The translations under genes and the position numbers were made by a program. The notes under the pieces are model-generated. The model had not been told where the DNA came from. It saw only the letters and a list, made by a program, of their open reading frames with translations, and ran no database searches. Below, piece by piece: positions 1 to 64,000 of a stretch of 64,000 nt of DNA (the stretch's first letter is position 1; each line of letters begins with the position of its first letter). Origin of the DNA: Antechinus flavipes (lineage: Eukaryota); the NCBI RefSeq assembly GCF_016432865.1, contig NC_067398.1, positions 55,676,001 through 55,740,000 of the forward strand, written 5' to 3'.

Positions 1-72
1 CTTGCATATCATGGCATCACTTCCCTGATGTCATGGTGACCTTCAAGAACAAAGGACAAACAGCAACAGAAG
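1..72 (+). mobile_element. 3' tail of an RTE-type marsupial SINE (truncated by window edge)
   Basis: Ends TGATGTCATGGTGACCTTCAAGAACAAAGGACAAACAGCAACAG, resembling the RTE-dependent SINE tail; family name from recall only. Confidence 0.45.
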
Positions 73-319
73 AGCTGAATGTATTTCTTTTTTTCTCCTT
101 CTGGGATCCTTCAGTAAATATAATGAAATGCAGATGTGCTACCTAGATGCCCCCAGATACACAAATAGTTAATGAGTAATCAGAATTCCTGTTCTGTTCT
201 TCTGGGGGAGAGTTAAGGTTCAGCTGACCTTCAGTTGACCATTGAATCTATTTTCTATGGGACTAAGACATTGCCCTGGGGCAAGTACCTTGAGACCCTT
301 TCCTCAAATATAGGTCTGT

Positions 320-720
320 GACTGATATTTGCATATATGTATGTCTTTATGAAAGAAATCTTTATCACTTGTTTAATCACGACTTCATCTAACTATAAAG
401 CTGAAAGGTAATTTCCTTATTCTTCTTATTTATGATTTACTTTTTATATATCATAAATGCATCTGGAGCTTATCTTGCTGTCTGGTATGAAATGTTTGTC
501 TAAATCTATTTTCTGCCAGATTACTTTCCAGTTTTCTTATTCCCCCTCTCCTCCAAATAGTGAGACTTTCTTCTAAGTCTAGGGTCTTTGCATTTATCAA
601 AGACTATTTTACTTAGATTGTTTCCATGTGCTGCAATCCCCTGATTGAACTCTTTTCAACCAGCACCAAATTGTTTTAGTGATTATTCCTTTATAGTTCA
701 GTTTGACATTTTATACTATT
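320..720 (-). mobile_element. Old L1 ORF2 fragment
   Basis: Resembles antisense L1 ORF2 (e.g. ...CAACCAGCACCAAATTGTTTTAGTGATTATTCCTTTATAGTTCAGTTTG); boundaries approximate. Confidence 0.6.
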
Positions 721-967
721 AGGTAGAAAGAGACAGAGAAAGAGAGAACACAAGTATTGGAAAGAAGACTAGATAATTTTAAAAAAGAGAGAGAGAAAGA
801 ATACTTTATTTTATAGTTCAGTGAGAAGAATGGAATAATACTTTGTTAAAGGACTGTGAATGGACTTGAGGATCTCATTATAAGCATTCTTACTCATGAT
901 GAGGGCAGGGTATTGTTATAGGGATAAACTATTTTTAATGCACTTTGTGAACCTTAAAGCACTAGAG

Positions 968-971
<4 letters not shown>

Positions 972-1042
<71 letters not shown>
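972..1042. repeat. (GA)n microsatellite
   Basis: Uninterrupted GA dinucleotide run seen directly. Confidence 0.98.
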
Positions 1043-1044
<2 letters not shown>

Positions 1045-2094
1045 TGTATATAGTACTAGTTGTTATGAATACTGTTACTCGCCACTAATTTCTAGTCCCT
1101 CCATTCCTGTTCTTTTGATCTATAACCCATATTCTGGCTTCATTTTTCCTCTCTTATCAGTCTTGATCCTGCAATGGACCAATTGAGTTACATGCTCACA
1201 AATTTCCTCTTCTGAATCCCCTATCTCTTATTCTACTGCCATTTGGAATCTATCTCCATACTGGTTCACCCCCATCACCTACCTTTCCTGTTCTTCTCTC
1301 TTATCTTGAGAGAAAAATAATCACATCAACAACTCCCCATCTCCATCAGTGTTTAATGATGGCAGATTAACCTTCTGCCTCTGCCTGGCCAAAAGTTATC
1401 AAACTCAGCTAACTGCAGAGGAAATGTTTTTCTGTAGTAAGATGCTACAATATATCCAAACTCTGTTCAACTTATTTTCTAATAATTTCATTATTTAAAA
1501 CTCAGCTTAAAAATATACTCTGAACAAATTAATGAATAATTATTCTAAAATAATTTTGCATTAAAAATGAAATGAAACTTTCTTTGGAAATTCTGAAGCA
1601 TAATTTAAAGGAGGTGAACCACATAGAACAGGAAGGGCTATCATGGGGAAAGAGGGATTAAAATAGTTGTTCTTGGTTATATAGCTACAGAGTAAAGAAA
1701 ATTGGCACTAGAGTCAAGATCCAGAGTTTGAATTCTATCTCTGATTCTTATGCTCTGCATGAACTTAGTCAAATCACTTAGTATTGGTGGACCTCAGTTT
1801 CCTCATTTGTAGTTGATCTCAGAGATCCCTTCCATATTCAGATCACTGAAATTAGCACTAATCTATCCGATCCTAGACAAGACTTAGTCCTTCTTGTCCT
1901 CAATTTCCTCATCTGTTAAATGAGAGATTTTCGCTAAAAGGCCTTTGAGGTCTCTTCTCACTAACTATGCTCCTGTGGAAGATGACTAAATTCCTGATAC
2001 CAGTTTTCCATCTTTCCCTTCTAATTATTGTCAAGTTGGGGGTTCTGACTAATGATCAGGGTTCATTGATTCAATATTCAACTGCACTTAGAGG

Positions 2095-2240
2095 TGGTAT
2101 GCCAATGGATGGAGAGTCTACTTCCAAAGCTATAAGGAGGTTATTTTCCATTCATTGTAAGGATTAACTTTTTAACAATTAGGACTGTACAAAAGGAATG
2201 GCTTGTCATGGTAGTGAGCTCCCTATCACAAAAGGTAAGA
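2095..2240 (+). mobile_element. L3/CR1 3' fragment
   Basis: TAACTTTTTAACAATTAGGACTGTACAAAAGGAATGGCTTGTC...GTGAGCTCCCTATCAC matches the L3 3' end pattern. Confidence 0.6.
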
Positions 2241-2664
2241 AAAACACTGAATCCAAGGTTCTGCTGGAAGCCTGGACTACTGCCCTCAGCCAATCCTACC
2301 ATCTCATGACTTTAGTTAGGACTGCTCCAGAATATTGAGACATACAGGTCTCCTGATAAAGCCAAGAACCCCAAATTAGGGCAGGGTTCCAGGCCATTTA
2401 CATCTAAGGCAGATGGCAGGCTGGTAAATCATGGTGGATAAGCAGAGAGGGGATTCACTCCTTGCCATCAGGATCAAGCAAGAAGCAGGTTGGTCATCTG
2501 TTGCCAATCAGGCAGTATGGAGATCCACTCCTATGTTTATTTTCCTAGGGAATGTCAGAGAAAATCAATGGATTTTGCAATTAGCTATAGCTGGGGCCAG
2601 AGTCCAAAGTTAAGGTCCCCATATTGATGGGTCAGATTTAGTTTTCAAGGATATAACTGAGTCA

Positions 2665-2830
2665 AAAGTCAGTCACTTGACCTCTCTTTCAGCACTGGGC
2701 ACTTTATCTGTAAAATGGGGGTAAAAGTAGCATCTACTCTCAAATGAGTGTTGTAAGGATCAGATGCAATAACAAGTTAAATACTTTGCATACCATAAAA
2801 TGCTACATAAATGTTAGCTGCTATTATTCT
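2665..2830 (+). mobile_element. MIR SINE (core and tail)
   Basis: ATCTGTAAAATGGGGGTAAAAGTAGCATCTAC...GTTGTAAGGATCAGATG...AAATGTTAGCTGCTATTATT. Confidence 0.75.
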
Positions 2831-3829
2831 CAAAAGCTGGATTCAAATCTAGGTCCTCTGATTCTAGAGCTAGAACTCATTCCACTTGGTCATGTTACCT
2901 GCCCTCTTTTTCAACTTTTAAAATCTTCCTGGTTCCATCCTTGGGTTTTCTAAACTCAAGCAGGAATCCTGCCCTAACTCCAGACCCTGAAAGAAAAGAT
3001 TATTAGCTGTGTATGTACAAATGGCACACCTGTTCCACCCATCACCACCATGGACAAATCTGTTTTACAGTCTTATGATTAATTAGAATAAATGATTAAA
3101 ACCAGATGATTTTTAGAGATCATATAATTCAATCCCACTTCACAATGAGAAACAGACTTTAAAGGGAAATCTCTCACTGAAGATCACACAGCAAAGCCAA
3201 AATATGCTTTTTAATACACTACTCGAGGGCAATTTCTTTCTCTATGGCTTCTCACCAAGACAAACAAATGAAAAAAAAATCTCAGGAGAAAATCAGGATT
3301 TGAACTCTGGTCTCATCTTCAAAAGACAGATCCTAACAATTATTTCCCTTCCTATACTTTGGGTTTCTATTTTTCCCTTCTGATGAAAGGCAGTCTGATA
3401 TAATGGACAGAAAGCCAGCCTCAGAATTAGGAATGCCTGTACTCAAGTCACATACATATTGAGCTCAGGAACCCAGGTCAGTCCCCAAATCTCTCAGTGC
3501 CCCAAGATCTCTCTAACCAGATTGATAGAGAAAGTATCCACAATGGGAATTATAATCAATCACAGAATCTGGTCCAAAAAGACAGGAATATTACCAATGG
3601 CCCCTCCCACTTCCCAGTATGCTGATTAGACTCAGGAGAATCATTTCCCTGCCTCCCTTCAGGAGCATGTGATCGCTGTTGAGTAAAATATATTAAGAAT
3701 TCTAGTTTCTAAAGGTTCCATAAGAGGTGGTCCATTTGAATAAAGGCAGAAGAAACAAAGCTATAATTAACAATTTACCTTCAATAGTTCCCCACAGCTG
3801 GCAACTTAAAATTCTCGATTATTTAATCT

Positions 3830-4310
3830 GGAACTGAAAGCCTTCCACAACATTTTCCATGATACCTTTCCATCCTTCTCTTTTATTATTCCTCTTTATA
3901 CGCTCTGTAACCCAGTCAAAATGGACTACCATACTGTTCCATGAACATGTACAGTTGCTTTTTCCAACTCTCTACCTTCTCGGACTTGTACCTGAAATGC
4001 TCACCTGCCTCCTCTTCCTCACCCCCTCCAACTATTTAATTTCAGATAATATCTAATATCCCATTCCTCAAGACCTCACTCGAATTTCACCTCCCTTATC
4101 TTTCCAGTAAAATATTGACTTCTCCCTTTTCTGATGCCGAGGAACTGTAAAATCTCTCTTTTATTGTGTTGTCACACTTTTTACAAAAATTATGATTAAT
4201 GTCCTTGTTTTTTCTCTCTTATTGAACTACAAAGTTCCTAAGGTCAGGGCTCTGTATCCCCAAGAAATGTAATGCAGGATCCTCCACAGAAGCAGCATTC
4301 ATGAATGAAT
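3830..4310 (+). mobile_element. L2 3' fragment
   Basis: Pyrimidine-rich L2-like body ending AAAGTTCCTAAGGTCAGGGC...TTCATGAATGAATG. Confidence 0.6.
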
Positions 4311-6099
4311 GAGAATCAGACTTCCAGATTCCTTCCCTTAGTTAGGGGAGAACTCAGCAGAGCTAATTCAGTCCTTATTGGAACAGATGCCAAAGGTGGA
4401 GCCAACAACAAGGTGTCTCACCAGAGCTCTAAAGGAAGAAGTCTCTCCCTATCTCCCCCTCTACTTTTGCTGGCTCCAGATCCCACTTGGAAAGTGTAAT
4501 GTTTAATTCAGATCATCAGTCCTCATGATCTCCTTATAAGTTCTGCTCTGGGTAATTGAGATTTTCCCAGAAGATGGAAAATTTCTTCAATTGTTCAGAA
4601 AATTCTGGGCTTCCTGAAAGTTTGCATTTCTAACAAAAACTTTCAAACATCATTGGCTTTCCGGCCTACTTGTTGGAGACCATCCAGCTCTAAGACTTGG
4701 GGGGATATAAGGAAATTAATGATAAGGGCATCAGGGGAGATGAATGGGGATGGGAGTGAATGAGGGAAGGGAGAAGGAATGGGAAATGGAGATCAAGGAG
4801 AACAGCTTTACTGGCCCCTGGTGCTTGAAGATTGGAGAGACAGCCTCTCTTGACACATGGAAATCGTATAGCAGAAAAGCAAGCAAACAGGAAATGCACT
4901 CAACCACTAACATCCAACCTGATCTTCCACCTCAGAGTCACTTTACTTAAACCTTTGGGTACTTACATGTCTAATACAAGACAGGCCCCTTGAGACAGGG
5001 GTTCTGTTTAGTCATCTTCCACAGGAGCAGATTCTGACTTTTGACTCAGTTATATACTAGGGCTCTCTGGGGATTATTTTTAGACCATCCAACACAAAGT
5101 GAATGTTTAATAGACCTGCAAATGTGGGAGATGTGACTATAAAAGACAACATTGGTTGTTGGTGGGGGTTTTACTAATAACTCACACATCCAAATGGCAG
5201 CTATTCCTTTCAAATTCATCTTATTTTAATTCACTTATTTGAGGACCATTTGCAGGAATGTTGTCAACAGGATCCGTGGGCTGAGAAGGTGGACGCAAGG
5301 TAGTCACCTGGAGAGGCAACTGAACTCATTTCTATCCCAATGACATTGGGGGACCTCCCTCACTGGAAATGAGTCATGTGTTCTTGAGAATCTTTTCAGC
5401 ATTGAACATCCTCTGAAGATGGATTTAATTTATGGAATGGGAATAATCCCAGGTAATTTAGTGCCAAATCTGATTAGTAAAGTGGATATCACTATTATTA
5501 AGAGTAGGAATAGGGACTCATTTATTAAGGGAACTTCAGATGAGGAAACTTCCTTATTTCTCTCAATGCTGGTTGGCATTTTCTTGGCAACCTAGAGAAT
5601 CCTAGAGCTAAAAGAGGTTGTTAATTAACTTGCCCAGGACCACACACATCCTGTACTGAGACTTAAACGCAAGTCTTCCTATTTCTGAAGGCAGCTAACT
5701 ATCCACTTTGTCACCCTAATACTACTAGTAAATATACAACACCTTAAGACATGTAATGATATATTCTGTCTCATGTCTTCAGAATAATCCAGTGAGGCAG
5801 GTACTTTAAGTAGTATGGCATAATAGATGGAACACTGACCTTGCAGTCAGGAAGCCCGGTGTTCAGATTTACCTTAGATATTATATTCACTGACTCTAGA
5901 TCCATCTAGATCCACAAGACTGCCAGAGGCTCAAGTACTTAAGAGTACTTAAAGTGCTCTGTGAATTTTAAAGCTATGAAAAATGTGAGTTATTACCTCA
6001 ACTTTAGTGATGAGGAAACTGAGAAAGTTTCAGAGAAAGTTAGTGGCTTGCTTATGGTTCCATATGAAATCATACAAAGTCTGCATCCAGGTCTCCTGA

Positions 6100-6299
6100 T
6101 TTTAAATCCACGTTCTACCCATTCTCCCAAGATGCCTCCTGTCAAGCTGGGAACTAAGAACAAAATTCTTTCTAATGAAACTGGCCAAATTGAGAACACA
6201 TTTTAAATCCATGTTCTACCCATTCTCCCAAGATGCCTCTTGTCAAGCTAGAAACTAAGAGGAAAGTTCTTTCTAATAAAACTGGCCAAATTGAGAACA
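6100..6299. repeat. Two-copy tandem duplication, 101-bp period
   Basis: 6100-6198 and 6201-6299 differ at 8 of 99 positions by manual alignment. Confidence 0.95.
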
Positions 6300-7129
6300 G
6301 ATTGAGGGCAGGAGGATTCCATTCCATGAGTGGCAGGGACAGAGAGAATAATGTCTCACAAGAGGTTCTGCTCTTGGGAAAGTCACATTTCTGGTCAACA
6401 ACATGATCCTTGGGAAGGGGAAAAGCACTGTCAGGGTTGGGGTTGTGTGTGTCCTCTGGGTCACAGGACTAGGGAGTATTACAACTAATGAGGACTCTCT
6501 CATTACAACCTAAACTTCTACATTTCATAATGGAATTTATTCCATTCTTTAGTGAAACTATTTTGGTTAAAAACAACATATGAATACAAAAGAGATTGTT
6601 ATAGAATCATTCTTTCATAGGTAATGGATATGGAGCTGAATTTACATTAGAGGCCACTGAATCCAATCTCTCATTTTCCAGTTGCAGAAACTGACAAAGA
6701 AATTAAGTTGCCCAAGGTAACTAGGACTAGGAAATGTTTTAAGCAGAATTTGAATTCAGGTTTTCAACTCCAAATTTATCACCCAGTTCACTATCCCATT
6801 CTCTTGAGCTATTTCTAAATCAGTTTTGAAGGCAGTTTCCAAAGAAGAGTTCCAGCAATAGCAGCCTCACTGAAATAAGTTCATTACCTCCCTAGGGGAC
6901 TGCTCTGAATGGGTCAGAAATCATTTGGATGTATGAGGTCTGTTCTGTTTTAAAAAAAAAAAAGGAAAAAACAAAGCTGGTCACTTTGTCCTTTTAGTTA
7001 TTCTCTTCACGCTGTAATTCAAATCTGATTACCAAAGAGTCTCCTTGCAAATATTATTCAGGGACTTGCTTTCCATAAAGAGATACAGATGTTTTATAAT
7101 CAATGTGGGGAGCAGAATGGATTCAATGC

Positions 7130-8590
7130 AATGGTTATTTACTAAACATTTACTGTGTGCAAACTGGTTTGATCAATTCATGATGATATAGAGATAAACA
7201 TAAAGAGTCCTGTCTTCAAAAAGCTTACAATCTTCTAGCAGGAGAATAGAACAATAGCAGCTAAGGGAAGATTGCTAAAGCAATAGCACACTTCAAGGTT
7301 GTGGGGGGAGGACCCCGGGATCACAGATTCCAAAGCCGAATACTTTAGAATCACTGGTAGATTGTTAGGTCAAAAGCACCCCAAGGTCAGGGAGATCTCC
7401 CTACTACTGTCTTCCCTTGAAGCTATACTCCTTTCCACAATCACTGGAAGTTTGTAGAAGGGAGAATGATTTGTGCTTTAGGAAAATTATTTGGGCAGCT
7501 ATGAGAGATGAGGAGGGAGACTAGAAGCAGGAAAACAAATTCGGAAGCTTTTATAATAATGAAGTCAAGAGGAAGCAGGGATAAGAACTACAGGGATGTT
7601 ACTATGAATAGAGAACAAGGGAGGGGTGTGAGATGTTCTGGGAGTGAAACAAAGCTTAGAAATTCTTTTGATGTAGAGATGGAGTGAGGGAGAAGAGTCT
7701 GTGAATGATTGAGGTCACAAACATGGGGATTGGAAAGATGGTGGTTGCCTCCAGAGGAATAGTGAAATTGGGAGGAGATGGTGGTTTAGGGGGAAGAGGA
7801 ATTCAGTCTTGAATGCGTCACATTTGAGATACTGATAGAATATCTCAGAGGCATCAGGCAGGTATTTGGTAGATAAAGACCAGATTGACATGAAATCATC
7901 TACACAAACCTAATCACAGGGGAAAGAGAAAAGAATAAAGGTTTGTTGTGAAACTGAAAGTAGATTCATGAGCCAGTAAAGATGAAAGATTAATCAGAGA
8001 GGAGAAGGACATCGAAGTCAAGAGAGGAGAAACAATTCGTGAAATGGGTTTGTCAAAGTGTCCCAAACTGCAGAAATGCCAAAGACAAACAAAAGTTTCT
8101 GAACTTGAGTAAGAAAGAATCGGTTACCTTTCAGAGTGAAATTTCAATAGAAAGCCAGGGTGGGTAATCAGACTGCACAAGGATGGGAGGAAGTAAATGT
8201 AGATCTAGCTTTGTCAATGAAAAGAGATAGGATGATCATTTGAGCAGGTAGTGTGGTCAAAAGAAAGGTTCTGAAGTTTGTATAAGTGGGGATGGAGGAG
8301 ACCTAAATACAGTTATAGGGAATAGAGAAGGAGCTGCTAGATAGGATGAGGAAAAGGAGGGAATGGTGAGTATTGTAAACTCTTGGAAGAGATGGGAGGA
8401 GGAGGGATGGAGAATATAAACAGGTTAGCCTAGGCAAAAATGGCCACCACTCAGGGCTTTGAGGGTTATGACTAGTGTGAATAACTGTCTAATTACAGGT
8501 CAAGATTGAGAAGGTGGGAAAATTTTCCAGAACTGAATGGAAAGATCAGAGAAGATTGACGGGATGAGAGGTTACAATGAGAATGATGAT
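7130..8590 (-). mobile_element. L2 fragments (degraded)
   Basis: Antisense L2 3' end (AGTCCTGTCTTCAAAAAGCTTACAATC) followed by the purine-rich antisense L2 body; boundaries approximate. Confidence 0.6.
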
Positions 8591-9907
8591 TGTTCTTTAT
8601 CTAGGGAAGAAAAACCACATCACATCATTATTAATATTTAGAGACGGATCTACTATCTAACCACAGAGAGAATATAAAGGTACCATTTGGGAGCCGACCC
8701 TTGATTCCAAAAATCCTTGCAAAGAGTATTTCCCACAATGCTTTTAGCCATGTTGGAATAGGGAAATGTGGTTCTTCCCAAAGAGGAGCGCATTCATTTG
8801 GAAACCAAAAATTAATAGTGTTTATTAAGCAAATCAGTGACTTGGTAATCCCACCCAGTAAAGAGCTTGCAGGCATCTCCTTCTACACTTCCAGACAAAG
8901 CTCCAGGGCCTGAATTAGCCCAAATGCTGGTTTTAGACTTGGGTTTGGCCTCCTTGGCTTGGGATACTTTAGGGAGTCGCTCTACCTCCTAATCTGAGTC
9001 TTCTCATGAGTGATGAGGAAAGGAATGGCTAGTCTAGTCTTCTTCCCAAACTTCTGTAAGTGATCTCCAATCAAATAGCTTCTTCTTTATATTTCCAGCA
9101 CACTGATGATGAAATTCTTTAGATTTTTACAATTAAAAAATACTTCCTGAAGTGCTCTGAAATCCATTTTTTTTCACTTGATTCTTGTATCTTGTAAGGG
9201 TAATGACTTATTCAAGAATATGAACTCCTGGCTCCTAGCTTTGGTGATCTTTGTGGGACACTATCCTAAAATACCTGCCCTTAGAGCAGAATCTCTCAAC
9301 TTCAAGGCCTAGTTCATATGCTTGTTTCCCCCATTAAAGCTTTCCCTGATGACCTCAGCCAGGAGGGGATTCCTCATGATTTTTCCTTATTTATGTGATT
9401 GTCTTACTTCCTCCTTACCCCCATCAATCCCCAGCACCATAATTCTTTAAAGGGCAGATTGCTATTTTATTCATTCTATATCCCCCATAATGCATAGCTA
9501 TCACAGGGCCTCAGTCATAGTACATACTCAGCAAATACTTGAATGGATGGGAGAAGGTTATTAATAAAACAAGACATGGAGGAGAAAACTCCACTACAGA
9601 AAATCTGTAGCTGTCTTTGATCTGAATATAGTGTTATAGGTTATATTTGCATAATGCTTCACACAAACTTTTTAAAGAACATATCAAGTAATTATTATCA
9701 CTTCAGTTTAAAAATGAGTAAACTGATACTTAGAGAGCTAAAAATCATTGGTCCGGTGTCACAAGGCAAATTTTCTCCATTAACAGCTTAACAAATTTAA
9801 CTGAAGGCATGAACTGATACTTACAGCTGGACATTCTTCGATGAGATTGATTTTTCCCCCATGGAAAGACTAACTCTGGATAAGATAATTGCTTTGGGTC
9901 ATCAATG

Positions 9908-9913
9908 TTTATT
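9908..9913 (-). terminator. Poly(A) signal AATAAA, probable C3orf22 3' end
   Basis: First minus-strand AATAAA found downstream of the TGA at 10132-10134, about 220 nt away. Confidence 0.6.
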
Positions 9914-10131
9914 AGAATCACATAATTTCCAGTGGTTCTTTTAAAGACTGATTCAACAGATTGCTATTAATTGTCAAGGGCTTCAGACCACCAGTCCTCT
10001 CAGTTCCACTGGAAGGGAACTATTGGTCCATGATTGATAGTAACTAATATAAAAAGAGTTCTCTTGCCTGGATGGAGAGCTCCATTGTTGAACGCCTAGT
10101 GACCATGACTAAGAACTAGCAGAATGAGACA

Positions 10132-10387
10132 TCATGATGAGTGAACAATGGTTGAGGTTGGAAAGTTGATGTCGTTAAATTCCACCACCAAGTGTGGCCC
10201 ATAGATGCTCGGTGCCTCTGTATTGCCCATAAGCCACCCATACATGTGGTAGCCCAGCAATTCCTGCAGCCGGGCTTTTTGCTTTGGAAAGCGCGTGCTA
10301 AGTAACTTGTCCTCTAAAGGGCTTCTCAGAGGAGGGATGTAGGTGGTTCTTGAAGGAGGTATCATGGCAGCCACCAGAACATGATTC
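10132..10387 (-). CDS. C3orf22: C3orf22 ortholog, last coding exon
   Basis: Acceptor ...GCTGTCTTATCCAG|G in phase 2 matches the upstream exon donor. Encodes NHVLVAAMIPPSRTTYIPPLRSPLEDKLLSTRFPKQ...HSS*; PPLRSPLEDKLLSTRFPKQ aligns with recalled human PPLCNLWELKLLSRRFPRQ. Confidence 0.85.
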
Positions 10388-11581
10388 CTGGATAAGACAG
10401 CAAGCAGGGGAAATTCAGTTACCTTGACCCTCTAGGCCACCAAAGAGCCAGTAAGGGTGGAGATGGAGGTGGGGAAGGGATGACAGTTGGACTCAAGGAG
10501 CCCAATCCATTAGAAGTTATTCCAGAGATATAAGGGCTAGAGCATCCTGGTGCCATGGAAAATGTGCTGGATTTGGAATCAAAGGTTCAAATCCTGGCTG
10601 TTCCTTAAATATCTATATGGTTGTTAGGCAAATCTCTTAAAATTTCTCTGTACTTTAGTTTCCTCATCTGTGAAATGAGGAGATTAGACTGAGACAATAT
10701 GGTTTCTAAAGAGCCTCCCAGAACTATGGTTATGGAGCTATGATCCCTCTTGCTTACAGTCGCCAGGGAAATAGGGCACCTATTACCTTGTCAGACAACC
10801 TATTCTGTGATGGCACAGAAAGTTGTTCTTTATATTGAACCAAAGTCTATGTCATTTCCCCACCTCCTTGGCTCTAGTTCTTCCCCTTGGGAGATACACA
10901 AAATAAAATTCACAATACTTCTGTTAGATGGGGAGCATCAAGATTTGGAGCTAGAAGAGGTGGGTGGGGATCTAGTCTGAAGCCTAGAGAGAAATAAGTG
11001 ACATAATTCATGACAGAGCCTGGACCCCAGGTCAGTATTCCTCCCACCACATAACCCTATTGCAAATCTCTACTACTTTGTCCCATTCCCTGTCTCTGCA
11101 CTCAAAATTAAGCAGGACCCATGTTCAGTGACAAAGAGGGAGAAAAGACTCTCCTTACTATGTCCTGACCAACAGAGTTCTATTCAAGGGACCAAGAGTG
11201 AGAGGGGCTCAGGCCAAGCATAGAGGGGTTGGACCCATGATGGACACAGAAAAAGGGCAGAGTGGATAAATGACGAAGAATAGGGCACTATTTGGCCGGA
11301 GCCAATAAGCTTCCAAAGCCTCTGTGGGGCATCCTACTATGAGAGGCAATCTGTAAAAGGCCACCTTATTTATGCTGGGAGAGCTGGACTTGTGTACTTC
11401 CTATAGCACCATGAAATATGTCATCTGACCTCTGGCTAAAGGAGGCTCCTTTGGGTCACTGAGTGACCCTATGAATGGGAGGCTGTCATTTATGTGAGGG
11501 CCTTGGGGGACTAATATAATTAGTCCCTTTACCCTTTGTCTCAGTTTCTTCATTTGTAAATGAAGGACTTGGACTAAAATT

Positions 11582-11753
11582 CAAAGCTTCTTAAACTGTG
11601 GGTTTACACAATGGAATGAAGGCCATGGAATTTTGATTTATTATCAATAAATATTTGATTTATATGCCTATTTTACATACCTGTATACCCAGGTTTGCAT
11701 AGAAATCTCTTGGGAGAAAAGGGGTCATGAACCGAAATGCTTAAGAAGCCCTG
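11582..11753 (-). mobile_element. hAT-Charlie MITE (OposCharlie3-like)
   Basis: Imperfect TIRs CAAAGCTTCTTAAAC ... GCTTAAGAAGCCCTG about 170 bp apart; no clean TSD; family name from recall. Confidence 0.65.
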
Positions 11754-11885
11754 ATCACTAAATTTCTAAATTTATAGCCATCTCACACACCCTTGAAGAA
11801 ATTAATACATTTTAGTACAAAGCAGCCTCTGGCACATTGGGACATCATAAGACTCTTTTTTTATTCATCATAGACAAAGAGTCAT

Positions 11886-12107
11886 GGGTCACCACTCTTT
11901 GTGATCTCATTTGGGATTATCTATGACAATGGAATGGTTTTGCCATTTCCTTCTCCAATTCATTTTACAGATAAGGAAACTGAGGCAAACAGACTGGAGT
12001 GATTTGCCCAGGATCACACAGGTCAGATTTGAACTCAGGAAGATGAGTGAGCCTCCTTGACTGCAGACCTGGTACTCTGTGCACTATGGAGCCACACCTG
12101 GCTGCCC
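11886..12107 (-). mobile_element. MAR1-type CORE-SINE
   Basis: TTGCCATTTCCTTCTCC...TTTTACAGATAAGGAAACTGAGGCAAACAG...GATTTGAACTCAGGAAGATGAG...CCTGGCTGCCC. Confidence 0.8.
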
Positions 12108-14320
12108 TAATAAAACTCAGAATTATCAAAAAGAGTTGATTCCCAGGCTACAGATTTGCTGCTCTTCCCCACAGAAAAGAACTGAACAGAAGGGAGGGGT
12201 CCAGCTGGAGGCTACAGCTGTACCTAGCCAACAATTCTTCTCAGAAGACAAGACCAGACAGGATGGGAAGAAGAGACTAAGTGGAAAAAAAGGTGAAATT
12301 CTGGGACTTTTGTGTCCTGGCAGTTGAAAATGAGATGGCAAAGGATAGACAGGACTTGGGGAAAGGGGATGGGAGGGAAGAAAGAGGATGGGACTGGGAG
12401 GAGAGGTTGGCAGACAGGAGAGAAGAGGAAGGGAAAGAGGTGAGATTGGTGGGGCAGAATGGAAGAGGCAGGGATTAGAGGGTGAGATAGGATGTGATGA
12501 AAGAGAGGAACTAACACTCTCAATTGTCCTGCCTCCCCTTGTCAGAAGATCCCATATGCACCCCATCTTTCTTTGCCTTCCACCATCTCAGCTGGAACAT
12601 CCTGTATCTTCTGAGAGTTGGAGCTCTCTCCCACCATTTCCTTGGGACCCTCCCCCACTGACTCAAAAGGAGACATACACACATATACCTTGCCAAAATA
12701 AAACCATGAAGTCAGAGGAAGTCTTAACAGTCACAGTCCCTTCTCAGGAACACTTTGTTCTCTTCCCCTCAACCTCAGGGTTCTCAATCCTTCTCTCCTC
12801 TGCCACCTTGTTCCTTTTAGAGCAAATTCAATTCTCTTATTCACACAGTGGTATAAATGACTACCAGCATCTTACAATCTCCCAGGGAGACTGGCATTTT
12901 AACAGATGGCAAAGCCTTATTGATGCACCAGGGTTACAATTCCAGCTAGCAGTTACCTCCCATGACCCTTCATAACCACAACTGGGCCCTCCAAGAGTGC
13001 GGAACCCTTTCTTCCAGCTATTTGAGGCTTTAGGGACAGAATGCCAGAGGGAGCACTCCTGAGCTGCTCCACTAATGACTTTTCCCAGAACAGATTCCTA
13101 ATTCAGCCTCCCAGAGAGGAGAATGTGCCAGATTTAAAATCTGAGTTTATCAGAGAGTTCCCTGTGAAGGTACTGAATTTCCCCTTAGATGTCCATACCT
13201 TCAGTTTCTTTCATTATTGCTCTTCCCTTCCACAATTTTCATTCCTTTTGAGAAATTTTCTCTTTTAAAATTTCACATCATGGGGTCTTACCTTCTACAG
13301 ATTTTTCAAGTACAAGACAGTTTCATATAGGTTGAGTAGACATCATCTGAAGGACTAAGTTGAGTGGCTCTGGACTCCAATTCATCTACGAATATCCCTC
13401 ACTGACTGCCATCAACATTCTTTCATAGATTCATCTGGTTCCATTAAAAATTATCCTCTCCTTTAAAATCTTTTGTAAAACAAGTACTTAGGGAAAGAGG
13501 AGTGTCAGGGAGTGAAGATTTTCAACTCCTCAGCACTTTAATTTGAATCAGTTTATAAGGGCGATTTAGAGGGAATTCATACCGAACTGCCGTTACATTT
13601 TTGTCTAATTGACCAATGTGAAACTGAACAAGCTTTGAAAGGGATTTTTTTTTTAAACCGAAGCACAGTTTATCAAAAAAGTATAGGCTTTGTAATAAAT
13701 CTCTCACCCTCGTTCAGATCCCCACAATCTAGTCCCATATTCTGTTTGCCACCTCCCCTTCTTCCCCAACATGCACCTGCTGCTCCAGTCATACTGGTCT
13801 TCACTGGCCCCACACATCTCACACTGGCATTAATTTTCCTTTATTCCAAATCCATGTCCATGAAATAGAACTTTGAAGCCAACCTCCTTTCCTTCAGGGG
13901 GTATCCTAGAACTAATTCTAACTCAAGCAGAGTCCCCACTTTGAAATTCCCCAACCCTATTGTTTATGGTCCATGCAACCTTATCAAAGACAGCTTTGCT
14001 ATCAGTTTTCCCTAGCTCTTCCATGTGGGTGAGCCCTTTCTCTTCAAGTACATCATAAATTCTATTACGATTGGGACCTGCATGATACTTTTTTGCCATC
14101 CACAATGCCCAGCATGGAGCTAACGCTGTTAGCTTGAATTGAGGACAAAGCAGCTGGGACTGTGTCCTTAACACACCTTGTATTCTCCCAGGAGATCCAC
14201 ATTGAATAGATCTGGACATCAAGTACATACTTAATCTTCCAATACAATTCAACAAATATCAACTGGCAATGTCCTATGCTAGACAACAGAGACACAAAGA
14301 TAAAATAAAACATCCCCCAG

Positions 14321-14744
14321 TGTAATATTCTGCTTAGCTTTCTAGAGATCTCGGGACCAGCCTTTGTTTCAGCTGAGTAATCACCACAAGAATAGCCAGG
14401 GATAAAGTCCAAATTTTTTATTGTCTCCTTCAAAGTCTGTCTCCTTCACCTGGGGCTCAGCTAGCTTCCTGAAGGGCCTTCAGACGGGGCTTCATCTCAG
14501 TGGAGAGGTGAAGGAGGACAGGCCAGCCACCACAGTGGTGGGAGATGGAATGGATGTCTCTCGTCCAGTCCTTGTTGGCTCTGATATACTCTTATTATAA
14601 TTACATCATCACAGGTGTCAATCTTGTAGAACTATATTGAGTCCTAAGGTCATATAAAACTAGATAGCCATTGCCTTATCAATTCCACTGAGTTAATACC
14701 TTGTTGAAGGATTAAATCAATCATACTGAGTCCTAAGTGCACTT
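14321..14744 (-). mobile_element. ERV LTR, minus orientation, 5' part lost in N gap
   Basis: Reverse complement ends ...AGCAGAATATTACA; AATAAA at 14417-14422; roughly 80-85% similar in aligned blocks to the LTR at 15009-15540. Confidence 0.85.
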
Positions 14745-14945
14745 NNNNNNNNNNNNNNNNNNNNNNNNNNNNNNNNNNNNNNNNNNNNNNNNNNNNNNNN
14801 NNNNNNNNNNNNNNNNNNNNNNNNNNNNNNNNNNNNNNNNNNNNNNNNNNNNNNNNNNNNNNNNNNNNNNNNNNNNNNNNNNNNNNNNNNNNNNNNNNNN
14901 NNNNNNNNNNNNNNNNNNNNNNNNNNNNNNNNNNNNNNNNNNNNN
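14745..14945. other. Assembly gap (201 N)
   Basis: Run of N. Confidence 1.
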
Positions 14946-15008
14946 ATATCTTTTAGGTAAGAAGTAGGAGGAATGAGGATGGAGACAAAAAGAAGGAAGA
15001 GGGTTATC

Positions 15009-15540
15009 TGTTATGGGCCAGAACTCTGTACTTGAAACAAGGATTCCTACAAGGTGTTAAGTCAGTGGGATTGATGAGACAATGGTTATCTAGTTTAGCA
15101 TGGTGATCAATAGTTCTTTAGTTCAGTACATGTACTTAGTACTTAATATAGTTCTACACAATTGACACCCATAAGATTCACACCTATGATAATGTAATTA
15201 TAATAGAGCATATAATCTGGGACAAACTCAGCCAGGGTGGGACTGAGAGACAGATTCATTTCATCTCCCATCTTTGGGGTGGCTGGAGGCTGGAGCATAA
15301 GCCCTGGAACTGAGACAGACTTCAAGACAGAGACCCTGGTGGTGGTCCTCCTGTCTCCCCCACAGAAACCAAGACACATTCCGGAGGACCTCAAGAAAGC
15401 TGGCCCAGGCCCCAGGAAAAGAAATTAGACTGTGAAGGAGATAATAAAGAATTTGGATTTTATCCCTGGCTATTCTTGTGGTAATTAATCTGCTGAAATG
15501 AAGGCTGCTCCAAGACCTCCAGAAAACTAACCAGAACACA
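15009..15540 (+). mobile_element. ERV solo LTR
   Basis: TG...CA termini (TGTTATGGGCCAGAAC...CCAGAACACA), about 530 bp, AATAAA at 15443-15448; no clean TSD found. Confidence 0.85.
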
Positions 15541-15735
15541 TAAGTAACAGGAAAAGTTTCTAGGAGGAGGCGATACTAGAGTTGGGCCTTGACGAAAGTG
15601 AAAGAGATGCCCTCTAAGTCTAAGGGAAAAGAACAAGGTCTCAGAGATGGAAGAGACAGGAATGGGAGTTTGATGTGAATGAGGCACAGGGTGAAATAAG
15701 GCATGGGAAAGTGAAAGGATTTAAAGTGTACATAC

Positions 15736-15870
15736 GCTTTGCCTGGAATTGATCGGGTGGGAAGCAGGTTTTTCTGAAGGGGCAGCTTCTCTCGAAGTTG
15801 GCCCAATATTTTCTGAGCGTCCCATGGCTTAGTTCTTGACATCTCAGAGTCTGTTGATAGCCGGGTTAAT
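15736..15870 (-). CDS. C3orf22: C3orf22 ortholog, internal coding exon (135 nt, phase 2/2)
   Basis: tatag|A ... GC|gtatgt. Encodes LTRLSTDSEMSRTKPWDAQKILGQLREKLPLQKNLLPTRSIPGK; LPLQKNLLPTRSIP matches recalled human LPLQKRLVPTRSIP. Confidence 0.9.
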
Positions 15871-16934
15871 CTATAACATGACACATTTAGTTTCCAGAGA
15901 CCCAGAGGAAAGAATTCCCAGAGTTGGGAAGTGGAAGGTTGTCTACACATCAACCAACCCCTCCACTCTTTCCCATGGGCTGCCTCACCAGGGTGAGAAA
16001 AGGCCTAGATCTGTGATTTCACTGGTAGTGGGACCCTTCTACTAGTACAGATTGCCACCTTCTCTGAAACAGTTTTTCATAAATTTGCTTAAATAGCAGT
16101 AGTGTCAAATTCAAATAGAAATGGGGCCACTCAAACTTTCATAAGGACTCCTGAAATCACACATTGGTTTATAAAACCATTAACATTATCAATCTTCTAT
16201 TGTATATTTTTTCATTTATTTTTGTTACATATTTCCCAATTAGATTTTGTTCAGGGTCAAGTTGGGAGGAGTGTTGTGGGCCACATAAAGCCGGGGGAGA
16301 GATGTTTGACATATCTGCACTACTACATAATATGAAACCCCCCCTTCTTTACCCAGGGTTATTTACACCAAATATAACAAGCATGACCTGGTTCCCAGTT
16401 AGATTGGTCCATGTTCTCCCAGAAGATGAACATTTTCAGTTTCAGTAATCAGCAGATGGAATGATCAAATGCCAGTCTCACCTCCACCCCCCATTTCCTT
16501 CTCAGCCACCTCACTGACTCTGCCAGCCCACACTCGAGGATGAGTGTCAACCCAGAAAGGATTGTGAGTCAGACTTGCTGATTGACATTCAGTCACTGAT
16601 CTGACTTCATGGCAAAGTTTTTGGTATAGTGGAAACAGCATCAGGCTGGGGGCTAAGAATCCAAACCAAGCCCTCCCAATAACTAAACGGCTTGTGACCT
16701 TGAGCCCCACATCCCTAAGCCTTGGTTGGTCCTAGGTTTCCTTATTCATAAAGTAAAGAATTAGATAACATGACCTTGGGGGTCTAATACAGAATTACCT
16801 TCTATACACCTATGAATTCATGGACTAATTTAATTAAATCCAAATCTAAGTACAGAAACTATATAACCAAGGGGAACATTAATTCCATCTGAGAAAACCA
16901 ACTCTTAAGAGTAAAGGGAAAGATCATTAGATAT

Positions 16935-17280
16935 TTTTCATTTAATTTAATAAACATTAAGTACCTATATTAGGGCTTAATAACATGATTAATATGATAT
17001 AAGTCAGGTACTGTGTTAGGACTGTGGATACAGAGACAAAGATGAAAAAGTTCCTACCCTCAAAGATCTTAGATTTTACTAGGAGAATATCACCATATTC
17101 ACATAAGAAAATTCAAAGTATAAATGGCAAAGTAATTTCTGCCAGCCAGGGCACTAACAATTGAGAGTATCAAAAGACGTGGTACTTGAGTTGGGCCTTA
17201 AAGGTTTCCAAAAGAAACAAGTAAGGAAGAGGAGAATTCCAAGCATAGAGGAAACCAGTCAAATTTGGAAAATTCAGAAT
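16935..17280 (-). mobile_element. L2 3' end
   Basis: AGGTACTGTGTTAGGACTGTGGATACAGAGACAAAG...TTCCTACCCTCAAAGATCTTAGATTTTACT is the antisense L2 3' terminus pattern. Confidence 0.7.
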
Positions 17281-18966
17281 TCCAGTCCCTGACACTCAAA
17301 CTAGACCCTCATTATCATCATCCTTCTATGTCAGATTTCCCTCAGTCTCATTCATAGCCTTAGTATTGTCCTCAGGATATTACCCTTCCTATCAATTTGG
17401 TCCACTCTTGCCATTTCCACACCTCCACTATCTCTCTCATATACAACTCCCCTCCCTTTTCTTCATGGTCACCATCTTATTTCAGACTCTTATAATCTCT
17501 CTATTGCCACAAATTTCAGTGGCTCCTCTTACTTTAGATAAAATATAAATTCCTCAGGTTGATTTTTAGAACATTTGATATCCTACCCCAATCTATTTTT
17601 ATAGCCTCATTGTAGATTACTTTCAGAATTCTATGGTCCACAAGTGAAAGCAATGTGGGATAATGGAAAGAATATTGGATTGGAAGCCAGAGGACTCTAC
17701 AGGACTCAATTTGTAAAGGTGATGACATGTGCCTCTGTGAGGATGTACCAACATAATGTAAAATGAGAGTGGGGTCCAAGGAGGCTCTCTGTGATCTCAT
17801 GAACAAATAAGAATCATTTACACTTTTTTTGTAAAAATTGACAAAACAATTAAGAATTCTATGATCCAATTGAACTGCTTCTTTCTGCTTGATGATAAAG
17901 TTTGTTTCCTTCCTTCTATCTTCCTTAATCATCCTGAATTCATTTTGTGTGTATGTATTTATATACTTATTGTCTCTCTCCCATAGAATACAAGCTGGAG
18001 AGTAGGAACTGGGCTTGGGGGGGGGGGGAGCAGAGTTGGGGAAAGTTTGATCTTTGTATCCCAGCTAGGGACATAGTAGGCACATAGTAGGCCCTTATTA
18101 AAGGTTTGTTTTTATCAATTTTTTACACAAACATTATGTTATTAAATGTATGACAAAAGAAGAAGCTGAAATTTGGAAAGATGAACTGATTCACCCAAGA
18201 TCATATAGCTAGTTGTGGCAGCCAAATCACAAATGTTGACTCATTATCATACTACTATAGAGTCAACAAAAATCTCTACTTTTTTACATAAAAAATTCTG
18301 TTTAGCCATATTCTTATTTCCCCACACACATACACACATACATACTCCATCCTATACATACATGTATAATTTTTTTTAAACCTAAGAGTAAAATTTTACA
18401 TTTATGCCCATTTAATCTTAAATCCATAATAAATTCACTATATCATTCTGGTACTTCAAGACTTTTCAGGGTCTCATTCCACCATCCATTGTATTTGCAG
18501 TCCCACTTAACTTCATGTCAGATGTTATAAAAATGCTATCTATGCTTAATTGACAAAAACATTGACTAGCATAAAACCAAAAGTCCATTATCACATGCTT
18601 AGTGACATCTCTAAGTTATACTGATACATTCATACTTGCATATAAAACATTATTGTATTAAATTATAAATCTACTTAATTGTATTAGCATCAAATACTAT
18701 AATTTTCATCTTGTCTACAAATATATCATGGAAACTTGAATTCATGTCATAATTCAATGGTCTGCCATATCAATAAAATATTCCTCTGAACTTTGTTGAA
18801 CAACATTTTTTAAAAAAATGATTAAATTAGATTATCATCACATTTGCTTTCAGTGAACCTATACTAGCTTCTAAGTGATCATTGCTTTCCTTCTTTAGTT
18901 GCTAATTTGTAAATAACTTTAGATTTTTCAGAAATCAATGTCAAAGTAACTAGACCATAGTTTTCA

Positions 18967-19158
18967 CAGGGGTCCTCAAACTACGGCCCACGGGCCAGAT
19001 ACAGCAGCTGAAGACGTTTATCCCCCTCACCCAGGCCTATGAAGTTTCTTTATTTAAAGGCCCACAAAACAAAGTTTTTGTTTTTACTATAGTCTGGCCC
19101 TCCAACAGTCTGAGGGACAGTGAACTGGCCCCCTATTTTAAAAGTTTGAGGACCCCTG
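18967..19158 (+). mobile_element. 192-bp hAT MITE, OC1/OposCharlie1-type, copy 1
   Basis: Perfect 16-bp TIRs CAGGGGTCCTCAAACT / AGTTTGAGGACCCCTG; about 90% identical to 53793-53984; no clean TSD. Confidence 0.92.
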
Positions 19159-19734
19159 ATAGAATCAATCTCTCCCCCCCCTCTCTCTAATTGGAACATT
19201 TTCCATTTTCTGCAACTTTTCTAAGTCTCCAAGAAATCTTTAAATATTATTGACAACCAGAATCTAGTGCTTCTATCTGTCAAATTACTAAGTATAATTC
19301 TCCCAGGCTAAAGATGAATTTAATTCCTTTAAATTTTTACAATCTTTTCTCATGTCTCTTGGGCTTCAGTTTCCATTTAACCATGCTCATTCTTCCTTTT
19401 CCAGGCTTAGGATTACTTTTATTGATGGATGCAAAATTGCTGAATAGTTCTGCTTTTTTTGCATGGTTAAACTATACTGTCTGTCTCTATTATGTCTCTT
19501 CTTTGTTTTGTCCTTGAATCAGCCATATCTTTAAAACCTCTTTTTGCTATCTCCCCCCCCTTCAGTGTTTTTTAAGCTTTGGTTTGTTATGGCTTGCAGT
19601 CTTCCTGACTCTTTTTACATGCTCAATCCAGTCTTCTCTATTTTTTCTATGTTTTTTTAAAATTTGAAATCAGAGTCAGGAAGGTTACAACATTGTTTTC
19701 TTTAGATGCTCCTACTATTTTTTCTTCTTCAGAA

Positions 19735-19925
19735 TCATTTGTTATTTTGTTCTCTTGTTTTTCAGTTATATCCAATTCTTCATGCTCCCATTTGGGATTT
19801 TCTTGGCAAAAATACTGAAATATTTTACTATTTCCTTCTCCAGCTCATTTTGCAAATGATGAAATTGAGGCAAACAGGGTTAAGTGATTTGCCAGAGTCG
19901 ACACAACTAGTGTCAAGTGTCAGAA
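19735..19925 (-). mobile_element. MAR1-type CORE-SINE (partial)
   Basis: TTTGGGATTTTCTTGGCAAAAATACTG...TTTCCTTCTCCAGCTCATTTTGCAAATGATGAAATTGAGGCAAACAGGGTTAAGTGATTTGCC. Confidence 0.8.
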
Positions 19926-20469
19926 GACTGATTTGACAAGTCATTGTCAGAATTTCATTTTGAAGATCTCTCCATCTCTCTCTGAGCAATCTTCTATTCT
20001 TTTAACATTTAATCCTTGGAATTTACTTCAAATTTCTTCAAATTGCCCAGATATTATCCTCCTCCCATTCTTGGTCACAATGAATACTAAAATGACATAC
20101 TTCCTTTGTCTTGCTACTTTTATCATTTCCTCTTCACTCACCTAGTGCATCTTCTTTGATCAAAATCAGATCAGCAAGGGCAATTTCCCCATCACCTATT
20201 CTACCTTCTGAAAGATTAAGACAAGTCAAGAACTGGTCATGTGCTCTACGACTAGCAGAATGAAACTTCTGGCAGATATTGATGGGAGCTAAAGCCCCCA
20301 TCATCAATACTTTTAGGCCTGCACCCAGCCAAGTACTGAAGTCCAATAGGTCACTCAAGCTAATTCTGAACAGTGTGGCTCTTTGAAGCCTTCTTCAATC
20401 CAAGTTCTACTCAGCTGACAAAGTGAATTTCCTTACTGGAGTCCAGTGGCTCTAACTTCTAGGATCATA

Positions 20470-20970
20470 TATAAAATTATCTGTTTGGTCTTTAAAACCC
20501 TTGAACCCTGGCCCCTACTTTTCTATTCTCTCATATTTTAACCTCCACAAACTCTACAATTTAGTTATACCAGCCTATTCTATTGACTGTTCCCCCTCCC
20601 CATATACACATGTACAGCACCTTATGCTTTGGCACTTCTCCCATCTCTGTGCATTTCTACCGACTGCCCCCCTTTTTCTGCAGAAGACCCTTCTGGGTTC
20701 CCCTCACCTCTCTTTCCACCCAGCATCTGTCTTTTCTTTTGAGATGGCCTTTTATTTTTCTGCAGAAGACCTTTCCATGTTCCTCTCCCGTCCCCCTCCC
20801 CAGCAGCTGTCTTCTCTTTTGAGATCACCTTCCATTTTGGTAGTATTTCTCTTTTAAGTCCTTAGTGATTTGCATGTGATTTCTTCTATTAGAATGTAAA
20901 TTCCCTGAAGACAAAAAACTGTTTTTGCTCTTTTTTCTTCCTATACTTGTTAAATAATCAGTTAATAAAT
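20470..20970 (+). mobile_element. L2 3' fragment
   Basis: Pyrimidine-rich body ending TCTTCTATTAGAATGTAAATTCCCTGAAGAC. Confidence 0.6.
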
Positions 20971-22058
20971 ACAGAGATTTGGTTGGCCAGCAGATTGGCT
21001 AAGTTTATCCTTGTACCATTATCAGAAATTTTTGTTTATTAAAAAAGAGGTTTGTGTATCTTGACCTGCCTCCACTCCACGCTCCCCTCCCACTACCTTT
21101 AGCAATCTGGTGAAACCTAAAGATTCCTTAGATAACGTTTTTAGATAATTAAAGGAAATGCTAAATTTTAGTTCAAAAAATAAGATGGAATTTTTTTCTC
21201 CACGTCCACAGACTCCCTGAAATCTATCCTCAGACTACTAGGAGGTTTCTGGCCCTGTGATGGTAAGAACACCCATTCAATAGTGATGATTTTAGTTCTT
21301 CCATTAGCTTTTAACATAAAAATCTGCTCCTCCTTCCCCACCTTGTTCTCTCTTTCTTGCATTTCTCTAAGAATGACCTTTGATTGCCTTGACCTTGATT
21401 CTGGATTACCTTCTGTTCTCTTTGAGAATTAAGCCACTAACATCTTGCACATTTCAAAACCCTTCCTCCAAGGAGACTCACTGCCAAATCTTCACTTGCA
21501 GGTAGAAGCTGCCACCCTGTGGGAATTCAATACTGCTTTGTGGAAGCAGATGGAGCAAATCTGGCTGGAAAAATGAATTTCTCTGGGCCAGGTGGTGATT
21601 TTGGGAGGGCGGGAAAATAGGCGGCTTTGGGAGAAAAGAATCCAAGAGCTCCCTTTCTTTTCCTTCTTCCCACTATCCAGTCCATTTAATCCTCTTAAGA
21701 AATTTATCCCAGCTAACTTGAATGAGTTGGAAAATTCAAAGCACAGGGCCAGGTTTACTTAAAACCAAAGGTAGGGATTGTAGAGTGTGGTGATCTATTA
21801 GCAAGGGAACTTTGCCAAGTCTGATCCATTGCAGTCCACTGGTCTCTGAGGGAAACTGAGAATACGAAACCCCTTGGACCAATCAAGTCTCAGAAACAAC
21901 ACAACTTCCTTACATTTTAGGAGGGAAAAACATCCTAGCCTACATGGTAGACATGCTGGTAAAAAACACTGCTCCTGCTATATATAAACATGCATTATTG
22001 AAAAAGCAGGTGCTAACATTTTCTTCTCTCAGGACAATTCTGAAACCCTACTGTCCCC

Positions 22059-22330
22059 TGGATGCGGTTAGTGGCAGTGCAGAGAGTTGTGGGAATCCCT
22101 CTTTGGTCAGCGCAGGTCCAATGTGAAAGAATTCACAAACCTGAAATGTTAGATTGGCAAAAGGAAGTTTATTGGCACTGAGAAGTCAGCTTTTGCTAGG
22201 AGACTGGTTTCTCCGTGGCAAGGACAGTTTCACGGTTCCCTCCATCACACTAGGTAATTTTGCTAGACTAAGACTAAGACTCAGAGCATCTATGAATCGT
22301 GGCCTCTACCCTCACTTTATGGCCTACTCC
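22059..22330 (-). mobile_element. LTR fragment (R/U5 side)
   Basis: Reverse complement contains AATAAACTTCCTTTTGCCAATCTAAC...TTCTTTCACATTGGACCTGCGCTGACC...CACTAACCGCATCCA; AATAAA at 22168-22173; resembles a dasyurid LTR from recall. Confidence 0.6.
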
Positions 22331-24056
22331 TGCCCTTCACTGTCAGCATGATAGTCACGACTGGATTCCAAATATCTCCTCCTCACTCAGCCATACCAGT
22401 AAGTCCATGATTTAAGATGTCATCCTCTCCTCAGGCCTTCTCTCCAACCTTCAAGGCCCCAGCTTATTATAAGGATCAAATGAGGTAATGCAGATAAAAT
22501 GCATTCCAAATCGACATAAACCTTAAATATGATTATTAATTAAGTTACTAAAGGTACCTTCTGCCTGTAGTGCCCACTAGACAGCTTTGGACTGCTAAAG
22601 GAAATTGGTTCCTTAAGAGGGAACTTGGGGAGAAGGCAATATAATAGTATAATAGGAACTAACTGGTACAGGTTTTTCATGGAGATGAAGGTGGAAGGTT
22701 CTCCTCCCCACTGCTATGTGCCTACAATCATATATGGATCCATGTGGAATAGCTCTCGGCCTGCTTTGTACCTTTAGAAACTCCATCTCTTCTTTCTTAA
22801 ATTGACATTTCTCTTGCCTCATATGTCGGTTGGTGATGGCATAAGTACTTGAAGGCAACTCAGAACAAGTTGGTATGCCTGGCAAGATCCCACAACAAAC
22901 TGGCTGGCAGAATGCTGGAGAGCCCCCCCCCCATGTCGTGCCACAAAAGGCTAGCTTCAGTGGGCACAGAGGTGCTGGCAAGCCAAGACCACCCAAGCTG
23001 TTTCATTGAGAGAAGGGTATGGCCAAGACCGCAAAAAACTGATCCCTAAGGACAGGATTATTACATACCAAGTCATGCCTGGGAATCCAAAAGTAGTTTA
23101 CATCTTCTCCCATAGTCACTTCATCCTAGTGAAGTCAAATCTTCAGATTAATAATCTTGAATCCAAAAGTAATGAGAATAATACCCAGAGCAAGGAAGGT
23201 AGAGAGTGATCCCCTCCTGGGGAAAGAAAGTCCTGGGTCCAAATTGGGCTCTAACTGGACATAAATTAAAGGTAAGTCTGAGGCAGAAATGTAGAAAACT
23301 GGAATGTCGAGACAAAGGCAGGGTTTCAGGAACAAAGATTCCAAATCAGTCAATAAGAACCAGTAGGCAATATGCAAGAAATACAGTGATTTAGTTCTCT
23401 GCCACAATACCTCCCCACACCTCTGGGGATGACATTCTTTCTCTGTCATGTGCTGATAATTTGCCAATATGGTCATCAGCTGCATCAGCCGGAGATCTCT
23501 TCCTGCCAGTAGGACCATCAGATTGGATAGATGACCCGGTATCAATTTGACATTCTGATGGTTATGGACATGTCCATAGAAAGGGTACATTGCTCCTCCT
23601 CTCCCTGTTCCCCACAACTACAAAGGACATCCACCAGTTGGTCCAGGAAAGTTTTCACCTCCACAGGTTACCTGACTACTGCACATTTTTTCCTTCCATT
23701 TTTTTAAAACTCCTTTTTTTTTTTTTTTTTACTACCTGGAACATTAAGATATACTTGTCTATCAATACACTCTAGCTAATGAGTAGGTGGAACGAGCTAA
23801 TCCAATTTTGAAGCAATAGCACAAGGATTATAATTTCCACCACTAGGACAACCGGTTACTACTATCTTCCACTACTCCATTTTCTTCAATCTGATACATG
23901 TCCTTTTTTTTCTGAATTGTGGATTCACAGTGCAATATTCAAGGTTAACTTCAAAGAATTGGAATCCATATGGGCTAGTCTAGAACTTGATCATGATGTG
24001 CTCAAAAAGCTGCCTATAAATGGAGAAGAAAAGACCCTTAAATCCCAAGAAACTCT

Positions 24057-24120
24057 GTCCATTCTCCAAAGGTATCCATGTGCTCATAGGTCCATTATCC
24101 AAAGGTATCCCTGTGCTTAC
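24057..24120. repeat. Two-copy 33-bp tandem duplication
   Basis: GTCCATTCTCCAAAGGTATCCATGTGCTCATAG followed by GTCCATTATCCAAAGGTATCCCTGTGCTTAC. Confidence 0.9.
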
Positions 24121-25488
24121 CCAACCAACTCACACTTTTTCCAAAAATCAAAGAAGAGATCCATTGAAATCTTCCCAGTTACACAAGTAATAAATTCACT
24201 TGTTTTTCAACTGGAACGTCAGTGAAGATCTACCCATCCTTTTTCCAAAAGGCTTATGAAAATTATAAAAAATGACATACACCATAACTTTGTTTCTCTT
24301 TGATACAGTAAGAGACCAAGGAGAGTGTGTGGTCTGTAAGAGCCTCCATTCTTATTGGAAATATGAAACCAAGAATTAGCTTTGCTGACCAGAAGGGATG
24401 GGGACTAGAAGAACAAACCCAGGGGCCTGTGCAGAACTTCTATGCAGCTCGAAACCTAGTTTGAGATTTTTATATACAATCCCTCACCCTTATAGTCCAA
24501 TTAGACCACATAAAATGAGGATTATGTTAGGCCTTTGGCCAATGCAAATATAAATATATTCAAGAAAGAGGCAAAGAGTTGATTAAAAAAAAATCTAACT
24601 GGCAAAGTGTGGCAAGTCCATAGCATATCCTCATTTTCTTTTCCCTGCCCCACCTCACCCAGCTATGCCTCCCTACAAGAAATAAGATTGTTGAGACCTT
24701 AATAATTCCACCAGCTTTTATATTAAATTCAAGCTGGCTTTGGATCCAAGTCTTTTAGTTTATTCATGTTTTGGGTTTGAAAATTGCATTCATTTCTATG
24801 AATGACCTATGCTTTCAATAAGAGAGTGTTTAAATCCTAAATCAAGCCCTTCCCAGACTTTGAGAATTAGACTAGTAAATGCCTCTAGGCCTTAACTGCT
24901 ATAAATGGGTCAGGTCTGGGTATCTGGATCAGAAACACATCATCAGCTTTTGTTTCCCATCTGCTCCTGTGGTCAGTGACATATTCCTACGATTATATTA
25001 CTTTTCTAATTCTCTCCTTTAATCAAATGCTTTCCATTCAAGGATGTTTTCTTGACAGAGTGCAGAAAACTTCTCTGTCATTCCCACCCTCAAATCCATA
25101 CTTATTTTATGCATGGACCCATGGCTTTAAATGTATCATACACCATACATAAGATTATGAAGGGAACTGATTATATTGGAATACAATTCTTAAATATATG
25201 TAAAATAGAATTATTAAAATAAAGATTTCTTAATCGCCACAATAATTTTCTTTGAATATAGCACACCTTACCATCATTATATTCTAGGAAGGAAAGTTGA
25301 TGTCTTGTGATTTTTATGAGGTAATACTTATTTCTCCATATTAAATTATCAAGTTTTATTGATTGCCCTTTATACTCTGTGTACATAGTTATACTTTGTA
25401 CATGGTTATTCTCTGTACATGGTTATACAGATGTCTACATCTTTGATTTTCTCTCAAAAATTTCGAAAGACCTGTTCCATTTTTATTC

Positions 25489-25628
25489 TTTTTTTTTTTT
25501 TTTTTTTGCTGAGGCAATTGGGGTTAAGTGACTTGCCCAGGGTCACACAGCTAGTAAGTGTTAAGTGTCTGAGGCCAGATTTGAACTCGTCTTCCTGACT
25601 TCAGGGCTAGTGCCCACCTAGCTGCCCC
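25489..25628 (-). mobile_element. WSINE1 with long poly(A) tail and small internal deletion
   Basis: Poly-T, then GCTGAGGCAATTGGGGTTAAGTGACTTGCCCAGGGTCACACAG...CCACCTAGCTGCCCC; lacks the CTATCCACTGCG segment present in the copy at 29111-29255. Confidence 0.9.
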
Positions 25629-25689
25629 TTCACTTTTATTTTTATTTCATTATTATACATGAAATCTTAAAAAGTAGTTCAATTTATAA

Positions 25690-26260
25690 TGAGCTGAGCA
25701 ATTCCCACTTCCATTTCTAATTATGGATCTCTTGATTAGACAAATACTTTCTTCCCAGTCCTAAGAGCTTCTCATTGACATCCTAAATCATGGTTGAGAA
25801 AACCAAATCTTGTTTTTAACATCATCTATGTAGACATCTAAGCATTCTCACATTCTCTTTTCTCTAGTAAGTTCCCAAGCTATCACTTGAAGGAGAGAGA
25901 AATGCTTCCGTTTCCTGATCAGGATAATTCCTATAGATACTTATCAAGTTTCTTCTGATGGTTATCATGACATTGTTAGTAAGTTGCAGCCAATAAATAG
26001 GTTTGAAAAGTATCATCTGGTTCTCTGTCAAATACTGGATACATACTCCAAGAAGTCAACACAGTTCCCAATGGGTCATATTGGGTATATTCCATACCCA
26101 TTTCTATACCACTCAGAATGGAGTCACCAGTTGCCATGACACCTTTTTCCTCTTCTGAAGCAAGAAATAGATTGTCTTGCATCTGCTGAAACCTATTAAT
26201 ACTCTCAAAATATCACTTCTTCCTCAATTTGTCTAGATTAAAATTTATGGCAAGATTTTC
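25690..26260 (-). mobile_element. L3/CR1 ORF1 (SGNH esterase-like) remnant
   Basis: Frame 25976-26182 reads EKGVMATGDSILSGIE, matching the CR1 ORF1 motif (RRVxVxGDSxLRGxE). Confidence 0.6.
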
Positions 26261-26523
26261 ATACCTGTTATGTGATCCCAGCAGTTAAGAATGTCTCTTC
26301 TCTTTCTCCTATGTCCCATTCTCTGACTCATCAACATTTAAATCTATTTTGATTACTTGTTACATTTTTTAACTTCCTGAATGCCATCCTTCTCAGTTTA
26401 TTTCTTAATTAAGTTAATTATCAGCATCTCCACTTTACCCTGTTCAATTACCCCTGTTTTCACATTGTCCACTCATTAGACTGGGAGCTACTTGAGAGTA
26501 GGGATTCTCGAGTTTCTCCTTAC

Positions 26524-26650
26524 CTGTATGGAAAACTAAGGGCAAATTCCTCTAAATCCTCTTCCTTCTTGCTTTTGCTGTGCGTTGCAATCTTATTTTG
26601 AAGTACGTGAGTCCAAGAGTTAGCATCTTCTTTTGCTTGAATACCAGGAT
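26524..26650 (-). CDS. C3orf22: C3orf22 ortholog, coding exon (127 nt, phase 1/2), no in-frame ATG
   Basis: atttttccag|AT ... TAC AG|gtaagg. Encodes PGIQAKEDANSWTHVLQNKIATHSKSKKEEDLEEFALSFPY(R); EEFALSFPYR matches recalled human ENFAKKFPYR; phase 2 joins the 15870 exon. Confidence 0.82.
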
Positions 26651-26834
26651 CTGGAAAAATAAGATTCAAAGGTGCAAAGAATTGAGGAAGAGGAAGCATC
26701 AATTATATCAGAGAAGGAAGAAATCAGGACACCAAAACGCCAGATCGAGGCACATCCTGCTAGATCTCCAGGTTCCCTTTACCTATTTGTAGATGATAAT
26801 ATTCTCTCTATTCCCCAAGGAATAGGAAGAATGA

Positions 26835-27075
26835 GAACAGGCAGCTTGGTGGTACTAGGCAAGAAAACAATAGGTTTAGAGTTAGGAAGACCTGAATTCA
26901 AATCCAGATTCAGGTCCTAACTAGAGATTTGGCTCTGAGCATGTCACTTTAACCTGTTTGCCTCAGTTTTCCCATCTATAAAATGGGAATAATGGTTCTT
27001 GCCAGGATTTTGAGCACCGAATGAGATCATAATTGCAGTACTTGGCACACAGTGAGCATTAAATAAACCTTATCC
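26835..27075 (+). mobile_element. MIR SINE
   Basis: tRNA-like head (GGAAGACCTGAATTCAAATCC) plus core (TTTGCCTCAGTTTTCCCATCTATAAAATGGGAATAAT). Confidence 0.8.
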
Positions 27076-29110
27076 GGTTAGCTACACGGAGACTATCATT
27101 AAAGGATTTTCACACACTTTATCTTTGCTTACCAAACTACTACTCAGTTCCATTCTTCATTTAGATTCACCATTTATGAATTCACTATCACAATCTCAGC
27201 TCCATTACTCTGGTCCCCTCACCACCCTCTTCCTTACCACTCTCCTCTCACTCATTCCCATCATTATGGGGGAATACCTTTCTTTCTCTTCCAGTCACTC
27301 ATCCAACCTCTCCATCCACAAAGATAAGTCCCTTTTTTTTACACACTTTGATTCCCCCCAGAAATCACTTTGTGGAGCCATCAATAGTAGTGAGAAGCAC
27401 CATTTAATGTGCAAGGCAAAAAAATTTGACAGAATAACCTCAATTTTAATCACTTCTTTAGGTGAACAAGCATCCTGGAAACTGTTCTTTGCCATGTTTG
27501 GTTTTGAATTCCTTCATCTATGAACAAATTGTAAAGTGCTTCATCTTGCTCTTTTGAATAACCAAGCAAGTAACCCAGTAGTTCACAAGGTCATTCAATT
27601 TTTCTTCTGGTCTCCTTTCCTGAAGGATGGAGCTAAGCTTGGGAAGAGGCATCCCAGTCTCCAAACTATTTGCATTTGCAAACATTTGAGCCTAAAGACG
27701 ATTCCCTGGGTCCAGCTTTCCCAGTCTACTCCTATTCCCTGGATAACAGCCATCTGTTGTCAAAAACACTTCAGACAAGTAACTTCACCTGATGGGAGCT
27801 GACTTATATGTTTTCCAAGATGAATCTCTGTTGTTTTGAGAAATGCACTGAGTGCAAGTCAAAGGGAACTGTCTGATAAATTAATTTTAATAAGCTCATC
27901 ATAATGTGCCAACTTGTCGAATGCCCATAAGGTAACAAAGCAGAAAAAAATCAAATCTAATCATAAATCAGATCTAATAAAAATACAAACCAACTTACAT
28001 GATAACTTATATTATAATAGAGAAGTTTTTAGCAACAACCATGTTAAGGACAACTTTCACCATATACTAAAGATTGAGCCCTGGGCCTCTATCCAGGTCC
28101 CCATGACATCATCAAGGGAGGAGTAGTTGAAATCACAATTGATGCTGTTTGTCATTTTTCCTGAGGTCATTACCAGGCTACTGGTGGACAAAAATTATTG
28201 TATATATAAATATTACCATCCTTTCCTGAAATTTTGCAAATAATGACAAATAATCAGAGGATGTGAAATGGAATGATCATAAATTTAGAATTAGGATGGA
28301 GGCTCTCATTCTGCAGATGGGAAAACTAAGGCATATAGTTTATTTAAGGGACTTGCCCAAGGTAATGAGAGAGAGAAAGGTGGGATCTGAATCCAGATCC
28401 TCTGACTTGAGTCTAGTAGACCTTTCCACACTCTATCATCATCTCTCTGGAGTATCCTTACTATTCTGATAGAACAGGTTGAAAGTTCTAGGGATAAAGG
28501 AAGAGGACTCAGACCCATTCTTTGTGATACCAGAGGGTAAAACTAGAACCAATGAGGGGAAGCTAATTGCATAAAAGCTAGCATTTGTATGATATTTTTC
28601 CATATGTCATTACATTCTTACAATAACCTGTGAAGTAGATGCTACTATTCTCATCCCCCCTTTTTACCGATGAAGAAACTGAAGCTGAATGAGATCAAAT
28701 GACTTGCTCAGGATCATCACACAGTTAGTAAAGTGTATAAACTCAGGCCAGGAATTTATATACACTGTTACCAATTAGCTGCCATAAAGATAGAGGGCTA
28801 AAAGATAGATGATGGTAGTCATAAATGGTCAAGGTGAAAGAACCACCATCAGGGATATGGCAAAGGCATTCCCTGCACTGGGTAACTAGATTGCCTCTAA
28901 GATCCTTTCCAGTCTTAACATGCAACTTTCTATTCCATTCTATAGATATACATACAAAATTAACTAATGATATCTATAGAAGCTAGAAAAAAGAGAGAGA
29001 AAGTGATTCTGATATTTTTTTAATCTCTTAAGAGATTTTATTTTTAAGGCAAATGGTTAAATTGGTCACTTCTCAAAGTGATAGTGGCAAAGGAATAAAA
29101 CTAGGTGACT

Positions 29111-29255
29111 TTTTTTTTCCCTGAGACAATTGGGGTTAAGTGATTTGCCCAGGGTCACACAGCTGGGAAGAGTTAAGTATCTAAGGTCAAATTTAAACTC
29201 AGGTTCTCCTGACTTCAGGGCTGATGCGCTATCCACTGCGCCACCTAGCTGCCCC
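29111..29255 (-). mobile_element. Full-length WSINE1
   Basis: Complete head to poly(A); flanking direct repeat TAGGTGACT at 29102-29110 and 29259-29267. Confidence 0.92.
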
Positions 29256-30487
29256 TATTAGGTGACTTAAAAGCTTGAGATTTTAATTTTTTGACCCTGT
29301 TAAGAAAGATAAATGTGGATACCTACTATTCTGGAGTAGAAGTTCTAATGTAGAAAACTGCTTATTTTGAATTTTCCTGGATACTAAATAAAGATGGTGT
29401 AGCAGCAATTGGTAGAGAAGCCTTGGGAGTCAGAAAGACCCTGGAGACCCATAGTGATTGTGTGACCTTTGGGCAATTCACTTTTCATTCTCCTAAACAA
29501 CTACTAGAGACTATAATTACAGAGGAGTTGTCGATTTTCATAGGTGGGGGAAATCTTTCAAACTAGAAACCATGAGATGGCATTGACAGACAAAGAGAGA
29601 AAGAGACAGAAAAACAGAGACAGAGAGACCAAGTGAGCTGGTCAACTTTCTTGGATAGTAAAATTTAAAAGCAAGTCTAAAATAGAAAAACGCATGTATT
29701 TGTGCCTTGATAAAAAGAAAGATTTTCTAGCCTTTAATAGTGGAATGGGATGGAGTGGGCTCCTCTCTTCACTGGAAGACTTTGATCAAAGGTTAAGTGA
29801 GGTCATTTGCCAGGTGATGAATAAATTGCTTGTTCAGGAGTGGGTTGGGAGAGCCTCTGATTTCCCTCCTAGTTCTGAAATTCTAGAATGTGGGGACTCA
29901 GTCCAAGTCCTTGTTCCAACATGTGCTATATAAAATGGAGCTTCATTTGCCTTCCTGCCCCCTTCACTTTGAACAAGGGCTTCTCTTTGGAGGGCAGGTT
30001 GTCTGGAGCTAAAGAATCCCATGTTCTTTCTCATCTAGATGAAGGCATTAAGTTACTATCTTAAAAGGTCTTACATATGGGTACAGAAACGGGCAGGCCA
30101 CAGTTTTTATGTGGTTTCACAACATCTTTGAGCTGGTCTTTCTTGAGATCAACTTCCATTTCTTGCTCCTTGGGGACAATTTTCTGTTCAATATTGCTTT
30201 TCACATTAGAATCAGACCTGGTAAATAGGAAGACAAAGAAATATTGAGAACATTTTTCACAATCCCCACATTGGAACCCAGCATAAAATTGCTGGACAGG
30301 AGGCTAGGGTAGAAAGATGTTAATCAAAGCAACAGTATTTAAAGAACAAATAAAAGAAAAAAATTAAAAAATACTGAAATCAAGAAAACTACAATTAAAT
30401 TGAGAAGACAAAATTTACATACATTAAAATCCAAGAACAATAGAGGGCTCAGCATATAATGAAGTAACAAATTAGATGGTATACACT

Positions 30488-30630
30488 AGAAGTTCTTCAC
30501 CTTGTTTGTGAAATGGACCCTTTTGGCCATCTGGTGAAACCCTATGGACCCTTCCTCTGAATTAATATTTCAAATGCATGAAATAAAATACTTAGGATTA
30601 CACTCAAAACCCTATCTTTTAGCAAATAAG
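30488..30630 (+). mobile_element. Old hAT-Charlie (Charlie4-like) fragment
   Basis: ATGGACCCTTTTGGCCATCTGGTGAAACCCTATGGACCCTT...AATGCATGAAATAAAATACTTAGGATTAC; family name from recall. Confidence 0.6.
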
Positions 30631-30954
30631 TAGAGTCCAGCAAAATAAGTAATATATTGGCAATGTACAAAAACGTATAAATCATTCTGTACCACCTTAC
30701 CTCTGTATCAATATGCAGGAAGCATGCTTTCCCCCATTGAACCCACTGAAATCCTAATTGGTTATTTGTTTTGGTCAAAATTCTGAAGAAATTTCAATGT
30801 TATTTTCCTTTACATTATTGTGGTCAGGCTATATGATTTGCAAATTCTAAAAATGTTGTGGATCTAGGAAGTCATCATAGTAACCTTTGTATAGCTTCCT
30901 CTAATTCTACCTGAGTTCTTTCTTATACTGCTTTTCTGATCATTAGGAGGTATT

Positions 30955-31470
30955 CATGATCATAGAGTTAGAAAATCTAAAACTTGAAAGTCTCAAGGTA
31001 TCTAGCCTAACCTCTAATAAAATCTCTTCTACAACATTTCCAAGAAGTCATCCAGCCTCTGCTTAAAGACCTTCATTGATGGGGAACTCATTAAGCACTG
31101 AGACAGCCCATTTCATTTTGGGACACCTCTCATTGGTAGGAAGTATTGGTAGGAAGTCAGCAAATACTGACTTAGTGAGTTCAAATCTGACTTTAGATAC
31201 ATACTAGCTATATGACCCTGGATAAGACACTTCATTCTGTTTGCCTCAGTTTCCTCATCTGTAAAATAAGCCAGAAAAGGAAATGGCAAGCCACTCCATT
31301 ATTTTTGCCAAGAAAACTCCAAATGAGGTCATGGGCAAATACTACTGAGAAATAACTAAACTAAATTTGATGATGTAGTAAACCGCAGTCTTCCTCCCTG
31401 CAGCTCCTAACCAAACAGTGCTCTTTGTCCTGCTCTCAAGGCTAAACAGAATAAGTCTATTACTATATTT
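30955..31470 (-). mobile_element. L3/CR1 3' end interrupted by a MAR1 SINE (about 31160-31370, plus strand)
   Basis: Antisense L3 3' sequence (CATCCAGCCTCTGCTTAAAGACC...GGGGAACTCA) on both sides of a CORE-SINE. Confidence 0.65.
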
Positions 31471-32469
31471 AGCTATACTACTTTCCTTATGAAAAATTTC
31501 TCACAAACAGAAAAACAACAATGCAGATAGTTCTATGGTGTCTTACCATCTCCCTAAGTGCTCCCCTGCTCTTCCTCCATCCCCATCCCACCCAGTTTCA
31601 GTAAATCTACTGAGGGGAGTCCATATGTGTCCTACTCAAGGCTCCTCAGTTTCTCAATGACCTAAAAGGGGAAAATTTAACTGAATGAGATTTTAAAGTT
31701 CTACTGAAATGGAAATGAAAACAACAGATAAAGGTAGGGGCAAATTTTTACCCTGACCATTTCTCAATTGATAACTCCTTTTCCCCAGAATCTACAAAGT
31801 CTCCCTATTTCTCAATCTGGATTTCAAAATCCTCTAGAATGCATTTCTTGTTTTGTCATACTATCTAAAAATCATTCTTTTTCAAAAACTTTCCATCCCA
31901 AACAGGCTATTTTTAGTACTTTCTGCATTCATTGTTCATTCATTGTCTTGGAATTCCCATCACTATCAATTCAGGCCTTTTCTTCTCTAATTTCAAGCCC
32001 TTTTCAAAGCTTGCCCACTCCAGCAAGGCTTTTCCCAGTTAAATTCTATTGCACTCTGATCATTATGTTCCATCTGGATATATGAACAGGTAATTCCCAA
32101 TTTAAAAGAATAAATTACAAATATTCTATATATTATGTAATCCAAGGACACCACTAATTTCAAGACAGCAACCAAGCTGTCCTAGACTAATAGAGCCATC
32201 TAGTAGATGGTGAGGGAAATATTTAACCCAACATTGCTTTCCTATTTTTCTTTCTCCCTCAGAGAGATATGCACACATCACACTTATCCCTTTCCCTATG
32301 TCTTCATTGTTAATAGCTGAGTTGATATACACTCAGAGGCATATATATTTATCCTTTTTAATCTTCCCTTCCTCTATCCTTCTTTCTTCTAATTCTTATG
32401 CAATTTCTTGAGGAAGAATCTCTCCTCCTCTTCCTCTTCTCTTTTGCTTTTTAAAATCCTTTCTTCTTC

Positions 32470-32648
32470 TCTCTCTTTCATTTGTCAGGAAAAAAGGAAT
32501 CAATCCCTAATTCTGCTAAAACAAAACAAAACATTTGCAAAGGTTTGCAAAACATTTCCATAAAAGTCAAGTTTCAAAAAAACAAAAAATAGATCTACCA
32601 CCCTAATGAAAATTAAAATCAGAGAGCGAGAGCGAGAGCGAGAGCGAG

Positions 32649-32686
<38 letters not shown>

Positions 32687-33170
32687 AATCTGTATTTGAA
32701 CAACCATTTTTTCCACTGGTTATGGATAGGATTTTTCATCATAAATCCCTTATAGCAGTCATGGATGATTGCACTACACGGATGATTGAAAACAGCAAAA
32801 GTCTTTCACAACTGGCCATCCAAGAACATTGCTATTACTCTGTATACTGTACACTTCACTTTGCTTGAGTTCATGGAGTACTTTCTAGATATTTTTTTCC
32901 CTTAGAGCATCCTGCCCATCATTTCCCATAGAGCAATAGTATTCCATCATAAACACACACCATAATTTATTGAGCCATTCCCTAATTGATAGTAATCCTC
33001 TCAATTTCCAATTTTTTTTTTTGGTCCAAGAAGAGTCTTGCTATGAATATTTTTTTTACATATAGTTGATTTTCCTTTTTTAAAATCTCATTTGATATTC
33101 ATACCAAGTAGTAGTAGTGCTAAATCAAAAGATATACATGGATTTATAACCCATTGGGCCCAGATCATAT
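32470..33170 (-). mobile_element. L1 3' end (late ORF2/3' UTR)
   Basis: CAATAGTATTCCATCATAAACACACACCATAATTTATTGAGCCATTCCCTAATTGAT...CTCAATTTCCAATT is the typical antisense marsupial L1 pattern. Confidence 0.75.
32621..32682. repeat. Compound (GAGAGC)n-(GA)n microsatellite
   Basis: Seen directly. Confidence 0.97.
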
Positions 33171-36100
33171 CTTTTAATCATTTATTAAAAATGGATACTT
33201 CTAATAAGTCATGAAATGGACATAAGTGCTGACATTGTTCTCTGAGCCCTGTGATAAGCCCTCTCACCTGTAAAGCATACCTCAGTGAAACCCTACTGAT
33301 GTCGAAGACATCATCCCTGCCCTTATGATCCTGCAGAGGAACGAATGGGGTGCAAAGAAATCTTTTCAATGAACTTCTCTGTTCAAAATGTTCTAGATAT
33401 GGATTTGGTTGCTTAACATTCTAACTGAAAGTTTCAAAATTAACTTCTTATTGCTCGATAAAGTCCAGGTTTTCAGGACTCCAGTTGTTGCTTTCCTGAC
33501 AAAGATATTGCTTCTCCAGCTCATTTTACAGGAGCAGAAAGTGGGTCACACAGCTAATAAAGTGCCCGAAGCCAGGTTTGAATTCAGGAAGATGAGTCTT
33601 CTTGACTCTAGCTGCTCCTCTGAAGGAATTACAAAGTTATTAAATAAAAGTAACTAGTAACCTATTAGATACAAATCTGAGTAGAGCCATCTTCTAAGAG
33701 GAAGGAACTGTTGCACTCAATCTTTATAGAGAGTAGATTAAAAAGAAATTCAGGACAATGAGGGAGCTGCTCAAGCAGGGTTTGTGCTTCCTGAGTACAT
33801 CTTCACTCACAGATATGGAAGACTTGGGAGAGCCAACCATTTGAAGAGTAATGACTCCTGCACTCTCATCCCTCTGCTCGTCTTTACCTTGTCCCCATTG
33901 CCTTGTCCACTAGCTGCCAGACTACACTGACCACCTGGCTTAGCCAGCCCATCTCGTCCAGATCTCAAAGACCCCATTTGCAGTGTGCCGACCTGGACTC
34001 TCCTTTCCTTTTGTCTTTCCTCCTCCAAACTGGAAATCTCTGTACAATGATCCCACCTTCCTTCCCTCTGTCCAGCCCCACTTCCCAGGTTGCCTTTTTT
34101 ATTAGAATTAGAGTCTGAAAGGACCTTAGATATCATCAAATTTAGTATCTGCATTTTACAAATGACAAAAGACTGAATTGAGAGGGATAAAGCTGGTATT
34201 TAAAAGGATTTGAACTTAGGGTTTCCAACTCCTAATGTAGCATTCAATCCACTATTCCAGGCTGCCCCTCAAAATTCAGTACCTCATCTGTTTCTGTTCA
34301 ACTTCAGTTTTATTCCCTGCTACTGCAGGGTCATTCTTATATATTCTTTCCTAGGACTGGTCCTTCACTTAGCCATTTAACATAAATCAACTTATTTCCC
34401 TATCCTAGCCCTAGCCTCTTTTCCATTGCTATGTGTCCTACTGCTTCTCTCCAGAACTATAAGTGGACATGTTACAAAGATTTAGTCTAGAGAAGAGGGA
34501 GGAGAAAACAGGCCCTGAGACACTGGCATATGGCCATTTCTGGCAAGGTCTCCATATAGGGGGTAGGAAGGAGGCCGCAACTTGGTCTTCTCTCTATGTT
34601 AACTAATTATTCCAAATAAGATGGTTCTAAACTCTTTGTTCCTATAACACTGTCAGAACCTTCAAAGTTTGGTACCCCAAGTCACTCTGTTATAAACCCC
34701 ATTCTGTAAACCACAACCTGACACAAACACTCTTTTCTGCTAAAATTTTCCTGACAAGTAAGAGATAATCTCGGAATGGAGAAAAAGGAAAGGAGAATGT
34801 TGAGCTAGAAACCTAGAGAATCCAATAAAAGCCTTGGGAAGGTCTTCACCAATGTTAAAGTTTGAGTAAGTGAAAATCACCAAGGCTGTCTTTCTTTAAA
34901 ACTGAGAACTGGATAAAAGAAAGAAGCTAGAATGGTAGGCATTACAAGACAGTGAAAAAAGGAAGCTGTTTGTATCTAAAGAGTCTTTTTGCTTTGAAAA
35001 TGGGATTTGCTTGGATGTACACATAATATCACTAAAATGTAGCTGCTTTATTAATGGCATCTATTTTGGGTAATAAAATGGCATTGAAAATTTGTGCTTA
35101 TCATTCAATGGAGGATCAAGCAGAATCTCAGGGGAAACAGTGCCTTGTTCACCCAGAGTAAATGGTGGTGGTAGTTTAATCTAAATTTTAGGGGCAACTT
35201 CTAGAAAGGTGAGTAAATGCCTTGATAGCTAAACAGGCAAAACCAAAGCCATGAGCTGATAACTGCTGAAGGGGTAGATAAATAATAAAAACAAGATCAT
35301 AAATCATTCTAAAATAGTTATGTCTTGTTCCCTTCTCCTTCTGGTCTACAGCTGAGCAAGGAGAGAGAGTATGGACCATGAGCTGACTCCTCATGCTATT
35401 AAGAAGTAGGACAGCTTATCACTTTCCAATGACCTTAAGTGACAAGGAGCAGTGGTGAATAGCCCACCTAGTAGTTAGGATGGACCGACCCCAATGACAA
35501 CTGACCAACTTGCCATCATTGGCATATGCTCCAGAATATCATAATAACAAGTCTCCAGAGGGCAAAATGCAATCTAACTAAGGAAGGCACATTTTTCTTC
35601 TGTGATCGATTCTAGTGGAGTTGGTTATGGTGATAACAATATCATAGCTCTCTCTTTGCAGCTATAAAATACTTTCAACATATATTCCCTCATTTGATCC
35701 TTGTCTCCATCTCAAGAGATAGATAATGTGAGTGTTATCATTTCAATTTTACAGGTGAGGAAAACTGAGCTTCAGAAAATAATGACAACCAATGTCTTGG
35801 AACTAGTAGGTGGTAGAACCAGGGTTCAAAAACACAATTGTTCTGGCTTGAAATTCAAGATTTTCCCACTATTTGGTATTATAAGTACCAAAGGAACATC
35901 ACTGTAAGGAAAGGGATTTGAATAGAGCAAGCCTTCTGAAAAAGTTTGCTCATTAGACATTACCTAGAAAAGTATAGTCCCCAGGGACCCAATTATGTCA
36001 AAGCCTCAGTGTGACAAAAATACATGTTCTATAATAGATGGATTACAGCATGGAGTTAGCTAATGCAAGGGATTATGGGAAACTTGTGGCTCCCACCCTG

Positions 36101-39100
36101 AAATTTTTTGAAAAGGAAAACCAGTCAACATTAAATCTAAAAGCTTTGTGAAGAGTTCCATACCTCTGCTGTTCAGCTTCCATATTCTGAAACAGAAATA
36201 AGAAATGAAGAAGCAGTTAAGATTTTTTTTCATTTGTTTTAGAAAAAAAGTTATTTGAAATCTAAGAGTAAATACATTGTTTTTCTAACACTGTCTTTCT
36301 ACTTAAGGGACTACAATCACTATCACCCCAGTGTCCAGACAAATACTACTTGCTTGAGGAGGGATTTGAGGATGGGGAAGAATCCTCCCTTCTCTATTGA
36401 TGTTTCCAAGTTATCATGAACTTCGGTTATCTGCGGAGATCAAGATCACCTGCTTTGAATCATAACCTTCTCTTATTTATACAGGTGAGTGAGGAAAGAC
36501 TTGGCACAGGATAATTCAAAACAATATCTAATTACATATTTAACATGCATACAAATTTCAGGAGTATGCACAATATACAATATTTTCCAACATGTAAGTG
36601 ATTGGAAATTGGTTTTGGTGCTGTTTCTAAATATAAGAGGAAAATCTTCCCTTGAACATTCTAAAGTTATATGAATTGGGAGGGTTGTTGTTAAATTATC
36701 CTCTTCACCCAATGTCTTGACCCACTGAAAGCAAGCCTCTATGCCCTTTTCCCCATTCCAGTAAAGAGAAAAGAAAGAAGGAAAAAACACTGTTGGGACC
36801 AAAAATACCATGTCTACTTGGGAAGGTACCTTCTCACATCCTCTCCCATTCTAAAGGTCATTTTTGTGTTGTCTTCCCCCATTAAAATGTATGCTACCTG
36901 AGGGCAGGAACTGTCTTGTATTTCCAGTACTCACAATGCCTGGAACACAGTAAGTATTTAATAAATGCTTGATGCTTTGTTGCTCTGCATTAATCCAAGA
37001 GTCCCATTACCAGGTATTCTAGGCAAGATAGTGAAAAGCATAGCTGCCCAATCACTCTCTCCCCAATCAACTAAATTCTCATAAGTTATGCTTTCATTGA
37101 CTTTCCACAAGATCTATGTTAAAAATGCTAACATAGCATCTTAGGATTTAGGATAACATGTTAGCTCAGCAATCCCTTGGCAGGAATTTTTAATCAGATT
37201 AGTTCCACATGGGATAGATAATGGAAATTTCAGGGCACGAGATAATACCACAGTATTTTACAGTGACCTCCTTGATGAGAGAGGAACCCCAAAGGTCTTC
37301 CAACATGGAAAAGGGGAAGGGGCGGTGCTGTCCAAACATGACCTTCAGCATACCCTGGATAGATTAAACATTAAGACTTTTAGGCATTTCAGACCCAGAT
37401 CTCTCCTTGCAAGGAACTGTTGAGCAGACTCCACTGCTTTTCTGGAAGCTGACCAGTTCAATTTTGGTGGGGGGGAGAAAACAGAACAATAGCTATGAGA
37501 CAACTGATTGCCCTGAGAGGGCTAGATCGAAATCATATAAGGGTTCGTGGCTCCTTTTTCTACCCCCAGTTTGGCATGGGCTTGGGGGTATCCATATGAT
37601 TAATAATGTTAAAGCTTGAAGGGACCCCTTAGAAGTCATTGAGTGCAGTTCCCTCATTTTACACCTGAGACAGTTGAGACACCAAGAAGGTAAATTACTT
37701 GCCCAGAATTAAATATCTAGTAAACCCTACCCATTACACCATACTGCTTCTCTAAAGACAAGAGGAGGAGAATGAGTATAGAGTTGTTCCCAAACAGCAC
37801 ACTAGAGGTTGGACATGAGGTATTCAGACACTCAGACCCTTGCTTTCCAAGTCACTGAGGATGCTGAGTCCCCATTTCCAATTAAAGAAGCAAGGCAGAG
37901 AAGAATTTGAGCAGAAATCCAGATGATTCTTTCAAGGATATCCTAAGATTACTAAGGTGTAAAAGAATTAACTCCTATTAGTCTGAAAGATTGTCCAAAA
38001 AAGCCTTTCTAGGGATTGAATGAGCCTGGACTAATCTCTGGGCAAAATATCACTTCTAGAACTCAGACCATATCTTTGTCAGTCTCTGCAATGACTTTGT
38101 TGAGTTTTTCTAAGAAACTAAATTATCCCAAAGAAGTTTGATATCTTGCCCCTCCATACTTTCTTGGCAACAGGTATCATATGCATTTAGTGTTCAATAA
38201 AACTAGGCAGGGCCACGAACTAATTGGAGTAAATATAAAATATGTACATAATAGTATAAATTTAAAGCCAGAAGAAACTTTAGAGACTATCTAATCCAAA
38301 TTTTACAAAAACACTGAGGTTCAGAAAGGTCACATAACTTGCCAACAGTTACACACCCAGTCTGTATCAGAGATGGGATTTTAATAAAGTTTTTCCCAAC
38401 TCTTAAGTCCAACATTCAATTTACTATATAATAGAGATCCAATTTAAAGTTGGGCCTGTCAGTTCAGCTTGGGTCTTAGGAGGCTGGGGAATGGAGTTTG
38501 TTGCTATCACTCCTAAGCACACAGATCTAAATGAAATCTCCTGGGGCTGTCCTGGATCAGTCCAAGGACATATCAAATTCTCCCGGCTTCCCCCAGATTT
38601 GGGGGTTGGCTTTCTAAAGCTCATTGTCTATATCGGCATCATTCCCAGCCTTTACTGGGAAGACACTCTTTTCCCAAATACCCCTTGAGTAAGAAGCAGT
38701 TAAAAGTACAGGCTAGTATTCTTCCAGGTGTGAATGTACTCCCTGAGAGTACAGAAAATCTCTAGAATGTACCACCTAAGAAAATAGTACTTTTGTTGTT
38801 GTCTTATTACATACCTTTTTATTAGACTTCCACTATATACATTTCTCTACGGGAAGAGAAAAAGAAAAAATTAGATACAAGAATAAAACAACTATTTCCC
38901 TGTCTCCTAACATTTTCCTGTTTCCCCCCCTTTCTGCCACATTCTCTCATCCTTGCTGATCACCTGCAACGAAAAAAAGGTCCAAGATAGTATATTTTGG
39001 TTTTGTTAAAAATAGATGTCCATCAATTGAGAGAGGGGTAAACAAATGAAGATTTGTGAATATTATTAAAAATGTACAGTACTATGATGAATTTGGAGAA

Positions 39101-39189
39101 GCATTGGAAAACTTCTATAAACTGATGGAAAATGAAATTAGCAAAACCTGGGAAACAATACAAATAGATACTTAAGGGCTAACTCTGCC

Positions 39190-39279
39190 CATTAAATAGT
39201 CAGGGGAGATATAGTTTAAGGAAATGAAGCTCTTATCCCTGTGAAATGGTCACAGTATATCTGCCCTAACTATTTAATG
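39190..39279. mobile_element. 90-bp hairpin element with 24-bp inverted arms (probable MITE)
   Basis: 39190-39213 matches the reverse complement of 39256-39279 at 22/24 positions; 42-nt spacer. Confidence 0.65.
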
Positions 39280-40419
39280 AGATAGTGATGAGAATCAACT
39301 TTAGTAAAGAGAGATAAAAGCATCTTGCAAACTACAGAGCAGGTGTAAGACATTATTCTTGAATTCAATTTCACAAGGATTTATTGAATCCCGACTAAAG
39401 TTGAATTCTTGGTTAAAATTTGGAAAAATAGGGAGACAATATTGGTATTACAGATTGAACTTAAAAGTGTATCCTGCATACATTTGGGGAGTGAGATGGG
39501 CAAGAAGCCAGTTATTAAACATTTATCAGCACATCCTTGCTTCCAGCTATAAATCTATAATCCCCTGATCTAAAAATGTAACACCTCCTTGACCTGATGC
39601 TCTAAAATAAAACCCTGTAGCAATACTGTGGGCTGCCAGGATGCTACAGAAGGCACAGATAAAGAATTAGGAGAAGACAGATTGAAAGAAGATGCCCATT
39701 GTTAAGAGACTTTGCAGGGCTGGAGCTAGAAACCAGATTTCCTATCTCCCAGAGGTACAGCACTATGTCTCATCTTAACTATCCTTTTTCCAAAGAATCA
39801 ACACGACTTCAACATCTGATTCAAACTTAGCCTTACTCCATATCTGGATTTCAATCTACTTCATACTTTCCACCCCAATACTTTACAATTCCTCAGAAAT
39901 TTCTTTTATCACTTGGTCAACTATTATCATCAAACTCTGCCCCTTTCTCTAGTCCACATCTCAAAGACTCAAATTCAAAATAATATCACAAAGAAGAAAG
40001 AAAAGAAAGAAACCAATTAAATGGATCAATGTTGATTTTTTTTCTCTTTTCCTTCCCCCTCCCATTCATCTTCTTTTAAAATGTTTTTAAATTATATTTT
40101 TTCAATCAATTAAAATTCACCTTCCCTCCCTTCTTATTTTCATTCTCTTTTAGCCAGATGAGAGTTTCTCTGTGTGACTTATCTACCTGCACATACTAGT
40201 TTGACTTCATAAATAAAAAATTTAATTCAATTTTTAAAGACCAACTGCATGGGATAGGAATTAAGCATGTGCATGTGCCTAGAATTATTCATCTGGCTGC
40301 ATTTTTCACTTTTAGATTACTTAGGGTTTGGTTCAGGCAGCCATCCCTGGTAGTGAAGGAAATGTTTCATGTGCTACAGTGGGCATGGAGAACAGACCAG
40401 CATGGCATAATGTAAGGTT

Positions 40420-40720
40420 AAGGAAAACACTTTATTTTTGTGATGGTTCAGTTATTTTCAGTCATGTCCAAATTTTTGTGACTCCATTTATCTTTTGGCC
40501 ATTTCTTGCCATGAAACTCTACCCTGCCCCCTACGTTTTCTTGACAAGGTCATTGAAATAGTCAGCCATTTCCTTCTCCAGCTCATTTTGCAGATGAGGA
40601 AACTGAAGCAAATGATAAAATGACTTGCTCAGTCATACAGCTAGTTAAGTGTCTAAGGGCCAATTTGAACCTAGGAAAATGAGTCTAGGCCCACTGCTCT
40701 GGGCACTGTGCATCTTAGCT
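40420..40720 (-). mobile_element. MAR1-type CORE-SINE
   Basis: TTTTCAGTCATGTCC...CCATTTCCTTCTCCAGCTCATTTTGCAGATGAGGAAACTGAAGC...TTAGCTGCCC. Confidence 0.8.
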
Positions 40721-40959
40721 GCCCATACGGCACTTTATAACCAGCATCAAAATTTCCCTTTCTTTTCACCTCCCCTGACCACCTTGCTTTTTTGGCCTGT
40801 CCTTTGTGGGTATGGCCCTCCATCCCTCCATTTCTAGCTGCTGCTTCTTAGAACTTGGATTTTAAGGAAAATGCCTTCATCCTCTGGCTCTGCCAGGGTC
40901 CCCCACCTTTTCGGTTCCTTTTGTGTGTTATCTGCTCCTATGGGAAGGGAAGGTGTAAA

Positions 40960-41220
40960 TGAGTAGCAAAATAAATAACTGACCCTGGAATTAGGACAAA
41001 CTGAGTTCAAATATGGTCCTGAATATGTAGAGCTATATGATCCCAAGGAAGTCACTTTTCCTCTGTCTGACTTAAGTTTCCTTCTCATTAAAGTGAGGAT
41101 AATAATAATCCCTGCCTTCCATAGTTGTTTTGAGAAGAAAATGAGATAATATTTATGAAGTGCCTTGCAAATAAGTGCTACATAAATGCCAACAGACATT
41201 ATTACTCTTTTATTATTATC
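40960..41220 (+). mobile_element. MIR SINE
   Basis: Head (CTGAGTTCAAAT), core and AT-rich tail. Confidence 0.75.
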
Positions 41221-41253
41221 ATTTTTATTAATGAGGGCAAGAACTGTTCCTTC

Positions 41254-41345
41254 TTTTTTTTCGAGGCAGTTGAGGTTAAATGGCATGAACTCAGTCCTCC
41301 TGACTTCAGGGCTGTGCTCTATCCATTGTGCTATCTAGCTGCCCC
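41254..41345 (-). mobile_element. WSINE1 with about 50-bp internal deletion
   Basis: Head and tail present, middle missing; 15-bp TSD AAGAACTGTTCCTTC (41239-41253) / AAAAACTGTTATTTC (41346-41360), 12/15 identical. Confidence 0.85.
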
Positions 41346-41631
41346 AAAAACTGTTATTTCTAATTATATTTATATTCCCAGTACTTAGCATAGAATCTGG
41401 CACATAATAAGCATTTAATAAATGCTTATTGATTTGACTCATGGTACCCAGCACAGTTCTGGGAATATAGTATAGGAAAAGAGACTTGACAAATGTTTTA
41501 TCTTTGGTTCTCTCTCTCTCTGAGATCGGTCTGGAAAATGTTTCTGCAGAGACAACCTTATGAAGGCTAATTATCTTGCAGGACTTTCTAGATCATACAA
41601 GATGCTCAGGAACCTATTCTAAAAAAGTTAT

Positions 41632-42140
41632 NNNNNNNNNNNNNNNNNNNNNNNNNNNNNNNNNNNNNNNNNNNNNNNNNNNNNNNNNNNNNNNNNNNNN
41701 NNNNNNNNNNNNNNNNNNNNNNNNNNNNNNNNNNNNNNNNNNNNNNNNNNNNNNNNNNNNNNNNNNNNNNNNNNNNNNNNNNNNNNNNNNNNNNNNNNNN
41801 NNNNNNNNNNNNNNNNNNNNNNNNNNNNNNNNNNNNNNNNNNNNNNNNNNNNNNNNNNNNNNNNNNNNNNNNNNNNNNNNNNNNNNNNNNNNNNNNNNNN
41901 NNNNNNNNNNNNNNNNNNNNNNNNNNNNNNNNNNNNNNNNNNNNNNNNNNNNNNNNNNNNNNNNNNNNNNNNNNNNNNNNNNNNNNNNNNNNNNNNNNNN
42001 NNNNNNNNNNNNNNNNNNNNNNNNNNNNNNNNNNNNNNNNNNNNNNNNNNNNNNNNNNNNNNNNNNNNNNNNNNNNNNNNNNNNNNNNNNNNNNNNNNNN
42101 NNNNNNNNNNNNNNNNNNNNNNNNNNNNNNNNNNNNNNNA
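41632..42140. other. Assembly gap (509 N)
   Basis: Run of N. Confidence 1.
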
Positions 42141-43137
42141 CAGAGAGTCAATGATAGAGAAAAATAGAGAAAAGAGACAGAGTGAAGAGACAGAGAGAGA
42201 CAGAGACAGAAACAGAGAGAGAGGAGAGAGCTGAGAAATTATCCATAGATTGTAGGATAATGAATAGAATGCTACACTTTGATCAGAAAATCTGAGTTCA
42301 AATGCTGTCTCAAATACTTATACATTCATTTAACTTCTTAGTGATTCTAATATTCCAGAGAAGGTATCAACCTACTTCAGTAGAGAAAGTTCCCTAAATA
42401 CCATTAAAAGCACAGATGCTATTCAAAAGTAGAACAACACGCTCTAGCAGAAGCCCAGCTTAGGATTCTGGTGGGCAGAACTAGAAAAGCAAATCTTAGT
42501 AGACACAAAGAAACCAAACTTCAACCTACCGAGGGACTGGTATTACCCTCTCCCTCACCTCAACTCCCTTAAATTTGCTGGGTTACATTGTTGAACAGAA
42601 ACTTCCATGCATCACCTCAGACCTATTTTTTTTTTTTTTTTTGCTTATTTGCTTAAGCTTGATTTTGAGCTACCTAGGCACTTGACACTCCCCCTGGTGA
42701 TGGAAATGTGTATATCGGTCCATGAGTCTGCCTCTGATTGAGGTAAGGGCTCAGATTTTTGCCTGTTCTTCCAATATAGCAAGGAGAGTTGGGAAAGGAG
42801 GGCAGTTCTGAAGACAGGATAACGCAACTGTCCGTTTTCTGTCTTAAGAAGATGGAGCACTCCCAGATATCACTAGCTAGTATTTGCTGTAGTACAAAAT
42901 TCAGACTGAGATGTTAAGTACCATGCCTAGGTGAAGGGGCAGGTCAATTCTCCAAGAGCCTTCACAGCTGTTTCATAACACTTGAAAGAGTTTCAGGGCA
43001 GCCTTTGCTGACACAGGTGTTGCTTGTGGACAGGAATGAGATAAACTGGAGGCAGAGGAAGAGGAGAGAGGTCAGACAACACAAGGGCCTCTCAGTGCAG
43101 AGGTCAGAGAATAGCAACGGCCTCTCAGTCTCTTTGT

Positions 43138-43507
43138 ATCATCATCATCATCATCTCCATCATCATCATCCATCATCATCTCCATCATCATTATCATCCA
43201 TCATCATCTCCATCATCATCATCTCCATCATCATCTCCATCATCATTATCATCCATCATCATCATCCATCATCATCATCTCCATCATCATTATCATCCAT
43301 CATCATCATCCATCATCATCATCTCCATCATCATNNNNNNNNNNNNNNNNNNNNNNNNNNNNNNNNNNNNNNNNNNNNNNNNNNNNNNNNNNNNNNNNNN
43401 NNNNNNNNNNNNNNNNNNNNNNNNNNNNNNNNNNNNNNNNNNNNNNNNNNNNNNNNNNNNNNNNNNNNNNNNNNNNNNNNNNNNNNNNNNNATCCATCAT
43501 CATCATC
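43138..43507. repeat. (CAT)n/(CATCATCTC)-type simple repeat spanning a 157-N gap (43335-43491)
   Basis: Seen directly on both sides of the gap. Confidence 0.95.
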
Positions 43508-43879
43508 CTCTCACATGAAAAGCCATTCTACAAGTCTGAGTTAGACTTCCAACAGCCACTGGCAGGTGGCTCTCAGAGCACAACACTGAGGCAGGAACCG
43601 TTATTTACTACTGTCCTTTCCAAAGCCCCTCTCTGAGACAGTCTCACCTTGGAACGCTCCTTGCCTGGGTCTACCAAAAATTCTAACTTGAGGATGAACA
43701 ACAGTAAATGGAAAACTCCACGTGGAAGGGAGAATCACAGACAATTCAATTCAATCTGATCCATTTCAAATAAGTAAGTATTTATTAAGCACTGGAGAAG
43801 TTGGGAAAAGGAAAAAATAAAATAATGTAGAGACCTGAATTCTAGTCCTGCCTCAATCAATAATTTTTTGTGGCTTTTC

Positions 43880-44097
43880 AGAACCATCTGGCTCTTTGTG
43901 ACCCCATTTGAGTTTTTCTGGTTGCCATTTCCTTCTCCGGCTCATTTTTACTGAGGGGAAATTGAGGAAACAGAATTAAGTGGCTTGTCCAAGATCGCAC
44001 AGCTAGCAAGCATCTGAGGTCATATTTGAATTCATGAAGATGAGCCTTCCTACTTCCAGGTCTGAGCTCTTTGCACTACGGCACCATTTAGCTGCTC
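43880..44097 (-). mobile_element. MAR1-type CORE-SINE
   Basis: CTCTTTGTGACCCCATTTGAG...TTGCCATTTCCTTCTCC...TTAGCTGC. Confidence 0.8.
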
Positions 44098-45499
44098 CTA
44101 AGGAAATTTCTTTTAATCTTAGGAAATAAAAAAAAATGCCAATACACTTGATAACGATCACTCAAAAGACTTTCCAATGAAACCTTTGCTTCATAACAGA
44201 TGTTTCCTAATCATCCAATTGAACCAATCCAGGGTGAATCAAACAGAAAACTTCTCCAGAGCAGAGATCATCAGCCTGAGGCCATGATGGAAGGATGCTG
44301 GATCTGTAGCATCCTTCCCCTCAACTATTACCCATCTCCCTCTTCCACAACCCTACTGTGTCCAAAGCAAGACACCACTGCCTTCACCACCTGCCCTCCC
44401 TGTCATTTCCCTGACTTGTATAGGTCCAATCTTGGGGAACTCTTCCTGTTTATTATTTTATGGACTACTTAGCACTGATGATCTCAATGCCTTGAAAGAA
44501 AGGCAACCCCTGGGTGGTCTCCATAAAGTTATCAGTGTGGGGAGCTACCTTAATTTGAACCGTCTTGACGGGAATTTAACAGAGACATTCTCAGCTACAA
44601 TCCACATCAGTCAATGGCTTAGAAACAACAATCTAAGAATCTTTTGTACTTGCCTTCTGTTACAGAATATTGTTCACAAACAATGTTCTACCAGTAGATG
44701 TCATTGTAGGAAGAAAAAAATCCAACAGACAAACCAGTCTGGTTTCTTTGCCCAGAAAACCTTTCCTATTAACACTGATAAGACAGGACAGCTCCGCTCC
44801 ACTCTGTGTCTTACCCCAAGGTCACACCGGCTGGTAATTGTGTCCTTGAAGGGAGGGACATTTTGTTCTTTCATCTTATATTCCCGGTCAGGTTTTCTAG
44901 TTGACTCTTTTCTGTAGTCCTAAATTCCCAACCCTGGACACAGACTTAGTGGATCAAAGAGCAAGAAAGCCCCCCGAAGTTGTCCAGTTTAACGGATGCC
45001 TGTCCAAGAAAATTTTTGTTGCTATTCAATTGTGTCCAACTCTTCCCACCCTACTTCCACCATCTTGGAACCCGAGGCTCTTCTTTGAGGTATCTTTCCT
45101 AATTCTCCCTACTGGTACCTTCTCCTTCCTCTATCACATTGTATTTTGTATAAACCCTGTATTTTTATCTACTTATCTTTGAATTTGTGATAATCCTTTC
45201 TCCCTAGGGGACAGAGACTGTCACCTTTTGTGTTTGAATCCCCAGTGGCTAGCGTAACAACGCCTGGCATATAGTAGATATGGAATGAATATTTACTGTT
45301 TAATAAATGCTGACACATAGGAGATATTTTATAATTGCTTGTTGATCAATGGATAGGATTAAGTTTTTCACTATAATGTTTCACTGTTGCCTTGTATAGA
45401 ACTTTCAGCCCATAAAAACTCCTAGATCATCTTCTGCTGGGATTTCAGTCTAGCTACAGTTTCCCTATCTTAGTTTGTGATGTTGATTTAAAAAAATAA

Positions 45500-46260
45500 A
45501 ACATTTCTGGAACTTTATATTTAGCCCTTCTTAAATTTGGTCTGATAGGATCTTTGTGGATTCAGATTCTGTCACCTGATTTTTGCTTAGAATTCTCCGG
45601 CTTCAAATTTTGTGTCATTCATAGACATGATAAGCACTCTTTTTCTGCTTTCCTTGAGTCACTGAAAAACAACATCAAACAAGTTTGCTGGGGGGCATTT
45701 CATTAGAGACCTGTCTCTAAGGTGACAGTGATCTATTAATGACTGCTCTTGGAGTTTAAACAGAACCAGGTGCAAAATCACTTAACTATACACATCTAGC
45801 TCATTTCTTTCCATCTTTTCCATAAGCTTCGCACAAGAAACTGTCAAATGCTTTGCTGAAGTCTAAATATACTATACTTATATTGTATCAACATTCCTCT
45901 TATCTACCAGTCTAGTTAACTCGTCAAAAAGGAAATAAATTTATGACCTACTTTGCATGAAGCCACACTGAAGGCTTTCAGGGAACACTGCATCCTTAAG
46001 CACTCATAAAGGCACTGGGATATTCGAGAATTTAACCAAGAAGTCTATAGATAGTCTGCAGACTCTGGCTTCTTTCCTTTGGTGAAAATTGAGACAATAT
46101 TTGCCTTTCTCTAGTTCCGTGGCAGTAACATTCTTGTCATCTCAGATCTTTCAAAGATTACTGACCCAAGTGTGGCGGTCACATGCGTCTGTTCTTTCAA
46201 TACCCTGCTAGAATGCAGTTTCCTTGGGCCTGTTGAGCTGAACTTGTTAAAGGCTCGAAG
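45500..46260 (-). mobile_element. L3/CR1 reverse transcriptase fragment
   Basis: 45843-45869 translates on the minus strand to YLDFSKAFD, the CR1 RT motif. Confidence 0.85.
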
Positions 46261-46404
46261 ATGCTGTGAAACCACCTTTTATTTATAAGATCAAAGATCT
46301 TGATAGAGCTGGAAGGTACCTCAGAACACAGCTAGTCCAACCTTTACTCTTCTTGGGAGAAAAAGTCAAGTCAAAACAAAAGTTCAGTAATTTGGTCTGC
46401 TTTT

Positions 46405-46670
46405 TCTTTTCTTTTCTTTTTTCTCTTTCCTTCTCTCTCCCTTTCTTCTCCATCTTTCTGTCTCTGTGTGTCTCTCTTTATCTCTCTCTCCCTCTCTGCC
46501 TTTCTGTTTCTCTATCTCTGTCTGATTCTCTCTCTGTCTCTCTCACTGTCTCTGTCTCTCTCTCCCTCCTTTCATCCTCCTTCCATCTGTCTTTCTGTCT
46601 CTGTCTGTGTATGTCTCCATTTCTGCCTGTCTGTCTTTGTCTCTCTCCTGGTCTCTCTCCCGATCTCTCT
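46405..46670. repeat. (TC)n-rich low-complexity tract abutting a gap
   Basis: Seen directly. Confidence 0.9.
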
Positions 46671-47450
46671 NNNNNNNNNNNNNNNNNNNNNNNNNNNNNN
46701 NNNNNNNNNNNNNNNNNNNNNNNNNNNNNNNNNNNNNNNNNNNNNNNNNNNNNNNNNNNNNNNNNNNNNNNNNNNNNNNNNNNNNNNNNNNNNNNNNNNN
46801 NNNNNNNNNNNNNNNNNNNNNNNNNNCNNNNNNNNNNNNNNNNNNNNNNNNNNNNNNNNNNNNNNNNNNNNNNNNNNNNNNNNNNNNNNNNNNNNNNNNN
46901 NNNNNNNNNNNNNNNNNNNNNNNNNNNNNNNNNNNNNNNNNNNNNNNNNNNNNNNNNNNNNNNNNNNNNNNNNNNNNNNNNNNNNNNNNNNNNNNNNNNN
47001 NNNNNNNNNNNNNNNNNNNNNNNNNNNNNNNNNNNNNNNNNNNNNNNNNNNNNNNNNNNNNNNNNNNNNNNNNNNNNNNNNNNNNNNNNNNNNNNNNNNN
47101 NNNNNNNNNNNNNNNNNNNNNNNNNNNNNNNNNNNNNNNNNNNNNNNNNNNNNNNNNNNNNNNNNNNNNNNNNNNNNNNNNNNNNNNNNNNNNNNNNNNN
47201 NNNNNNNNNNNNNNNNNNNNNNNNNNNNNNNNNNNNNNNNNNNNNNNNNNNNNNNNNNNNNNNNNNNNNNNNNNNNNNNNNNNNNNNNNNNNNNNNNNNN
47301 NNNNNNNNNNNNNNNNNNNNNNNNNNNNNNNNNNNNNNNNNNNNNNNNNNNNNNNNNNNNNNNNNNNNNNNNNNNNNNNNNNNNNNNNNNNNNNNNNNNN
47401 NNNNNNNNNNNNNNNNNNNNNNNNNNNNNNNNNNNNNNNNNNNNNNNNNN
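46671..47450. other. Assembly gap (780 nt, one called base at 46827)
   Basis: Run of N. Confidence 1.
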
Positions 47451-47461
47451 GAATCCCTAAT

Positions 47462-47712
47462 TGGCCGCTAGGTGGCACCATAGTACACAGAGTTAGGTCT
47501 GCACCCAGGAAGCTTCATCTTGAGTTCAAATTCAGCCTCAAACACTAGCTGTTTGTCATTGACCAAGCCACTTCACCCTATTTGCCTCCGTTTCCTCATT
47601 TGTAAAATGACCTGGGAAAAGAAAAGGCAAGCCAGTCCAGTATCACTGCCAAGAAAACCCAAAAGGGGGTCACAAAGAGCCAGAAAAGACTGAAAAACAG
47701 CTAAACAATGAC
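47462..47712 (+). mobile_element. Full-length MAR1-type CORE-SINE
   Basis: GCTAGGTGGCACCATAG head, core, and GCCAAGAAAACCC...GACTGAAAAACAGCTAAACAA tail. Confidence 0.82.
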
Positions 47713-49619
47713 AGGGATTAGCAACTTTTCTGAAATGTATAACCTTAGATAACTGACTCCGGAGGGACTAAGAGCTGGGGACTCTTAGCTAGGGACTCAA
47801 GCTGTTCCTTAAGTATTTCAGAGTCTCACTTTGTCTTCTGTTGTCTTTTATCCTCAGTGCATCTGTCCCTTACAGCAATGTTATTCCTTCTTTGACCATC
47901 TACTTTACTTAAACATGGCTAAAAATAAAATCCCAGCAACGACGTTTATAGGAGGAGGACACTTCTGGATGCTGAGTGCCTCAGGAATGATGCACCTTGT
48001 TATTTGGGAGAACAGGGGATCCTAGACAATGGCAGTCATGCAGGAGGAAGGAAAGAAAGGGCCGTGCAGTCAGATGTGGGAAAGCATTAATATAAATTAA
48101 CTTAAATATTACCTGAATACCACAGATGATCCTAGTGGCTTCCAAATCAGGACCCAATGAAGCCCTGGAAAAAAAATGTAATATTGGCTGTTCTCCCCTT
48201 CTTTTTCTGCGTCCCTTCTTGGTCTGAGGCTCCGAGAGTCCTTATCTTTCTCTGTCTCTCTTTCCCACACAATGCACACAGGTACGCGTACACACACACA
48301 GATATGCTCAGACATGCAACACAACTTCCTTCCCTCGTCTTGCTAATTTATGATTACCTCATCTAGGGTTTATGCATTTTAAGGGTGATCGCCTGCTGTC
48401 TAAAGAAAGACTATATACCCTAAAAGAGGGATTTCAGGCTTTAAGAAACAGAAATGGGAAAGGCTTTAGTTGAGGCAAAGGAGGAGGAGGAAGAAGGACA
48501 TTTATTTTCCCACTGTCCATGAATGACAAATCATATCACTAACAGTGTCTCCTTTCTCTGCTGTACATCAACCCAAGCCTATTTCTGCTAAAGATTCTTT
48601 GATTTGTAATGGTTTCTAGAGATCTTATCTCAGACATTTTTGGAAATGTATACAGTGAAGAATCTATAAATAATGTAAAAAAAATTATCTTAATTCACTT
48701 GTTTTGTAACTTCAGATTTGCATATACTGTCCTGATTTTGATTCTATAAAATCAAGAATGCTTGAGTAAAAATCATTACCCATTAATTGCAACTGTAACA
48801 AGGAAAGTGATTTTCAAATTGGAAAGTTAAGGTAACATACATACATACACATATACACTGTGCATATGTTCTTTATTCTTGAATGCAATTTTCAGGTAAT
48901 TCTCAATCATATGTGCTAATAGAATAGCCTTGTGTTTAATAAGCATAATCGTATTAGCTAACATTTATATAGTCTTCTAAGTGCCAGGCTATGCCAAGGG
49001 CTTTATAATTATCTTATTTGTACCTTACAACAACCCTGGAAGAATACCTTATTGTGTTTTCTACTTATAGAAGAGGAAACTGATGCAGAAATTGAGTCAC
49101 TGGCCCAAGATCAAGTGTTCTAAGTACCTAGTAAAGTGTCTGAGGCTACATTTGAACTTGGGTCTTCCTGATTCCAGTCCCAGTGCTCCATCCCCTAGAC
49201 CACCTAGTTCTCATGAGCAGATCTGTAAATTAATACTTTTTGGATTCTTCCCATCCTTCTTCTCTCCATGTAAATCAAGTGGGTAGTCACTAATGTGGTA
49301 GGACTTGAAAGTCATTAAAAGATTCTCCTCCCTGCCAGGTGATTTGAAGTTATGACATAAAAAGCTCTTGGCAAAAGTGAAATTTGACCCAGTCTCTCAG
49401 GCTATTCTCCTATGCATGATAAAGAGCTACACAACAGGAGTTAGGGAGCCTGAAACTGATCACATGGCCAAATTCAAGGTCAGGAACGGTTTTGATTATT
49501 CACTTCTCTAGTGAAGAGTCTCAGCGTTCTGTGCTTTGTTTTCATTGTTTTTTAAATCAGTAATATGGGCTAAAGGCATATATGATACACATCAAATTTA
49601 TAGAAGGTATATAAAAGTA

Positions 49620-50290
49620 GGAGGGGCTACAGATTGGATGACAGATTCAGGATTCAAAGGCAGAAACAACAGAAACTAAGATGACAAAATATAATATGAA
49701 TATATATATATAGTCTTATACTGGGGTTCAAAAACACAATTTCGCAACACAAGATGGAAAAAGTGGGCTTGTGAACAGCAATTCATCTGATGAGGATCTT
49801 GGGATTTTAGAGGCTCAAGCTCCATAAGTCAACAATGTGATGATATAGCATCCAAAAAAGCTAATTATTTTAAGATGAATTGAGAGGCAGTATTCAAGTT
49901 GGGGGAGACGACATAATCCTATATATCTCTCCGAACTGGCCAGACAACATCAGCAGTATTGTGTTTAGCTCTGACCACAATATTTTAGGAAAAATATTAA
50001 TAATCTGGAAAACATCCGGAAGGCAATCAGAATCAAGAATATTAAGATCATAAAATATAAGGATCAGTTGAAGGAATAGATTTATCTTGGGAAAGAAAAG
50101 ATCTGGAGTGGGAATCCAGGGGAAGGACACGATGAACTATTCCAATTTGTTCTCCTTAGGACTTGAGGAGCAATGGGTAGGAGTTTGTAAACAGACAGAA
50201 TTTCGCCTTGATATAAGAGAAACTTCCTAATGATTCAGAAGATCCCAAAGAGTAAAGGCTGCCTCGGGAAGAAAGCAAAGATTTGAAACC
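49620..50290 (+). mobile_element. L3/CR1 3' region
   Basis: GATGACAGATTCAGGATTCAAA...CAACAATGTGATG...TTGATATAAGAGAAACTTCCTAA. Confidence 0.75.
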
Positions 50291-51407
50291 ACTTGTGAGC
50301 ATGTTTCAAAGGGGTCCTTTTTCCCACGTGGGGTGCACTAGGTGCCTTGTTAGGGCCCTTCCACATTAGAGACTAAGACTAATTCTGAGTGAAATGCAAG
50401 TAAGTTAGCTCAGAGGGATGTGGTGCCGAAGAGTAAGTTCTGCACCAGAGAATCAGGACACGCCTGCATTCTGGAACTAATGGTACCATTTCACAGGCCA
50501 TGTCATGAACCAAGAACTTGCCTTTCTGTTTACACAACTTTGAGTTTCTGTCTTTTGCTGCCTTTTGTATCTCCAAGTGCTTAACACAGTGCCTGGCACA
50601 CAGTAGGTGCTTAGCAAATGTTTATTGATTTATATAGACAGATATACATATATGTATCTACACACACACATTTATACCCAGTAACACTGTATTAACAAAT
50701 GCATAGACAGACATATATATACTATGCCAGTATTAACCTAAGTACATATTTATCAGCCTATGCACATTTAACATTCAGAGTGGTGATTCTATTTTTGTTA
50801 GCTCTTGTCTCTCCCATTCGAATACCGGCTTCATTCTGCGTATTTATTTATATGCTCGGTCTTACCTAGGGCGATCCCAGCCTATGGCACAGACTTACTG
50901 TTTGTCAGACTTGTAAAGTCCCTCCCAGCCTTGCCCAAACTTGTGGACAGACTTTTTCATCGGAGCAGTTTGAAAGGGAGGGGTAGAGGCCAGACGGGTG
51001 AGACACACCGAAGTGGAGAAGGGCCAGGGGTCAGAGTATGAAGAGGAAGGGGGGCTGCTTGGGAGCACTCACCCAGGGAACACCGGGGGTATCAAAACCA
51101 GCAAACACTGGACACGCTGTTCAGCCCGGCCTGAGCTCCTTGCGGCTTCTTGTCAGTACTTAGTGTTCGGTGGTTCTCTGACACTGTCCCCCCAGGGGTC
51201 ACTGCTGGCTCACTAAGCAACCTTCAGGAACAGTGCTGGTCAGCGCCTACCTCTTCACTGGCCCGGATCCTCGCAGCTTCCCAAGCACACTGCCTGGGCA
51301 CTGCTATTTCTGGGATTGCCTTCTCCTGTCCTCCCGGGATTCTCTCCTCCTTCCAGAGATTACTGATCTAGGCCTCTCAGCCAGGCCCCAATGTACTGGT
51401 GTCTTAC

Positions 51408-51417
51408 ATCTGTCCAT
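51408..51417 (-). CDS. Candidate first coding exon of C3orf22 (ATG GAC AGA T|gtaaga, phase 1)
   Basis: In frame with the phase-1 acceptor at 26650, giving MDRYPGIQ... and a 175-aa product. Lies under a promoter-like region. Not validated; out-of-frame ATGs lie upstream. Confidence 0.35.
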
Positions 51418-51665
51418 CCATTGACCTCCAAAGGTCCATGAACCCAAATTTCTCTTCCAAATGCTGGTACAGAGGAGACCTGGAAGGGGCTATGGAGGTC
51501 TGGAAGAAGAGGTTTGGCCTGGCGGAGTCATCTTGAGGGTTTGGCAAATTGGGGCCCACGCTTGGGCTGGAAGGTAGGAAAGTCTTGCACTGGGTCTTGC
51601 ACTGATGAGAATTTGGCTCTTGGATTGACTCAAGAGAATTCCTTAAGGAAGGGGAGCTACACTAA

Positions 51666-51767
51666 TTTATACTAAAGGAGGGAGGAACCCCTGAAGGGCT
51701 TAGCACATAAAGTCTGCCCACCTGTCATCAACCTAAGGGTGGGGCTCGAACCTGGCTGCCTAGTAAC
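51666..51767 (-). promoter_or_regulatory. Candidate minus-strand promoter (TATA, GC/CACCC box, RFX X-box-like motif)
   Basis: Minus-strand TATAAA 51666-51671; GGGTGGGGC about 51737-51746; GCTGCCTAGTAAC 51755-51767; 17 CpGs counted in 50819-51340, far denser than the CpG-poor flanks. Confidence 0.4.
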
Positions 51768-53792
51768 AGCACCCCTCCCTGTTTTCCATAATTCCCCCCC
51801 AGAGTGCAGTGTACCTCTGTGACATTTCCCTCCCTCCCCCAAAGGCTGCTTGTCATACCCAGCTTGATCCAATGTTACACAGCCAGATGGGAAAAGGGAC
51901 CACTTTTTAGACCCACCCCTACAACCTTCATCTTTAGTATCCTTCCTCTAGAAAAGTAATTCTCAGTGGCCTAATAATAAAACTCTATGTGTGCTACCTG
52001 TTCAGTCTCAATCGTTTTCTATTAGCAGAAATTAGTTGAGACCTTGGGAACTGAGGGAAAATGCTTTTCTGGGTATTCAAAGGCAGGAACTGGGAAAGTT
52101 GACTTGGGAAGGGAGTCACTGAATCTATCATGATTATGCTCAATAAATATTTTATTGAATGAACTGGAAGGAACCTTAGAAGCTGAAGCCTGCTTGTTTT
52201 ATGGATGGAAAGACAGAGGCCCACTGTGATGAATTCCACAAGGCTACACTGCTAGTGTATGGCAAAGCAGGGACCCAGGTCTTCCGAGTCAGCATTGCAG
52301 GGTATTAATGCTGGAAGGTGTCTTCAGAGATCACTGGAGTCCAGACTCTTCATTTTAGAGATGAAATAAACCAAAACTCAGAGAAGTGATTTGACCTGTG
52401 TTCACACTGCTCCTAAGAAACAAAGGATACAAGCCCATGTCTTTTGATCCCACATCCTGTGCTCTGCTCACTATGCCCCTGCCTCCAAACCCAGCAACAC
52501 CGTAAGGGTCTGGCTTGGCTGAGGAAGCTGGGAATATGGTTTAGTTCTAAATAGCCCATCTTGGAAATGCAGGAGGACAGCTGCAAGAAGAGTCTTTTCC
52601 TTCCTCCATTCAGGCCATTTTGCTAATATCTTCCCAGTGAAGGAGAAAAAACGGGCTTGTGGAGAGGGCACCCTCAAACTTAACAGTTCAACGTCCTACA
52701 TTACAAGCCGTGGAACAAAGACATATACAAAAGTGGTTCCTATTTGCATGAAGAGCCTGGTCCCTAACTGGGGAAAAAATTCTCCATAGAAAAAAGATCT
52801 TTACAAACACATGTCAATTTTTACAATAGCTAGTAATTATGTTATCTAACTTGATCTTACTAAGTTTGTGAGGTCCTATTATCCTAATTTCAGTGGGGTC
52901 AGACTGAGAAATTAGACTTGCCTAATTAAGGCAGAATTTGAATTTGGATCTTCCCGAGTCCTCACAACCTATCCACTATGGCACCTGACTGCCATTATAA
53001 TAATCTCATAGGGGAGATGATGAGGGCTGATTTCATCAGGAAAGGTTCATTGAGAAGATGGTACCTGAGATTACAAGAATAGTGGAGAATGGAAGAAAAG
53101 GGAACGAAACTTTCAAGGCAGAGCTGGAAAGCCAGCCTATTCAGGGCACGTGCCTGATTAAGACACTGGACTCAAGGAGTGTCAGCAGAAAAAGTGCCCA
53201 CAGAAATGACTTGGGGTCATTACTGAGGCTACAGGTTTAAAGCAGATTTTTCTGGCAGCCAGGATTGTGCAGAGGTGTAGAAGTCCATAATAACTCCAGT
53301 TACAAGTCAATACTTGTAGCTAGAAGGTGGCAGGGGTACAATGGAGAGTGCTATATTTAGAATAGTGAATGAGTCCCAAGACCCAAGTTCAAATCCCATC
53401 TCAACACTGAAGAGCCACCTCTTCCCTGTGTCTGTCCTCTGCAAAACGAGGACACTGACCTAGATGACCTTTCTGGTTCTTCCCAACTATAACTCTTTGA
53501 TCCTATGAACACTACAGGCTCTGAGAAAAGGTTGGAAGCTGGTTATGGAAAGGAATGTGATAACAAGTTTTCTATGGAATCATCATAATCCACTTAAGCT
53601 TTTCTGAAGATTAAAAGTTCTTTTCAAAATGTGCCTTTCTTTGAAGCAGTCAGAAGATGCAGTGTTGAACTGTGTGAGCCTGGTATCACTTAACCTCTTA
53701 CTCAGTTTCTTCTTCTGTAAAGTGTGGATAAGAGTATCTATCTCCCAGGGTGGTTGTGATAATTAAATGAGATAGTTAAGTGCAAACCTTAA

Positions 53793-53984
53793 CAGGGGTC
53801 CTCAAACTATGGCCTTCGGGCCAGATGCAGCAGCTGAGGACGTTTATCCCCCTCACCCAGGGCTGTGAAATTTCTTTATTTAAAGGCCACAAAACAAAGT
53901 TTTTTGTTTTCACTATAGTCCAGTCCTCCACCAGTCTGAGGGACAGTGAACTGGCCCCCTATTTTAAAAGTTTGAGGATCCCTG
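53793..53984 (+). mobile_element. 192-bp hAT MITE, OC1/OposCharlie1-type, copy 2, nested in a MIR tail
   Basis: TIRs CAGGGGTCCTCAAACT / AGTTTGAGGATCCCTG; 8-bp TSD AACCTTAA / CATCTTAA (6/8); MIR sequence continues on both sides. Confidence 0.92.
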
Positions 53985-54064
53985 CATCTTAAAGCAGCAT
54001 GTAACTGAAAGCTCTATTATCAGGACATACTGAAAACCCCACTTATACATGTTAAATTTTGTGT

Positions 54065-54600
54065 ATTACTGATGCATTATTGGTGAAGTTGTGAACTGAT
54101 ACAGTCATTCTGGAAAGCAATCTGGAACTATGCCCAAAGAGCTATAAAACTGCATACTCTTTGATTCAGCAATACCACTGCTAAGTCTGTATCCCAAGGA
54201 GATCATAAAAGAGGGAAAAGGACCCACATGTGCAAAAATGTTTGTAGCAGCTCCTTTGCTGAATAAATTATGGCATAATGAAAGTGATGGAATATTATTG
54301 TTCTATAAAAAATGAACACTGATTTCAGAAAAGCCTGTAAGGATTTACATGAATTGATGCTGAGTGAAACAAACAGAACCAAGAAAACATTGTTTTTACA
54401 CAACAGCAAGATCAACTATGATAGACTGGGTTCTCAGTGAGCCAAGACAATTCCAATAAATTCTGGATGGAAAATGTCATCTTCCATCTAGAGAAGGAAT
54501 ATGGGGACTGAATGTGGATCAATGCATATTATTTCCACTTTTTTTTTTGTCTTGTGGTTTTTCTCTTTGGATTTTTCTTTCCCATCATGACTCACAAAGA
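54065..54600 (+). mobile_element. L1 3' end
   Basis: TTGGTGAAGTTGTGAACTGATACAGTCATTCTGGAAAGCAATCTGGAACTATGCCCAAAGAGCTATAAAACTGCATAC...; marsupial L1 ORF2 C-terminus/3' UTR pattern. Confidence 0.85.
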
Positions 54601-57600
54601 ATATTTTAAAATGTACCTAAAAAATATTAACTAAGAATTTAAGTGAATGTTCACTCTACATTTTCCTTCTGTGGTGAAAGCAATATTCTAAGTTCTTGCC
54701 CTGTGCAAGATAGATGTTTTCCTTTAACAGTATTAAAATTATCTTTGAGAATTAATTGGCTCAGGGGACAAAGGCTCATGACATTGATGCAGTTTCCTGG
54801 TCACCTGAATGCAGAAAACAGGCTGGACAGTAGGGGCCAGCAGCATGACCATCACTGGCACAAGAAATCTGGGTTTGGCTGAAACAAGCCCCTATCCTTC
54901 CCCTGCTGTGGCTAAATAAACATCCTTTCGTTAATGTTAGAAGGCAAGAGGATGTCTCATTCCATTTCAATCTCAGACCTGAAGTAACAGCTTGGAGCTC
55001 CGCAAGAAGTCATTCCTTATCGTCTCCTAATGCTGATGCCTTCTTTTAGCTATCTCCAATTCATTCTGCATATATTGTTTGTATATGGCTAGTTGCATGT
55101 TGTCTCTCCCAGGAGACTGAAGTCCTTAAAGAATGGTTTTTGGCTTTATATCTCATGTACTTAACAGTGCCTGGAACTTAGAAAGCGATTAATAATGGCT
55201 CGTTGACTTGGCTTGATCTATTATTCCCTTTTCTAGACCCTGACTCAGTAGTAGGTATCTCAAATAAATCTCTTCAAGTTGAGGAGGGGTATACTTACTC
55301 ATCTGGGCCATTTCTCATGGCAGTTTTTACCAAGGTTCAGAGAACCTGAAGCTCTAACACAGGATGATGCAGTAACAAAAAGATAGGTGAATTTATTTTA
55401 AAAGAGACATCTATGTTTCTTTTATGACAAAGACACTTGAATTGCTACAATGAAACAGTCCCAGGTTCTCTTCTAAGAAAACCAAAACAACTGCAAATTT
55501 TGGAGTACCAAGGGAGAGTTTAAACTCAACCTATGAAAATGTTTTGATCAAAACCTGAATAAGAGCTATTGCTGATCATTTACATATCTAAGTTTCTATA
55601 GAAACCCATCTGTGTTTGGCATCCATCAGATATATTCTTTAGGTAATGGTTGCCACAGCAACTGATACTCTGCAGTCTCTTCCTCAGTAATAAATGCCAG
55701 AGATGAATGTTTAAGATGTCTGCAATATATATGGACCAATGGGGTTGCCTCAGACATTTCCAAGCCTTTACTCCCAGAGGGTTTCTAGAACCTACTTGGG
55801 CTTTTCCCTAAAGGATTTGGCTCAGAAATTAGGAGACTGGGGGGGGGGGGAGGGGCAGATATGGCTAAGAATTATTCAACCATTTAGGCAAGATGAACAG
55901 TAGAGGTCATGGTTTAATTGCTATAACCATAAGCATATAAGAGAAATGTGGAGATAATACAACTGAATCCCTTTATGTCTCTAATTTCCTCTTTAGTCCC
56001 CCCTTTCCTGTTCAATACTTAATCTTATTTGGGATATTGACCATTTTCCACTAAAAAGATCAAGTCCCAAATTAGCTTCTTTTTGTAACCCAATCTATTT
56101 TCCTCCTCCCTTTGTACATTGGTAAGAAATAACCCAACCCACAGATATCCTAACCCTTTAATGAGGAGATATAATGTTAGAGAAGACTGAGCAGGAATCT
56201 ACAGATTTAACAGAGATGCCAGGATACCCAGACACACATGTACCCACCCATGTAAGAATCACCAACACCCTTAGATATGGCATCTTTACAGATTTATTCT
56301 CATAATCTTTTAAGTATGTCAATTGTTATCTCTATTTTACTACTGAGAATTGAAACCAATTTGGCTTGTCTGGTACAAGCTTTTGTTTGCTTGTCAGGGT
56401 AAACAACCAGATCTCAGCTAGATAGAAACTCATTGAAGGCAGGATGGGGGGGGGGAGAGAAACTTTCATTTTTGTTTTCATATTTTCAATGCATGGCACC
56501 TCATAGCTACTTAAATGCTTGTTGACTGGTTTCTTAGCACAACCATCCTAATAGTCATAAGGACCAACGGGTGCAAGAGGGGAATGGCTCCAACAGGAAA
56601 ACAGCTCCAATTAGTTCATATTCAACACCTAGAAATCATTTCAGTGTTATCACCTCAGCAACTCATGATTATTACTACTCTATACCTCTTGTGTACCTGG
56701 TTATAGAATCTAAATTTCAAGGAAATATTGGAATATATTTCAGTAAACAACGTGGATAGAGAATGGAACCAAAAATACAAAGTGGCCAGGATAATTTTCA
56801 GTCACATCTTTACAATAATGACAATGACTGCAAATATTAGGACCACAAAATATGCTGTCACCCCCTGGGTAGTGGTTCAAATAATGTGCTCAATTTCCTT
56901 ATGAGAACCATGTGACCAACAAAAACCATGTGGTAGGCCCAGTCTGGGGAAGATGCACTGGAAGCAGTCCCTCATATGAATCAGGTAATAAAGCAGAAAT
57001 TACAGTAAATGAAAGCCACCTATCGTACAGGCTATAGCCCATAGAATCACCAACGGCTAAATGGAAAAACAAAAAAACAAAAAAAAAATCTGTGGAATAG
57101 ACCAATGGCCTGCTTGGTTGCAGAAATGGAAACAGCAAAGACAGGATCAATTTTGGCACATGGGAATCTGTCCTCTTGATATGTGGTACAGAAGTCAGAA
57201 CAGAATGTGTATGGGGCGAGACGAGAAGGTATGTAGGCTCATGAGCCCATTATAGGGAAAATCAGTTCAAAATTAAAGTCTTGGTCTTCCCTATGCCTGG
57301 GCTAATCAGCTTTAGTAAAATCCAAAGATCTGATTACTCCACCAAGTATCAATGATGAAGGAAGACAGGAGGCATCTGTGAACTGGGAAATTCAAACACA
57401 TCACCTCTCCCATATGAGTAGTAACAGCTTCAATGAAAGAATAACGGATTTAAAGTAAATATTCTAGAATAGTGAAATGTAAATACAGCTCTGTTTTGTA
57501 AATATGCCAATTCTTCTCCAATGCCCCAAACCAAAAATAACCTGTTCCTTTATATTTTATCTACTTCATTCTTATGAATGAAGATTTTACTACTAGATTG

Positions 57601-58602
57601 TAAAGTCATTGAAGATGGAGACAAAAAATTAAAATCCTTTTAAATGCACCCAGCTGTAGTATCATGGCTCAGTGAATGTGTCCTCATTGTGAGTTGAATA
57701 AGTCAAGGTGATCTCACTCTGTTTATCAGGGATTAGAGCTAAACTCCCCCCACCCTTTTATCTAGTACATCTTCCAGAGCATTAAGGCTTAGAGTCACAG
57801 TCTGATTCTGTTGCAAGTTAAACAGGTCATGTACACACTTTTTAAAATCAACCCAGGTTTCTAGTGAACATACTGCCTAAGGTCATACCACTTAAAGCAG
57901 AAATCACAAGCCAAGCAAGGCCTAGATCAGTACTGCTCAGAGACCTCCAAGGATGATCTAATTTAATAGCCTGTGCTCATTAATACCATGCAGAGGGAAT
58001 GTAGAGCTGAGAGATGTGTGCTTTCCTTCAGATGACAATTCAGGGTAAGATGTCCCAGCATGCTGCAGTGAGCAGGTGCACTGACTGCAATTCATGAGCT
58101 CCATTCCATGTGCAATACCTACCTCATGTTACTTCTTATTTGAAGATAAAGATTTACATCAACTTTGAAAATAAGTATACATTTATGTATACGCTACATT
58201 TCTTTCTCCGAGAGGCTTCTTTCCCAGTAAAGTATTATAAATAAAAATAAAAAAAAAAAACATGTCAGAGATGAGGAATTAGTCCCCCATCATATTCCAT
58301 ACTAATCTGAACAAGAAGAAGGGAGAAGGAAGAAAAGGGGGAAAGCTTGAAAGGGCACTGAACCACTTGTAAGTGGGAGTGCAGGGCTAAGATTTCCAAA
58401 AGAGACCATAATTTAAAATGTTTCTCCCTCTCTACCCTTCTCTTATTCACTTCTTGAAGACAAAATCCACCAGGCCTTTTCCTGAGGGGAAACAGTCCAT
58501 ATATATGAATGTTATATGCTCTGCTAAAGAACTAAATTCAAACATATATAATCTCTTTTCTAGCCTCTTACCCGACAGTTCTGATGTGCCAACAGACCAG
58601 AA

Positions 58603-59219
58603 TTTATTAAGTTTCATGCATATTTACTTTTAGATGTAGAATTAAGGCATCCACACGGACAGTCTACTAATTTATTGACCACTAATGCACTTTTGCCACA
58701 GATCTAAATTCAGTTCCATACCTATCCACCTATATATAAAAAGCTGTCTAACCCTCCCTCGAAAATAATGGTACCAGACTAATTGGCTATTGTAGTCATT
58801 AAAAGTCCAGTTGCATCCAGATCAGTGGTAATAAAATCATTTAGAATCTGAAATCCACATCAATGTTTTCGACAATCCAAATGAAATTTCATACCACTTA
58901 TAGCTGTTCATTTATTGAACCTAGATTTCATAATACATTGTGGATTAAACAGTTAAAAACCATTTGAAATTACTTAAATTTCACATAATACAAAATTGGA
59001 AACAGTCTTGTAATTTTATTCTTTGGACCAGAGTGAAAAAAAATGCAAGCATTTCCCCCCCTGAGGTGAGAAACTTTCTCTTACTAGAGAGAATACCATA
59101 GGGAAAAATAGCCTCAGGTGTGTTAATGATAGAAGGAAATGCATGAGTGAGAGAAAATCATGAGTCAAGCCTCTAAAAGGGTGGGAGATAAAATGCACTC
59201 CCAGAGAAAATGGTTTATT
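58603..59219 (-). terminator. Cluster of candidate TXNRD3 poly(A) signals
   Basis: Minus-strand AATAAA at 59214-59219, 59015-59020, 58911-58916, 58671-58676 and 58603-58608; which is used is unknown. Confidence 0.5.
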
Positions 59220-59687
59220 GAGAACATTACCTAGACAATGTGGAGCATTGTCTGAGGCTACAGCCTAGCTCAATCTCTGTTGTGCCAAAGGGCAAACAAA
59301 CAAGAATGAGAAGCATTCGTATGCTACTTAACAATTTGATCACAAACCGCCAGGCAAAAAATCCTCTGAGTAGTACAGAATTTTTATGGCAACCCACGCA
59401 CTCAAGCAAACCTACTGTATATCTGAACACCTTATCAGAAATATTTCCATTTCCAAGTCCAATTCATAAGAGACCCGCTGTGAATTCTAGGTTGATCTGT
59501 TAAAATAGTGCAGTTTGACAATCAACTTTACTTCTGGGTAAAGTTTTTATACAAATAACAAAGTAGAGGGACAAACATGTTGGTAACTGGGGCAAGTTAA
59601 CTGTGGCTAATTGTGCAACTCACGAGTTCCTTCAGGACTTCGGTCATCTAAACTGGAAAGGGAGGAGTCCTGACTTGCAAGGGAATC

Positions 59688-59734
59688 ATCAGTCGTAGCT
59701 CACCTCACAATAGGGTTCTGAGCTAGGACGTCAA
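59688..59734 (-). promoter_or_regulatory. SECIS element (form 2) of TXNRD3
   Basis: RNA: U-UGAC / GUCCUAGCUCA / GAAC CCU-AUUGUG-AGG / UGAGCUACGAC / UGAU. Tandem G.A quartet, 11-bp helix II with one C.C mismatch, unpaired AA and mini-stem; about 235 nt 3' of the in-frame UGA. Confidence 0.92.
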
Positions 59735-59961
59735 GAAAGCAGAATCACTGCTTTTCCAAGAAAGTCAAGATTTCTTAGGCAAATACCCTGCTGCTATGCC
59801 ATTTTCCTTGTTGATGATCTTTCCTATAACAACCAAAGAAAAGGTTTGTATCTTTTCTGAGCACTAACAAATTTGCTCTGTGTCTCTTTTACCTGAGCAT
59901 ATTTAGTTTTTTAAGTCTGAGAAAAGTATACATAACAAGGAAAACTATAAAGCAGCAGGGT

Positions 59962-60030
59962 CTAAGCTCAGCAACCTTTCTGAGAGATACTCAGACCTGA
60001 TGACTTTGTAATTTCCATAGTTGTGAAGAT
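59962..60030 (-). CDS. TXNRD3: Thioredoxin reductase 3 (TGR), last coding exon with Sec codon
   Basis: ttctttcttttaacag|ATC...; encodes IFTTMEITKSSGLSISQKGC-U-A-stop (TGA 59968-59970, TAG 59962-59964), versus recalled human VFTTLEITKSSGLDITQKGCUG. Confidence 0.96.
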
Positions 60031-60177
60031 CTGTTAAAAGAAAGAAAGAAAATAAGATATGGGTATTGTTGGTATTTTAACTTTGACAATAAAAATTACA
60101 TTTGTTGTGTCTCTCAAAAAACACCTGCTGCTAGCAGATAAAGCAATTATTCTATTTTTTTGATATTTAATCAGCTA

Positions 60178-60414
<237 letters not shown>

Positions 60415-63400
60415 TTAAAAGTGTAACTAGCAACGCCTTAACCATGATTTCAAAGCTGGAATATATATAAAGCTTCTACTACAGAACAATAATCCTATTT
60501 TGGAACTGTGTCTAGGACATTATCATGAAACGGAGCTGCTGTAAGAATCAGTTAAATGAGGCAGTAAATGCACATCTAGAGTTAATTTGCTCTCAAATTT
60601 ACCAGAACAAGCAATTTAACAACTGCATGAAGGAGTTCATTAGTATGATGTAAATTTTAGAATTATGCTCAAGTGCTACTAAACATCAACATAACAAATC
60701 AGAATTAAAGTCCAACATCAGAATATTCCTAAGAGGCTGATGTTACAGTAAATTCAGGGTGTTACTGGCCAAGGCTTCTGACATAAAATACACAGTGCTC
60801 AGAACAGTGACTCCAGAAGAATTTTACCTAATCCTCCATCCAGGTGTTTGGAGGCCACAGGTGCAGTTGTATTCACAAAAATTCTATCTACATTCTGCTC
60901 TCAGAGAATTTTCAACTGAAAGTGTTGTTAACTTTCAGGTTACTTATCTTTTGATTATTTTCAGATTCCATTCATCCATTACTAAATTAGATGACTAAAT
61001 ACTCATTACTAAACTAGATTTCTAGGCAGAGAAAGATACATAAAAGTGTGTAAAGTAGAACAATAAGAGCAGAGACAACAGAAATCTGGGCTGGGCTCCA
61101 TTGTGGAGAAGATCTGCTTAAATGATACATCCTGTTCTACAGAAGCAAGTCTATTTAACATATAGATTACATAGTATGCTGTTATGTCAAGCACTGACTG
61201 AACTGCAAACTTCTAAAAGATAAAGATTGTTCTTTTTTTCCCCCTTTTTAGAGTTCGTGAAAATCTCAGCAATTGGATAGAAACTCAAGACTTTTTGCAA
61301 CTTAAAAAAAAAGGAAATGAAAATGATCCCAAGTTCCAGTATCAGTTCTGCCCTAGATCAGCGGTAACAGCTTGGGCAAGGTCCTTTAACTTTCTAGTCC
61401 TCACTTTCCTCCTCCATAACAACAACAAAAAAAAAGGGGGAGGGGTACAAAATGAGGCATCTCTAAGAACCCTTTCCCTCCTAAGCTCCCTAAGCAAGAA
61501 TGATTCACTTTAAAATGGAGAAGAGACAAATTATCAGGTAACTTTTTCCCTAACAGTCAGAATCCACAAAAAAAATGCCTTTTAAGGCACTGCACCCCAG
61601 ATGTTTGGATATGATTGCTTAGAAGAAATCATTTGTATCCTTTAATTTAAACTGTGTTCCTTCACAAAACTGAAATTATAGAAAACTAACATTTATAATA
61701 ATCTCACACTCCAGCAATTCCAGGAGAAACTGAGGCAGAGAGAAGGTTAAGTGACTTAGCTAAGCATCACAGAGCTACTAAATTTCAAGACCCAGTGTTC
61801 TAAACACTCGGGCAACTGAGGTTTTTGTTAAGCAGAATTTAATTTCCTGATTTTGAAGCAGGAATTTTATAGAAAAATAGAAAATATTTTAATAGAAAAA
61901 GAAAAAAGGAGGATGTAAAACATAAATGCAAGTAGCTGTCATGTAAAAATATAAGGTATTATAAAATATCTTGTATTATAAAAGACTATGAAGATATAAA
62001 ATAAAAATGTAATAAAACTTTTTTTTAATGGAGAAAAAGAAACTGACTACATGTTTGGTGAAGAAAGTTCTCCCCAAAAATATAATGTCATTTAATTATA
62101 CTCAATTTTCATCACTTGTTATTACCCACTATAGATGAGTTTTACATTGAAAATATAAAATGGGGCCAAAGATATTATTTTACCATAAATGCCAGTACTG
62201 ACAATCAGCCAGGAAGTCCTTCTACTTTCTTTACCTGACAATGGAATCTTATTACTGAAATTATAAGTAACCTTTGAGTCAGCTCTCAAAAGTCTGTATG
62301 CTTCTTGGATTAGACAGTTAATTTTTAAGCCTGATCTTTTTATTATGCATTATTTTCCAACTTCTAAGTATCCAACAATCATGAAACAATGGTGTCTGGT
62401 TATGCAATATTATCACATTAGAAGGCTCTAAGAACATTGAAAAAGAGACTTCAGATACTAGCTAGAGATATCTAGTGTTTAATGACCCCTTTGTTTTACC
62501 TGTAAAGAGGAAGCAGAGTTTGGAGGGGAAAGTGTTGAGAATGCATTGCTAATTAATGTTCATTTCATGTTCTCAGGCAATGTGAGCAAAGGAGAGGAAT
62601 CCCAGAGTTGCAAGTGATGGCCAGAGTAAATACACACAGGCTCAAATGATCCTCCCTTCACAGTGCTCCAATTAGAGATCCATTTCCTGTTTTAGCCTTC
62701 AAATGCCACCAAGGGAAGGCTAAACTTTACACATGCTTCAGTGTAAATCATTTCAATCAGATAAGCAGATTTCCAAGCCCCAATATTCCACAAATTTACA
62801 AGTTCATTACTTATATAGGACAGCACACTAGCTAGGAGAACTTTGATTGGCACAGTTAAGGAGACCAGGCCTAAGAAAAAAATTATGGCCAGAGGGCACT
62901 GTGAGGCAACGGCACAGGCATCAGGAGCTGTTCAGGAGTAAGGTGTTAAGACAAAGACCAATTTTGCAATTTTGCCTACATAGCATTTTTGCCTGGGGGC
63001 TTGGAAGCACTTGGTATACACCAATGCCAGTTAAAATGTCAGGACGAGTTTGGAAATTGCAAGCCTCAGCTTCTCCCAATTTATCCTGGTCTTCCCAATC
63101 CGGACGACTCCAGTTCTGCCTCTCTAGTTAAACAGGTATCTTTCCAACCCATCCCTGAAGAAAAAGCAGAAAGTCAACTAGTCTCCTTTCCTTTTACTAT
63201 TAGTATGATGGAGGTTAAATGGCATAGGGACTGTTATATTACGTGTTCAATGGGAACTAACAAGTTAAAAAAAATTTTAATCAGAACAATAAAATACACA
63301 ACAACACAAATATGAACACAATTTTCATCTCTTCTTCATTCAGAAAGTATTTCATAATGTTGCAGGATCTCAGAACTGTCATCAAGGATATACTTTGTCA

Positions 63401-64000
63401 TAGTACTGAAAAGACACACAGGGATAGTCAGAAGAGAATTCTGATTTATGAATGCTATAGCACTTACTGTCTAAACTGCTCATTTAGGAAGTATTATACA
63501 CCTGCTTATTGTTTTAGTTATCTTTTACATGTGTCTTTTAAGAGACAGTGACTATGTAGCTCTTCTCTGTATCTCCAATGTCTGTAGATTAGATGGCTCC
63601 ATAAATTTTTGTTGGTGGAAAGAGTGTTAACAGTTTCCTTTAACTTTACTATTGGTGTAGGCAAAAATAGTAGGTAAAACTACAGCAAGAGAAGAACTTA
63701 GTATGAAATAAATCTTTGTTCTTGTTAGATTCTTTCAAATTCTTTCAAAATTCTTCAGGACATTAGAAACCTTCATTTTTACATCTTGTGCAAATAATAC
63801 CCTTTTCAAAGTCCTTTTGCAAGAACTAAGAACAAAAATCTACTTAAAAGCAAAACAAAAACAAAATTCAAAACCATGAGTGATACTAGATGATGACTAA
63901 ATGTTTCAAAATTTATGTCTAATTTTAAAATGCAAGAATACCTTTAAAATGGAAAACAATTACAAGCATACAATGTTATTAAGCTTCAATTATATAACTT

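What the first reader, a model, noticed from the sequence alone, without database searches (positions are those of the whole stretch)
59962..59976. TXNRD3 ends Gly-Cys-Sec-Ala instead of the conserved Gly-Cys-Sec-Gly
Seen: minus strand GGT TGC TGA GCT TAG. Established: vertebrate TXNRD1/2/3 end in GCUG, where the terminal Gly belongs to the flexible redox tail that moves the Cys-Sec pair between the N-terminal centre and thioredoxin. The rest of the enzyme looks intact (splice sites, HPxxxE, SECIS), so this appears to be a natural active-site variant rather than decay. The codon after UGA can also affect recoding efficiency. I do not know whether it has been reported.
Basis: partly seen in the sequence, partly recalled or inferred. 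Interest (0 to 1): 0.72.

Follow-up and report, generated by a model that had tools for sequence, protein, structure and literature searches.

The report
Marsupial TXNRD3 ends Gly-Cys-Sec-Ala
The testis-type thioredoxin reductase gene (TXNRD3) here really ends Gly-Cys-Sec-Ala instead of the usual Gly-Cys-Sec-Gly; the change is shared by every marsupial lineage I could read, in a gene that is still under purifying selection, so it is an old natural variant and not an error or decay.

Summary
Confirmed. The minus strand at 59976-59962 reads GGT TGC TGA GCT TAG, closing the last exon of a TXNRD3 orthologue. The window holds only the last two coding exons.

The base is real. Contigs from four runs of four coded organisms (about 0-3% diverged) all cover the site and show no other letter at 59965-59967. 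The only coding change is a synonymous GGT>GGA in one organism.

The same TGA GCT TAG stands in loci of Sminthopsis, Dromiciops and koala. A mis-framed opossum protein model implies Ala, or at most Val, never Gly. A bird outgroup reads TGA GGC TAA (Gly). The change therefore dates to the marsupial stem.

The gene is alive:
- Twelve marsupial species carry full-length annotated proteins with the Grx motif, CVNVGC and HPTCGE.
- dN/dS is 0.14-0.21.
- The 3'UTR SECIS is conserved with compensatory pairs, although its core is UUGA instead of AUGA.

Most likely this is a conservative, nearly neutral or mildly tuning substitution in a still Sec-dependent enzyme. I found no paper reporting it; it is only implicit in RefSeq models. 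A side observation: the Ala and stop codons lie in a conserved long-range helix that zips the UGA to the base of the SECIS.

The parts
60238..60372 (-). Penultimate coding exon of TXNRD3: [45 protein letters not shown], carrying the HPxxxE His/Glu dyad.
   Evidence: translation. Pfam Pyr_redox_dim E 3.9e-14. Best solved relatives are rat and human TXNRD1. The donor is GAG|gtaaga. The 5' boundary is inferred from a 65/66 match to Sarcophilus and Antechinus proteins.
59962..60030 (-). Last coding exon: IFTTMEITKSSGLSISQKGC, Sec, Ala, stop.
   Evidence: The peptide is identical to the Sarcophilus harrisii and Antechinus flavipes TXNRD3 tails.
59968..59970 (-). In-frame UGA (Sec codon), second codon from the end.
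   Evidence: It is conserved in all five aligned species. It lies in a 5-bp hairpin stem, 59984-59980 with 59971-59967.
59965..59967 (-). GCT = Ala, where other vertebrate TXNRDs have Gly.
   Evidence: no alternative letter in four runs. Searches show GCT in Sminthopsis, Dromiciops and koala. One search shows GGC in the bird.
59962..59964 (-). TAG stop codon.
   Evidence: It is TAG in the marsupials and TAA in the bird.
59668..59770 (-). SECIS element, type II. The core is UUGA (59734-59731) facing UGAU (59691-59688). Helix II is 59729-59719 with 59702-59692. AA at 59717-59716 is unpaired. The mini-stem is 59714-59712 with 59705-59703. There is an extra 5' hairpin at 59754-59736 and an outer helix, 59770-59762 with 59676-59668.
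   Evidence: My scan ranks it the only good candidate near the stop. The fold has z -2.8, with 0 of 200 shuffles as good. It is conserved in four marsupials and homologous to the bird element, which Rfam SECIS_1 recognises. Compensatory pairs are shown.
59951..59966 (-). 5' strand of a long-range helix. It starts at the second base of the Ala codon, runs through TAG and covers the next 11 bases.
59774..59795 (-). 3' strand of the long-range helix (59795-59785 and 59778-59774). It ends 4 nt before the SECIS outer helix.
   Evidence: The 11-bp core is kept in four marsupials; the bird keeps 8 bp, with one compensatory C-G to U-A change.

Best explanation
This is the 3' end of the TXNRD3 (thioredoxin-glutathione reductase) gene of a dasyurid marsupial. 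Its C-terminal redox tail is Gly-Cys-Sec-Ala. A Gly-to-Ala codon change (GGN to GCT) became fixed on the marsupial stem and has been kept since. UGA is still decoded as selenocysteine, through a conserved though non-canonical (UUGA-core) SECIS about 230 nt downstream. The enzyme therefore still makes the Cys-Sec selenenylsulfide/selenolthiol shuttle. The extra methyl group on the last residue keeps the free carboxylate and is expected to change catalysis little. I read it as a conservative, nearly neutral or mildly tuning substitution, not loss of function. Shown here: the sequence, its fixation across marsupials, purifying selection on the gene and conservation of the SECIS. Inferred: Sec insertion in vivo and the small catalytic effect.
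For: The sequence and frame are. Four runs from four organisms show no variant at the codon, and 27 of 28 substitutions fall in non-coding DNA (P = 0.02 for at most 1 coding). TGA GCT TAG is present in Sminthopsis, Dromiciops and koala. The opossum mis-framed model requires GCY or GTY. The bird has TGA GGC TAA, and several placental database entries end GC(U dropped)G. Twelve marsupial species have annotated proteins (all 604 aa but one of 709 aa) with CVNVGC and HPTC[G/S]E; all but Trichosurus matched my Grx-motif pattern. dN/dS is 0.14-0.21. The SECIS K-turn core pairs U.U, G.A and A.G are invariant, and helix II shows C-G to U-A and C.C to A-U changes. The bird homologue scores as SECIS_1. 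The core fits the published consensus UGAN/KGAW (PMC3753652).
Against: There is no protein or RNA evidence here: the runs were contigs only, so neither expression nor Sec insertion was seen. The SECIS lacks the usual A before UGA and gets no Rfam hit. The human TXNRD3 SECIS is already among the weakest tested (PMC2761289), so recoding may be inefficient. The six bases after UGA lie inside a conserved RNA helix, so their conservation does not by itself prove that Ala is translated or selected. The catalytic effect of a terminal Ala is untested.
Confidence: 0.72

Rival explanations
1. The amino-acid change is a by-product of, or co-selected with, an RNA structure. The G-to-C change at 59966 lets the Ala and stop codons pair with 59778-59774, extending a conserved helix that zips the UGA to the foot of the SECIS. 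That helix would tune Sec insertion against termination, in the manner of a Sec redefinition element.
For: The helix 59966-59951 with 59795-59785 and 59778-59774 appears in the single-sequence MFE (z -5.0, 0 of 100 shuffles) and in RNAalifold. The 11-bp core is kept in four marsupials, and 8 bp are kept in the bird with one compensatory pair. C59966 pairs with G59774.
Against: The 5-bp extension that contains the codon is short. One of its pairs is broken in koala, and it is absent in the bird. There is no covariation within marsupials. Both strands are simply conserved, so structure and sequence constraint cannot be separated. No functional data exist.
Confidence: 0.13
2. In marsupials the UGA now acts mainly as a terminator. 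The protein ends ..Gly-Cys, and GCT is untranslated 3'UTR that drifted from GGN.
For: The SECIS core is UUGA, not AUGA, and escapes Rfam. TXNRD3 SECIS activity is low even in human (PMC2761289). The bases after UGA may be conserved for RNA reasons.
Against: The SECIS is conserved across Dasyuromorphia, Microbiotheria and Diprotodontia, with an intact tandem G.A core and compensatory helix changes. The in-frame stop stays exactly one codon after UGA in all species. The tail preceding Cys is under protein-level constraint.
Confidence: 0.1
3. The Ala is adaptive at the protein level: it changes tail docking or substrate preference (Trx against glutathione/Grx-domain routes) in marsupial spermatogenesis.
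For: It has been fixed and kept in every marsupial lineage read. The nearby tail residues also differ from placentals: the Asp of SGLD is replaced by Ser, Thr, Asn or Arg.
Against: Gly to Ala at a free C-terminus is about the mildest possible change. There is no test of positive selection and there are no kinetic data.
Confidence: 0.05
4. It is an assembly or sequencing error, or a private polymorphism.
For: None found.
Against: Contigs of four runs from four organisms agree, as do three independent genome assemblies of other marsupials.
Confidence: 0.005

Closest known systems
Vertebrate TXNRD3 / thioredoxin-glutathione reductase (TGR) with a Gly-Cys-Sec-Gly tail
   Same: It shares the tail signature ..EITKSSGL..QKGC, the HPTCGE dyad and the penultimate UGA in the last exon, and its 3'UTR SECIS is homologous to the bird one. 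The orthologues carry the Grx domain with a CxxS motif and CVNVGC.
   Different: The last residue is Ala, not Gly. The SECIS core is UUGA, not AUGA.
Fish TXNRD1 with the atypical GNCUG C-terminus (PMC13134290)
   Same: It is another lineage-wide natural departure from the GCUG tail in a Sec-containing vertebrate TXNRD, and the field singled it out as curious.
   Different: There an Asn is inserted before Cys in TXNRD1. Here the residue after Sec is replaced in TXNRD3. That paper does not mention the marsupial case.
Insect Cys-type thioredoxin reductases ending Ser-Cys-Cys-Ser or Thr-Cys-Cys-Ser (from my own knowledge; Gromer et al. 2003, not read here)
   Same: They are natural large TrxRs whose residue after the redox pair is not Gly, which shows that the position tolerates change.
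   Different: Those enzymes replaced Sec by Cys, and their flanking Ser residues were proposed to compensate. Here Sec is kept.
Sec redefinition elements (SRE) next to UGA (from my own knowledge; Howard et al. 2005, not read here)
   Same: An RNA helix begins a few nucleotides 3' of the UGA.
   Different: Here the partner strand lies about 170 nt away, next to the SECIS, rather than forming a local hairpin. Its function is untested.

Membership tests
Sec-containing high-Mr thioredoxin reductase (TXNRD type) | Pyridine nucleotide-disulphide oxidoreductase dimerisation domain with the HPxxxE His/Glu dyad. | tested here: met
   Pfam PF02852, E 3.9e-14. HPTCGE lies at the end of the exon. The best PDB matches are rat and human TXNRD1.
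Sec-containing high-Mr thioredoxin reductase (TXNRD type) | Cys followed by an in-frame UGA as the second-last codon, in the last exon. | tested here: met
   TGC TGA at 59973-59968, with the stop one codon later.
Sec-containing high-Mr thioredoxin reductase (TXNRD type) | C-terminal tetrapeptide exactly Gly-Cys-Sec-Gly. | tested here: not met
   The last codon is GCT (Ala) in the window, in four runs and in three other marsupials. The bird has GGC. This is the variant itself.
Sec-containing high-Mr thioredoxin reductase (TXNRD type) | N-terminal CVNVGC redox centre and FAD/NADPH domains. | tested here: met
   These lie outside the window. They are present in the Sarcophilus and Antechinus proteins, whose last 66 residues match the window 65/66, and in ten other marsupial orthologues.
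TXNRD3 / TGR orthologue group | TXNRD3-type tail (..EITKSSGL..QKGC) rather than the TXNRD1-type tail (..TKRSG..LQ.GC). | tested here: met
   The window tail was compared with over 100 named TXNRD3 proteins and with a TXNRD1-like tail (P0042).
TXNRD3 / TGR orthologue group | N-terminal glutaredoxin domain (mammalian CxxS type). | tested here: met
   It is not in the window. PF00462 and a C-P-Y-S motif were found in 11 of the 12 marsupial orthologues; my motif pattern found none in the 709-aa Trichosurus protein, whose locus nevertheless lists PF00462.
Eukaryotic SECIS element (Rfam RF00031 kind) | K-turn core with tandem sheared G.A pairs, consensus UGAN / KGAW. | tested here: met
   UGAC at 59733-59730 faces UGAU at 59691-59688. 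The U.U, G.A and A.G pairs are invariant in five species. The consensus is from PMC3753652.
Eukaryotic SECIS element (Rfam RF00031 kind) | A (rarely G) immediately before the core UGA (AUGA). | tested here: not met
   It is U in all four marsupials and A in the bird.
Eukaryotic SECIS element (Rfam RF00031 kind) | Helix II of about 12-15 positions, followed by unpaired AA (or CC). | tested here: met
   There are 12 positions with 10 pairs, then G-AA-C unpaired and a 3-bp mini-stem. The compensatory changes are C-G to U-A and C.C to A-U.
Eukaryotic SECIS element (Rfam RF00031 kind) | Scores with the Rfam SECIS_1 covariance model. | tested here: not met
   There is no hit at E up to 10 in the window. 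The homologous bird element scores 25.4 bits, E 0.005, below the gathering score of 35.

The most novel reading that the evidence does not exclude
The Gly-to-Ala change is not primarily a protein change. The Ala codon and the stop codon belong to a conserved long-range RNA helix that begins right after UGA and ends at the foot of the SECIS. Together with the marsupial-specific UUGA core, this would represent a lineage-specific retuning of how TXNRD3 balances Sec insertion against termination. The terminal Ala would then be a tolerated side effect.
Probability: 0.12. Interest if true: 0.65.

Novelty: new variant of a known kind. Interest (0 to 1): 0.4.

Why it matters
The Gly-Cys-Sec-Gly tail is treated as invariant in Sec-containing thioredoxin reductases. 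A 2026 survey of vertebrate selenoproteomes singled out only the fish GNCUG tail as atypical. A whole mammalian infraclass that has run TXNRD3 with Gly-Cys-Sec-Ala offers a free natural experiment on what the residue after Sec does in tail flexibility and docking. The age is my own estimate: tens of millions of years, from the depth of the marsupial lineages sampled. The variant coincides with a second departure in the same mRNA, the UUGA SECIS core, and with a structured 3'UTR that brings UGA and SECIS together. That makes this mRNA a compact system for studying recoding efficiency. The practical stakes are modest, because the change is conservative and the enzyme is testis-specific.

Tried and rejected
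- **Rfam.** Scans of 56000-64000, 59000-59965 and 59640-59800 found no SECIS.
- **SECIS pattern search.** A simple ATGA..AA..GAT pattern was uninformative: 84 hits against 67 expected. Two ATGA candidates that I examined by eye at 59646-59700 do not form a proper core. My own scan of 56500-59961 found no better canonical AUGA SECIS; the candidates at 58293 and 56666 are distant and weak.
- **Upstream exons.** A stop-to-stop scan of 60376-64000 found no further TXNRD exon, so the rest of the gene lies outside the window.
- **Synteny.** No neighbouring gene was recognisable among ORFs of at least 90 aa, so I did not use synteny.
- **Protein databases.** All TXNRD3 entries are cut at, or lack, the U. 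The survey therefore had to go through DNA. Eight of twelve locus look-ups gave nothing usable: seven had no DNA because the file was too large (Gracilinanus, Monodelphis, Macrotis isoform X1, Vombatus, Petaurus, Notamacropus, Trichosurus), and Macrotis isoform X2 was not on record.
- **Literature.** Searches for GCUA, Gly-Cys-Sec-Ala, Cys-Sec-Ala and related terms found nothing relevant. Papers mentioning Gly499 only delete Sec-Gly. No supplements are held for PMC13134290.
- I fetched and compared no human sequence. I did not look up any N stretch.

Full report
**Observation.** On the minus strand the window reads GGT TGC TGA GCT TAG at 59976-59962. These codons close an exon that begins at 60030, after the acceptor cag, and translates IFTTMEITKSSGLSISQKGC, UGA, Ala, stop. 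The preceding exon ends ..[10 protein letters not shown] at 60238 with a gtaaga donor. The focal base 59966 is C on the minus strand; a G there would give Gly.

**What gene this is, and how much of it is here.**
- The penultimate exon is a Pyr_redox_dim segment (Pfam E 3.9e-14). It is closest to rat and human TXNRD1 among solved structures; the PDB search returned no mammalian TXNRD3 reductase chain.
- A library search with that exon, followed by two word searches, returned more than 100 named TXNRD3 proteins. Their tails read ..EITKSSGL.I.QKGC, against ..TKRSG..LQSGC in a TXNRD1-like protein.
- The window's last 66 residues match Sarcophilus harrisii and Antechinus flavipes TXNRD3 at 65 of 66 positions. 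The single mismatch is my first guess at the exon boundary.
- The organism is therefore a dasyurid marsupial.
- No further TXNRD exon lies in 60376-64000.

**Is the base real?**
- Twenty runs hold part of 58000-62000. They come from at least six coded organisms with word shares from 0.98 to 0.27. By my estimate from 31-mer survival, that corresponds to about 0-3% divergence.
- I laid contigs of X1 (organism A), X9 (D), X10 (E) and X12 (F) on 59300-60450. One contig per run spans 59300-60373, and no run shows another letter at 59965-59967.
- The only coding difference is 59974 A>T on the plus strand in organism D, which is GGT to GGA and still Gly.
- Of 28 substitutions, 27 fall in 869 non-coding bases and 1 in 205 coding bases. 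The probability of at most 1 coding substitution under uniformity is 0.02.
- X1 may be the assembly's own sample. The other three are different organisms.

**How widespread is it?** The protein collections cut TXNRD3 at the U, so I fetched DNA.

| Species | Source | Reading at the C-terminus |
|---|---|---|
| Sminthopsis crassicaudata | locus L001 | GGT TGC TGA GCT TAG |
| Dromiciops gliroides | locus L002 | GGT TGC TGA GCT TAG |
| Phascolarctos cinereus (koala) | locus L003 | GGT TGC TGA GCT TAG |
| Monodelphis domestica | mis-framed UniRef model, no DNA served | Ala, or at most Val; never Gly |
| Melopsittacus (bird outgroup) | locus L004 | GGC TGC TGA GGC TAA, that is Gly-Cys-Sec-Gly |

- For Monodelphis, the UniRef model A0A5F8GBN3 ends ..GMLSLDPAAL. 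That is the +2 frame through the same exon. Its Ser (AGY) and Leu (YTA) require the codon after TGA to be GCY or GTY.
- Several placental UniRef entries end GCG with the U dropped, or GCCG.
- PMC13134290 states that the GCUG-type tail (printed there as 'GCUC') is found across TXNRDs, and it notes only the fish TXNRD1 tail GNCUG as atypical.
- The change therefore arose on the marsupial stem. It is shown directly for Dasyuromorphia, Microbiotheria and Diprotodontia, and indirectly for Didelphimorphia.

**Is the gene alive?**
- Twelve marsupial species have annotated TXNRD3 proteins, 604 aa in all but Trichosurus (709 aa). All carry CVNVGC and HPTC[G/S]E, and all but Trichosurus matched my Grx C-P-Y-S pattern.
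- I recovered codons from three loci by tblastn, 341-378 shared codons per pair. They give dN/dS of 0.14-0.21, with dS about 0.21-0.24.

**The SECIS.**
- The only good SECIS candidate near the stop is at 59734-59688. It sits inside a three-way structure at 59770-59668 that folds better than all 200 shuffles.
- In the five-species alignment the core pairs U.U, G.A and A.G are invariant. Helix II shows a C-G to U-A double change between marsupials and the bird. A C.C mismatch in the window becomes an A-U pair in Dromiciops and koala.
- The bird homologue has AUGA and is recognised by Rfam SECIS_1 (25.4 bits, E 0.005). The marsupial element is not recognised.
- The core does fit the published consensus UGAN/KGAW (PMC3753652).
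- The human TXNRD3 SECIS is already among the weak ones (PMC2761289).

**Likely mechanism.**
- Shown: the tail keeps Gly-Cys-Sec and a free C-terminus, and the recoding signal is conserved.
- Inferred from established TrxR chemistry: the Cys-Sec pair still shuttles electrons from the CVNVGC centre of the partner subunit to substrates.
- A methyl group on the last residue removes little flexibility, because nothing follows it. I therefore expect at most a mild kinetic effect.
- The base right after UGA is G in both GGN and GCT.

**Side finding: a structured 3'UTR.**
- The 326 nt from just upstream of the UGA to the SECIS fold at -103.9 kcal/mol (z -5.0; 0 of 100 shuffles as good).
- The UGA sits in a 5-bp hairpin stem, 59984-59980 with 59971-59967.
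- A long-range helix starts directly after it. 59966-59962 pairs with 59778-59774, and 59961-59951 pairs with 59795-59785. The helix ends 4 nt before the SECIS outer helix.
- The 11-bp core is identical in four marsupials. Eight base pairs persist in the bird, with one compensatory C-G to U-A change.
- The focal C59966 pairs with G59774. This leaves open that the codon change is tied to RNA structure. However, the 5-bp extension is weakly supported: one pair is broken in koala and the extension is absent in the bird.

**Novelty.**
- Full-text searches for GCUA, Gly-Cys-Sec-Ala, Cys-Sec-Ala and related terms found nothing on this variant.
- Neither the 2012 nor the 2026 vertebrate selenoproteome paper mentions it in the passages I searched.
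- It is implicit in RefSeq models of marsupial TXNRD3, so the sequence is public but appears unremarked.

**Limits.**
- There is no expression or protein evidence.
- Didelphids are covered only indirectly, and monotremes and marsupial TXNRD1/2 were not read.
- The library does not search most subscription papers.

Noticed in passing
window 59668-59770 (-); L001 34905-35010, L002 32575-32680, L003 34415-34520, L004 20699-20766: The TXNRD3 SECIS core is UUGA in all four marsupials and AUGA in the budgerigar. Rfam SECIS_1 finds the bird element (25.4 bits) but not the marsupial one. Marsupials also carry an extra 7-bp hairpin on the 5' side of the internal loop.
   Followed up: partly
window 59951-59966 with 59774-59795 (-): A long-range helix starts inside the Ala codon and runs through the stop codon. 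It pairs with a conserved stretch just 5' of the SECIS. The 11-bp core is kept in four marsupials; 8 bp are kept in the bird, with a compensatory C-G to U-A change. The whole UGA-to-SECIS stretch folds with z -5.0.
   Followed up: partly
window 59967-59984 (-): The UGA codon lies in the 3' arm of a 5-bp hairpin (CUCAG / CUGAG). The hairpin is predicted in all five species.
   Followed up: no
window about 59630-59655 (-): An element 3' of the SECIS (AGAUGAC.GAA..UCCUGAAGGAA) is conserved between marsupials and the bird. RNAalifold pairs it with the coding part of the last exon (for example AGUCAUC with GAUGACU), which would close a domain around the UGA and the SECIS.
   Followed up: no
P0318 (UniRef A0A5F8GBN3, Monodelphis domestica): This database protein is a mis-framed, intron-retaining model. 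It reads the last TXNRD3 exon in the +2 frame through the UGA. Nearly all other TXNRD3 entries in the protein collections are cut at the Sec or have the U dropped.
   Followed up: yes
tail residues of marsupial TXNRD3 (P0243, P0248, P0305-P0314, P0319): The Asp of the placental/bird ..SG(L/Q)D(I/V)TQ(K/R)GC tail is replaced in all marsupials by Ser, Thr, Asn or Arg. The didelphids have a quite different ..SSRTVISPRGC. The tail as a whole has therefore shifted, not only its last residue.
   Followed up: no
window 41.6-42.1 kb, about 43.3 kb, 46.7-47.4 kb: There are runs of N flanked by simple repeats: CT/GA-rich sequence and ATG/ATC repeats at 43.0-43.5 kb.
   Followed up: no
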